Source: Vitrella brassicaformis CCMP3155 (lineage: Eukaryota; Protista; Chromerida). Taken from it: a stretch of DNA of 64,000 bases. Below, one piece after another: positions 1-64,000 of the stretch. The first letter of the stretch is position 1, and the number at the start of each line of letters is the position of its first letter. The stretch is from positions 1 through 64,000 of the forward strand of contig CDMY01001040.1 of assembly GCA_001179505.1 (NCBI GenBank), read 5' to 3'. Made by a program: the position numbers and the translations under genes. The notes beneath the pieces were generated by a model. That model had not been told where the DNA came from and did not search any database. It saw only the letters and a program-made list of their open reading frames with translations.

Positions 1-222
1 TGGGACTTACCGCCCAGCAGATCCTCTATTCAGCTAACTACAGGAAAGGTCCTCACCGGCCCTTTTCGCACATGCACAAGGCCCGAGAAAGCTCTCCCAC
101 TCTACCGCGATCATGTCACACTCGATAGAGAGGCTGGCGAGTGAGTATGAAGCTATTACGCGCTCATAGCACTCACACGCTAACGCACAAATCTCCTTCT
201 CTGCATGGGCTCTCTCTGCTCC

Positions 223-2803
223 TCATCTGACGCCTCCTCCTGCGTGAGTGGTGTGTTTGTTGCTGAGGTAGTTGACCGCCTCCTTGAGACAGTCGCCGCC
301 ACGCCTCGTGTGGCCCTCCGCTACAGACAGGTCGCCCACAGTCAGCGAGGCATCGTTGCCAGCTACCTGAAGCAACACAAGCTGGATGGATGAAGCACGG
401 AACACACCCACGCATGTACCACCTACTTGTGATTCTAGTGTCTGGATGAGCGCCCTGATGCGATCCATCTCCTGCCGAAACCGACGCAGGCCCTCATCGC
501 GAGCCGCCTTCTGACCACACACAGGCAGCCGAGACAGACATCCCACATCTAACTCCATTGAATGGACGACCTTTGCTCTTTCGGCTGCCTGTTTGGCTGC
601 CTCCTCTTCTTCCTGCGAGACACACACACAATGACAGACGACCGGCGTATGGTTAATGCTCGACACTTTACCAATGCCTTCTCAATTGCGGCGATTTCCT
701 TCTTGTGATCCTCGACGATTCGCATCCGCTCCGTCTCACTCACATCACTGCCGCCGCCGCCGTTCGGACCTCCCCCTGTCGCCACTCCCTGGCCTGCAGA
801 CACAGGCACATCAGCCAACACGAGTTGAACGCACTACTCTTCTCTGTGTATGTACCTCCCAGCAGCGCCTTGAGTCGCTCGTTCTCCTTCTTGAGCAGAT
901 TGAACAACTTCTCCTGCACTCACAGATGCATCAGGAGGCGAAACAACATACGGGCGGTCTGTCTCTCTGTTTTCGTCTCACCGTGGGGTCTTCGTCGATC
1001 TCGGCGTGATTCTTGATCTTCTTGGCGCGATCTAAAACATCAAGTGGAGACTTCACGCAAATCACGCTCGCGTGTGCTGTTGTCAGTGTTTGCCGGCGCA
1101 TTGTAGTGTCGACAGTGTCTCTTCGTAGTTAGACGAAGCGGGCGACACGGCGCATATCATGATGGTCTTCGATGAGCCTCCGAGGGCATTCTGAAGCATT
1201 TAGCACAGGAGTGGCGCTCGTGTGAGTGCCTGACGACTGGACATCTCCACCTGCAGCAGTCGGGTGAGTTTTGAGTCTCGGTAGGGGATGAGCTGGCCCT
1301 TCTTCAACTTGCCTGAACGTCCGCAGGAAAATGTGTACCTGTATGTCTGTCTGTTACCGTCCCACACACCTGAGGCCTTGTCTGCGAGTGCCGATATGAC
1401 GTTTCTCAACGCAGACATCGACTTGTTGATTTGCTCGTCCTTTTCGGAGCCGGCGGGATCGACCAGTGTGATGACTGAGGGCTTGCGGCCCTCCTTGCCC
1501 GCATACGTAGTCACCTACCACACACATCGCGCACAGACAGGTAGATTGTCCTGTGTCACATACAGATCATCCATCCCTACTTGTGTGAGTTCGATGATAA
1601 GCACTGTGTTTGCACGGGAGCTCGTCCTAGCACAGAAGACAGGCCGAACGACAGGCACAAGTAAGCGCAAGCAATCAATGGCATCTTTCCATTAGCGTGT
1701 GAAGACCGACGCGTTCATGTGGGTGGAGGCGATGGTGCGGTTCGCCATCCCCTCGTCGACAAGGTCTTCAATAGCCTCGTAGCTGTTGACAGCCCGCTTG
1801 GTCAGGTCCTGCACATAGATGCCCAGCTGCTTCGACTCGCGAACCTCCAGACCACCCTGACAGAGGCACCACAGCACACAGCACCACATGGCAGAGACAG
1901 GGACCTGGTTGGTTCTCATCGATCCCACCTTTGTTCGCTGGTTTGGGTGGATAAGAAGGTCCTGGATCTTCTCATTGTAGATCTCCAGCATACCGATCTG
2001 CACACTCGGACCCATGCATGCACACATACACACGGGTTGAGCGAGCGGCTCCTGTCAGTCAAGCTCAGTCAGCTGTTGCTTACCGTCACTTCGAAGTGTT
2101 TCGCTGGGTCGTGGTTCTCCCCGATGCGGCGGAAGATGTCCTCACACGTGGTGGGTATGATGCCCTTGTTGGGGCCGAAGCCAACCATAGAGTACGACTT
2201 GCCCGCGCCCGTCTGCCCGTACGCAAACAGACAGCAGTGATACCCTGTCCACGCGTTGTTCTGAGAAAGAAGCAGACACAGACAGGACAGACAGACAGAC
2301 AGACAGACAGACCAGCCAGTTGTCTTGATCTTGCTGCATGGATGCCCAAAACTTGCTGGCTGTCTGGTGTCTGGCCGACTGACCGGTACTTCCACGCCCA
2401 GGCAGTCAAAGATTTTCTTCTGGTCGGCATAAGGGCTGTTCCCATCCTCAGGGGTCAGCAGCCCCTCGTCGTTCACGGAGAACCTGCACACATGACAGTC
2501 TGCACCGTATGCGAAGGCACGTCAGTGTGCAGCTCCGCTGCCTACTTACCCATCATGCGACCAGAATGAGTAGTCGAATGTGAATGTCCCCTCTCCTGTC
2601 CCACCGTCGACATCATTAATTGTCGTCGTTGGTCCAGCCTACACAACACAAGACAACACATCCACGGTGGGGCAGGCAAGCCAGCTCCCGTGAGCGACCG
2701 TCTCTCCCTATACCATGGCTATGCAGCAGACGGCATCGAGGCCCTTTTCTCTCTGGTTGAAGGGCCGCACCCTCACGGCCACCCTGACTGCCGAGTCACT
2801 CAT
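223..2803 (-). CDS. Kinesin-3 (KIF28-like) motor protein, multi-exon, degenerate switch motifs; 3' end uncertain
   Basis: Spliced exons give MSDSAVRVAVRVRPFN, FTFDYSFWSHDGF..YADQKKIF, P-loop AYGQTGAGKSYSM, MLEIYNEKIQDLL, NATSSRAN, LVDPAGSE, HIPYRDSK-like LIPYRDSKLTRLLQ, NALGGSSKTIMI, DRAKKIKN, then a short coiled coil. ATG at 2803. Confidence 0.9.
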
Positions 2804-3265
2804 GATGTTATGTTGTCAACCAAGACAAATCGCTCAACAAACGGGCCAACCTGGAGACACACGGGATTGGTGCATCAGCCGAGGGCGGGGGACAAGAGAA
2901 CACGCGGTAGACAGGAGATGGACGAGTGGGCCTCTGCGCACCTTTGGCAGCGTATAGGAGAGGCGAACACAGAGCGCAACAGGGCGGAGACTACCCCCAC
3001 CGGACGGGGACGCGAAGGGTAGAAACAACCGTGCTTCACTTCGAAGGGCTGTGGGAAGAGAAAAGAGCTGGGGCAGGACCGGCCGTGGACGGGATCCTGT
3101 CGTCCTTTCGGAGGGGGAGAAGGGCAACCGCTCCAGAGTTTGGGGCTCGAGAGTTTGGCGCGGTTTCCGCTCAGTCTAAGCCACAGCTGGCTCTCGATGA
3201 GACCTCCGAAACGCCCATGGATGGCGCACGCTCCATTGAGCCCGCTGCTGCTTCCTCCGAGCAAT

Positions 3266-3273
3266 TGCGAGCT
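3266..3273 (-). promoter_or_regulatory. AGCTCGCA candidate promoter motif
   Basis: TGCGAGCT between the kinesin (-) and paralog A (+) starts. Confidence 0.6.
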
Positions 3274-3420
3274 CAAAGGTGATTCCAGAAGACGGCAGAT
3301 GCCCGGCTGCAAGACCGTCAGGAGGGATCTGGACACTGCATGTGTGGCGAGGATGGAGAGGATCCGGCTGCGGGATGGACAGTGGGCATCAGCGGGTCGG
3401 TGGCTTGAGGAGGTCTGCTG

Positions 3421-5742
3421 ATGGCGAAACTACACTGCTCACGTCAAGAAGAGGTAAGGGAGAGGGCGGGAAGACACAACAAAGAGGAACCGCAACCGTG
3501 GCTTCGCTTTTTTCGTGTTTGCCTGCAGGAGGATGTAGATGGGATGTTGGTTGAGGACGATGATGATGGCGATGAATGCCCACTGCCGAATCATGGACAG
3601 CAGGTGCGCAGGCACTGACAAACCACTCCATCTGCTTCGCTTTCCACACAAATTCAACGAAATACATGGGCCGTCTGTGTGTGGTGCTTCGTTGCTTTTG
3701 CAGTCGTCACTTCCCCTGTGGACTGTCCCGTCCGACACCATCTCGACCTTCCTCAGCCCCCTCCTGGGCACCCAATACATCATCGGCACCCTCTCACTCA
3801 TCCGCAAGGCCTTCCACACCATCGCTCCTGAGCCGTCCACCCACCTCTGCGTCCACATCCAGACTGCCAAGGCCATCAACCTGACCGACACGCAGCTCAG
3901 CGTATGGCTCACCCGACTAAGCAAGACCAAGCGCGCCGTGCTGCTCTGCCCGGTGACGGAGAGCATGGTGCTTCTGGTGGAGGGCACGAGCAACACCTTG
4001 ACCTACCTCGAGATGGACCATTCGGCATCAGAGCGGCACGGCACGCCCAGGCTGCTGTCAGTGCGTCAAGGGGCGTCTCTGGTGGAGTTCCCGGTGCTGG
4101 AGGAGGCGCGTGTGGGCGGCGACTGGGCGCAGGCGGCGCCACGCAAGCGATGGGCACTGAGGTAGGCGACAAGGCCAGCGAATGATACACCCAGCAGAAC
4201 AGTTCTCATGTGTGTGTGGTGTTGTTGATTGTGCGGCTTTGCGGGTCGCTCGTGTCATTGAGCGTTCGCGACTGCCGATTGCTGGCCCCCGTGATCGGTT
4301 TCGGTGTGTGGTGGCGTTCATTCGCGCCAGCCCTGCGGTCGCTCGAGTACGACGATGATGGGTGCTCGAGCACCCATCCGTACCCCCACAGCACGCTCCC
4401 GCTGCAGGAGCTTCTGCCGGTCACCACATCTGTGCCTGACCTGAGCGCCCTCAAGTGAGGAGCACGATAGAACCGAAACACGCGCGTGTATGTGTATCCC
4501 TTCATTCTTCTCTCTCAGGCGCCTTCGCTTCACCAGTGAGCGGTCGTGCTTCACCCACGGAGGAGGCACACGGCTGCTGGCTCAGCGCAGCCTCAGGCTG
4601 GAGGAGGTCGACATTGCATTGAACTCTCTGTCGACCGACTTACTCAAGGTAGCATTCTCTTTCACACACACAAGCAGACGGCACACGCACACATTCGCCA
4701 GGACACACCTCTGTCTGTCTGTCTGTCTGTGTGTTTGTTTGTTTGTCTCTGTACATGTGTGTGGCGTGCAGGCCATAGATGGGTTTCGCAAGTCTTGCCT
4801 CGCCCCCAACGCCATCGAGAACTGGAGCAGAAGCGACTTTCACTTCGACCTGAGTTCGCTGTTCGACTCATCGGACATGTCTGACGAGGTCCTTCGTAGC
4901 TGTGCGGGCACCATCAAGATCCTAGCTTCGGCAGCTACCTGGGCTGTCATGAGGACTCAGCTCACTGGCACACAGGTGTTCCATCTCGCACTCTATGGCC
5001 TCATCCCGTCACTCGTGTTTTCGCGAACACGCACTCTGTGGCTGTGCCGGCGCGCTAATGCTGGCCACGCCGGCGTTTTGCCACTGCCTGACGTGGTGTT
5101 GTCGAATGTGGCTCGCCTTTTCCCCTCGGTGACGCACACAGATGTGTTTGGTGCTGACATGTCCGATGCGCTCGTGCAGAGGGTGCTGGGGCAGCTCCCG
5201 ACGCTCGAGACATTGCGCTGTCCGGCCTCAGACACGTTTGACACGGACGTGGGGGATTTGGGATGGGCGAGGCAAGGCTTGAGGTTCTCACTGCATCAGA
5301 CAGAGCATCAGGGCAGGCCGATCGCTGAGAGAGTTCGTGAGGCCACCACGACCATGGATTGGGAGGAAAGTGAGACAGAGAGCTTCGTCTTAGCGTGTGA
5401 CCGACTCGTAGACAGATGTGTGCGAGCGATTCGTCGGTTTTGTCGCATCGATCGGCTTGTCGTCAATGTGAGTGATCCGTTTGAGGAGAGCCAGGAGGGG
5501 GGGACATGATCGTAGCCACAATGCAGGAGTGCATGGTGAGTCGGCCTGGCACAGCCGGTGCCAGCCGCCGACTCCCTTGTCACCTCCTGCTGCGTGAGCT
5601 TGGCTTCGAGATGGTCGAATTAGCGAGATTAGATAACCTCTGTCGGATGGAGGTGCGGCGGATGGGCCTGCCCATCTCCTCACAGAAGCGCATCTCCTCA
5701 CAGAAGCGCATCACTGACTACTTCTCTGTGGCCAACCAGTGA
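3421..5742 (+). CDS. Lineage-specific F-box-like/LRR-like protein with C-terminal PIP box (paralog A)
   Basis: GT-AG exons join ORFs 3421, 3539, 4210, 4490 and 5506 in frame. N-terminal LWTVPSDTISTFLSPLLGTQYIIGTLSLIRKAFHTIA is F-box-like. C-terminus is QKRITDYFSVANQ*. Clear paralogy with 13997-15507. Confidence 0.7.
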
Positions 5743-6229
5743 GACAGACATCGGCTGAAGGGCACAGCACAGCATAGCACAGATATGGGGCTGGGGTGCA
5801 CAGGCGGGGCGGGCAGTGGCCTTTACTTCCTCACGCGTGTCAATCCTTTCTGCGGCCTTTTCTGCATGTGCGTGTGTGGGCGGTCGGCGCCTCACCCATC
5901 AGCAGCTGGCCAGCTGCAGGTGGGTGATTCGTTGGCACACCCGCAGGGCCATGCAAAAGAGGCCGCTGCCGTGTGAATATATGGGTGTGCGGTTGAGACT
6001 CTTCATCATGTGCGAGCGCATGTGTGATGGCTTCAACACACGTGTACGCCAGCTGGCTTGTGGAAGTGCCGACAGTATCTTCAATGCATAGAATTGTGAG
6101 TCTGTGGTCGTGTCCGCACAGTGCACGCCACCCCACCCACGCATCAACGCACACATCAGCAAATAAATGGAGACAGTCATTCACAAGACAACAAGGCATG
6201 CACACACACAATGTACCATAGGCAGCCAG

Positions 6230-7477
6230 CTACCGAAAGCCAGGCGGTACAGGATACTCAGGGCTTTCCTCATTCTTCCTTCTCCTCTCCGGTACTGGCC
6301 TCTCCTCCCCCTCCCCCTCCCTCGTGCTTCCTGTCTGCCCTCCCTCCCCCGTGCTGCCTTCCTCCTGCCTGAGAGACTCATACACCTGCTTCCTCTGCTG
6401 CTGCCTCGCACGCTGCCTCCTCAGCTCAGCCCTGTCCATCACCTTAATGCCCTCCTCCTCGTCAAGCAGCTTCTCCAGCTGCTCTGTGACCTTCCTCTCC
6501 ACCCGGCTCTCCAACGCACTCTGCAGCCCGTCGCTCACCCTCCTGTCCGCCGGCCTGCTGGTGGCACTCAGCCCATCGAGCGTCTGCTGGATCGCCCGGA
6601 CGGTCTTGCTCTTCATGGCCCTCTTGCGCAACGACTCGAGCAGCCGGGGGTTCTTCCCTCTTTCCTCCCGCTTGGCCAGTCGCTGCACATAAGTGGCTAC
6701 CATCCACGCGTCAGACATGAAGTAGCTCGTGTCGTTGACGCCTCCGTCCTTGCGAGCGATGGTTGGGAAGTTGGGGATCTTCTCTTTGACGTACTCGAGC
6801 ACCTCGCTGCGGCTCTCGAGAAGACGGCCGGCGCGTGTGGCGAGGAACTCCCTGGCTGTGCGCAGGTAGACGGGGCGGGGCGACACGCCGAGCAGCCGCG
6901 GAATGTCATGCGAGAGGATGCCGACCAGCTTCTGGATCTCAGTGACCTTCTGCAGGTCCTTGCCCGGGTTGGGCACACGACTGTACTCCTGCATACCAAC
7001 CGTCCACTCGAGCAGCCTCTGGGGGTCGGCTGCCTGTGGCTGCTGGGCGTGCTGCGGGTGTTGCTGCGACAGCTCCTTAGTGAGCACTTGCAGCTGGCCC
7101 GTCTTCAGAACGTTGAGCACACCCATAACCTCCACGGCCTTCTCGTTGACGTTGGGCAGACTCGACAGGTCGATGAGGCCCACCTTCAGAGGCTTCGTGT
7201 CATAAGTCATGAGCGCATACCCGGCGCAGTGACGCGACACGCAGAGGCCCAGCACCAGCCGCCTTCTCAGATCCACGTTGGCGTGCGGCTGCTGCCCATC
7301 GCCATCATCGTCGGCATTGCTGTCGCTCTCTGGGGCGAAGAAGGGGCTGGGGCTGGTGGGAGATGAGGATGCATCGGAGGAGAAGCCGCGTTGATGAGAT
7401 AGATGAGATGAACAGCATCTTCTGATTTGCCGCCTTGAGGAATGGAGCAGGCACAAAGATCTTGCAGACGGCAACAT
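6230..7477 (-). CDS. RuvC/YqgF (RNase H-fold) domain protein with probable mitochondrial presequence, single exon
   Basis: Long ORF with likely start MLPSARS at 7477. R/S-rich leader, then RLVLGLCVSRHCAGYALM (beta1-beta2 pattern), WTVGMQEY and YFMSDAWMVA (final helix), followed by a coiled-coil tail. Confidence 0.6.
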   Translation of the reverse strand: MLPSARSLCLLHSSRRQIRRCCSSHLSHQRGFSSDASSSPTSPSPFFAPESDSNADDDGDGQQPHANVDLRRRLVLGLCVSRHCAGYALMTYDTKPLKVGLIDLSSLPNVNEKAVEVMGVLNVLKTGQLQVLTKELSQQHPQHAQQPQAADPQRLLEWTVGMQEYSRVPNPGKDLQKVTEIQKLVGILSHDIPRLLGVSPRPVYLRTAREFLATRAGRLLESRSEVLEYVKEKIPNFPTIARKDGGVNDTSYFMSDAWMVATYVQRLAKREERGKNPRLLESLRKRAMKSKTVRAIQQTLDGLSATSRPADRRVSDGLQSALESRVERKVTEQLEKLLDEEEGIKVMDRAELRRQRARQQQRKQVYESLRQEEGSTGEGGQTGSTREGEGEERPVPERRRKNEESPEYPVPPGFR

Positions 7478-7538
7478 CGATTGGGCCAGCGTACTCGCTT
7501 TGGGGGGGAAGACTACAAAAGGGAGGAAGACGCCGCTA

Positions 7539-7546
7539 AGCTCGCA
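7539..7546 (+). promoter_or_regulatory. AGCTCGCA candidate promoter motif
   Basis: Between the RuvC-like (-) and HhH-GPD (+) starts. Confidence 0.65.
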
Positions 7547-7778
7547 AATGCGGCCGAGGAAGCCGTCATCATCTCGTGAGGTCTTGTGAGCAAGATCTGG
7601 GCAAGATGCATCTTCCCGCATGAGAGATCTCCTTCCCCTGGTTGCACAGCTGTTGTCGCTTCAGAAGACCATCTGCGCACCTGCACTCCGTCACTCCCTG
7701 CCCTGCTTCATCCCCTCATTGTCCATCCCGTCAAGGCTCCTCCACCAGCCCTCATCCCTCAGCCGCTCACGCATTGTG

Positions 7779-9172
7779 ATGGACCCCTCGGAGACCCATC
7801 TGGCCACGGCAGCGGTGGGCGATATCGAAGATATCGCCGCCGATGCAGAGGCCACCATGGCGCGAGGGAGATGGCGAACAGTCATGAAGGGGCTGCTCAA
7901 GACGGCCTACTCATCTGCCGTGATGCAGGAGGCTGCTGCTGAAGAGGACAAGGGCAAGAAGCGGAGAAGGGCCAAGCCTCGGGAGGCGACGTCAGCTGCT
8001 GATGGCGACGACGAGAAGTCACCAGCTGCCCCAAAGAAGAAGCAGAGGAAGAACACAAAAGGGCAGAAGATGGCCTTAGAGGAGGAGGAGGGAGATGGCG
8101 AGGGTGAAGCTGTGGCGGGAAAGAGAAAGAGGTCGCGGTCGAGAGCGGCGGCCAAGGGTAACGCGCCTGATGTGGGGCTGGTGAGGGAGGTGACGTCTGT
8201 GCTGGAGCAGACACACGGGATGGTGGTCAAGGAGGAGAATGTTAGCAACGCATGCGGACACAAGAGGGAGGTCCTCGATGCAGCTGTGGTCAGTCTAAGA
8301 CACACACACGGCATGGCATGCACACCTTAACGTCTCGCCTGTTTGTCTGTCATGTAGGCGTTGGTGCTGAGCCAGAACACCTCCAACAAGAACTCCTCCC
8401 GTGCCTTGGCTTCTCTCCGTGCCAAGTATCCCTCGTTCGCCGCCATCCGCACTGCGCCTGCAAAGGAAGTCGAGGAGACCATACAGGCGGTAAGGTAGTA
8501 CGACAGACAGACAGCTAATGTCATTCGTGTTTCGTGGCCCTATATATGTGCAGGGTGGCCTTGCTACGGTCAAGACGAAGCGCATCCAGGCCCTCCTGCA
8601 GGGCATCTATGACAGGCATGGCGCCTGCTCACTGGAGCACTTGAGGGACATGACGACCGAGGCCGCCAAGGAGGAGCTGGCCACCTACACCGGGATCGGC
8701 CCCAAGAGCATCGCATGCCTTCTCATGGTACGGGGCAGGCGAAATGGCTGACTGGTAACGATCGCATTGTCTGTGCGTGGCCATCATCATGTGTGTGCAT
8801 GCAATGCAGTTCACGCTGCATCGCCCCGAGTTCGCAGTGGACACCCACGTCCATCGGCTGTGCAACCGCATATTCGACACCGAGACCAAGACGGCTGACC
8901 ACACGTACCGCCTCATGAACAGCGTCGTCCCCGATGACCAGAAACACGACCTCCATGTGCTGCTCATCCGCCACGGCCGGCGAGTGTGTCGGGCCATCAA
9001 CCCCCAGTGCCATTCGTGCCCCCTGGCCGAGACCCGCTGTGCGTACTTCCGCAAGAAACAAGCAGGGAATGGTGAGGGGGTCGAGGCCGAGATTGAGGGT
9101 GGGGAGGAGGGGGCAGGTGCGGCTGATAGAGGGGAGGATGGTGAAGAGGTTCGGGCAGATGCGAACGAGTGA
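7779..9172 (+). CDS. HhH-GPD base-excision DNA glycosylase (endonuclease III-like) with FeS cluster motif
   Basis: Spliced LVLSQNTSNKNSSRA, GGLATVK, HhH TGIGPKSIACLLM, AVDTHVHR, LLIRHGRRVCRAINPQCHSCPLAETRC. Basic low-complexity N-terminal tail. Confidence 0.9.
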
Positions 9173-9556
9173 GTCAGTTGACGGCAGCAGTGGGAACGAA
9201 TTAATCGGGAGTATGCAGCAATCTTGAAGTGTGTATAGTAAGTACATGCTGTGCGCGGTGGACGGACGTATGGATTCCTGCAGGCTTTTTGATATGACCT
9301 GCATGCCATGCGTTGTGGATAGCTTAGCGTTCATGGGTGACGCGGCTGCCGAACACCAAGTGAACGGGCGGCACCAATCCATTCAACTTGTTTGAGTGGT
9401 GTACTCGTTAACATGTCACTCACTCAAATATCTCCAGTCAGTCTCTTGTGAGCCAGGCAGGCAGGCAGGCAGGCGATCTATATCACTCGACTCACTCGAC
9501 AACGCTCACAAACGAGCTCGACAAAGCTGGCTTAACGAACATAATACAACGCAGCG

Positions 9557-11277
9557 TCACTCACCCTTGCCCTCGCCCGTCTCCTTTTCGCTCTCTGCCT
9601 GCTGGCCTTCCTCGTCCTCCTTCTTGTCCTCCTCCTCGTCATCATCACTATCGAATCTGAACTCACTCGTCGTCTCACCCCCCACCCCATCCACCAGCCC
9701 CCTCTTCCGCGCCAGCTCGGCCTTCTTCCTCTTCAGCCTGGGCAGCCACCTCTTGATGTATGGCCGCTGCCACAGCATGTCGACGCGCTTGTAGCGGTCC
9801 ACCGGCACACCACGCAGATCCCACTGGCGGAAGGAGGCGTCGTAGCCGTCGACGAATGACTCGCCCTCCCAGCGCGGCTGCGGCTCGTTCTGGGTGGGCC
9901 GGTCGTCACGTGTGTCTCGCGGCACTATGTTGCCGAGCACGTCGACGCGCGTGGGAGCCTGATGACACGCAGACCACAGACAGGGAGATAGATGTGTCAG
10001 TGTGTCAGTGACATGTTGGCTCTGAGGGCCGGCGGGCCCGCTCACCTCCTCTTTCGTCTGTTGTGTGTCTGGTTCCTCCTTCTTCTTCGCGTCCTTGGCC
10101 CCTCTCTTGGCCTCCTCCTTGCTGCCCTTCTCCTTGTCACTCGAGTCCTCTTCGGCACCTTCTGACATGGTGGGTCGGTAGGTGCGCTCGTTGGCCTCCC
10201 GCTTGAGCATCCGGTCAGTGACCTCCCGCTTGAGATATCGGCAGAGGGTGCCGCGGCTGTAATAACGGGAGTAGAACATGCCCTTCCACGCGCGCAGATA
10301 CCTGATACGCCACACAGGCCACGAAGCGACGGTAAGTGGGAGTATTCGGTACCCTTAATTGTCCTTCCCTTCTGTCCCTACTTGATGGTGAACTCCTTGA
10401 CGAGCGACCTCGGCAGCAGCACCTGGTGCCGCGGGTTGTCGTAGAACTCAGGCTTTGAGGGGTCCGTCTCCTCCAGCCCCAGATCCACCCCCTCCCTCTT
10501 CAGCTGCTCCCGCCGCATGCCAAACACCTTCTTCCGAGCACGCTGCTCGGCGTGACGCCGCAAGGCGCCCTTCAAGTGCTCCCACACCGCCGCCCGCCTG
10601 TGGGCCTCCTGGATAAAGGCAATGTACAGCTGATCGAGCTCGTCCCAGCTGATGCCGTGGGAAGATGAGTACTTCCACAGCGCGTTGAGCCGCTTGCGGT
10701 TGGCGAGCGCCTGCAGCCTGCCCGTCTCCTTGCTCTCCTTCGCATCGGCACTGCCTTGTGTGGGGGCGGGGAGGGGGTAGAAGGGCTTGAGGCGATGGTT
10801 GTGAAGCACTGGGTTGGGCCAGAAGGCGTAGTCGTTCTTGGGGTAGGGATGGTCGTGCCACTGGGAGGTTGCGAGGGGCTTGCCGCTGAGAGGGAAGCCG
10901 GCCTGCTCGAAGCTTTCAGTGACCCTCCTCTTGACCGAGTGTTGCGTGTCATCCTCAAACCAGAACTTCTCGTGCGTCTTGGGCACCCGCGTCCAGAAGA
11001 TCTCCTCACGCAGCAGCCGCGGCGTCGTCACGTGATGATCCCAGTTCTTCTCGAAGCTGCCCGCAGAGTCATCACTCGATGATTGCGTCGGCTCGGGGCC
11101 GTCTGCACCCACCAGCTGAGAAGCGTCAGCAGCAGCGGGGCCCTCAAATGGTTGTTCTGCTGCTGCCTCGGACCCTGTAGATGCGTCGCGGCGGTGCTGC
11201 CGAATGGCAGATGGCTTGACCTGGGGCTGCAGCAGACCAGGCCGCCAGTGTGGGCGTCGTAGAGCTCTGCGATTCAT
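9557..11277 (-). CDS. Hypothetical protein, probably mitochondrial (3 exons)
   Basis: ORFs 10378-11280 and 9557-10315 join via a phase-2 GT-AG intron (FTIK|YLRAW). Strong GC3 coding bias and an Arg-rich acid-free N-terminus. No family recognised. Confidence 0.7.
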
Positions 11278-11311
11278 CAATCTGCGTTCAATCTGCTCTC
11301 AATGATTTCAA

Positions 11312-11319
11312 AGCTCGCA
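11312..11319 (+). promoter_or_regulatory. AGCTCGCA candidate promoter motif
   Basis: Between the hypothetical (-) and phosphate carrier (+) starts. Confidence 0.65.
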
Positions 11320-11493
11320 AACGGTGCAAGCTCAAAAAACTGGTCGAGCTGCACTCGAGCTGCACTCGAGCTGCCTTTTCTTCTTCACCAGAGCGGTTTC
11401 AGAGCCCTTCCCTGTGGCCCCAGTGCATCGCAGTCATCGGCTAACAGCGCGTCAACCGCCCTTGTTTGCCTCCAGTCAGCAGCAGATATCGTC

Positions 11494-12837
11494 ATGGCGT
11501 CGGCCACCAAGTGGGATTCGACCTTGTCTGAGCCCATATCCCGGAAGCCCCATCCCCACCCTCACAACATGCTGTACTACGGCAAGTGCATGATCGGCGG
11601 CATCATGAGCTGCGGCTTCACCCACACGGCCGTGGTGCCCCTGGACGTGACCAAGTGCAAGATGCAGGTCTTCCCCCAGAAGTACACCGGCCTCTTCTCG
11701 GGCATCCGGACCATCGTGGCCGAGGAGGGCATGGGCGGCCTGGCGCTGGGCTGGCTGCCCACCTTCATCGGCTACTCCATGCAGGGGCTCTGCAAGTTCG
11801 GCTTCTACGAGCTCTTCAAGGACGTCTACGCCAACGCGGCGGGCGAGGAGAATGCGGCCAAGTACAAGGGCTTCCTTTGGCTGGGGGCGAGTGCGAGCGC
11901 CGAGTTCTTCGCCGACATCGCCCTGTGCCCCATGGAGATGGTCAAGGTCAAGGTGCAGACGTCACCAGCGGGCACGTGGCCGACAGACCTCGTTGGCGCC
12001 ACCAGCAAGATGGTCGAGAAGAGCGCAGAGACCAGATTCCCGGTGAGTGAGTGAGTGAGTGAGGGGATGAATGGCGGGGCAGGGCGGGCAGAGATCGATG
12101 TGTGTGGATGTGTGTCAGTTTGGCAGTGTGGTTCCGTTGTGGAGTCGGCAGATCCCGTACACCATGGCCAAGTTTTATTTCTTTGAGAAGTGCGTGCAGC
12201 TCTTCTACGACAACGTCTTCACACAGCCCAAGGACACCTACTCCAAACCCACACAACTCGGGGTCACATTCGCATCAGGTGAATGAAGGACACACACGCA
12301 GAGGCAGGGAGGGAGGAGGGGAGGCCTACACGTGTGTGGACTTACCTTTCATGTGTGTGTGTGGATGTGTGTGTGTGGTCAGGTTACTTGGCTGGCGTGA
12401 TCTGTGCGGTCGTGTCCCACCCCGCGGACAACCTGGTCTCGCAGCTGGGCAAGGCGGAGCACAAAGGCAAAGGGTACACACCGACGGCCGCTCACGCATG
12501 ACCTCATGTGGGCGATATGATGGATGTCTGTGTCCTGTGTTGTGTGTTGGTTCGTAACTTCATTCAGATTGGGTCAGATAGCGTCAGAGGTGGGTGCGTG
12601 GAATCTGTGCACCAAGGGCATCGGCACCCGTATCCTCATGATCGGCACACTCACCGGCCTCCAGTGGTGGATCTACGACACATTCAAGGTGCGATGCGAC
12701 ACACAAATGCTGCCCGGTCTCACACGCGACACAGGCCATCCACTCTCTCTCTCTCTCTCTCTCTGTGCGCTCTCTGTGCGCAGACTGCGATGGGTATGGG
12801 GACGACGGGGGGCGGGACGGCCAAGAAGGCCGCCTGA
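11494..12837 (+). CDS. SLC25A3: Mitochondrial phosphate carrier (SLC25/PiC/MIR1)
   Basis: GGIMSCGFTHTAVVPLDVTKCKMQ, GWLPTFIGYSMQGLCKFGFYELFK, ASAEFFADIALCPMEMVKVKVQT, PLWSRQIPYTMAKF, VSHPADNLVS, RILMIGTLTGLQWWIYD. Confidence 0.97.
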
Positions 12838-13888
12838 TGATGACTGGTGATGATTTTGATCCGATGGCATCACTATCAATCACTTGTAGACAGATAGACC
12901 GCCTGTTTGTTGCTGCCTCCCTGCCTCCCTGCCTCCCTGCCTGCCTGTCTGCCTGTCTGCCTCTGTCTCCCTCTCTGTATCGATCTGAATGGACGGCATT
13001 GCGGCCCCGCCTTTCTGGCTGCATGGCCGTCCGTCTTTTGACTCACTCCTGCGTGAATGGACGAATGGATGGATGGATGGATGGACTTTGTGTGCAGAGC
13101 CGTTGCCGCGGACCGGTCGTGTGCGCCGGTCCCTTCACAGACAGACAGACAGACACAGACAGGCGGACAAGTACTCGTCCTGCATATCGATTTTTGTGTG
13201 GCCAGCCCACGACGGGATGTGTGGGCCAATTCAATCATGTCATGGATGTGTGGTGTCTGTCTGTCTGTGGTCCGACTTTTCGAAGAGATGTGCACATGTC
13301 GCTACTGCTGGCTCCTGCATACCTGCTCCTCACTCACTGGCTGCTTGTGGATGTGTTCTTGAGACGAGAGTCTTGCTGCGGATCTCAGTGCTCATGCTCC
13401 TCGTCACCTAATTTCTCAAGGGCTGCATCCCCTGTTGAGAGACTGGGTGAGGAGAGGCGGCAGCAGCACTGAGATCCGCAGCGAGGCATGCAACAGACGC
13501 TACTAGCAATCCTAGCTTGGCCCGTGTGTGTATCTTCTATCCCTATCACGTGTGGGGTGGCAGAGCAGACAGGTGAGGTGGCCGTGTGCGGGAGGGGGAC
13601 GGAGAGGGGTCGGCGTGAAGCTCAAACACGCCTCAAACTCTTTGTCCTTGTCCGCGAACGCTCACCTCACCTTGCTTGCTTGAAATGGATGGATGGATGG
13701 ATGAATGGATGGATGGATGGGTGTGTGCATGTGTGGTGTGTAATCATTAGTTCGATGTTTGTCACCGCCCTCGCCACACGGGATCCACGCACGCACGCAC
13801 CATCACATAGTCCGCATGAGCCCAGCCCGTGTCAATCAAAACTTGTTGGAATCACAATGGTCGGCCCGTCGGTCCACACACTTTATGA

Positions 13889-15507
<1,619 letters not shown>

Positions 15508-15702
15508 GGAGCATCACACACACAGATCGGCAAACCAATGGCAATTTGGCTCACATGTTCGCCGCCGCCCTCCTCTCTCTCACCTCTTTGCTTGTGCGTC
15601 GCTTCTTGCTTGAATGCGCCATCACGTCCACCGGCGGGTGACGGTTGTTGCTTCTGCACAGCGCGCGTAGGATCCAGGGTTCAACCCTCAACCCGAGGTT
15701 TG

Positions 15703-15710
15703 AGCTCGCG
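15703..15710 (+). promoter_or_regulatory. AGCTCGCG variant promoter motif
   Basis: TTTGAGCTCGCG between paralog B (-) and LIG6 (+). Confidence 0.55.
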
Positions 15711-15803
15711 CCCTCTCGTCGCGAAAACTCTCTCTTTTTGCGCGCGTGTTTGACGAAGTTTGGACAGCTGCGTTGAGCGTGTGTCTGTCATCTGTGATGG
15801 GCG

Positions 15804-17631
15804 ATGAATAAGGACATCTCAGTGCATGAGATCTCGGGAACGACGTACGTGGGACTGTACCAGCCAGCACCACCATGCAACAGCCATGCAATGCCATCCA
15901 TCCGTGTGATCTTGTTGCTGTATGTGGTTATCTCATCTGTGCAGGTTCCTTGTGGACTTCTTCCGCCGCCCTCTGACGCCTCCGCGGACCTTCTTCCTAT
16001 CGCACTACCATGGCGACCACTACAGCGGCATCACAGACCGCTGGGACAGGGGCGTCATCCACTGCTCACCCATCACGGCCCGCCTGCTGCTCGAGATCAT
16101 GGCGGTGGCACCCCGGTATGTCAAAGCGATGGCCCTGGACGTGGCGCACGACATGGGTGACGGGCATAAGGTGACGCTCATCGACGCGCATCACTGCCCG
16201 GGTGAGCATGGAGGGATGGATGGATGGATGGGTGAGGGGCCGGTGCGGTTGTGCGCGTGCGTGTGCGCAGGTGCGGTGATGTTTCTCTTTGAGCTGTCGA
16301 GTGGGAAGGCCTTCCTGCACACCGGTGACTTCCGCTTCCATCCACGCATACTCCAGCACCCAGCACTGCAACACAAAAAGGTACATACGTGCACAAGTTG
16401 CAGAGACGACCGTCTTATGCATGTTCGCTGCCTGTGTTCGTTGGCCGTGGCTGTCAGATCGACGGCATCTATCTCGACACCACCTACAGCCACCCCAAGC
16501 ACGTCTTCCCTCCGCAGGAAACCGCCATCCAGTCCATCGTCGACGTCATACAGGAGACACTGGCCAGCGAGCGGCCGCCGAACACCCCCCCTCTCGTCGG
16601 TCTGGCACCCCTGGCCGCGTCGAAAGCTGACGCGGCTGGGGAGACAGCCAATGACGGAGGGGAGGAGCTGCTGGAGGGAGAGGTGAGGTCGCCCGAGGCG
16701 AGTGCTGCCGCCGCCGCAGCAGCAGCTGCTGCTGCTGCATCTGGGGGTGAGGGGGAGGAAGATGTGGAGCGGATTCCGAAGAGGACGCTCTTCCTTGTCA
16801 GCGCCTACACGATTGGTAAGAGAGGTGAGGAGGGTCCCCTTTCGTTGATGGAGTGTGTTCTGGCGTGTTTGTGTGTGTGTGTGGTCAGGGAAGGAAAAGA
16901 TCCCACTCGCGGTCGCAAAGACGTGTGGAGTCAAGATCTACCTAGAGGAAAGAAAGGTCGGCAACCTAACCAGTGCGTCAATCGTCAGTTCATTGCAATC
17001 ACGCCACCTGTCTGTTTTTGGCTGTGTCGACGGATGGAATGGCTGAATACAGTCTCGCATTTTCCGTTGCCTGGGCATGGCTGACGAGGACATCGCTGCC
17101 TTCACCACTGACCCCGCAGCCACGCCTGTGCACGTGGTCGGCATGGATATGTGCGGCGAGATGTGGCCCTTCTTCCGACCCAACTTCGCCAACCTCGAAA
17201 GCTACCTGGAGAAACACAATCTCATCAGGACCTACAGCCACGTCACGGGTGAGGGAGACCAGGAGGCGGCGGTCGGGCGAGTGAGGCAGGTGTCTCTTCT
17301 CGTGTTGTGTGGTCAGGTTTCATCCCCACTGGATGGGCTGAGTCGAGCAACTGGAATCGCAAAAACGCTGTCAAGTAAGGAGAATAAGGCGCGTGTGTGA
17401 GAATGGACAGGTGTCTGCATTTCTTGTCTGCTTGCTTCCGTCTGTGTGTGGCGCGGCGGTCAGGACGAGGGGTCATTATGAGGTCCGTCTTTACGCCTAC
17501 TCGGAGCACTCCAATTTCCAGGAGCTCGTTACCTTTGTTGACACGCTCAAACCCACACAAGTGGTGAGAGGGCGATCTGAGAGAGCCTTCCATTGTACGA
17601 CCGATCGCACATACGATCCTGTGTCTGCCTC

Positions 17632-17662
<31 letters not shown>

Positions 17663-20600
17663 CCCGACTGTCTTCTCGGATGACAACGATCGCAAGAACA
17701 TCCTCAAACGATTCCAACCACACCTGGTCAGCTGCCGCAGACCCACGCACATAGACCTGCTGCCCTGTCACCATTCCTCATTCTCTGCCGGGCCACTTTC
17801 TCCTCCAGAACAAGACTGCCGGTGTGCGTGCCTTCCTGGACAAGCACTTCCGCAACAACAACAACAACAACAACAACAATGGCGGCAACGGCGCCGCCCA
17901 AAGCTCCGCTGACCCGTCCCCATCAAACCACAACAGTCGACACCAAGACGGCCCCACCGATCCCGTCGTCATCGATGACGACGACGAGCAGGAAGACGCC
18001 GGCCAGCCCCCTCCCCCACCTCCCCAAGAAGCGGAGCCATCATCAGCATCGTCACACAAGCGCAAGGACCTCCCACCCGAGCCCTCCCCTCCCCCGGACA
18101 GCAAACGGCCCAAGCAGCAGCAAGAGCCGGACGATGACGTGATCGAGCTTGACGGCGATGATGACGATCAGGACATGCCTGACGCACCCGCACCGTCAGC
18201 GGCAGCAGCTGCCGCTGCTGCAGCAGCAGGGGGAGGGGCAGGAGCACCCAAGAAGGTCGCCCTGCGGAGCGCCCCTGCGCCCAAGGGCATGTCGAAGGCC
18301 AAGGCCAAGCCGAAGGCGAAGGGGAACGGCAAAGGGGGGAGAGGCAAGGGCGGCAAGAAGGGGTCAGGGGCGGCGAGCAAGGACAAAGGCGGCACGCAGG
18401 CCTCCATCATGTCCTTCTTTGGCAAGCCCAAGGCGGCCAAGGAAGACACCGGCGGCGGCCCCTCTCCCAGCAATGGCAAGAAGCAGCACGGACGCGAGCC
18501 ACAGCCACCACCACCACCAGCAGAGCCACCAGCAGCAGCTGCCGCAGCAGCAGCGGCAGCAGCCATCTCAATCAACGACACATCGAGCCGACCAGCCGAC
18601 GAAGGACGCGCCAACGAACACGAGGAGAAGCCCCCGCCAGCCCCCAAACCCGCCCCCGCCCCCGCAGCCTTCCTCTGCTGTCGTGCCGAGACCGTCACTC
18701 TTGGCAGCGATCCCGAGGACCTGGAGGCTCTCTATGAGGGCAAGAGCGGCACCGGCTCCACCCCATACCTGGCCCTCTCGCGCACATACGAGTGGATTGA
18801 GGCCATTACGGGTCGGCTCAAGATCATCGGACACCTGGCCAGGCTGTTTGAGCTGATTCTGCGGCGGGCGGAGGGGGATTTGTTGGCGGCCATTTACCTG
18901 ACGACGAATCGCATAGCGCCGCCGTGGGAGGCGGGGGAGCTGGGGGTGGGCAGCAGTGTGCTGGGCAAGGCCGTCATCGAGACGACGGGCAAGACCAGCC
19001 ACACACTCGGACAGATGTAAGCAGAGAGAGATCGAGATCCGCACAGATGGAAGGTGTGTGTCTTGTCTTGTCTTGTCTTGTCTTGTGTTGTGTTGTGTGC
19101 AGGTACACGCGTCTGGGTGACTTCGGCGATGTGGCGCAGGAGTGTGCCGGCAGTGTGCGGATGCTCTTCAAGCCCAAGCCCTTGAGCGTGCAGGACGTCT
19201 ACACCGGCCTCAGGAAGATCGCCGCACTCACAGGCGCCAAGTCGCAAGAGAGCAAGAGGAACATCGTCAAGGTCCGTTCCCACCTCGCAATCTCTCTCCT
19301 TGACGCACCTCTCTTCGTCCATCCATTCATTGATGCCATGTTGTCAGGGGTTGCTCGTCCGCTGTCGAGAGAAGGAGACGCGCTACCTCGTCCGCACTCT
19401 CGGGCAGCATCTGCGGATCGGCGCCGTGGCCAAGACAGTGCTGGCGGCCCTCGCACAGGCGATCGAGAAGGACAAGGCCAAGCAAGAGCGGGCGGCCAAG
19501 GCACTGGCACGGGCCTACTCAGAGTGCCCCTCGTTCGACATCCTGGTGGCTGAGCTGCTGCAGGGGCGCAGGGAAGGTCAGTCGCCTCACACACTGCAGA
19601 CAAGGGCGAGCAATGAAAAGCCCCAGAGGGGTGTGTGTGTGTCAGGTGGCAGTGGGTGGGAGAGGGTTGAGGAGCAGTGCATCCTACGACCAGGGACGCC
19701 CATCCGCCCTCAGCTGGGCCAGATCACCAGATCCATCCCAGACCTACTCAAACGGTACAAGTGTGGAGACACAGAGACGCTGCAATACGGCCGGCCTCTC
19801 ACCATGAGTGCATTCGGTCTTGCCCATCTGTGTGCGCAGCTTCACGCGTGAGGGCGCGACGGCGATCAGCTGCGAGTTCAAGTATGACGGTCAGCGCGCG
19901 CAGATCCACCTGATGAAGGCGGACAGCAGCACGGCGCCGCCGGCCGATGGGCAGAGGAAGATCGATGGCAGCGATGATGCCGGCGGAAGTGACGGGCTGA
20001 CGTTCAAGGTGTTCTCTCGGCACCTGGAGGACGTCACCGTCAGGTTCGCCGACATCATGGACCACATCAGGTGGGTGAACGGATGGATGGATGGGCAGCG
20101 ATTGCCATTGACTCATCCATTCATCTGTCGGATGTGGCGTGTGTACAGGGAGGCATTGTCAGGTCCCCTGGAGTCGTGTGTGCTGGACGCTGAGCTGGTG
20201 GCGGTGGACCCCTCCCCGCCGCACCGGCTGCTGCCCTTCCAGACACTCACCGGCCGCTCCCGCAAACAGGTCGACAGGAGCATACCCGTCTGCGTCTTCC
20301 TTTTCGGTCAGTGAGAGGGCGAGCGAGCCAGGCAGGGCGGGGCAGGGCAGTCCACACCCCAGAGGCTGACGTGCCCTTCCCATCTTGCGTGCAGACATGC
20401 TGTATCTTAATGGCGAGCCCTTGCTGACCAAGACCCTCGCCGAGCGCCGCACACTCATGCACCAGCAGTTCCACGAGGTCGACGGGGAGTTCCGATTCGC
20501 GCGGGAGAAGACCATCTCCCTCACCGCCAATGGTGACAATGCAGACGCAGCCGTAGATGTAGAGGCAGAGGGAGAGGTGGGCGTGAGTGAGGAGGCGGGT

Positions 20601-21672
20601 GCGGAGGTCGAGGCGACGGTGGAGAAGTGGCTGCACGAGTCGCTGCGTGAGGGGTGTGAGGGGCTCATGTGCAAGGCCCTCGACGGGCGCCTCGCCACCT
20701 ATGAGCCCACCAAGCGGAGCGAAGGATGGGCCAAGATCAAGAAGGACTACATCGAGGGAGTCGCTGACAGCCTCGACCTCGTGAGTGAAGATGGATGGAG
20801 GGAGGGACAGAGCAGCCAGCCCACATGAAGACGGCTCTCTCTGTGTGCGGTCGTCTCTCTTTCCAGGTGCCGATTGGTGCGTGGTGGGGCAATGGTCGGA
20901 AGGCAGGCTGGTTCAGCCCCTATTTGCTGGCGTGCGTCACGCCTGACGGCGAGATGCAGAGCGTCTGCAAAGTCATGAGCGGCTTCACCGACGAGCAGTA
21001 CCGCGAGTTTCTGGCCTTCTACAAGGATGGCGGCCGCATCATCCCGCAGCCCAAGAGCTTCTACGACGTCACCGATGACCTCATCCCCTCGGTGTGGTTC
21101 GAGCCGTGCCAGGTACAGGCCCACACGCCATACAGAGACACATAGAAGCCTCTTTCTGACGTGTGTCTGGTGTGTGTGTGTTCAGGTGTGGGAGATCCGC
21201 GGCGCCGATCTGACGATATCTCCCAAGCACTCGGCAGCCAGGGGCCTCGTGGATCCCACCAAAGGCATCAGCCTTAGATTCCCAAGGTATGTAAACAATC
21301 GAAGGATGACAAAACAACCATACCAGACACACACACATACGATTGTCATCCTTCCCCTCCTTGCCGTCGATCAGGTTCATCCAAGTGCGGCAGGACAAGG
21401 CAATCGAGGACGCCACCACACCCGACTATATCGCTCGTCTCTTTGAGCGTCAGGTGACCCGCCAGCCCGCTGCAGCACCAGCAGCACCGGCTGCAGGACC
21501 AGCAGCAGCAGCGGCCAGAGCGGACAATGACGATGACGAGGAGTCTGATGAGCCGGGCTCGCCGCGGCAGGGCGGTGGGGGTGCAGATGCGGACAAGTAT
21601 GCGCAGCCCGCAGGGATGGCCGCCAGCTCGAGCAGCGCTGCTGCCGCTGCTGCTGCTGGTGGAACGATTTAG
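15804..21672 (+). CDS. LIG6: SNM1/Artemis-type metallo-beta-lactamase/beta-CASP nuclease fused to an ATP-dependent DNA ligase (plant LIG6 architecture)
   Basis: MBL motifs [28 protein letters not shown]. In-frame splice (KRFQPHL|NKTAG) into a linker with QASIMSFF. Ligase motifs [62 protein letters not shown]. Confidence 0.88.
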
Positions 21673-22294
21673 TAGTGGGAATGCGGGGACAGGGATTGTC
21701 GATTCGTGAGAGAGAGAGAGAGCTGTAGACGAGTGTGATCGATACACAGATAGTGTGCAAAGATAGATTGGCCTGGATGGATGGATGGATAACACGTGCG
21801 GCGTGTGCAGGTATTGCGTGTCGGACGTGCGCAGTGGGACCGTTCATTCAGTGTCAATCTTCAAATACATGCATGTCGAACTGTGACGGTCAGGCACAAC
21901 TTGGCTGACCGGCTGAAAAAGAACGGAGCTAGCTAGCTAGGTCGTGATGGAACGCCATAAAACGCGAAGAACGACACAACACGACACCGACTTCTTAGGA
22001 TAAAATGCCGAAAAACAGCCCTACTCACCTCTACTGATAGATGAGAAACACAACATTCTGCGCCTTTCGCACACACACATACACCCAGCATCCATCCACC
22101 CATCCACTTTGTCGCGGTCAGCGTCCATCCACACATCCGGCCAACCGCGTCTCGTGTTTACACACACACACAGACAAAGAGACAGACAGACAGACAGCCC
22201 TGTCTGTCTTCAGTAGAGCAGAGGACCCATCACATCACACCACACTGCCACACATTGCCACACACACACAGCGTGCTTACACATCTCCTGTCTG

Positions 22295-24187
22295 TTATCC
22301 AAAGACGTTCCCGTCTATCCGTGCCGGTCTTGCCCCTTCCGAAGCAAGCATGTCGAGGGTGTGCTGCAGCTGCTCCATCTCAATTCTCGAGCACTCCTGC
22401 ACCGGACAGAAACCAGGGCAGATGACACGCATGTAAAGATCTCGCAGCTTCTCTCTCTCTCTCTCTGGCTCGCTCCCTCGCTGTATGGCTGTCTGTTTGG
22501 CTCCCTCACAAGTGGTCGTGCTGGGAATTCGGAGCAGATGGCTTTGACGACGATCTCAGGGTCGGGTGGGCCGGCGTATCTCATGTCACTGATGCGCATG
22601 GCCGTGGGGCTCCAAGCGTGCGTCCTCAGCTGCAGATTCAGCAGCTCTTCCGAGCCCATGTTGATGCATTTCTGCACCGTGTCGACGTCGGCTCCCAGCT
22701 CAGCCATGAGCTCGAAGGAACACGCTGCGCCGAATGCATTGGCAGTACCGTTAAGCTGGTGGGTGTCCTTTGTGGTGTCGCTCATGCACCTGAACATGTG
22801 ACAGACGCACCGCAGGCGCGCAGAATGTGTCTGCTCTGGTCTGATCTGTCCGCACGCACCTCTTGGGAAACTCCTCGACGTACGTCCACCAGACCTCTGA
22901 GTATCCGCCAACGCCGGCCGTTCCCTCGGTGTATGTCTTATCCCACAGACACATCTGTCTGCACACACACATTAACACACACGACACACCTCGGTGTCTA
23001 TCGAGCTGACTTCTCATTCACCGACCGGAGAGATTCGTCGATCACGTCTCTGCCCGTGGACATGGCAGGCGACTTGCGCTCGGGGGGAAGCGCGCAAGAC
23101 TGGGCGTTGTCGTCCACACACATGTCTTCGTAATGCATGGAGGGGGGGCAAGGAGAAGATGTGCCAATGGGGCCGGAAACTCAGCTGCACCCACACACGC
23201 ATGACAGACAGGAGTCAGTCCAAGTCTTCGTGAGCGAATGGATCAGGCCGTTGGCTGTTCGCCTACCTACCGTGTGCCGCAGTTGTCTGGCGCGTTTGGC
23301 GAAGCCCTGGAGGAACCGGACGCTCTTGTCGAGGGCGGGGGTCACCCACAAGTCCATCCTAACAGTGTCGGCGTACTGCATGCAGCAAATGCACAGCACG
23401 GCCGATTGATACACGCTCAGACGGCCTGGCTGCCTGTGCGCCGTGCTGCCACCCCTTTCCTACCAAGGGCATGTCCCAGACGAGCTCGACGAGGACCGTT
23501 TTGTTGACGGGTGGGGAGAGGACGTCGATGATCTTCTGGGCATGCATGTCGCTGATCAAGATAGACGGGCTGCGGACCGTCTCGCCCCAACCATCTGATG
23601 GAGAGAAAGATGTTACCAGACACTCCTGAGGGACATCCCTTCCCTCCCTCTCTCGCTGTGTGTCTGTCTTTGCTGACCGTCGGCCATGATGACTCTCTGA
23701 ATCTCCGTTGGGGTGCGGATGGCTCCTTCAGTGTCCGCCACGATGACAGCCTTGGCGTTCTTGAACACCTCCGCCACTCGCACCTTGGTGACGAAGTTGC
23801 ACAAGCCCCGCCGCACCATGACAATGTTGGGCAGCATCGTGTGTGGGGCTGGGACCTCGTAGTCCCTATCGCGGCAGTGAAGCTCCCCGTACTGGCTCTC
23901 CCCACACACCAGACGTCCCATGATGCGCTCACCATAATACTGATGGATGGATGGATGGATGACAGACACATGAGAAAGAGGGACAGACACAGACCAGTTG
24001 ATGAATGAGTCCTCCCTGCAACATCCCAACTCCACTCACTCACCGGCGGTGCGAATGCGGCGGTGCTGCCCTCAATGCCGTCCGGAAACTGCTCGGCCAG
24101 CTCAGGCGGCTCCAGGACCCTGATGCGCCCTGCAACAGCCACGCTGACTCCCAGGAGGACCAGCAGCCATGCGGCCTGCGGTGCCAT
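22295..24187 (-). CDS. VSR: Vacuolar sorting receptor-like protein (signal peptide + PA domain + VSR central domain)
   Basis: Signal peptide MAPQAAWLLVLLGVSVAVAG; PA domain IVMVRRGLCNFVTKVRVAE..AKAVIVAD; FRPHW, GRDVIDESLR, VWWTYVEEFPKRC, RYAGPPDPEIVVKAICSEF. Confidence 0.8.
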
Positions 24188-24321
24188 CGCTCAGAGTGAT
24201 GGATCTCGTGAACAGATTGCTCGACAGTGGTGAGTTTGAAGAAGCTGCAGACTGACTACAGACGCAGTCACATGAGGTTGGGACGAAGGGACAGTTCTTG
24301 GGGGGATCGCCGAAACATGAC

Positions 24322-24329
24322 AGCTCGCA
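24322..24329 (+). promoter_or_regulatory. AGCTCGCA candidate promoter motif
   Basis: Between VSR (-) and the microprotein (+). Confidence 0.65.
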
Positions 24330-24435
24330 GTGAGAGTCCGGCGCCACGATAGCCACGATCAAAGGCAGCTCGGCAGATGCACGGGTGCATGATTTGTGAG
24401 GCGACAGAGCTGCCTTGAGCTGGTAGGCTGGTGCG

Positions 24436-24681
24436 ATGGTGGAGCTGCCTGAGCTGCGCGTGTGGTCCTACCTGCTGGGCCTGGTCATCATCCTGCTGTC
24501 CGTCATCTTGCCCTTCGTGTGGATGGTACGTGAGGGAGTGAGCTGACGTGATCCATGATCACTGCAATGAGTACCATTGAGGTGTTGTGTGTCTGCTGCT
24601 GTGTTGGTGCATTCATTCACGCAGGGCATCAAGCACAAGAACACCATCCTTGACGGGCTCAAGAGGAGGCACAAGAGATGA
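24436..24681 (+). CDS. 48-aa single-pass membrane microprotein (2 exons; absent from the ORF track)
   Basis: Exon 24436-24525 + exon 24625-24681 (GT..AG intron, phase 0) = MVELPELRVWSYLLGLVIILLSVILPFVWMGIKHKNTILDGLKRRHKR*. Very high GC3; promoter motif at 24322. Confidence 0.7.
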
Positions 24682-25102
24682 TCATTGAGTGCGGGTGGAT
24701 GGTAGTAGAGGGATGCATCTGGGTGTGTACAGTAGTAAGTTGGGTGATTCTCCAGACCATGAGCTTCCTGGCATGACTGACTGACTGACTGATTGACTCT
24801 TTCTGTCCCTTTGTGAGTGCATTCATACTCTATCTTTGCCCCTCGTCCGTCTGGCCCCTGTCCCGCCGCTGACTCATCAGTGTGAGCGACTCAGTAATTC
24901 AAGAGCTCATGACAACGGTTTTGCACAACAAATAGCTGAGATAGAAGGGAGGGTCCGCAACGCAACGCAACGCAGCGCACACAGATGCACACATACATCT
25001 CTCCCTCATCCCACACACAGCCATCAGTCACCGCCCTCGCACCGCTGTGACTCCTGACCCCAATCTACCTGTGTCAAACACTCGACAGACAGCTACAGTG
25101 GA

Positions 25103-25816
25103 TCACCATCTTGCGCCGATGGGCAGGAAGGCTCCTGGCCTCTGTGGGAGGCTGGGCAGCGGCTTGTCTTCCCGCTTCTTGAGGAAAATCTGGACGGTGT
25201 ACTTCTTCTTGTCCTTGTCCCAGTGAGCGATGAACTTGCCCTCCGTCCGGTCGATCTCAAGGTTGGGGATCTTGAAGGCCACCGTCTCGTAGGGCTCCGC
25301 CGCGAACAGCAGGTACTGGAAGTTGCTGTCACTCTCCTCGACGTGCTGCTCGTACGCCGACATGACTCTGTGGCGCGGCCGGCCGTCACTCACGATCTCG
25401 GGGTAGTCAACTTCGAAGAGCAGCGCCTTCTGCATGGTCTCCTGGTCCCGGACCTTGGTGACCTTGTAGCCAGGCCGGCCGATCTTGATGCCCTTCTGCT
25501 TGACGCTCCGTTTGGGCTGCGGCATGATGCCTCCCGTGGCGCCGAGCGCCTCCTTGGCCTGTCGTCTGGCGAGGTTGGTCTGGTGCTTCTTGCCCTGGGT
25601 GTGCGCCAGGTAGCTGGCCTCGTTGTTGTGGAGGGTGAGACAGAGCTTGCACTCGTACGTGCCGAGATGGTTGCGCATGAGGTAGGGATCCTTCTTGAGG
25701 TCGATGGTCTCCATCGCCAGCGCCTTAAGGCGCTCGCGACGGTCAATGGCGGCATCCTGAGCCGACTGGGGAGCGCCGGAGCCGGTCTTGTGACCCACGC
25801 GGTTCTGGAAATCCAT
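25103..25816 (-). CDS. SF3A2: Splicing factor 3A subunit 2 (Prp11), single exon
   Basis: MDFQNRVGHKTGSG, DPYLMRNHLGTYECKLCLTLHNNEASYLAHTQGKKHQTNL, KIGRPGYKVTK, YLLFAAEPYETVAFKIP. Confidence 0.98.
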   Translation of the reverse strand: MDFQNRVGHKTGSGAPQSAQDAAIDRRERLKALAMETIDLKKDPYLMRNHLGTYECKLCLTLHNNEASYLAHTQGKKHQTNLARRQAKEALGATGGIMPQPKRSVKQKGIKIGRPGYKVTKVRDQETMQKALLFEVDYPEIVSDGRPRHRVMSAYEQHVEESDSNFQYLLFAAEPYETVAFKIPNLEIDRTEGKFIAHWDKDKKKYTVQIFLKKREDKPLPSLPQRPGAFLPIGARW

Positions 25817-25947
25817 CGGTGGGACGAAGTCAGGCAGTCAGCGAGGCGTCAGATACGGAAGTCGACTCGACGATGAAGGAAGGAACCGACGCGAGCAAAC
25901 AGCAGACGCACAGGTGCCTCCTTTCCCCTGAGTAGCTTTCTTGCAGA

Positions 25948-25955
25948 TGCGAGCT
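25948..25955 (-). promoter_or_regulatory. AGCTCGCA candidate promoter motif
   Basis: About 130 nt upstream of the SF3A2 ATG. Confidence 0.6.
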
Positions 25956-26382
25956 TCATCTTCCCGGCGATCTACGAGACATATGATCTGTGTGATACCT
26001 TCCAATCCCTACCAAGTATGTGTATCCACGTGGACCTCTATCGTCACTGAATGCTTATCTACTGTGAACTCTCCAACTCGCCCACGAGAAAGTCTGATCA
26101 ACAGTCAAATCATCTGCGGACTCGCGAACAACTCAGACCATTGACAATCGTCTCAGCAAAACACCCCGACAAGCTAACCAAGCGCTCGCAGCGAACCGTG
26201 CGATACATCGGTCCCCTCCCTCATACACCCTCCACATCACACACCCAACACGCCACACATCGATGCATCACATCGACGCATACACCCATCCATGTATCCC
26301 CCGCCACGCACACATCCATCAAACCATCCATCCGTCCGTCCGTCCATCACACCCACCACTGCACTGCCAAGATCACGAGAAC

Positions 26383-27454
26383 CTACGGGAACTGGGTGAA
26401 TTCGAGGGTCTTCTGCCAGATGCCCAGGCCAGTGTTGATCTGCCAGAGGAAGAGAGCCGCTCCCGTAGCATTGAGGCTAATGTGGGCGATGCGAGCCGTG
26501 TCGTTGCCCTTCTGCATGGCCGGGACGAGCGCCGCAGCGAGAGCCCACATGACAGTGATCGCCGCGCCGCAGTACAGATGTGGTCCCGGGAACAGCTTGC
26601 CTGTCCGCAGGTAGGTGTTGACCGGTCCCTCGATAGCGAACGTCACACCGAGCCCGAGAAGGACGGAGCCGACTGTCCAGTGCTTGTCACGGAAGTCGCC
26701 CTTGACCAGCTCCTTGCGGGTGGCTGACAGAGCCTCTATCTTGTCGCCCAGGGGGACGGCGGCCCGAAGCCGCTGCAAGTCGGCCTCCATTGCACTCACG
26801 TTCTCCTGCATCTCCTGCACAAGCACACATAAGATAGAACAGACATCAGCACAAAGACCCTATGGCTGTTGTTGTCCATTCCATTCCATCACTCACCCCT
26901 TGCTCTTTGTGCTTGTCGATTTCAGCAGACAGCGATGCGATCGTTTTGGACAGCGGCAAAGATGGGGCTTTGCCCCCCACAGTTGGCAGCTGCGCCTTGA
27001 GTTCGTTGATGTCCCCCTGGATGGTGCGGATGCGACGCCAGTTCCACCCCGTCACAGCCGAGTAGATGGTCGCCGCGGCGAGGGAGAACATGGCGATAGG
27101 ATGCAGGCTTGAAATGATCTTGCCCTCCCAGATGCCGAATTCCCGACCCTTGGCCATTGCTGGGGCAGCCAACAAGAGGGGCATCAGTGCGCCGCCAACA
27201 ACCGAGGGGGACAGCGGCAGCGCAGCAGGTTCGGGAGCGGTCGAGGAACGTTGCAGGTCATCGATGGACGTGATGCTCTTCAGATGATCTTGAAACTGCT
27301 CGCTCGAGAGCAAGGGGGCATCTCTCTGCGGCTGCACGGCGTCAAGGCGTTGGAGGCCACCCCGTTTGAGCAGGCCTGGTGGTGCGCTCTTGTTGAGAGG
27401 GGCAAAGCCGAAGATCTGCACCGGCGCCACCAAAAGGATGAAGATCAGCTTCAT
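26383..27454 (-). CDS. DUF4079-family plastid membrane protein with bipartite leader
   Basis: Signal peptide MKLIFILLVAPVQIFG followed by FAP. LHPIAM..GWNWRR, RDKHWTVGSVLL, GKLFPGPHLYCG, ARIAHISLN, WQINTG. One intron near 26815-26925. Confidence 0.82.
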
Positions 27455-27498
27455 TGGGCAGACCAACATGCCTCAAAAATCAGCGCAGGAACTTGCTG

Positions 27499-27506
27499 AG
27501 CTCGCA
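27499..27506 (+). promoter_or_regulatory. AGCTCGCA candidate promoter motif
   Basis: Between DUF4079 (-) and PLGG1 (+). Confidence 0.65.
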
Positions 27507-27637
27507 GCGCAAGATTCTCGTCCCTCTCGTGGACGGCAGTGGCCAATGGTGTCGATGCTGCACAGATCTTGATAGAATTTTGATTGCTGGAGCCCAGAGA
27601 TCTGTTCTGCACTTCCGAGCCCTTGCCGGGTCTGCGA

Positions 27638-29617
27638 ATGAAGTTACTGGTGGTATTCCTGCCCTTGGCGGCCACTCAGTGCCTATCAGCTTCAGTCGAT
27701 TCATCGCTCAGGAGATCGACGCCACCACTCCCTCCGCAGCATCGACATGCCGCCTCTGAACCCCTCGCTGCTTTCCAGCCGCTTGCAACGGGTCATTTAC
27801 TGTCCAGGAAGCTGCCACATTATGGCTCAAGATCGATTCATCCAATCGAGGAAGCTCCGCTAAGGACACCGCTGTGGAACAATGCAAAGGGGGAAGTCAT
27901 CCCACGGTCGGCGCCGACGTCACCGGAGGCGGTCAGGAGGAGGCGGGAGAGGAGCATCTGGGCAGGCCTGGCCTCTGCCAAGGCCCTCGTCAGCGTGTCG
28001 GTCTTCATCGCCCTCGACATTGCGTTTCGGCAGCTCCTGGCATCGCTCAACATCACCTTCCCCAGTGCACTCATCGGCATGGGGCTCGTGTTCGCCTCAC
28101 TGCTCGTCCTTGAGCGCGTCAACCCCTCTAAAGCGGCTGACGTGGCGGCCTTCCTCGACCTGGGTGCGTCTGAGATCAAGAAGTGGCTGCCGGTGTTCTT
28201 CGCCCCCAATCTGGTGGTCCTGCCGCTGAACCTGCCGCCTCAGCTGGGCAGAATAGTCGGCCTTGTGGTGGCTGGGCTGCTCTTCAGCTTGACTAGCACC
28301 GCTGGACTGGTGGCCGCAACTACCAAGGTCAGCCACCCGATGGCCTTCCAATCCACATACACCAAGGGTGTGACCTACTTGTGTTGTTTGTCTGCCTGCA
28401 GGTGGCCGAGCGCCTTTCCAGCTCAGCGTCCTCCTCCTCCACCTCCTCATCCCAATCCACTCGACAACGCTCCCCTCCCTCCAGCTCTAGCAGCGTGTCG
28501 TCACGGCCGCCCAAGTACTACGGTCCGTTTGGCGAGGGCGTGGCGGGCACAGTGGCGATTCTCTCGGCCGTGTCCTTCGGCCTGTCGGTAATCAGTGCCC
28601 GGCAGGGCTGGGGCGGCCAGGCCGTCTGGGTGTACCTACTCAGCATGACACTCAGCGGGTCAGCGAGTGGCAACACGCACACACACATCGATGGCCTGTA
28701 GAGCGCCTCTCTGTCATTTCGTTTGTGTGTCCAGTTACGTGTTTGGCACCAGCTGTCCCCCCTCCCTGACTCGGTGGCTGCACCCCGTGGTCATCTGCTC
28801 CCTCTCCACCATTCTCGGCGCCGTTCTGCTTGGATCAGCCACGCAGCGGAGCTGGCAAGAGATCCTCGCCCCCTACATCCTTGCCAACGGCCATGTCGGC
28901 CCCGGCAACGCGCTGCTCTTCCTCCTGGGCCCCGCAGTGCTGACCTTCGGCTGTCAGATGTATGCGTATCGGCGGCAGATGAGGCGGAATCTGACAGAGG
29001 TGATTGTGGGGTGTCTGGGGGCGGCGCTGTTGGGGCTCTTCGGCACTGCGGTGAGTGAGTGTGCCCGAAGACGGTAGTGCCTGCCGGCATTCACTCGTCG
29101 ATGCTGTCTGTCTGTCTGTCTGTCTGTCGCGTTGCTCAGATCGGTGCCAGGTTGATAGGCCTCGCGTCAGATCTGCGGCTTGCCACGTTGCCGCGGTCCA
29201 TCACTGCCCCGCTGGCCATCGAAGTCGCCAACATGCTGGGCGCTGATGGCCGGTAGGTACACCACACACCCCACGCATTGCACATGACATGTCTGTTGTC
29301 TTCCCGCCCTTACCTCTGTCTGTGTGCCTGCCTGGTCTGGTGCGTGCAGGTTGGCAGTTGCTCTAGTGGTTCTGACGGGCATCCTTGGCGCCAATTTCGG
29401 GGCCCTCCTGCTGACCTCGTTGGGCATTACCAACCCGACGGCCCGTGGGCTGGCCATGGGAAGCGCCGCCCACGGGCTGGGGACGGCGGCGATTGTGAAT
29501 GAGGGAGAGGCTTTCACCTTCAGCGCGATAGCGATGGCGCTGACGGCCACCTGGACGACGGTGCTGGTGAGCATCAAGGCACTCAGGGACGGGCTTGTCA
29601 AGGTGGCACTGGGGTGA
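27638..29617 (+). CDS. PLGG1: LrgB-family plastid glycolate/glycerate translocator (PLGG1-like)
   Basis: Signal peptide plus transit-like leader; FPSALIGM, KKWLPVFFAPNLVVLPL, FLLGPAVLTFG..Y, LPRSITAPLA, VVLTGILGANFG, ARGLAMGSAAHGLGTAA, FSAIAMAL. Confidence 0.9.
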
Positions 29618-30244
29618 GGTGAGTGAGATGAGGGACATTTGACATACATGAGTGGGTCCCTGACTTGACTGGTCAATGGCGAGAGGCGAGAGATCATTCT
29701 GATGCGTGCCTGAGGGTGAGAGTGAGGGTGAGGGTGAGAGCAGCTTGCGAGCGGGTGGGTGGGCGGGTGAGTGGGCGCGACTCGGAAACGACAGATGCGC
29801 TCACTCACAGAGAGAGAAAGAACTGCTGTCTGGGTGTATGCCACGTCAGTCAATGTGAAGGCCAGTTGATGTAGTGAGTGCTGTGTAGGCTTTGCTTTGC
29901 TTTGCGTTCCTTTCCTTCCCTTTGGCTCGGAGGATTTTTGTTGCTACTTGCTGGCTGCTGCTGCGAGGGACGGGACAGGGGTCAGACATACAAGGCTTGA
30001 ATCATCAGGCAACGTCTGCACACACGCACGAGCTCAGAGAAGTGTCTGTCGTTCATGTCAGTCAGCCAAGCCACGACCCCTCCCTACTACTATCCGCCCG
30101 CCGCACCCGCTGCTTGAAGCCCACCCTCACATACGCACGCCCCATACAGGCAGGACATGCAGTCAGTATGCAAAGCTACCCCATCATCTGTCTGTTGTGC
30201 TGGTCACCGTCGCACCCAACCATGGCCATCCCTCCTCCGTCTCT

Positions 30245-31968
30245 TCAGGCTCCCTGGCCTGGATGTGTGTGTGTCGGGGTGTGTGTGTGTGTGTGTGTGT
30301 GCCTCTACAGTCACGGGCGGCCCCGGCGGCCGGGGGCGAGCGGATGCGCGACACGCTGTGACACACACGCACACACATACACGCATCCATCCATCCATCC
30401 ATCCAAATGAACTCACCGTTCTGCGTGCGTCGTGCTGTCCTCACCATGATGATGTCTTGCACGGCGTCCTCGATTTTGTCGCGGTCGTTGGCCTTGAACT
30501 GGCGGAGAGACTTCTTGCCGTCCCCCTTGCCAATCCACACGATCTGCACACCACACCACACCACACCAGATACTAGCCAATTGACGGCTCCCTTTCCGTC
30601 TGTCTCATTTCGAATGCTTGTCTGTCTACCAGGCGCTCGCGGAACGTGTTGGCCTCCGATTTGCCCATACTCTCCGCGAGGCTGAGCTCCAAATCCGACA
30701 TCTGTGCAGACAGAAACATCCATCACCCACACGCACATACACACGCATCCGAGCCTGGTCCATTGCACGGACAATGTGACGCTGTGTGTGTGTGTGTCGT
30801 GTTTTGTGTGTACCCCACACCAAGTTAGTACCTGCTCCGGGAATGCCCACTTTTTGCGCGCCAGGCCCTCCTCCAGCCACTGGAACATGGCCTTCCACAC
30901 CGCTAAGTTGCCCCGCACCTGCACGCCCGCCCACCCAAACGACCCAACGACCCCCCTCACCCCCCCCATCCACCACACCACCCACCACACCATGTCGACG
31001 AGCGCCTGGGGCGGCTCTCTGGTGATCTCGTCGCTCAGCTGGGACGTCTCCAACATGGCCCGGCAGTCCTCTAACGTCAACTCGCCCCCACCACCACCAC
31101 CACCAACGCCAACACCGCCACCGCCACCGCCACCCAGACGACCCCCACCACCTACACAAACCACACACACACATCACACCGTCTGTGTGCCATGGTGGCC
31201 ATCCATCTTTTCCTCGCCGCCTACCGATGTTGCCAAATCGGCCCGGCGTGATGCTAGTACGCACCTCCCTCCTCTCCGCCGCCCCGCCGTCCTCTCCGCC
31301 GCCACCTCCCTCGTCGACCTGCATCTTGGCGTCCTCTGCCTTTGCTCGGGCGACGTACTCCTCCATGTGCTGCTTGACGGTGAAGTTGGTGCGGAGGCGG
31401 ATGTTGCTTACGCGCATGCGGCTGAGGGGGCTCTTGTTGCCGTTCTGCACGATGGTCTGGTAGTCGTAGGTGTGGCCTGCAATGATGAACGAAGGGATGG
31501 ACAAATGAACACATCCATCCATCGGATTCAATCCATCCATCCATTCTCCCTCAGGCAGCCTGATCTCATGGTCCCATGGATTACATACCGTCTGGCGTGA
31601 TCACCGGCTGCTTCATGGGCTCGTATGTCACCCCTGGCGCGAGGCCAACATCAGACAGAGAGAGCACTTGTATATATTGGCTTCATTGCCGTTCATCTTG
31701 CGCACACGTACTTACCGTCGATGCCCATGAACCATGCAGGCAGCTCGCCACGGTCGTTTTTGTCCTTCAGGTACTCGATGTCTTCATCAGACAGGGCGGC
31801 GAACGGACGGGGCGCTGCGGGAACTCCGGGGCGGGCACCACCACCCTGCCCAGGGCCGGCGGCACGAGCATCAGCCCTCGCAAGGACGCCACCAGCCACC
31901 GCCAGCAGCTCCTCGAGCTGGCGCTGCAGCTGTTGGGCTGGACCACCGCCACCGTTGGCAGCCGCCAT
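30245..31968 (-). CDS. U-box domain protein (putative E3 ligase), multi-exon
   Basis: Spliced ELPAWFMGIDGVTYEPMKQPVITPDGHTYDYQTI..SPLSR..LRTNFTVKQHMEEY fits the U-box pattern. Helical C-terminal region unassigned. Last exon inferred. Confidence 0.68.
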
Positions 31969-32360
31969 CCCGCTGAAACACGGCTTCAAAATTCGGAGGC
32001 TTGCGGAAAATGTAAACAGAATCGCCAAACCCTGGTGATCCGCGTATGCCTTGACTTGGTGGCCCACAGAGGGCCCACTGCAACTACTGACTGTCTCACC
32101 GACAGAAGAAATGTCACTACAAACAGCGGCCCGCACCGCACCACACCGCACCGCACCTTTCCTCCACCCCCCACTACTCTGCCTGCAATGCTTCTTTACT
32201 CATGTCTGACATGGGTGTCGGACAGCCATGCCATCAGACAGCCACACCCATGGTACTTGCACATTGCGGTGTGTCGCAACGCACAAGTGCCATGAATGTG
32301 TTTGACCAATGGCTGTCCGACAACTCAACAAGCCCCTTCTCTCTCCCTTCTCTCCCTCCC

Positions 32361-33437
32361 TCAGGCCTCCCACATGTGTCTGCAGTGAATGCAGACCAGC
32401 TTGAGAGTGGTCCTGTCCACGACGTTCTTCCGCCGCCAGTAAGTCATGTGAGCCTCGCTCTTGTGGCACCGGTCGCACATGTACATCCGCGTCACGTTCT
32501 GTGTCGACGGCCGACGGATGGAGCGCTCCAGTCCCTCTGCGCGGTCAGATCGCCGCCGCTGGGAGACGTGCCGGTTGGCCATGTCCTCCGACCGCATCGA
32601 GCACAGCTCGCTCGGTGAGATGGCGCCCTGTAAAATGCTGCTGCACAGCTCGAGATTCTGACGCAGACCGGCACTGACCTGAAAGATGGAGAGGGAAAGG
32701 GGCGCAATGCCCATGCAGTGTGAGCAACGCTCGGTTTTTCATCACACGCACCTGTCGCAGCTTCTGCCGATACTCCTTGGGGCCGCGGCTGGTGGCGAAG
32801 ATCTCCTTCTCGATGGCCTTGGCCGTGTGCATCTTGCCGGCCACGTCAGCGTCCACGTTCAGACGGGCAGCCAGCCGCTCCACATACCGACGCCGCATCT
32901 CATTCAAGCACACCTGCACACACCCATCGGGGAAGGAAGGAGTGACCGACACGCATCGGATCTCCCGTCTCTGCCTGCCGTTCTCTCCTCACCCTCCACA
33001 GCGCTTTCGCCGTGCGAGAGAGCAAACACGCCTGAAATGGAGACAACATGGCCCACACACGGTGTGTGAGTGAGTTTCCGTCAGCTTCCTTGACGCACCT
33101 CTGTGTCAGATACAAAGACGACCAAACTCTCCACCACTTCGCCGGGCAGCTTCTCGAGAATCGGCGGGCCGCTGACGGCTGCAACCGCTGCACTTGACGA
33201 GGGATGAGCTGCTGATGCTGACGAGGGGAGCTCCTGCTGAGTTTTTCCTGTGCGGGGTTTCTTCGCCCTTTCAGGACAAAGGCAACCTTCTCCGGCCTCT
33301 AGCATTGTCCTCGCCTCCACATCTAAGCTCGCAAGCGCCGGTCGAGCGATGTTTTCAGGACAGTACGTCCACGAGGAACCGTAGAAGCTTTTCCGAAGCA
33401 GAAATTGCGACGAATCCACCATCATCCTGCGACGCAT
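32361..33437 (-). CDS. F-box-like + TFIIS central domain + TFIIS-type zinc ribbon protein (start 33437 or 33305)
   Basis: Spliced LEKLPGEVVESLVVFVSDTE|ACLLSRTAKALWR|VCLNEM; AKAIEKEIF..EYRQKLRQVSAGLRQN..ILQGAISPSELCSMRSEDMAN; MYMCDRC-x24-CIHCRHMWEA*. Confidence 0.8.
33326..33333 (+). promoter_or_regulatory. AGCTCGCA candidate promoter motif
   Basis: Intergenic if the F-box/TFIIS gene starts at ATG 33305; POLD3 is on the other side. Confidence 0.5.
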
Positions 33438-33571
33438 TCTCAGGGTGCGGCGGGAAGCACATCGAGATCCGTCGGCCTGACAAACACGGCTGCGGGTGAC
33501 GGCTGCAGGGCGGAATAGACTTCGTCAGCTGCTCAGCTCAGATCTGTTTCTTGGCGCGGCGTGCGTGAGTG

Positions 33572-34344
33572 ATGGGTGATTTGAAGCGGCTCTTCCGGCT
33601 GCTGGACAGCAGCATTCTGGATGAAGCCAAGCCGGTGGGCGGGCGAGGCGAGAGGGAGGCGGATGACATTTCTGGAGGCTCCGCCTTATGGATCTCTGCA
33701 CTGCATGGGCCGCCTGTATGTGTGTGTGTGTGTGTTCAGGTGTCGTACACTTTGTTGTGTCAGCGGGCAGACCTCGACCTCTCATCGGATGGGGCCAAAC
33801 GGTCAGCCTGTAGGAGGGACTGATGCACAGACATACACACAGCCCTTCCACGCGCGCACACACCGGAGCAGCACAGCAAGGGGAGGTGTGGCTGATCTGT
33901 GCCGCTGATCTGTCGTTTTATGTCTGTCATCCGTCCACCATGTCATCAGGTTGTTGTTCGCCTATTTGGAGCACAAGCAAGGCACGGACGATGCCACCAA
34001 GGTAGCGGGCGACTATGTGGTGAGCGGCCGGCTCAAGGGCGCGCCCAATCGCAGCAAAGTCATGATGGCCACGCAAGACACCCTGGAGGGTGAGCGCTGC
34101 GCCCAACCAACAGGAACAGCGGCATGACGTACGTGTGTATCTTCTTCCATACCATACCTTCCTGCAGAGTTGAAGGGCCTGTTTGACGAGTCCCGTGAGA
34201 TCGGGGTGTTTGTGCACACAGTCCGGCCCGCCGCCATCGAGCCCAAGGACGCCGCGGCCATTGTGCACCACGACGTAGACGCGCGCACACACAGAGAGAG
34301 AGCGGGCAGACAGAAGTTTGCAGGGATAGCCCTGTTTCTTCTTT

Positions 34345-34377
<33 letters not shown>

Positions 34378-35908
34378 CAGCTGGTTGAGGAGGCCAAGAG
34401 GAATCTCGCGAATGCCGCAAAGGACGGCACATTCGCCACGGCAGGGTGAGAGAAAACACAAAGACTGCCCTCCCTCCCCTGCCGCTGCATGATGCGATGC
34501 GCCTCATACACTGCCTGCTCTTGTGTTCTGTAGGTATGCTGACTTCCCTATGCTGGCCAACACCATCCGCCAAACCCCCGGAGCCGCCCCCAAACCATCG
34601 CCCGAAGAGTACACACGCCCACATGGACACACGGACACACACGCAACGCGAACAGCACTCCCATCTCCTCTGTCTGTGTTTGTGTTTGTGTGTGTGTGTG
34701 TCTGCAGGAAGGACGACGGTTCCCCGAAGGATGCCGCCGCTGCTGCTGCTGCTTCTGGTGGTGCGGGTGGTGCGGGTGCCGGGACGTCCAAGGCCGGCAG
34801 CAAGGCCCAGCCGAAGGGCAAGGGCGGCAAGGGGGCGTCCAAGCCGGTGCAGAAGAAGGGCGCGATCCACTCCTACTTCACCTCCCAATCAGCAGCCAAT
34901 AAGAAGGACAAGGACAAGGCACAGCCCTCGTCGGCTGCGGCTGCGGCAGCAGCGGCAGCAGCTGCATCGTCGTCGAGCAACAGTCGTGGCGGAGGGGGAG
35001 GGGGAGGGGGGACGGGCAGCGGCACGGGGGACAGGGACCAGAGGATGGGTAAGACCCGAGACACTCGACACACGGCGAGGGAGGGATGGAGAATGTCCTC
35101 TGTGTGTGTGTTTGTGTGGGTGTCTGTCTGTTGTGTGCCTGCGCGCCAGATGAGGATGACGACATGGATGGTGACGTCGTGATGGCCAATGGCGACAGCA
35201 ACGGGGGCATGGTGGATGACGACGCGGCACGGCAGCTGTTCGGAGGTCGTCAGCTAGCCTGCTGAGCTTGCTGACATCCATGTGAAATTTACACGTGTGT
35301 GTGTGTGTGTGTGTTTGTCAGATGACAGGATGGATATCGATGGCGAGGCTGACAACGACCCGCCGCAGAAGGTCTACACCCAGCGGCAGAAGGTGCAGAG
35401 CACCAAGACCTTCAAGGAGGGCAACTACCTAGGTCGGTGAGCCAGACAGAACCGAGACGCAGCACACCCCTTACCCAGTTGTGTGCTCTCTCTCTCTCTC
35501 TCTTTCTTTCCGTTGTGTTCAGTGACTGAGGACGTGACCGAGTTCAAGGAGGTGCCGGTTGCCAAGCCCAAGCCCAAGCCGTCCGCTGCGTCTTCCCGGT
35601 CTGGCCTCAGCAAGCCCACCGCAGCGCAGCCCAAGAAAGGAGGTACCTGAAGCAGAAAGACACACAGACAGAGAGACAGACAGACAGACACACCGACAGA
35701 CAAAGTGGCCGGCCCGGGGATGGATGACCTTCGTGTGATGTGATGCCTGCAGGTCGTGGCAAAGGCGGCAACAATAAGGACAAGGCCGCCAACCAGTCGT
35801 CCATCACGTACGCAACGCATTCAACACTCACGGTGGCAGGCCTGTGTGTGCATCGTCCATTGCATCTTTGTGCGCCTCTCTCTCAGGAACTTCTTCCAGC
35901 GGAAGTGA
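33572..35908 (+). CDS. POLD3: DNA polymerase delta subunit 3 (Cdc27/p66)
   Basis: N-terminal VSYTLLCQ..AKRLLFAYL..YVVSGRL; long K/A/P-rich linker; KTFKEGNYLVTED; C-terminal KAANQSSIT|NFFQRK* PIP box. Confidence 0.88.
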
Positions 35909-37129
35909 AGCGTCGTGTGACGGTGCCAGCTGTCGGCCGATCGCAGTGCATTCCCGCCCCGCCCCGCCCCGCCATGTGTGTAGAGGGAGCAGGGGAGCCA
36001 GAGACGGCAGAAAGGGTTTTGGTTAGGTGTGCAGATGTGCAGACACGCAGAGAGAGGGTCGGTCACTACAGAGTCACTTAGTCGACAGGGGATGGACGGA
36101 TGGGGTGGGGGGCGGTCTAGTTGGCGTGCGCGCGCCCATGCGTGTGTGTGTGTGTGGACGTCACACAGATGATACAGATGCTGGCCGACAGTGACACTCT
36201 CATGTGCGTGTGTTTTTGTGTGTTGCGATGAAACGGTTCATTGAATGTATGTAGGCAATACGTACGGTACGGGCCCCAGGAGGGGGCCGTAGGTCTCACT
36301 CAACCCAGAGAAGTGTGTCCTTTGTGAGCTCCTCACAGCGAAAGAGGTTCCTGGCCATGACATGCATCAAACGGATGATGCACGGCCATACACAAGTAAT
36401 GGGATTGTCAAGCCAGGGCACTGCCTGCCTGCCTGCCCGCCATTCTCTCCTGTCTCTCTGTCTGTTTGCCTGCTACGCTCCGTCCGTCTGTCCTTCCGCC
36501 TCAAGCGCATGTGTCCACTGCACACGCACGCACACCGCCCCACTGCCCTCTTTGTGGTGTGTTGTGTGTATGGTATGCACATCAGTCAGTCAGTCGATCA
36601 ATCACATGCACCATCCCTTCACCCCGCCACCCCACCCCCACTCAGGCAATTCCTTTTCTCAACTCAGGCATTCCATTCTATCAGCCAGGCGTCCATCCAT
36701 CCATCCACCATCCATCCATCCAGACACTAGGTAGGTCTTTTCTGTCGCATATCGCCATCACACAGAAAGAAAGCACCCATCCCGGCCACCGCCCTTGAGC
36801 AGGCAGTGAGTGCACTGCAGCTGGCTTCCCGTCCCTCCCTCCCCCTCCCCCCTCTCGGCTGCCACTGCTGCGTGTGTGCGTGTGCGTGGTGTATGAGGCA
36901 CTGATGTAGGCAGGCAGGCAGGCAGGCACAACGAGGGGGTCAGGGCTGAGGGTGGGGGGACATGGGGCGTGTGGTGCTGGATACGAATCGGCGGGCAGGC
37001 AGGCAGGCAGGCAGTCGCTTGTCGGTCGGTCGCCCAAAGCAGAGGAAATGGGAATACAGGATCGCCCCAGTGTAGTGGGCGGGGTCGTGACAGCCTTCAG
37101 GCCTTCTCCCTCCCTTCCTTCCCTCCCCC

Positions 37130-37429
37130 NNNNNNNNNNNNNNNNNNNNNNNNNNNNNNNNNNNNNNNNNNNNNNNNNNNNNNNNNNNNNNNNNNNNNNN
37201 NNNNNNNNNNNNNNNNNNNNNNNNNNNNNNNNNNNNNNNNNNNNNNNNNNNNNNNNNNNNNNNNNNNNNNNNNNNNNNNNNNNNNNNNNNNNNNNNNNNN
37301 NNNNNNNNNNNNNNNNNNNNNNNNNNNNNNNNNNNNNNNNNNNNNNNNNNNNNNNNNNNNNNNNNNNNNNNNNNNNNNNNNNNNNNNNNNNNNNNNNNNN
37401 NNNNNNNNNNNNNNNNNNNNNNNNNNNNN
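37130..37429. other. Assembly gap (300 N); four more at 46462-46761, 47983-48282, 50480-50779, 52399-52698
   Basis: All five runs are exactly 300 N, which indicates a placeholder length. Confidence 0.99.
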
Positions 37430-38203
37430 CCACATAAGGGTCGGTTGGCACACTACAGCATAGTGTCGCCATGGGAGCTCGGCATCACCTGACATCCGTC
37501 CGTCCATCAAGCCAGCCAGCCAGCCAGTCTTTAAACAGGTAGGCCACCCACAGGCCGCCAGAGAAGAAAACGCACGAGCCCCCCCACTCTCTCTCTGTGT
37601 TTGTCCGTCCGTTCGTCAGGTACAGGGCGGGACTGTACAGGCAAGAAGCAGACAGGCTCATGGCAGCCAATCTTGATGGCATCTAAATGCTACAACCCTA
37701 GCTATACAGCCAACCGCACAGATCGTTTCTCGCAAGCAGCCGGCCAATCACATGCAGGCACGCACGCAGGCAGGCAGGACAATGACCCAATCGACGGACG
37801 ACGTGTCATTCATTCGCATTGATTCGGTCGGTCGGTCGGCCGATCGGTCAGCTGATTGATAAATAAAAGGAAGGGGCCGGGAGAGAAGAGAGAAAAAACA
37901 AAATGGCCCTTGTGATAAAAAAGAAACGACAACGCAAGACAAGACGAGAATAGAAGCCCACACACAGGCACTCTTCGCTCTTCCTTCCCCCGGCACACAC
38001 GCTCACACACGCACACTCACACACGCACACAGACGATTGAATGGCTGGCTGTACAGACAGAGAGCCATAAACCAGTCATTCGAAAAAAAAGATACGCTCA
38101 TCGATCGCCCCACAATCTACTTAAGCACCCACACACCCACACTCGTGCATGTGCCAGCCATCCAGACATCCGATTTGTGTGTCAGGGTCAGGGTGATGGT
38201 TGA

Positions 38204-41200
38204 TCAAGGTTTGGCGTTGACGAGGTGCAGTCCACCACCACCACCACCACCCCGCTGCTTGGCGCCGAATCGAATGGGCTCCTTGCGCGGATCGGGTGTG
38301 TTCTCCGATAGCGACTTGAGGAACTCACACGCCTGCACACACATCCCGCCATCTCTCGCCCCGTCTCCCCGTGTGTGTATCTTATCTGTGGGGGATGGAA
38401 TACGGAGCGGACCTGTGTGTGGGGGTCTTCCCTGGGTGGTGTGGCTTCAGTGGTTGGCACGAGTGGGCTCTGTGAGGCGGTGGAGGTGCTGGAGGCCGAG
38501 GCCGTGCTCTCGTCGCTGTCGTTGGTCCTCTTCTTGGACTGCCGCTGGGGCAGCTGGTCGCACGACGCCGCGTGGGGCACAGTGCCATTCGGCGGGCTGG
38601 TCTGAGTCGCGGCCGTGCCCATTAACGAACGAATCTGACACACACAGACCGACAGACACACAGAGAGGTGTGGAGGTCTTTCTGTGGACGACTGACTGAC
38701 CTTCATCATGAGTGCGGTAGAGTTGTTGGGTATCCTCTGCCCCGATTCCTTGAGCCCCCCCACTCCAACGCCCCTCGAGTAGCCATGCGACCAGGGCGGC
38801 GGCGCGTAGGGCGGCGCCGTCGGCTCTTGGTACGCCCCCACACCTCTCACACCACCATGCCCACCACCATAGTGCATGCCCCCGCCCCTGCCCACCCCGC
38901 CCATCCCCATCCCGGACGATGTGGGTCTGAAGACTGCCGGCTGCATCTGTGCGCCGCCGGCGTTGACGGGGGTGAAGTCGTTGAGGGTGGCCAGAAGACC
39001 TGACACGGCCGGACCGTCCGACCAATTGTTGTGCTGCGGCTGCTGCTGCTGCTGCTGCTGGAGCTGCTGCTGGAGGTGGAGCTGGTGCTGGTGGTGGTGC
39101 TGGTTGTGGTGTGCCGGCATTGAGGGAAATGAGGGGTGGGAGGGGAGGTGCAGGGCCACCTCCGGGGCGCCGCCGCCCCAGGAGCCACTCCCCATGGCGA
39201 CACCAACATCGATGTGCCCCCGGTGGTCTTCCCTGTAGGCCCTTCTGGGCAGCGGCGGCAGCTTCTCCTCTACTGGCGATGCGGGCGAGTCGCGCAGAAA
39301 GTCGAGCAGGCGCGTCTCGATCTGGTCACCGGCAGGCCGCTGTCTGGCCGCCCCGCCACCGTCATTTCCCCTTTCCTCTCTCCCCCCTCCCTCCGTCGTG
39401 TGTGTGTGCACGGGAACGCCCCCGCTCTGCACGAGCTTGAGGAGGGCGTCCTGCATGGCCTCGCTGCGCATGTCTGCCGCTGGTGACGATGATCCGTCGG
39501 GTTTGAGCAGACAGTTGAAGGCTGAGGGCGGGAGTGAGGAGTTCGAGAGGGGGCTGCTGCTTGTGCCAATGGAGTTGTGGTCGTGGAGGGGCTGGGGCTG
39601 GGCGGCGGCCTGGGTAAGGTCGTCCTTGGTCAGTCGGCTGAAACACTGATTGACAGGAAGACAGCAAAGAGAGATCGGGTGGGATGGATGGTCGTGTGTG
39701 TGTGTGCATACCCAGATGGATGAGCTCTGGGCGTCGTTGAGGGCCTGTGCGCAGCTGTAGTGGAGAATCACCTGGGCAGTCGACCCACCACCGCCCTGAA
39801 CTCAACACCATCCATACACACACAACTCACTCAACACGGTCGCTCTCTATCTCGCTCTGCCCGCACTCTGACTCACACGACTCACATTCGATTCGAGAAT
39901 ATAGCTTTCGTTTTTGCACAGCGCCTTTCGCCTGGCGGCCTTGGAGGGCAGCTCCAGGTAGCAGTAGCCGTATGCACGCAACACATTGCACGGGACTATG
40001 CCGGTGCCGCCGCCACGCCTGCCACCCAACACACACACACAGACGGAGAGAGAGAGAGAGAGATGCATCCATCGGGCGTGTGTGTCGCCTCTCTCTCTGT
40101 GGGTCACTTGTGTGCGGGTGTGTTATCTGTGTTGGCGTCGTCGGCTGTGCCGGTGTTGGTGGTGTTGGCGTCTGTGTTGCGCGTGAGGTGTGAGGGGAAG
40201 TTGGGAAAGTAGATGCACGACAGCTGGCAGCCCTCAAACGTGCGAAACACATCCTACACAACACACACCATGCCATGGCATGCAACAGACAGGACAAGAC
40301 AAGAGAAAACGGCGGCATTACAAGACAAGAAGGAGCGGCGCGTTTGTTTCCTTCCTCCCTCCCCTTGTCTGTCCCCGCACTCCCGCACCTCTGGGGATGT
40401 GGTGGCGTTGACGCGCATCTTGAGGTAGCACACCTCCTCGGTGTCGGGGTTGGCTGCTCAAGAGAACCGACGGACACAGTCAGTGAGTAAGTGAGTGAGT
40501 GCCTTGTTAGGTTAGGTAGGTGAATGTTCTGTGGTGGTGTGGTGTGTTGTGTGAGTGTGGCTGGACGGACTTACCAACTTGCACCAGGAGGCGTCTGAGC
40601 ATGGCCTCGAAGACCCACTCCTGCATGCAGTCCCGGCACTCAGCGAGGATCTGACACAAACACACACACACACACACACAGAGACAGATGAAGAGACTTG
40701 CGAATCGCGCCGCCCAGGCCCGCCCAAGACCACTCCACTCTCATCATTCTTACTCACCCGTTCCTTGCCCCGTTTGCTGCACTTGGCTGCCAAGTTGTGG
40801 CTAACGTCGAAGGGGTCCTCCACATACCACTGCTCCCTCGTGCAGCTCACAGCCAACCCAAACTTGTCCACACCCTGCATGTGCTGCACCCTCCCACCAC
40901 TGCCACCACCGCCCACAGCACCGCCACTTCCGCCATTGCTATTGCTATTGTTGTGTCCGCCGCCACCGCTGCTGCTGCTGCTACCGAACAGCAGCCCTCC
41001 CCGTGTGTTGGTATTGGGGTTCTGCTGCTCGTCGGATGAGTCGTCGTTGTCTTCACTCTGTGATGTGTTGCTGAGCGAGGTGTCTGTGGTGCGCCGCTCG
41101 AACCGCTGCGGCAGGGCCAGGCGGATCGAGACGGCGTGCTCCGACCAGTTGAAGACGTGACAGTAGAAGTGACAAAAACCCAGGAACAAGGCTGCACACA

Positions 41201-42590
41201 CATCACATCCATAGCAGCCAGGGGTCTGTTGATGTGATGTGTCCCTCTCTCACTCCACTCACTGTGTGTGGAGAGGGTGTTGGTGGCGGCCTGTGTGGCG
41301 CGGACCCTCTCGACGTTGGCGAAGAACCACACGTCGTGCTCGCCCTCCATCTGACGCTCAAACGAGTCACTGTCACCGTCACGAGCACCACCACCACCAC
41401 CATCAGCACACTTGCTATCGTCGGCTGCGTGTGCGGCCTTGTGAGCCCTGGATGGGCCGCCCCGCCCACTCCAGTAGCCCTCGGCCGCATCCCACTGCTG
41501 CAGATTCGGTAAAATGGGCGGACTAATTGTCTGCGAGAGATGAGAGAGGATACACACACATATGGCAATCAATAGAAGGAGTGTGTGTGTGTGTGGTGGT
41601 AGTGGGGAGAGGTGGGGGAGAGAGCAGGTACCTGTAGGTAGAATATGGCGAGCAGCATGTAGGCGTAGCTGTTGAGGGTGCCGTCGGCACTCCCCACGAT
41701 CTGCCGATCCTTCGCCCACGCCTGCAGCAAGGGACAAAGAAAGAGAAAACAGACGCACAAGCCCATCCATCCATTCATCCATCCATCCATCTGCCCGCCA
41801 TTTGTTGTGTGTTGTGTGTCCCCCCGACCTTGACGAGCCTGCCCAAGTCGCTGACACGTGGGTCGACCTGGGAGTACGTCGCCAGCAGCCGCGAGTTGTG
41901 TACTCCCAGACGGTTCTCCACGCACAAATCTACCTCCAAACCTGATAGATAACAAGCACAACCACACCACAACACACATACCTCTCCCCTTCTCCCCTCC
42001 CCCCTGGCTGCGTCAGGTCCCTGACCGACCGCTTTGCTCATGGGTGATCTTAAGCAGCGGCACCCTGGCCTGGAGGATGCGTGTGAGGTTGGTGAATCCG
42101 TGGGCGGGGCCGTCGTTGCTCTCGAGGTAGTTGGCGATCTTTGTCAGCACCTGGGTCTTGGAGCATGGCGTGGGCGGGGTGGTACGGCTCAGCAACACCA
42201 CATCTACATCGGACGCCTGCAGGCACCAAGGAAGGGGGCACAGCACATCAGGGGACGGGAAGGGTGCTGTGCTGTGCGTGCGTCACGTCATGGATACCCA
42301 CCGAGCTTTTGAATCCGTTGACGAAGGAACCGAACACTTGCACCTCATAGGGGAGGTCCAGCGCTCGCAATATCTGACGCCACACAACACGCACACCATA
42401 TGGATGGCAGAGACCATGAATGACAGCGCCTCCGCGGCTCTCTTCGCGCACACTACGCCCTCTCCCATGCCTCTTCTCCCTCCCCGGGTGACCTGTGCGA
42501 TGGTGTCCTTAATGCCTTCAACCGCCTCATCTTTCTCAGGCCAGGGCTCTCCCTCCTTCGCCAAATAACGACGCAGCAACGCCTCCAGAC

Positions 42591-42621
<31 letters not shown>

Positions 42622-42690
42622 CGTCGTGTGGTGAGGCTCGTCCTGCTGTGGTGGGGCTGCTGCTGCCTCAGTGCTCTCCTCTGTCTCCAT
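38204..42690 (-). CDS. Cid1-family terminal uridylyltransferase with downstream RRM and low-complexity polyQ tail
   Basis: VFGSFVNG..SDVDV, ARVPLLK, EVDLCVENRLGVHNSRLL, LVKAWAK, TLNSYAYMLL, VEDPFDVSHNLA; then DVFRTF..IYFP and RNP1-like AYGYCYLEL. Confidence 0.85.
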
Positions 42691-42918
42691 CACAAACTAG
42701 CGACTGATGAAGGGGCGCCGGCGCATGGGCGGCGGCTCAGCTGCCTTGGAGAGCATCGACGGGCATTCAGCCGACGAACGGAGGGAGGGAGGGATGGCAC
42801 GGGCCTGACGATGATTGATCACCAGAGCGGAGAGTGGGCAGGAACAAACCAGGGCGTTGAATGCGAAGAAGCGAAGGCAGCAGCACTGAACCTCTCCTCC
42901 CTTTTTCTCCCCTCCCCT

Positions 42919-42926
42919 TGCGAGCT
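42919..42926 (-). promoter_or_regulatory. AGCTCGCA candidate promoter motif
   Basis: Between the TUTase (-) and Nudix (+) genes. Confidence 0.65.
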
Positions 42927-43067
42927 CAAAGCCTCAGCCTCTGATCTTCTCTCGCCTTTTCCAGGCGTCTGCAGCTTGTGTCTGTGAGGTGCGGCTGTGC
43001 AAGGAGTACGGTGGTGAGGTCGTTGCTGGAGCTGGATGCCCTTCAGCACCACTACCACTCGATTAGC

Positions 43068-44324
43068 ATGACGCCGTCCCTCACGCTCCCCCTGTGGCGC
43101 CGCAGCCCCTCCCTCCGCCTCATCACGCTGCGGCTGATCAGATCGCTCCTCGACCTCAACGCCACCCAGACAACGCCCCTCTTCACGCAGAGCATCGTTC
43201 CTGCCCTTGCAAGGGAATCTCTCACCAAAGGTGAGGGAAGCAGCCTGAGGGGAGACAGACAGTGGCGGCGGAATGCTGACGCTCCCTCTGCGTGTTGTGG
43301 TCTTGGCGTTGGGTGCAGGCATGTATCCGTCATATGCGCGGGCGGCGGTGTCGGTGGCTGTGTGCAAGGAGACGGGCGTCGTGGGGCGACGGCCGGAGTA
43401 TCTGCTTATCCGCAGGGGCAAGGAGCCCAGCAAGGGCAAGGTGAGTGAGATGGACGCCGGACACCAGAGAGAGCGGCAGGCAGCGAGGCAACCGGCGTGT
43501 TGCACTGTGCGTTGGTCGTCTTGTTCAGTGGTCATTGCCCGGCGGGAAGATTGACCTGGGCGAGACGACTTTGGAGGCGGCTGCGAGAGAGCTCAAGGAG
43601 GAGACTGCACTCAACAGCACCGGTCGGCAACACACCACACACACCGAGGTCGCTTCACCACTCGACTCTGTCTCTCTGTTCTGCGGTTGTTGGCTACGTA
43701 CAGATGTGAAGCTGTATCCTGATTCGTTCTACTCGAGTGACGCCATCTGCTTCGACAGCCGCCACAGGTGCAAGTACCACTACCTCATCTCCACGGTAAC
43801 CAACCAACACACACACTCACACACAAAACAATACAACTGCTCCCTCCCTGCAAACCATGAGTATTCTTGTCTTGTCTCTGTTCCAGTTCTACGGCTGGGC
43901 TTCCCGCGACGCCAAGCCCAGGCCCATGGACGATGCGCTCGAGGCCGCATGGTTCACCAAGGCCGCTCTTGACGACCTCCACAAACACGGCATGGTGGAC
44001 GAGGCCGTCATCCACGCCATCGAGAGAGGCGAGAAGCTCCGCCAGTCCGGATGCCTCGACCGGTCCCGCGCAGTCGCCGTCGAGCCCACCTCCAGCCATG
44101 CAGAGACCCCGACTGACCCCAAGGGCGCAGATGAGACGGCAGCACCTTTATCACTCTTCTGGCGGTCACCTGAGCGATGGCGGGCGGCGTTTCGACACCA
44201 GCAACGCGCAAGCCGACGGCAGAGTAGCAATGGAAAGAGGGTGTCTAGTGACAATGACAATGGGACGATTTTTTGGGGGGGCAGCAATCAGGGGAGGCGG
44301 CAATCACAGCTGTACACGTACTGA
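43068..44324 (+). CDS. Nudix hydrolase with possible mitochondrial presequence
   Basis: YLLIRRGKEPSKGK|WSLPGGKIDLGETTLEAAARELKEETAL (complete Nudix box), YHYLI, DDALEAAWF. Start MTPSL at 43068 inferred. Confidence 0.85.
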
Positions 44325-45813
44325 GTGAGAACACACAGGGGTCGGGTCGCATTTCTCGTGTGCCGTGTGGGTGGTGTGGTGAGCAGCGGTCCCTCGCTAC
44401 CGAAGGGCGAGGATCCGCTCTCGCCAACGCAATCCCGCAGTTCATGAGAAGTGCACCCTGACGGGATGGAAGGGGAGGGGTTTCGTGTTCTTGTGCTGTG
44501 CAGTGGCGCTGTATGTATGGTTGTGTCTATGTGTGTATGTGTGATGTGTGTGTATGCGGGAGCATGCAATGTGGCGCAATGGGTAGGGCTTTGCTCTGTA
44601 TCTACCTGATGCTGGGGAGGGCCTGCGGGTTATTGGGCCACGTCGGCAGACAGCGGAGGGAGGGAGGGAGGGAGAGCGGGTCATGGCCTTTTCTGTACGT
44701 ATGGCTGTCTGTCTGTCTGTCTGTCTGTCGTATGTCGGTCTTCCTTCCTTTCTCCCTCTCTGCCCGTTTTGCTCTTCCAATTTTGCGGCGGTCGTTGCCT
44801 CATGGGATGAGGGCAGGGAGGGAAGAAGGAATGACACGACACGACCACTGCTGCCTTCTCTCCCTCCCTCACCCTCTCACTCGCTCGTTCTCTCTCACCC
44901 CCTCCCTCCCTCACGGTCTTGTGTGTACAGCAGTCAGTCATTCAGTTACAGTCAGCCGGAAAATTGAAGGGAGAGAGGGCCTTGGCCCACCATGGCATGC
45001 GAGGCATGCACACACAGACAGCTAGGCAGAAAGGGCCAGACAAGACACGAATGGTGTTGAATGGTATGTATGGTGCAGATGGATGGATGGGTTGTGTGCA
45101 CATTATTACTGCTACGGGCGGGCGCGCTGGCTGGCTGGCTGGCGGCATTTAGTCGGCTGTCGCACTGTATTGCTACTGCGTGAGTCGGTAGTCGATGCAC
45201 GTGGCCTCTGTGAATTGATTCAATGAAGGATGAATTGCCTTATTGCCTTGATGGATGGATGGATGGATCAAGCCTCAAGCCATCACGGGCTTGCTAGCCA
45301 GCTTTTTCCAGTGCTGTCGTGTGGTCAGCGTCCTACTGGTGGGACGGCTGGTCGTTGTTGACGTGTGTAGCGCTTGTTGGGTCGGGGAACGCACGCGACC
45401 AGGAACCGTTTCTTTCATCTAATGCAAGGCACTCGGCGGTTCACACAATGAAGGTCCCAAACGATGGTCAACCCACACGCGCGTCGCGACTCTGCACGGG
45501 CAAATACGTACTGTACCCTCACAGAAGTCATATACAGCACTGATCAACATCGATAGACCACCAACCCCTTCCGCAGCACGTCAAGTCTCCCTAACTGTAA
45601 CTATAATCACACTGTCCTACTTCTCTCCGGTGTTGCCGCATTCCACCACAGTAGCTGTACAATAGGCGCGCCTGCTGCGAACAGGTGGGCTGAGACTCTT
45701 GTGCTGAAGCGAGAAAAAGAAAACGCTCGGCCGAGACGCCCCCAAGCTCGATTCTCGACCCGAGACGGGACACACGAAATAAAAAAAACTATTTGCAAGG
45801 TCCTACCCAAGAA

Positions 45814-48800
45814 TATGGTGGCGCTCTATCATTCGGGTTCAAGAAAGCACATGAGCAGGACGTCGCGACCGTCGCGCGTCCGTCGCGTCGACGGCAGCTC
45901 CCCCCGGCTCTCGTCCAGTCTGCTGCTGCAGCGGACGAAGAGCCTGGACGACATCCCCGAGGTCTCATCGGGGGAGACCTCGGAGGTGGACGTCCAGGAC
46001 AGGGGCGGTCCACTGCCTGAGTGGGCCGAGCGAGGTCAGAGAGAAGGGAAATGAGGCAGAGAGGGAGAGATGAAATAGACTTGGATAGATGATTCTGTCT
46101 TTGTTCATTCCTACAGACATCGAGAACGGCTTCGCCCAGTGGATCAGTGTTATGCCGGAGGAGACGGAGGAGTGGGCGCGGCGAGGTAAGAGGGACGGAA
46201 ATCTGTCTGCACACACGAGGAGAGACACAGACTTGGATGATGGACGGGCGCACAAAGACGTCTTCTTTGTTTCTGCCTGTTCGATACAGACTTGCTGAGG
46301 AGCATCGGGGCGTGGATCGATCAGGGGATCGACGAGGAGGAAGGTAAGGAAGGAGAGTGACACTCACTGGTGGTGCATGTGTTATTCATCGCTGTATGTA
46401 TGTGTTGATTGGCTCTGTGTGCTGTGCTGTATGCAGAGCCAGGGGGGCTGACCTCGGGGGTNNNNNNNNNNNNNNNNNNNNNNNNNNNNNNNNNNNNNNN
46501 NNNNNNNNNNNNNNNNNNNNNNNNNNNNNNNNNNNNNNNNNNNNNNNNNNNNNNNNNNNNNNNNNNNNNNNNNNNNNNNNNNNNNNNNNNNNNNNNNNNN
46601 NNNNNNNNNNNNNNNNNNNNNNNNNNNNNNNNNNNNNNNNNNNNNNNNNNNNNNNNNNNNNNNNNNNNNNNNNNNNNNNNNNNNNNNNNNNNNNNNNNNN
46701 NNNNNNNNNNNNNNNNNNNNNNNNNNNNNNNNNNNNNNNNNNNNNNNNNNNNNNNNNNNNNGTGTGCTGTGCTGTATGCAGAGCCAGGGGGGCTGACCTC
46801 GGGGGTGGACCTCCGTGACATGCACGCTCTGCTGTCAGAGCTGGGCGAGCGAGGTCAGGGAACGGGAAGGAGGGAGAGACAGAGAGATGAGATAGATCAA
46901 GTTGGATGATTCCGTCCCTGTCTGTTCATCGCTACAGAAATCGAGAGCTGCTGCCGCCTGTCGATCGAGGACCGTCTTGAGAAGACGGACGAGTGGACGG
47001 AGCGCGGTGAGAAAGGCGACTACTTATCAGTACACACGGAGAGACACGGAGAGAGACAGAGACTTGAAGGACGCACGAAGTTGTTTTCCTTGTTCCTGCC
47101 TGTTCATCGCAGCACTCACCACGCACAGCCTCGAGCTGTGGATCGACGAGGGGATCGACGACGACGCCAGGGGTGATGGCATGACAGATGAACAGTGATG
47201 GGCTGAGTAGGGCAAGGAACAATGCATCCAATCATGTGGCCAATAATGTGGTGTTCTCTTTGCCTGCAGCTTCACAGCACCCGCCCAAGGCCACCCCCAC
47301 GCCGGCACGACTTCTGCCCCCGCACCGCCGCTCGAAGGAGGACGACGACATCACCACCAAGACATACCGCCGCGAGGAAGGGAATGGAGGCAGAGAGAGA
47401 GAGAGAGAGAGAGGGAGAGATGAAGTAGACTTGGATGGATGGTTCTGTCTTTGTTAGTTCCTACAGACATCGAGAAGGGCTGCGGCCAATACGGCATCGA
47501 CGACATGCCCGAGGAGACGGAGGAGTGGGTGAAGCGGGGTGAGAGAGAGACGGACATATGTCTGCTCACACGAAGAGAGACAGACTTGGATGATGGACGG
47601 GCGCACAAAGCCGTCTTCTTTGTTTCTACCTGTTCGATACAGACATGCTGAGGAGCATCGGGGCGTGGATCGATGAGGGGGTCGACGAGAAGGAGGAAGG
47701 TAAGGAGAGTGACACTCACTGAGTCACTGCCGCCCGTCTTCCTTGTTTCTGCCTGTTCGTTACAGCGCTCACCAGCAGCATCGGGCCGTGGCTGGAATCC
47801 GATTCGCCGCTCGACGAGGAGGAGGGTGAGGAGAGTGACACTCGCTGGCGGTGCGTGTAGTAGTTCACCGCTGTATGTATGTGTTGATTGACTGTGTCTG
47901 TGCTGTGCTGTATGCAGAGCCTGTCAAGCCCCCACCCAAGAGCAGCCCCACGCCAGCCAGAGTGCTGTCCCCCCTCCGACGCNNNNNNNNNNNNNNNNNN
48001 NNNNNNNNNNNNNNNNNNNNNNNNNNNNNNNNNNNNNNNNNNNNNNNNNNNNNNNNNNNNNNNNNNNNNNNNNNNNNNNNNNNNNNNNNNNNNNNNNNNN
48101 NNNNNNNNNNNNNNNNNNNNNNNNNNNNNNNNNNNNNNNNNNNNNNNNNNNNNNNNNNNNNNNNNNNNNNNNNNNNNNNNNNNNNNNNNNNNNNNNNNNN
48201 NNNNNNNNNNNNNNNNNNNNNNNNNNNNNNNNNNNNNNNNNNNNNNNNNNNNNNNNNNNNNNNNNNNNNNNNNNNNNNNNNNGACCTCCGTGACATGCAC
48301 GCTCTGCTGTCAGAGCTGGGCGAGCGAGGTCAGGGAACGGGAAGGAGGGAGAGACAGAGAGATGAGATAGATCAAGTTGGATGATTCCGTCCCTGTCTGT
48401 TCATCGCTACAGAAATCGAGAGCTGCTGCCGCCTGTCGATCGAGGACCGTCTTGAGAAGACGGACGAGTGGACGGAGCGCGGTGAGAAAGGCGACTACTT
48501 ATCAGTACACACGGAGAGACACGGAGAGAGACAGAGACTTGAAGGACGCACGAAGTTGTTTTCCTTGTTCCTGCCTGTTCATCGCAGCACTCACCACGCA
48601 CAGCCTCGAGCTGTGGATCGACGAGGGGATCGACGACGACGCCAGAGGTGATGGCATGACAGATGAACAGTGATGGGCTGAGTAGGGCAAGGAACAATGC
48701 ATCCAATCATGTGGCCAATAATGTGGTGTCTTCTTTGCCTGCAGCTTCACAGCACCCGCCCAAGGCCACCCCCACGCCGGCACGACTTCTGCCCCCGCAC

Positions 48801-49659
48801 CGCCGCTCGAAGGAGGACGACGACATCACCTACAAGACATACCGCCGCGAGGAAGGGAATGGAGGCAGAGAGAGAGAGAGAGAGAGAGGGAAAGATGAAA
48901 TAGACTTGGATGGATGGTTCTGTCTTTCTTCATTCCTACAGACATCGAGAACGGCTTCGCCCAGTGGATCGATGTTATGCCGGAGGAGACGGAGGGGTGG
49001 GTGCGGCGAGGTAAGAGGGACGGAAATCTGTTTGCACACACGAGGAGAGACACAGACTTGGATGATGGACGGGCGCACAAAGACGTCTTCTTTGTTTCTG
49101 CCTGTTCGATACAGACATGCTGAGGAGCATCGGGGCGTGGATCGATGAGGGGGTCGACGAGGAGGAAGGTAAGGAAGGAGAGTGACACTCACTGAGTCAC
49201 TGCCGCCCGTCTTCCTTGTTTCTGCCTGTTCGTTACAGCGCTCACCAGCAGCATCGGGCCGTGGCTGGAATCCGATTCGCCGCTCGACGAGGAGGAGGGT
49301 GAGGAGAGTGACACTCGCTGGCGGTGCGTGTAGTAGTTCACCGCTGTATGTATGTGTTGATTGACTGTGTCTGTGCTGTGCTGTATGCAGAGCCTGTCAA
49401 GCCCCCACCCAAGAGCAGCCCCACGCCAGCCAGAGTGCTGTCCCCCCTCCGACGCACCAAGGAGGACGAAGGCATCACCTACACGACCTATCCCCAGGAG
49501 ATCAAGACATGGTGGAATCGACTGCGGCGGGCGTTTCGGGTGGGGTGCGCCTCATGCGGCGGAAGAAAGCCGCCCCGCCCTCAACTCCTCACCGCCAAGG
49601 TGCGCCGGCAAGTCCATACAACGGAGCGGTGCCCGGGTCTTCTGAAGACTCCATGGTGA
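45814..49659 (+). CDS. Unknown repeat protein, expanded copy, built from tandem 54-72 nt phase-1 exons (two N gaps inside)
   Basis: First exon ends at 46034 (phase 1). Internal exons 46117-46185, 46290-46343, 46782-46853, 46938-47006, 47113-47172, 47467-47538, 47643-47699, 47766-47825 and further copies after 48283. Terminal exon encodes WWNRLRRAFRVGCASCG. Confidence 0.6.
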
Positions 49660-49944
49660 TGGGCGCGGGAGATTGAGGGAGGGAGGGAGGGAGGGAGGGG
49701 AGGGAGGGGAGGGAGGGGGGTCCAGTGGATTCATTGTTGCCTACATTTTATATTGTTGTCCGTGTCTCTTCTGAGCCTGTCTGTGTGTGGAAACACAAGA
49801 CAAACGATCGACATATACAGTCAATAGTCAACACATAGGCAGAGACAGGTGCTATCGGCCACTGCTCACTCTGTACCTCCGGGATAAGCGTGAAAAAGAG
49901 CTGTGCTGGCATCCTCGTTTACGCCAGCTGGGCCAACGGCCATG

Positions 49945-50340
49945 CGCATCTTGCTGGCTCTCTTCTATGTGGCCATGATGCACCACAGCGGCGTGCTGTC
50001 GGCGAGGCGAGGGATGGGTGGGGCTGTCAGGGGTCTCGTGCTGCCCAAGACAGTCAAAGTGTGGGGCATTGTAGTGCTCTCCAGGCTTGTGTGTGAGGCG
50101 GCCATTGCGTGGGGGATGGAGGGGGGAATGCGGGCGGCACTGCTCGTCAGAAGTGATGCAGAGTTGGTGGCGCATCTGTCACCACCATGTGGGGTGTGGC
50201 CTTGCGTGAGGCGATGATGGCTGCATGTGTGAGCGGTGTTGTGTTCGTGCTGACCTATAGGGATGTATACCGGTCTGTGAGGGAGGTGAAAGACAACATC
50301 GAGAGGGACAGGACGGCGGCAATGAAAAAACAAACGTGAT
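49945..50340 (+). pseudogene. Hydrophobic multi-TM-like ORF remnant, copy 1 (frameshifted)
   Basis: MRILLALFYVAMM..VWGIVVLSRLVCEAAIAWG..; the frame breaks near 50190 before AMMAACVSGVVFVLTYRDVY..KKQT*. Confidence 0.4.
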
Positions 50341-50907
50341 CACTGGCAGCAATTCATGACTCAGTCATTGCTGCGAGCTCGTGGGGGCGCTGGGGGCGAG
50401 GAGACTGCGAAAGAGGTGAGCCACCAGTCCATCCGACGCCACGACAGTGGATCCCTCCATCTATCCAGTCATCTCCTCCNNNNNNNNNNNNNNNNNNNNN
50501 NNNNNNNNNNNNNNNNNNNNNNNNNNNNNNNNNNNNNNNNNNNNNNNNNNNNNNNNNNNNNNNNNNNNNNNNNNNNNNNNNNNNNNNNNNNNNNNNNNNN
50601 NNNNNNNNNNNNNNNNNNNNNNNNNNNNNNNNNNNNNNNNNNNNNNNNNNNNNNNNNNNNNNNNNNNNNNNNNNNNNNNNNNNNNNNNNNNNNNNNNNNN
50701 NNNNNNNNNNNNNNNNNNNNNNNNNNNNNNNNNNNNNNNNNNNNNNNNNNNNNNNNNNNNNNNNNNNNNNNNNNNNNNNATATTGTTGTCGGTGTCTCTT
50801 CTGAGCCTGTCTGTGTGTGGAAACACAAGACAAACGATCGACATATACAGTCAATAGTCAACACATAGGCAGAGACAGGTGCTATCGGCCACATGGGCCA
50901 ACGGCCA

Positions 50908-51312
50908 TGCGCATCTTGCTGGCTCTCTTCTATGTGGCCATGATGCACCACAGCGGCGTGCTGTCGGCGAGGCGAGGGATGGGTGGGGCTGTCAGGGGTC
51001 TCGTGTTGCCCAAGACAGTCAAAGTGTGGGGTATTGTAGTGCTGGCCAGGCTCGTGTGTGAGGCGGCCATTGCGTTGGGCATGGAGGCGGGAATGAGGGC
51101 GGCACTGCTCCTCAGCCGTGACGCGGCAGACGGTGGCGCATCTGGCACCACCATGGGGGTGTGGGGGTGTGGCCTTGCGTGAGGCGATGATGGCTGCATG
51201 TGTGAGCGGTGTTGTGTTCGTGCTGACCTATAGGGATGTATACCGGTCTGTGAGGGAGGTGAAAGACAACATCGAGAGGGACAGGACGGCGGCAATGAAA
51301 AAACAAACGTGA
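50908..51312 (+). pseudogene. Hydrophobic multi-TM-like ORF remnant, copy 2 (different frameshift)
   Basis: Near-identical to 49945-50340 with a +1 nt shift near 51125-51131. Confidence 0.4.
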
Positions 51313-51344
51313 TCACTGGCAGCAATTCATGACTCAGTCATTGC

Positions 51345-51352
51345 TGCGAGCT
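51345..51352 (-). promoter_or_regulatory. AGCTCGCA candidate promoter motif (duplicate at 50372-50379)
   Basis: About 120 nt upstream of ATG 51472. Confidence 0.55.
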
Positions 51353-51471
51353 CGTGGGGGCGCTGGGGGCGAGGAGACTGCGAAAGAGGTGAGCCACCAG
51401 TCCATCCGACGCCACGACAGTGGATCCCTCCATCTATCCAGTCATCTCCTCCGTGTGTGTGTTTCGTCAGA

Positions 51472-53490
51472 ATGATGGCCGACACCAAGGCAGCTAGGGC
51501 GCTGTTGCCCATCGCGACTCGTGCTGGTGCTGGAGAGGGGGAGGGGGAGGAAGGGAAGGGGGTGGGGGAGGGGGGGAAGGCAGCCACGGCCGCCAACGAC
51601 CGGCGCCCCTCCGTTGCTTCAACGGCAGCCCCCCACGGCCGGTCATCGAGCCTCCTGCTGCAGCAGACGGGGAGCCTGGAGAGCATCCCCGAGGTCTCAT
51701 GGGGAGAGACCTCGGGGGTGGATGCTCATGCCAAGGGCGACCCCCTGTCCGAGCTAGGCGAGCGAGGTCAGGAGGGAAAGAAGGCAGAGAGAGACAGACT
51801 TGCTAAATGGATGGTTCCGTCTTTCTTCGTCGCTACAGGCATCGAGGACAGCTGCCGCCTGTCGATGGAGGACGGCCCCGAGAGCGCGGAGGAGTGGGCT
51901 GAGCGGGGTGAGAGAAACGGACACTTATCTGTACACACGAGGAGAGATACAGAATTGGATGATTGGCACGCACAAAGCCGCCTTCCTTGTTTCTGCCTGT
52001 TCGTTACAGCGCTCACCAGCAGCATCGAGCCCTGGCCCGACGACGACGAGGAGGAAGGTAAGGAGAGTGACACTCACTGACAATGCATGTGCTTATTCAT
52101 CGCTGTATGCATGTGTTGATTGGCTATGTGTGCTCTGTATGCAGCGGGCCGACAGCAGCCGCCCAAGGCCACGCCCAAGCCCCCACCCAGAAGCTCCCCC
52201 ACCCCAGCCAAAGTGCTCCCCTCCCTCCGCCGCACCAAGGACGACAACAACATCACATACAACAACTACCCGGGGGAGCGGAAGTCATGGTGGCAGCGGC
52301 TCCGGCGGGCGCTGCGGGTGGGCTGTGCGTCGTGCGGCGCCCGGAAGCCGCCTCGACCTCGCCTCCCCACCGCCAAGGTGCCGCCGCCACAGGTCCACNN
52401 NNNNNNNNNNNNNNNNNNNNNNNNNNNNNNNNNNNNNNNNNNNNNNNNNNNNNNNNNNNNNNNNNNNNNNNNNNNNNNNNNNNNNNNNNNNNNNNNNNNN
52501 NNNNNNNNNNNNNNNNNNNNNNNNNNNNNNNNNNNNNNNNNNNNNNNNNNNNNNNNNNNNNNNNNNNNNNNNNNNNNNNNNNNNNNNNNNNNNNNNNNNN
52601 NNNNNNNNNNNNNNNNNNNNNNNNNNNNNNNNNNNNNNNNNNNNNNNNNNNNNNNNNNNNNNNNNNNNNNNNNNNNNNNNNNNNNNNNNNNNNNNNNNAC
52701 CTCGGGGGTGGATGCTCATGCCAAGGGCGACCCCCTGTCCGAGCTAGGCGAGCGAGGTCAGGAGGGAAAGAAGGCAGAGAGAGACAGACTTGCTAAATGG
52801 ATGGTTCCGTCTTTCTTCGTCGCTACAGGCATCGAGGACAGCTGCCGCCTGTCGATGGAGGACGGCCCCGAGAGCGCGGAGGAGTGGGCTGAGCGGGGTG
52901 AGAGAAACGGACACTTATCTGTACACACGAGGAGAGATACAGAATTGGATGATTGGCACGCACAAAGCCGCCTTCCTTGTTTCTGCCTGTTCGTTACAGC
53001 GCTCACCAGCAGCATCGAGCCCTGGCTCGACGACGACGAGGAGGAAGGTAAGGAGAGTGACACTCACTGACAATGCATGTGCTTATTCATCGCTGTATGC
53101 ATGTGTTGATTGGCTATGTGTGCTCTGTATGCAGCGGGCCGACAGCAGCCGCCCAAGGCCACGCCCAAGCCCCCACCCAGAAGCTCCCCCACCCCAGCCA
53201 AAGTGCTCCCCTCCCTCCGCCGCACCAAGGACGACAACAACATCACATACAACAACTACCCGGGGGAGCGGAAGTCATGGTGGCAGCGGCTCCGGCGGGC
53301 GCTGCGGGTGGGCTGTGCGTCGTGCGGCGCCCGGAAGCCGCCTCGACCTCGCCTCCCCACCGCCAAGGTGCCGCCGCCACAGGTCCACACGACGGACCGA
53401 TGCCCCCACCTGGGGGGGGGGGGGGATGGGAGCAAGGGAGGGAGGGAGCAAGGGAGGGAGGGAGGGAGGGATGAAGGAATGAAGGGATGA
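51472..53490 (+). CDS. Unknown repeat-protein family, minimal 4-exon copy (3' part duplicated across the gap)
   Basis: Exon 1 51472-51766 (..LLLQQTGSLESIPEVSWGETSGVD..ELGERG), two phase-1 micro-exons, terminal exon ..WWQRLRRALRVGCASCGARK.. running into a GGAG/GAAGGGAT repeat. Confidence 0.6.
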
Positions 53491-53600
53491 AGGGATGAAG
53501 GAATGAAGGGATGAAGGATATGAAGGGATGAAGGGATGAAGGGGGGGGAGGGAGGGAGGGATGAAGGGATGAAGGGAGGGAGGGAGGGAAGGGGGAGGGA
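53440..53600. repeat. Purine-rich (GGGA)n/(GAAGGGAT)n simple repeat
   Basis: Directly visible tandem GGAG and GATGAAGG units. Confidence 0.9.
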
Positions 53601-54253
53601 CAGGGCGGCTTACTGTCCATGTGATGTGTGCCATGAAAATACATAGCGTCTCAGACTTCATCCATGTGGCTTGTGTCGTTGAATGAATGAAGGCCTACCT
53701 ATGTCCGTCACTCACGTCAATCCAAATGTGTCACTAATGAGTCCACCCAGCCCGCTACCACCTCTATCTGTGTGTCCTGGCTGGTGTCTCCCCCTTCTTG
53801 ACGAGCTGCCGGCCGGCCGCTCTTCGCTGGTCGGAGGCGATGGAGCTGAGTGAGCAGCGCAGCTCGGTCACACCGAGGTGCTCCCTGGCTGAGACGGCGT
53901 GGACGAACGGCCAGACCAACTCGGGCGGCAGCTGCTGCAGCGCACACACTGGAGAAGAAGGGTGACGAGGTGTCTCATACTTCATCGATGTGTCTTGGTT
54001 CTGTACCTCCGGGATAAGCGCTTGAATGACACTCTGGCATCCTACGCGCTACAACCAGAGTGTGCCGGAAAAGGACTTCTACAAATGAGACCTGTCCTTC
54101 GATCGATGACTCGTTGGCTCATCCCACACACTCACTCACTCACTCGTGTGTGCCAGCATCCACCCTCTTGTCGTTCATGTGTGTGCGACTGTCCGTCTGT
54201 CTGTCTGTCTGTCTGCATGTTGGTGTATCGCTCATTCATTTCATTCGTCTCTC

Positions 54254-54616
54254 TTATTCGTGTGCCGCCAAACACGCCTGCACGCTGGAAATCATCGACC
54301 TGACCGGACGCACAACAGACAGACATGTCTATGTGTGTCTGTGTATGTCGAGCGTATGTACATGAATCGCTGCATCATTTGTTTGGACTGTTGTGCGATG
54401 GCCTCCTTTCTGTCTGTCTGCCGCTCTGTCTCGCCGTCGACGGCCTCGACAGACACTGACACCGACTCGACCAGACTTTGGAAACTATCACATCACACAG
54501 AATGTGCATTGATGACACGAGTGAGTGATGGCGGTGATGTGTCAAGTGTGAGTGACCCTCGATTGATTACATACCGCTCTTGGAACAGCTTGAGGCCCTC
54601 ATCGAAGTCAGCACGC

Positions 54617-54647
<31 letters not shown>

Positions 54648-54976
54648 GTCACATCACACACATCACACGCACACAGACAGTCAGACAGAGACACGTATAT
54701 TCATGACGTGAGTTTCTCCCCCCTCCCCCTCGATCTGTGTCTGTCTGCCCGTACGTACCAAGCTTCGATGGCGGATGTGACGTCAGACGTGACTGCCATC
54801 TCACCGCCCCCGCCGCTGGCCTCATCCGTCAATGCTATGGTATGCTCTCCCTCGTCATTGGTGGGGTGGTCGTGGTCGTGATGGTCATGCTGCTCGTGGT
54901 TGTTGTGTGAGGCCATGGCGTCATCATCGTCATGGCTGTGCTGCTGCTGCTGCTCGGGGTGGTGCTCTTGAGACAT
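54254..54976 (-). CDS. Small His/acidic-rich coiled-coil protein (4 exons, about 130 aa)
   Basis: MSQEHHPEQQQQHSHDDD..AIEA|WRADFDEGLKLFQE|RFQSLVES..MMQRF|MSMISSVQACLAAHE*. Three phase-2 GT-AG introns join in frame. Confidence 0.65.
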
Positions 54977-55235
54977 GATGGATGGAATCGACGGATGGAT
55001 GACCGGTGGGTGAGTGAGTGGGCGAGTGAATTAATGTGACTGGCCGATCGATTGACTGGCCGATTGACTGGCTGGCTGGCTGGCGTGTGTCTGTCAGAGA
55101 AAGAGCGAGTGTGTCAGCTCAGCGGCCTTAATTTGACTCTGTAGTAATACGTATTACGTGAGCGATCGACCGGCACGCGTGTGTACATAACGTCTGTCTG
55201 TCTGTAAATATCTGTCATGCACTTGTAAGTCAGTG

Positions 55236-58200
55236 TCAAGGCAGCTGGTGAATCCGCAATAGCTCGGCCAGCGAGTCCAGCAGCACAGCATTGAGCCGCT
55301 CCCATCCCAACACATACACCTCACCCACACTCAACCCCTGCAGCCAGACAGACAGCCAGGCAGGCAGACACACACACATAGGATAAATGAGAGCTCTCTC
55401 CGGCTCTTCCACTGTGTCACCCCGTCGTACCTTGACTGTCTTGAATCGGATGGGCTCATGAAATTCGCTCGCCACAAAGATCAGAGGGCGGATGATGCCG
55501 CGGTCGTCACGCTCGACATCGAAGGCAGATCCGCCGAACCAGTCCCCTGCACTCATTCAAATCCGCAACGTGTTTCGATCCATCGAGGAGAGAGGGAACG
55601 CACCTTTTTTGAGAATGATTTTGTCTCCTGGTTGGTGGGGGCCAGATTCGGTTGGATCGTCGGATGCAGCGACCTCTGATGGAGGTCATAAAAGAGCAGA
55701 TGGGACTATTTGAATCCGTGTCTCTCATTTGTGCCTACCTGCCTCACACTCGCCCTGGACGTGCATGTGCAGCCACAGTACAGAGGCACACATGCATGGA
55801 CGGGATCTGCGGTGTCTCTTCCTTCCCTGTCTTTCTAACCTCATAGACGATGAACAGGTCTGCTCCGCTGGAGACCCCCTGCCTCACAGCGGACTCACTT
55901 ACATCCACATCCAGGAGGCTGATGACCCCCCCCCCCACACACACAGACATATGCAGGACAGACACAGCACATGCAGTGCGTGTCGTGTCATTCCTACATC
56001 TGGCCCTTCTCGAATGAAGAGGAGACGGCACTTCTCAGGAAATTGACTCGCTCAAAGGGCGAGAGCCTCCGCCGGTCGCAGAGGGGATGGTTGTCGATAA
56101 AGATGGGGTCGAGTTCCAGCGACGTGAGGGCCGGGCCGATGAACAGGCGCTTCGCGCTTATAGCATCCATCTGCCACACCACTGCGGCCTCTGACACACA
56201 CTGAGGGGTTCTCTCAGACATACGAACCATGCCCTCGTTCACTCTCGTTGATGTCAGGTAGTGGACATTTGCTTACCTTAACAAAGCATGTCCTTGGGAT
56301 GCCATAGAGACACGCGAGCTCGCCAAACGTGTCCCCTGATGGCGGCAATGCCATGCAGAGCCCATACATTCTCGTGTATTCGGCGTAGGTACCAGGAGAC
56401 AGAGTGGTGAGCGCCAAGAGCAGCTCATGTGTCTCTGGCTGCTCGCCCGCGACGGTGGTGCTCTCCTTGCCTCCGTCGCTCGCCACACGGGCAATGGTGT
56501 AGCACTCGAGGCTACCCTGCTCGAGCAGATAGACGTCGGTCGTCTCCTCACCTGCGGCAAAAGAATCATGGCCAGCTTGAGATAAGAAGCGGATGGCAAG
56601 CCATCCCACCCTCTCTGATGAGGATCTGCCCTTGTGTTAGGTCCACACGACTCATTGCCTGAAGTGGCATTCATGCGGAAGTGAGTGACAGCAGAAGCAG
56701 ATCAGTGCAGCACGGGCTTACACGAATAAGATCGGCTTGCTCGTCCTCATTCAAACTTGAAAAGAAAATGTCCTTCGAAAAGGCCTGAGGTCGGCCAAAA
56801 AAGCAGATGATGAAGTCCCAAGAATGTCTGCGTAACGTCCGCACCGCTCTGACGGCTTCGACCTCCTCATCCGACTTGCCCACGTCTGGACCTTGCTGCA
56901 GACAGCACCGGACAATACTGACACTGTGCGTGCCAACGACGACGGTCCCTCGTAATCCCTCCTACCCATTCCTCGGCCGCTGCGTCCGCAGCAATCTTGA
57001 CAAGATCCTCCAAAAAGGCATCAGGTGCAGGACGCATGCCTACACACACCAGCAGATGCCGGGCGAGTTGATGTGTGCCTGGTAGTCGTGTCTCCTTAAG
57101 CACCAATGCTCCTCGGCGTGATGATTGTCGGCCCCTCTGTCGGCCCTACATGGCTGAGGTCTAGCGGCATCGACGGCTGGCCGTGCAATGATGTGATGGG
57201 GGATGGTGTGGCATCTGCAGCGGCAGCAGGGGGCTGGGCGGAGGAAAAGGTGACAGAGGCCCGCTTCTGAGGCTCCTCTTCCTTCCCTGGCTCATCCTCC
57301 TCAGCAGTCACGTCCCTGACAACATAGAGGGTGTTGCTAGGAATGACAGACTGAGGTGGGGGATGGGTTGGCTTACGTTCCGTATTTCAGGTAATGTCCG
57401 AGCCACAGAATGGGGTCGAAGAGTGGGGGGGTCGGGCGCTCATGCACAATAGGGGCAAGCTCAGCAAACGACGCGGCCAGCTTCTGCAGAAACGAAAACA
57501 CGATCGATATACTGACCCACCATTCACATAGTGTATGAAGCACCTGTTTGGGTCCCTTGTGTGTCACGGACGATGGCGTCTCAACGTGAGATCCAATGGA
57601 AGTGACGCTGCCGCGCTGCGAAACTACGTGAGTGATCCTTCGGCTGGCGACGGATGCGATGCTGTCGGATGACCCGCCTCTCTCCCTCTCGGTGTCCAGC
57701 GCACCCTGACCATCTGACGCCTGTGAACCCGACTCACTGTGCAAGACGCAAATGCACATTACATTGCCATTATCGATCCGTGTCTCGTCTGACCCACGCT
57801 TACTCCTGGTGCCCCTCTTCAGCGAGTTTGTCGTGTTCGTCTTCGATGACCGTGTCGTCTTCAGCCCTCTCCTCCCCTTCGCCCTCCACATCGGGGACTT
57901 CCTCCTCTTCCTCAGCCTCCTTCTGCGACTGACCCGCCTGGCCGACATGCGATGATGGGGCACGCTTTTTACGCAGCTGGTTGAACAAACAAAGCACAAA
58001 GAAAGACCTCTTCGATAAATGACCACCTGGTGTGTCTGTGCGCCTACTGTGGTCATCGTGAGAGCAATCGCTCCATCTTTGTCGGCTTTGTGCAGCAGCT
58101 GCTCGATGGCCTGACGTCATGGACACCACAGAGAGAGTGAAGGGTGGAATCTCCCTCCTGCCATTAAAGTCGCCACATACCTCTCCGAGTTTGGCCATCA

Positions 58201-58546
58201 GTGTGTCCTTCAAGTAATCTCTTGCTGCAGACAGGGCAGACAGGCAGACAGACATACAGACAGACATACAGACAGGCACAGACGCCGTGCGTCGACCCGA
58301 CTCCATGCGTCTCTCTGAGTTCTCACTCACTCACTCATGACGTGGTCTCTCACCCGAAGGTGCTGTTGGTCCGACAGAGAGTGGCGGCCGATAGTCCACG
58401 AGCCCACCCGTATAGCATCGAAGGAGGGGCGGGAGGGCAGATTGAACAGTGGCGCCGGTGCAGTCGATCACGCAGATGGCCGGCTCCGGAGACGGGGAGG
58501 GCGGGGGAATGGGCGTGGCGGGGAGGACAGAAACGTCGGCCTGCAT
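55236..58546 (-). CDS. Dpy-30-like dimerisation motif + two cyclic-nucleotide-binding domains (PKA-R-like architecture)
   Basis: DYLKDTLMAKLGEAIEQLL and FDPILWLGHYLK; GKSDEEVEAVRAAFSKDIFFSSLNEDEQADLIR; VYLLEQGSLEC; FGELACLYGIPRTCFVK; second CNB degenerate (AGDWFGGSAF). Confidence 0.75.
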
Positions 58547-58629
58547 CTTGTCTTGCACTGAGAGCAGCAAGAACAAGCCTGATTCGTACAGTTTCAATGT
58601 TCAACGTGCCAGCCGTTGGTAAGCCGTTT

Positions 58630-58637
58630 AGCTCGCA
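58630..58637 (+). promoter_or_regulatory. AGCTCGCA candidate promoter motif
   Basis: Between the CNB gene (-) and MICU1 (+). Confidence 0.65.
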
Positions 58638-58673
58638 TCGCAGATCTCTTTTCCCCTTTTCTCCCCTGCATCA

Positions 58674-60544
58674 ATGGCTTCGCAGTTGCGGCTCGCTGCT
58701 GCGATTTCGTTTCCCACTCTCTCTGCTGCCTTCGATGCCCTCAACCACAGACGTCGCAAAGGCATCCTTCAGACATCGACGGACCGCACTCACCAGAGGG
58801 ACACACACCCTCGCCGATGGGCGTTTCTCTCATGTTCTGTGGCATATGCAAGCTCTGGAGGCACAGAGAGTGCCGTGGCGAAATCGGCTGGCGGCGAGGC
58901 AGCCAAAAAGGGCGAGGAGCTTCGGGCGAAGTTGGAGAGCGCTTTGCAAGCTCTGGGCCCCCGGAGGATCACGGGCAACTACGAGAACAGGCTGAAGAGC
59001 TGTGCTGCACCTGAAAAGGTATTGTACCTGGATGACGCTGCACGCGGCACAGTGCATGTGCCTGTGTGTGCAACATGCAGGTGTTTGAGTACTTCGCAAG
59101 CATCGCCGACAAGAGAACCAAGGACAGGTTCATGAACAAAGACGACTTCGTCAACGCTATCATTCCCTACAATTTCTTTAAGCCCTCCGAGACGTCGGCA
59201 TCTCTAGAGGCGGTGCCCGGGGCGGGGGGGATGTCGGTGTTCGACGTTGCTGACAGCAACAAGGACGGGCGGATATCCTTCGCTGAATTCCTCTTCTTCA
59301 CCACACTTCTCTCCACCCCGGCAAACGACTTTGAACTCGCCTTTCGGTAGGTCTCTGATGTGTGGGCACTATCTTCTTGTGGTCGTTTGTGTGTCCTGCG
59401 TATGTCTCGTCGCAGTTTGTTCGGCAAGACAGCCAATGAAGGGTCCTCGGCCTCCACTGCTAAGCGCAGGGAGGCATCCGTGACATACGATGAGTTTGTG
59501 AAGCTCATGACCACCATGATCAAGTCAGAGAGACACGCATGCCTCAGGGACGACAGAGGTGTCATTCGTCTCTGCTCCGGTACGCAGGCGTTCCCCGCGT
59601 GGCGGTCGGTACCGGTCCGCGGCCCTTGGCAGTTCCGGCATGAAGCTTCCAGATGGCAGAGGTGTCTCATTCAACGACTCGCCGGAGGCCGTGTGCAAGG
59701 AGTGCCTCAGTGGCACCCTCGGCGACCACTTGTTTGGCAAAACGAGGGACAGACCGCTGCCGTGGCACAAGTTCGATGAGTTGCTGTTCCTCCTTCACGA
59801 AGAGGTGCTGTTTATCGAGTTCAATAGGTGCGGAGACGTGCAGGGAAGAAGCAAGGACGCGTCGCTATCAGGTGGGGATGGATGCCGGCAGGCAACACAC
59901 AGCGCCAGGGTGCATGCATTGATGTGTCTCCTGCCTGCAGCATCTGAGTTTGCCCGGCTGTTTGTGGGGTTCGTGCTGCCGGCACAGATGGAGAACCTCG
60001 CGGAGCGCATCCGCACGCTGACCTTCAGGAACGAGCGGGTCACCTTTGCCGACTACCTGGCGTTTGACAAGTGCGTCAGGAAGATCGATGACTTCAAGAC
60101 GGCTGTGCGACTGACGGAGGGCGACAGGGGGCTGACAAGAGAGTGTCTCGCCAGTGTGTTGAACATCCTGTCGCGCGACGTTGAGTCAGACCGAGACTTC
60201 GGTCCGTTGGTGGATGTGGTGTTCCGCGTGTTTGATGTCGACGGCAGTGGCTCGCTGGAGTTTCATGAGTTCTTCACCCTCCTTAAACACAGGTACGCTG
60301 TCATGTGCCTCCCCCATCAGCAGGGATGCGCTCAGACCCGTCCCCACGTGTGTCTCTGTGTGTCTGCCAGACAATCGTACTTCAATTTTCCAGAGTATGG
60401 CTTCGGGAGTAAGATTGAGCAGGTATGCAAGGTGCCCTCATGATGTTGGTCGTGATGCCCTCCCTGCCCTCATGTCTGTATCCATTCGTTCAGCTGGCGG
60501 GGTGCGTGAAGACGATGTACCATATCGTTGCCGCGAAAGGGTAG
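58674..60544 (+). CDS. MICU1: MICU1-family mitochondrial calcium uptake EF-hand protein
   Basis: GNYENRLKSCAAPEKVFEYFAS..FMNKDDFVNAI; EF-hand DSNKDGRISFAE; FELAFRLF; LHEEVLFIEF; EF-hand DVDGSGSLEFHE. Confidence 0.88.
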
Positions 60545-61208
60545 CTTGCTTGCTCATGGTTTTACGATCGCATGAACATTTGACTGGCGCAGCAGCCAGC
60601 GAAAAACGAGCCAGTCCAACGAGTCTCCTCCCTCCAAAACCATATAGTCTGTCTCTCCACACCAACATCCCATCCCATCCAGACATGCAAGAGACCGACG
60701 AACAAGAGCTAGGCACCCTGTCGCTGGTTGTGGGGGCGGGTGGAATCCACATCAATTCGACAGCACCCACCACCCATGCATGTACCATCTCTCCCTCCCA
60801 CCATGAAACCTGATTGCCCTGCCCGTACTAGGAGCCTGCCTGTTGTACAACTGTTACAGCCAGCCATGACACCCCCCAACCATTGACAACAAATCACATT
60901 TGTTCGCAACAAATGGCTCTCTAGTTAATTAACTGATTGATGCTGCCCGCCCCAATGACCCCCCGAAGAAACGACACTGACAAGGCACATGTGAGGACAG
61001 ATGATTGACATGTACTGACCGCCAACGCCGCCCCCACAGACAACAAGACTCACGCAGAGGGCAGGGGACACATCAGGCACACGGACGCACGCACACGATT
61101 CAGAGGAGTGGTCACAACCTACGATATTGACAGGCCAAGCGGTGGAGAGCACAGTCGTCTGCGTGCGTGTGTGTGTGTGCATGTGTGTGTGTGTATCCGT
61201 GTTGGCTG

Positions 61209-62664
61209 CTACGATGATCCAAGAGATCCAGAAACCAGGATGGACCGCCGGTCTCGTGGTCGCCTTTGGTTCCTGTCGCCCCGCGACCCCCGCCACCCAC
61301 CAGCTGACACCGCACACAAGAGTAGGTAGGTTGCCGGCCGGGTCAGTGCGCTCGCTTGTTGTTGTGCGTATGTGTTCACATACCGAAGAGCGCTTCGAAT
61401 CTGCCAGCACCCAAGTCATTGAAACCCCAAGACCAGATATCGCCACTGCGTCAACAAACAGACCACACAGACACAGAGAATGCCCTCCGCCCCTTTCCAT
61501 TCACAGTCTGTCGGGTAGGGTATCATGAATGATTCATTGCTCACCCATTGAAGTAGATGTTGCTGTTCCGTTCAGGCCTGCCAAAGATGGAAGGCACAAC
61601 CAATTTCCGCCGTCTCCTATCGCCACCATTCGTCACACCCATCGCCTCAATCACAACAGCAGCGGCAGTCGCATTATTGCCGTCTCTGCTCGGGGATGGG
61701 GCCTCCATCTCACAACTGGGTGGTGTGCATCTCACGAGCAGAGGGCTGTCGTCGGCGTATTCTGGCCCCTTCACGAAGGCGACGGGCAGGCCGCCAGTGG
61801 CGTTCGTGTCCGCGATGAAGAACTGTGCACCGACTGGCATGATCTCCATCCGCTGGCCGGTGAGGAACTTGATTTCGACAAGTGGGATGGCGGCGTTCCG
61901 GGTGACCTCCGAGATGCGCAGGAAAGTGTCGACCGACATGCCCACCCCGATCTTGTAACTGAAGGCCAGACTCTCTAGTTTGTAGAGGTCCGCTGCACAC
62001 AGACATTCACCGAGAGAGGGAGGCATACCGCGTGTGTCGTTCCTTCCCCCCGGCTGCCGAGATGAGATACCCACCCAGATCGATGGTGAGGAGGTCGAAG
62101 ATGTCGATGCTCTCCATGGCTGCCCTGGTCGAGATGACCGTCTTGCCGTCACTCTTCTTGACCATCCGGCCAAACCGGTCCACCGTGACGTCTTCCATCA
62201 GCTCGCTGGACACGTATGCGATGGCGAACAAGATGAGCAGTGTGAGCAGCCACCCCACGGCCGCGGCGGCGACGAGGCAGGCAAGGCTTCTGGTCACGCG
62301 TTGCTGCCGCTCGACAAAGATGGCTGCCTGGGCCACGTCATCAAGGGTGAACCGACCGTCTCCATCCACCTCCCATTCCCGCAGTATCTCCATCAGCGTG
62401 TGGCTGCAGGTCGCAGCGGGACAGCCAAACACCTCGCCAACCACCCTCTGGCAGCACACAGAACACACACATCAGCCACCATCCATTCGTGTGATCTCCT
62501 TCCTTCGTGTGCCTTACTTCGAAGGTTGACGAGCGAGCCCTCGTCGCCACTGCTCTGTTCCTCCTCGGGACGCGCCTGGCGGGGGAGTGATCTGCGGAGG
62601 CTGGCTCGTCTTTTGGCGGATCTGAGAAGTGAGCGCTGGCCAGCGGGGAGGTAGCTGACAGCAT
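61209..62664 (-). CDS. Uncharacterised protein: EF-hand-like loop + single TM + lumenal beta-rich domain + polybasic RRRRKL
   Basis: Five exons join in frame; EWEVDGDGRFTLDDV, TM LACLVAAAAVGWLLTLLILFAIAYVS, EDVTVDRFGRMV. Promoter motif at 62732. Confidence 0.7.
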
Positions 62665-62731
62665 GGTGTGGGGAGCAGTCGCGAGGGAAAGAAAGAAGAG
62701 GGAGAGAGGAGAAGAGGAAAGCGATTGAAAG

Positions 62732-62742
62732 TGCGAGCTCGC
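62732..62742. promoter_or_regulatory. TGCGAGCTCGC motif with palindromic core
   Basis: About 70 nt upstream of ATG 62664. Confidence 0.6.
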
Positions 62743-64000
62743 GATAAGCGCGCTTCTTTTTGAGGGGATTGAACGCAACGCTGAGGCCGTGTTCGGGCGT
62801 CCATGTGGTGAGAACATGTCTAGAGGGAAGGGTTGTAAGTTGCCAAGATGTTTGGCGCATGTGCTGCCGAGATTGCAAGGATCGCTCGGTGTAATGTTCA
62901 CGCATGCACTCTCACACGAAGGAGATAGTATACAGGCAACACACAACACACACGCACACACTCACACACACACACACATCATGGTGGAGGGGGCTTCTGG
63001 GGTCAACAATCACCACATCTTGCCGATGGATGGATGGATGGATGAGTCAGTCAGTGACGTTGCTCCTCCTTCCTTCCTCTCAACACGGACGGGCACATGC
63101 AGTACAGTGCGGTAGGTAGGTATCGTCCACTGCCGCCACTCATCCATTCAGCGCAAACTCAGTACCAACCAGACGAGATGAGATGAGATGAGCCGAGTCA
63201 AACCCTCAAGAACCAACCGGCCACACAAAATCTCCCTCCTTCCCCCCATCCCTTCAACCATCAATCGATCGCATCCCTCCCCTCCCCCCCACCCCCTCCC
63301 CCGCAGGCGGCCGGCTGGGCCACAAAATCGTACCATAGCCAGCCGGCCACAGCTGTCTTCATGCTGGTGCTTTGTCATGCTCATCGTTCCTCCGTGCTCA
63401 GTGGGGTATCCTAATGGTCCATCGAAAAACGACCAGACATACCATAACATTATAACCATATCGGGGAGAGAGAGAGATGGAGGGAGAGAAAAAGAGAGAG
63501 AGAGAGAGAGGTGAGGGAGAGGGGGAGATTGCAAGAGAATCCATCTCGTGCAAGCATGCAGAATGAATACGATTACGGAAAACGCAGAGAGCCGAGCTGG
63601 ATGAGACCCCATTTCAGGCTGTCAGCAGCTCAATGAACGAAACAGAATGACTGAATGACGGAGAGGTACATAGAGCGTTGCTGTACGTCTGTCTGTCGGG
63701 TGTGCTGTCATCGAGTCACGGTGAGACTCAGTGCGATAGCGACGGCTGTCGCATCGCAGAGGAGGACTGCTGCTGTCGGGCGTGCTTCAAACGCACCGCA
63801 GGAGCACCGTAGTGAGACGGACGTGTAAACAGACAGAGATGTAGACGGACAGACAAGACAGCTGTGTGCAGTCAGTCCCCATGGTTCCCGACTCTAGAAA
63901 GACGCGACGCATGCACATCATTGACAGACACCATCTTGAAAGCCACTACGCACACACACTCTTGTTAGCTACAAATCACCAGCCAGCCAGTCTTCCCATC

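What the first reader, a model, noticed from the sequence alone, without database searches (positions are those of the whole stretch)
3421..5742. F-box-like/LRR-like protein ending in a perfect PCNA-binding PIP box: candidate PCNA-tethered SCF adaptor family
Seen: an N-terminal F-box-like helix pattern, LRR-like segments (LAQRSLRLEEVDI, LGQLPTLETLRCP) and a C-terminal QKRITDYF at 5701-5724. The diverged paralog at 14 kb ends in QRKITDYF, sharing 19 identical nt (ATCACTGACTACTTCTCTG), the best-conserved patch I saw between the two. Established: Q-x-x-I-x-x-Y-F is the canonical PIP box. TD at positions 5-6 marks high-affinity PIP boxes and CRL4-Cdt2 PIP degrons; the degron's +4 basic residue is absent here. 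F-boxes bind Skp1. Inference: an expanded lineage-specific family that may bring SCF ubiquitylation to replication or repair forks, or compete for PCNA. I do not know of such a family being described.
Basis: partly seen in the sequence, partly recalled or inferred. Interest (0 to 1): 0.8.

Follow-up and report, generated by a model that had tools for sequence, protein, structure and literature searches.

The report
Vitrella F-box/LRR genes with PIP tails
The alga Vitrella brassicaformis has its own family of F-box-like/leucine-rich-repeat proteins, one branch of which ends in a motif that fits the DNA sliding clamp PCNA; in the copy flagged here a frameshift cuts that motif off from the main reading frame, and the neighbouring copy is a gene relic.

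Summary
The window is the first 64 kb of Vitrella brassicaformis CCMP3155 contig CDMY01001040.1. The octapeptide codons (QKRITDYF, 5701-5724; QRKITDYF, 14012-14035, minus strand) and the shared 19 nt are real.

3421-5742 is not one ORF. It is a spliced six-exon gene whose main frame stops at 5507-5509. The PIP tail lies in the -1 frame behind a 1-nt loss at a G7 run (5497-5503). DNA and RNA contigs of four runs agree on this. The 14-kb copy is a relic: two in-frame TGA and most of the LRR region missing.

The family is real and was found only in Vitrella (at least 22 loci). Predicted structure is an LRR solenoid whose best matches are TIR1, COI1, MAX2, FBXL and SKP2. F-box sequence evidence stays below threshold. 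One clade (11 loci, 9 intact) keeps Q-x-x-I-T-D-[YF]-F at the C-end despite about 25-35% identity elsewhere. The sister clade (7) has a different tail.

P0005 ends in QKKITDYF, the core of a peptide that binds human PCNA at about 0.14 µM. Binding by these proteins is untested.

Unexplained: only the frameshifted copy has a very stable hairpin 10 nt after the G7 run, a -1 frameshift-like layout.

The scan already found this family on other DNA of this genome (s1-197158).

The parts
3421..3453 (+). Exon 1 of gene 1 (MAKLHCSRQEE), start codon at 3421
   Evidence: RNA joint 3451>3527, GT..AG, gives intron 3454-3528. Same N-terminus as P0029 and P0002.
3529..3603 (+). Exon 2, acidic linker
   Evidence: RNA joint 3599>3700, GT..AG, in runs X1 and X7 gives intron 3604-3703.
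3704..4161 (+). Exon 3: F-box-like helices (about 3707-3830) and the first LRR turns. This is the best-conserved part of the family.
   Evidence: phmmer gave 22 family hits. Family consensus from alignments A1/A3. AF2 domain model pLDDT 83.
4243..4244 (+). Mutated acceptor of intron 3: GG here, AG in the intact sister locus L009
   Evidence: Alignment of window against L009. RNA joint 4160>4244 with non-canonical ends in X7. The X1 contig starts at 4259, which fits use of a cryptic acceptor at 4262.
4245..4454 (+). Exon 4. The start is 4245 (conserved ..RSLVSLS..) or 4263 (cryptic acceptor, 6 codons shorter).
4519..4648 (+). Exon 5 (LRR; contains LAQRSLRLEEVDI)
   Evidence: RNA joints 4454>4519 and 4646>4770, both GT..AG, in X1 and X7.
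4772..5509 (+). Exon 6: LRR body (contains LGQLPTLETLRCP). The main frame ends ..EESQEGGT at stop TGA 5507-5509.
   Evidence: The transcript-derived proteins P0001, P0023 and P0024 end the same way.
5497..5503 (+). G7 run at the frameshift: net loss of 1 nt relative to intact paralogs. Formally a G GGG GGG heptamer in the 0 frame.
   Evidence: No indel here in the DNA or RNA contigs of 4 runs.
5514..5600 (+). Very stable predicted RNA stem-loop 10 nt after the G7 run, specific to this copy
   Evidence: MFE -53.5 kcal/mol, z -5.3 to -5.8. Equivalent regions of six intact paralogs give z +0.5 to -2.8. Only 0.19% of 97-nt windows in the window fold this well.
5503..5742 (+). Tail in the -1 frame: C-terminal cap module (..LLLRELGFEMVEL..) plus the PIP box, stop at 5740-5742
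   Evidence: Colinear with the C-ends of P0002, P0028 and P0029.
5674..5709 (+). Perfect 18-nt tandem duplication (ISSQKR twice) that includes the first codons of the PIP box. Absent from the paralogs.
5701..5724 (+). PIP-box codons QKRITDYF, followed by SVANQ (no basic residue at +4)
13997..15622 (-). Relic paralog. N-terminal stump 15055-15622 ends at TGA. Middle piece is 14350-14763. Tail 13997-14266 carries QRKITDYF at 14012-14035.
   Evidence: The intact relative P0004 has Cys at the first TGA position.

Best explanation
Gene 1 and the 14-kb copy belong to a gene family found only in Vitrella. The proteins have three parts: a short three-helix, F-box-like N-terminal module, an LRR solenoid of about 450 residues with a small C-terminal cap, and a short floppy tail.

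In one clade the tail is a TD-type canonical PIP box (Q-x-x-I-T-D-[YF]-F) within the last 3-22 residues. The most likely working model (inferred) is that intact members dock on chromatin-loaded PCNA through this tail. There they use the LRR surface to hold a partner or substrate, probably as the substrate receptor of an SCF-type ubiquitin ligase via the F-box-like module.

In this window neither copy is intact (shown). Gene 1 is transcribed and spliced, but a 1-nt loss at a G7 run stops its frame at 5509, so its main product is a PIP-less protein of about 550 aa. It also has a mutated intron-3 acceptor and an 18-nt duplication. It is therefore most likely a recently damaged, possibly decaying copy of its intact sister P0029. 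The 14-kb copy is a pseudogene relic.
For: Gene structure and expression:
- Spliced RNA contigs confirm introns 1, 2, 4 and 5.
- The stretch 5098-5900 is unspliced and free of indels.

Frameshift:
- P0002 and P0029 are colinear across the site.
- Transcript-derived P0001, P0023 and P0024 end at ..EESQEGGT.

Family:
- 22 representatives among 1.84 billion proteins. All named ones are Vitrella; further members came.

Fold:
- AF2 of P0002 gives pLDDT 76 and pTM 0.74.
- Foldseek ranks TIR1, COI1, D3/MAX2, FBXL2 and SKP2 first, E 1e-7 to 1e-3.
- VIA gives Z 10-11.6 to LRR proteins, including FBXL17, FBXL2 and SKP2.

F-box:
- The best language-model neighbours are F-box clusters, scores 0.93-0.95.
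- UniRef names P0003, P0004 and P0016 'F-box domain-containing'.
- The N-terminal helices overlay the F-box of FBXL17, FBXL3, KDM2A/B and TIR1, at Z 5.3-6.9.

PIP box:
- The motif is invariant at Q, I, T, D and F in 11 loci.
- These loci form one side of a 100/100 split and are separated by branches of about 1 change per site.
- The tail is low-confidence and floppy in the model.
- P0005's QKKITDYF equals the core of the PL peptide, which binds human PCNA with Ki 0.136 µM and has a co-crystal, 1VYJ (PMC4103810).
- TD confers high affinity (PMC3973308).
- The DNA ligase gene in the same window carries a classic QASIMSFF, so Vitrella uses PIP boxes conventionally.
- P0005 mRNA is full length in a transcript contig.
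Against: - Pfam F-box-like is matched by only 1 of 13 members, at E 0.013. None of gene 1's exons match.
- A profile of the N-terminal motif finds no F-box chain in the PDB.
- The N-terminal domain alone gives no significant Foldseek match, and its VIA Z values tie with generic LRR proteins.
- No binding to Skp1 or PCNA was or could be tested.
- Seven family members have another tail without the motif.
- Both copies in this window are damaged, so this locus itself may do nothing.
Confidence: 0.55

Rival explanations
1. Gene 1 is not dead at its 3' end. A share of ribosomes slips -1 on G GGG GGG (5497-5503), helped by the stem-loop at 5514-5600, or a minor splice removes 5468-5526. The gene would then make both a PIP-less and a PIP-bearing isoform.
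For: - A -1 slip gives exactly the conserved join..QEGGDMIVATMQEC.. against P0029's ..QAGGDIARVLQEC...
- The hairpin has z -5.3 to -5.8 and is absent from six intact paralogs. Only 0.19% of windows fold as well.
- The 79-codon tail frame is still open and 60% identical to P0002's tail.
- 5468-5526 has a consensus GTGAGT donor and a TGCAG acceptor. The reference annotation ends its 488-aa model at 5742.
Against: - GGG in the A site is a poor slippery codon in tested eukaryotic systems (my own knowledge).
- The 10-nt spacer is longer than the usual 5-9 nt.
- No spliced 5467>5527 contig is seen in either RNA run, whereas real introns are spliced out there.
- The gene carries other lesions.
- Hairpins this strong occur about once per 6-8 kb. 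Another sits at 5857-5959.
Confidence: 0.12
2. The tail is a destruction signal rather than a tether. PIP-clade proteins are loaded on PCNA and then ubiquitylated by CRL4-Cdt2, so they are removed in S phase or after damage, as for Cdt1, p21, Set8 and FBH1.
For: - All 11 motifs carry the TD pair, which is rare outside CRL4-Cdt2 substrates (PMC3973308).
- P0029 has the full degron, with R at +4 (SVAR).
- Most others have K/R at +2, +3 or +5.
- FBH1, an F-box protein, is regulated this way (PMC3711418).
Against: The defining +4 basic residue is missing in 10 of 11 loci, including gene 1 (N), P0028 (N), P0004 (Q) and P0012, which ends at +3.
Confidence: 0.2
3. These are LRR scaffold proteins, not F-box proteins. 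The N-terminal helices are only an LRR cap, and the proteins bind PCNA as adaptors or competitors without any SCF ligase.
For: Sequence models for the F-box fail or are marginal. The structural scores of the N-terminal part (Z 5.3-6.9) lie in the range of common arrangements and tie with TLR, CD14 and internalin.
Against: - F-box/LRR ligase subunits rank first for both the whole model and the N-terminal domain model.
- The language-model neighbours are consistently F-box clusters.
- The L-P-[DE]-x-h-h ... L ... h-h ... L pattern of the F-box is conserved family-wide.
Confidence: 0.25
4. The conserved C-terminal octapeptide has a function unrelated to PCNA, for example another docking site or a sorting signal.
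For: No binding data exist for any member. PIP-like motifs can bind other partners (PMC6881253).
Against: The motif meets every position of the canonical consensus, plus TD. It sits at a floppy terminus. One member is identical to the core of a peptide crystallised on PCNA.
Confidence: 0.08

Closest known systems
FBXL-type F-box/LRR substrate receptors of SCF ligases (SKP2, FBXL2, FBXL17, plant TIR1/COI1/MAX2)
   Same: Predicted architecture: three N-terminal helices followed directly by an LRR solenoid. These are the top structural matches.
   Different: No significant sequence-model match to the F-box. The repeats are irregular. There is a C-terminal cap module and a PIP tail. The family is restricted to one genus.
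Cdt2 (DCAF receptor of CRL4) with a C-terminal PIP box
   Same: A cullin-ligase substrate receptor that parks itself on PCNA through a PIP box at its C-terminal end (PMC6312923).
   Different: Cdt2 is a WD40 DCAF on CUL4-DDB1, single-copy and widely conserved. Here we have an F-box-like/LRR protein, multi-copy, in one lineage only.
FBH1 (F-box DNA helicase 1)
   Same: An F-box protein that binds PCNA through a PIP box (PMC3711418).
   Different: FBH1's body is a UvrD-type helicase, and its motif acts as a degron for CRL4-Cdt2. There is no LRR and no family expansion.
TRAIP (RING E3) with a PCNA-interacting motif
   Same: A ubiquitin ligase brought to forks by PCNA binding (PMC4923944).
   Different: A RING ligase, not an SCF receptor. 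Single gene.
Pogo transposase / PL peptide / p21-type high-affinity PIP boxes
   Same: Same octapeptide class. The PL peptide core QKKITDYF is identical to the end of P0005 and one conservative change from gene 1's QKRITDYF. It binds human PCNA at about 0.14 µM (PMC4103810).
   Different: The carrier proteins are unrelated (a transposase, a CDK inhibitor).
Replisome-tethered LRR receptors Dia2 (SCF, yeast) and LRR1 (CUL2, animals)
   Same: LRR substrate receptors of cullin ligases that act at the replisome (PMC12242765, abstract, for CUL2-LRR1; Dia2 from my own knowledge).
   Different: They are tethered by TPR or other contacts, not by a PIP box. They are single-copy and conserved, with a known substrate (Mcm7).

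Membership tests
F-box proteins (Pfam PF00646/PF12937, PROSITE PS50181) | Significant match of a 40-50 residue N-terminal module to an F-box sequence model | tested here: inconclusive
   Gene 1 exons: no hit at E<10. Of 13 members, 1 hits F-box-like at E 0.013, below the cut-off. A profile against the PDB finds nothing. UniRef names 3 members 'F-box domain-containing'. The ESM feature neighbours are F-box clusters.
F-box proteins | Three-helix F-box fold placed directly before the substrate-binding domain | tested here: inconclusive
   AF2 shows three helices before the first LRR strand, pLDDT 63-81 in the domain model. They overlay the F-box of FBXL17, FBXL3, KDM2A/B and TIR1, but at Z 5.3-6.9 only.
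F-box proteins | Binding to SKP1 | not testable with these tools
   No complex prediction or experiment is available here.
LRR solenoid proteins | Repeated strand-turn-helix units forming a curved solenoid | tested here: met
   AF2 of P0002 shows alternating strands and helices, pTM 0.74. VIA Z 10-11.6 to many LRR structures. Foldseek E down to 1e-7. Pfam LRR models do not hit.
Canonical PIP-box proteins | Q-x-x-[ILMV]-x-x-[FY]-[FY] | tested here: met
   Met in 11 loci. Gene 1 has QKRITDYF, but in the -1 frame relative to the body of the gene. Consensus from PMC6881253 and PMC3973308.
Canonical PIP-box proteins | Motif in a flexible region, typically at a terminus | tested here: met
   The motif ends 3-22 residues from the C-end in all intact members. 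Residues 565-579 of the P0002 model have pLDDT <50.
Canonical PIP-box proteins | Direct binding to PCNA | not testable with these tools
   Only indirect evidence: an identical octapeptide core binds human PCNA (PMC4103810).
PIP degron (CRL4-Cdt2 substrates) | TD at motif positions 5-6 | tested here: met
   Present in all 11 loci.
PIP degron (CRL4-Cdt2 substrates) | Basic residue at +4 after the second aromatic residue | tested here: not met
   Gene 1 has N at +4. Only P0029 (R) meets it; 10 of 11 loci do not. Definition from PMC3973308.
-1 programmed ribosomal frameshift signal | X XXY YYZ heptamer in the 0 frame, 5-9 nt spacer, stable downstream structure, conserved trans-frame product | tested here: inconclusive
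   The heptamer G GGG GGG is present and in phase. The spacer is 10 nt. The structure is strong and copy-specific. The trans-frame product would be the conserved tail. G-only heptamers are poor slip sites (my own knowledge). There is no translation evidence.

The most novel reading that the evidence does not exclude
Gene 1 is a recoded gene rather than a dying one. A cellular -1 ribosomal frameshift (G GGG GGG, then 10 nt, then a -53 kcal/mol stem-loop that evolved only in this copy) would set the ratio between a PIP-less F-box/LRR protein and a PCNA-docking isoform. This would sit within a Vitrella-only family of PCNA-parked SCF receptors.
Probability: 0.1. Interest if true: 0.8.

Novelty: new variant of a known kind. 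Interest (0 to 1): 0.5.

Why it matters
Ubiquitin-ligase subunits that park on PCNA are known only as single, conserved genes (Cdt2, TRAIP, FBH1). A multi-copy, fast-evolving F-box-like/LRR family has not been described in the papers I could search, particularly one in which a whole clade keeps a top-affinity PIP box while everything else diverges.

If the tails bind PCNA and the N-termini bind SKP1, Vitrella would have a diversified set of replication-fork-targeted substrate receptors. Vitrella is a free-living relative of apicomplexan parasites. Such a set could be a way to sample many targets at the fork: foreign DNA factors, mobile-element proteins, or cell-cycle regulators.

For this locus the practical message is about annotation. 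The reference model that reaches the PIP box needs an intron that RNA does not support, and the neighbouring copy is a pseudogene.

Tried and rejected
1. My first gene model placed a 59-nt sixth intron at 5468-5526 to join the frames. I rejected it as the main form. RNA contigs of X1 and X7 run straight through it, three transcript-derived proteins end at the 0-frame stop, and intact paralogs have no intron there.
2. Both TGA codons of the 14-kb copy might have been selenocysteine, since at least the first aligns with Cys. I rejected this because the copy also lacks about 300 residues and changes frame.
3. Mobile-element or segmental-duplication origin. Only the coding region matches between loci. 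The neighbours are ordinary genes: mitochondrial carrier, HhH-GPD glycosylase, SNM1-ligase.
4. Pfam on single exons and on 13 members gave no usable F-box or LRR hit.
5. A family profile and an N-terminal-motif profile against PDB sequences gave nothing.
6. The tail peptide against PDB sequences gave only chance hits, because the query is too short.
7. A search with the C-terminal 80 residues of P0002 for other carriers of the tail module found only close family members.
8. dN/dS on the tail was not attempted. Divergence from the nearest intact copies (67-74% nt identity) predates the frameshift and would not be informative.

Full report
**What the DNA is.** The window equals the first 64 kb of contig CDMY01001040.1 of Vitrella brassicaformis CCMP3155, with the same coordinates. 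Vitrella is a photosynthetic relative of apicomplexans. GC content is about 58%.

**Observation.** The codons for QKRITDYF are at 5701-5724 (+) and those for QRKITDYF at 14012-14035 (-). The shared 19-mer occurs exactly twice, with none expected by chance. tblastn confirms a paralog on the minus strand at about 14.0-15.6 kb.

3421-5742 is not an open frame. It is a spliced gene. RNA contigs of two runs (X1, X7) show GT..AG joints that define introns 3454-3528, 3604-3703, 4455-4518 and 4649-4771. I first joined the last two frames with a 59-nt intron at 5468-5526, but that does not hold, for three reasons:
- The RNA contigs are colinear with the genome over 5098-5900 (X1) and 5323-5725 (X7), and carry no indel.
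- The same is true of the two runs that show no spliced joints.
- Three transcript-derived proteins (P0001, P0023, P0024) end at ..EESQEGGT.

**The break is a frameshift.** Intact paralogs read straight through. P0002 has ..GQEDIVATLQQ.. and P0029 has ..QAGGDIARVLQEC.. where gene 1 has ..QEGGT-stop in one frame and DMIVATMQEC.. in the -1 frame. Relative to the P0029 locus, gene 1 has lost one nucleotide next to a G7 run at 5497-5503.

Gene 1 has two more lesions. The intron-3 acceptor is GG instead of AG at 4243-4244, and there is a perfect 18-nt tandem duplication at 5674-5709. Its 5' half, including introns and upstream DNA, is 89% identical to the P0029 locus, while its 3' half is 66.5% identical. 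It is therefore a mosaic.

**The 14-kb copy.** It has two in-frame TGA codons and frame changes. It retains only the parts matching residues 13-189 and 500-595 of its intact relative P0004. The reference annotation calls two stumps of 127 and 135 aa and leaves the PIP-coding end unannotated. It is a relic.

**The family.**
- An exhaustive HMMER search with exon 3 found 22 representatives among 1.84 billion proteins.
- All of those that carry a name are Vitrella. A search with the tail module added P0027-P0029.
- Members are dispersed, with some pairs on the same contig.
- A maximum-likelihood tree of 16 members, with C-terminal tails removed from those that have them, splits them 100/100 into two groups.
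- One group (P0002, P0027, P0029, gene 1, P0004, P0005, P0008, P0026, P0012) carries the PIP tail.
- The other group (P0007, P0009, P0010, P0017, P0018, P0019, P0022) has a different conserved tail and no PIP. This also holds in the genomic DNA downstream of truncated models.
- Counting P0028 and the relic, 11 loci carry Q-x-x-I-T-D-[YF]-F, and 9 of them are intact.
- Within that clade, branches are about 0.2-1.5 changes per site, yet Q, I, T, D and the final F never change.
- Even the codons ATC ACT GAC TAC TTC are the same in 6 of the 9 loci with DNA in hand.

**Fold.**
- AlphaFold2 of P0002 with the family alignment gives pLDDT 76 and pTM 0.74. The model shows three N-terminal helices, a long run of strand/helix units, a small cap and a low-confidence tail.
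- Foldseek ranks TIR1, COI1, D3/MAX2, FBXL2 and SKP2 first. VIA-align gives Z 10-11.6 to many LRR proteins. The LRR body is therefore well supported.
- The F-box is plausible but not shown. Pfam is sub-threshold and profile searches of the PDB are blank.
- A separate model of the N-terminal 170 residues (pLDDT 83) gives no significant Foldseek hit. F-box/LRR ligase subunits still lead both lists, and its helices overlay their F-boxes at Z 5.3-6.9.
- Language-model neighbours are F-box clusters, and UniRef names three members as F-box proteins.

**The tail as a PIP box.**
- It meets the canonical consensus and carries the TD pair, which confers high affinity (PMC3973308 and PMC6881253).
- P0005 ends in QKKITDYF. 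This is the core of the PL peptide, which was crystallised on human PCNA (1VYJ) and binds with Ki 0.136 µM (PMC4103810).
- The +4 basic residue of the degron is present only in P0029.
- As an internal control, the SNM1-DNA-ligase gene in the same window carries the classic ligase motif QASIMSFF at 18397-18420.

**Mechanism.** My best reading is that intact PIP-clade members dock on loaded PCNA and present an LRR surface there, probably as SCF receptors. The steps inferred are PCNA binding, SKP1 binding and ligase function. The steps shown are the family, the motif conservation, the predicted fold, expression of several members, and the damage to both copies in this window.

**An unexplained point.**
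- The frameshift site has the layout of a -1 frameshift signal. G GGG GGG is in phase, and a -1 slip gives exactly the conserved join.
- Ten nucleotides later there is a stem-loop of -53.5 kcal/mol, z -5.3 to -5.8.
- The equivalent stretch of six intact paralogs is unremarkable, z +0.5 to -2.8.
- Only 0.19% of 97-nt windows in the window fold as well.
- Against a programmed event: G-only heptamers slip poorly in tested systems (my own knowledge), the spacer is long, the gene has other lesions, and an equally strong palindrome sits at 5857-5959.
- I put about 0.1 on recoding.

**Known relatives and novelty.** PCNA-docked ligase subunits are known: Cdt2 (PMC6312923), TRAIP (PMC4923944) and FBH1 (PMC3711418). 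Searches of the held literature gave no paper on an F-box/LRR family with PIP tails or on these Vitrella proteins. I class this as a new variant of a known kind.

The scan had already noted and followed up the same family on another piece of this genome (s1-197158), and my independent tests agree with that note. What this window adds is the frameshifted copy with its hairpin, the relic, and the two-clade structure.

Noticed in passing
window 15804-21672 (+); PIP motif at 18397-18420: An SNM1/PSO2-type metallo-beta-lactamase (Lactamase_B_2 weak, DRMBL above cut-off) is followed on the same strand by DNA ligase N, M and C domains. The reference annotates this as one 1462-aa gene. That matches the architecture of plant LIG6 (my own knowledge). 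A classic ligase PIP box, QASIMSFF, lies between the two halves.
   Followed up: partly
window 5857-5959 (+): The strongest local fold of the whole window is a long imperfect palindrome (-61 kcal/mol, z -5.3), about 115 nt after gene 1's tail stop. It lies between gene 1 and the convergent gene at 6230-7477 (-). It may be a 3'-end or termination element.
   Followed up: partly
window 3303-4455 versus 4542-5900, compared with L009: Gene 1 is a mosaic relative to the P0029 locus. It is 89% identical over the upstream region, exons 1-4 and their introns, but only 66.5% identical over the 3' half. This suggests gene conversion or recombination between paralogs.
   Followed up: partly
window 5710-5724, 14012-14026; L001, L002, L003, L005, L007: The codons of I-T-D-Y-F are nearly identical at nucleotide level in eight of the nine loci compared (ATC ACT GAC TAC TTC in six; one synonymous T in L003 and in L007). 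This includes the non-preferred ACT, despite about 70% identity in the flanks. L006 differs.
   Followed up: partly
proteins P0001, P0023, P0024 (JGI transcript assemblies): Three transcript-derived proteins share gene 1's 3' part but carry different N-terminal variants. One variant is identical to P0029. These are probably chimeric assemblies of near-identical paralogs, or several alleles.
   Followed up: no
window 7620-9172 (+), 6230-7477 (-), 11494-12837 (+): The neighbours are ordinary genes: an HhH-GPD DNA glycosylase, a 415-aa protein with no Pfam match, and a mitochondrial carrier. Two DNA-repair genes (the glycosylase and the SNM1-ligase) lie within 15 kb of the two family copies. This may be coincidence.
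   Followed up: no
ALT-tail clade: P0017, P0018, P0022; loci L010-L012: The sister clade replaces the PIP tail with a longer conserved tail (..DD-x-VSL-x-EALLAHAGL..) of unknown function. Most of its members also have an N-terminal coiled-coil-like extension.
   Followed up: partly
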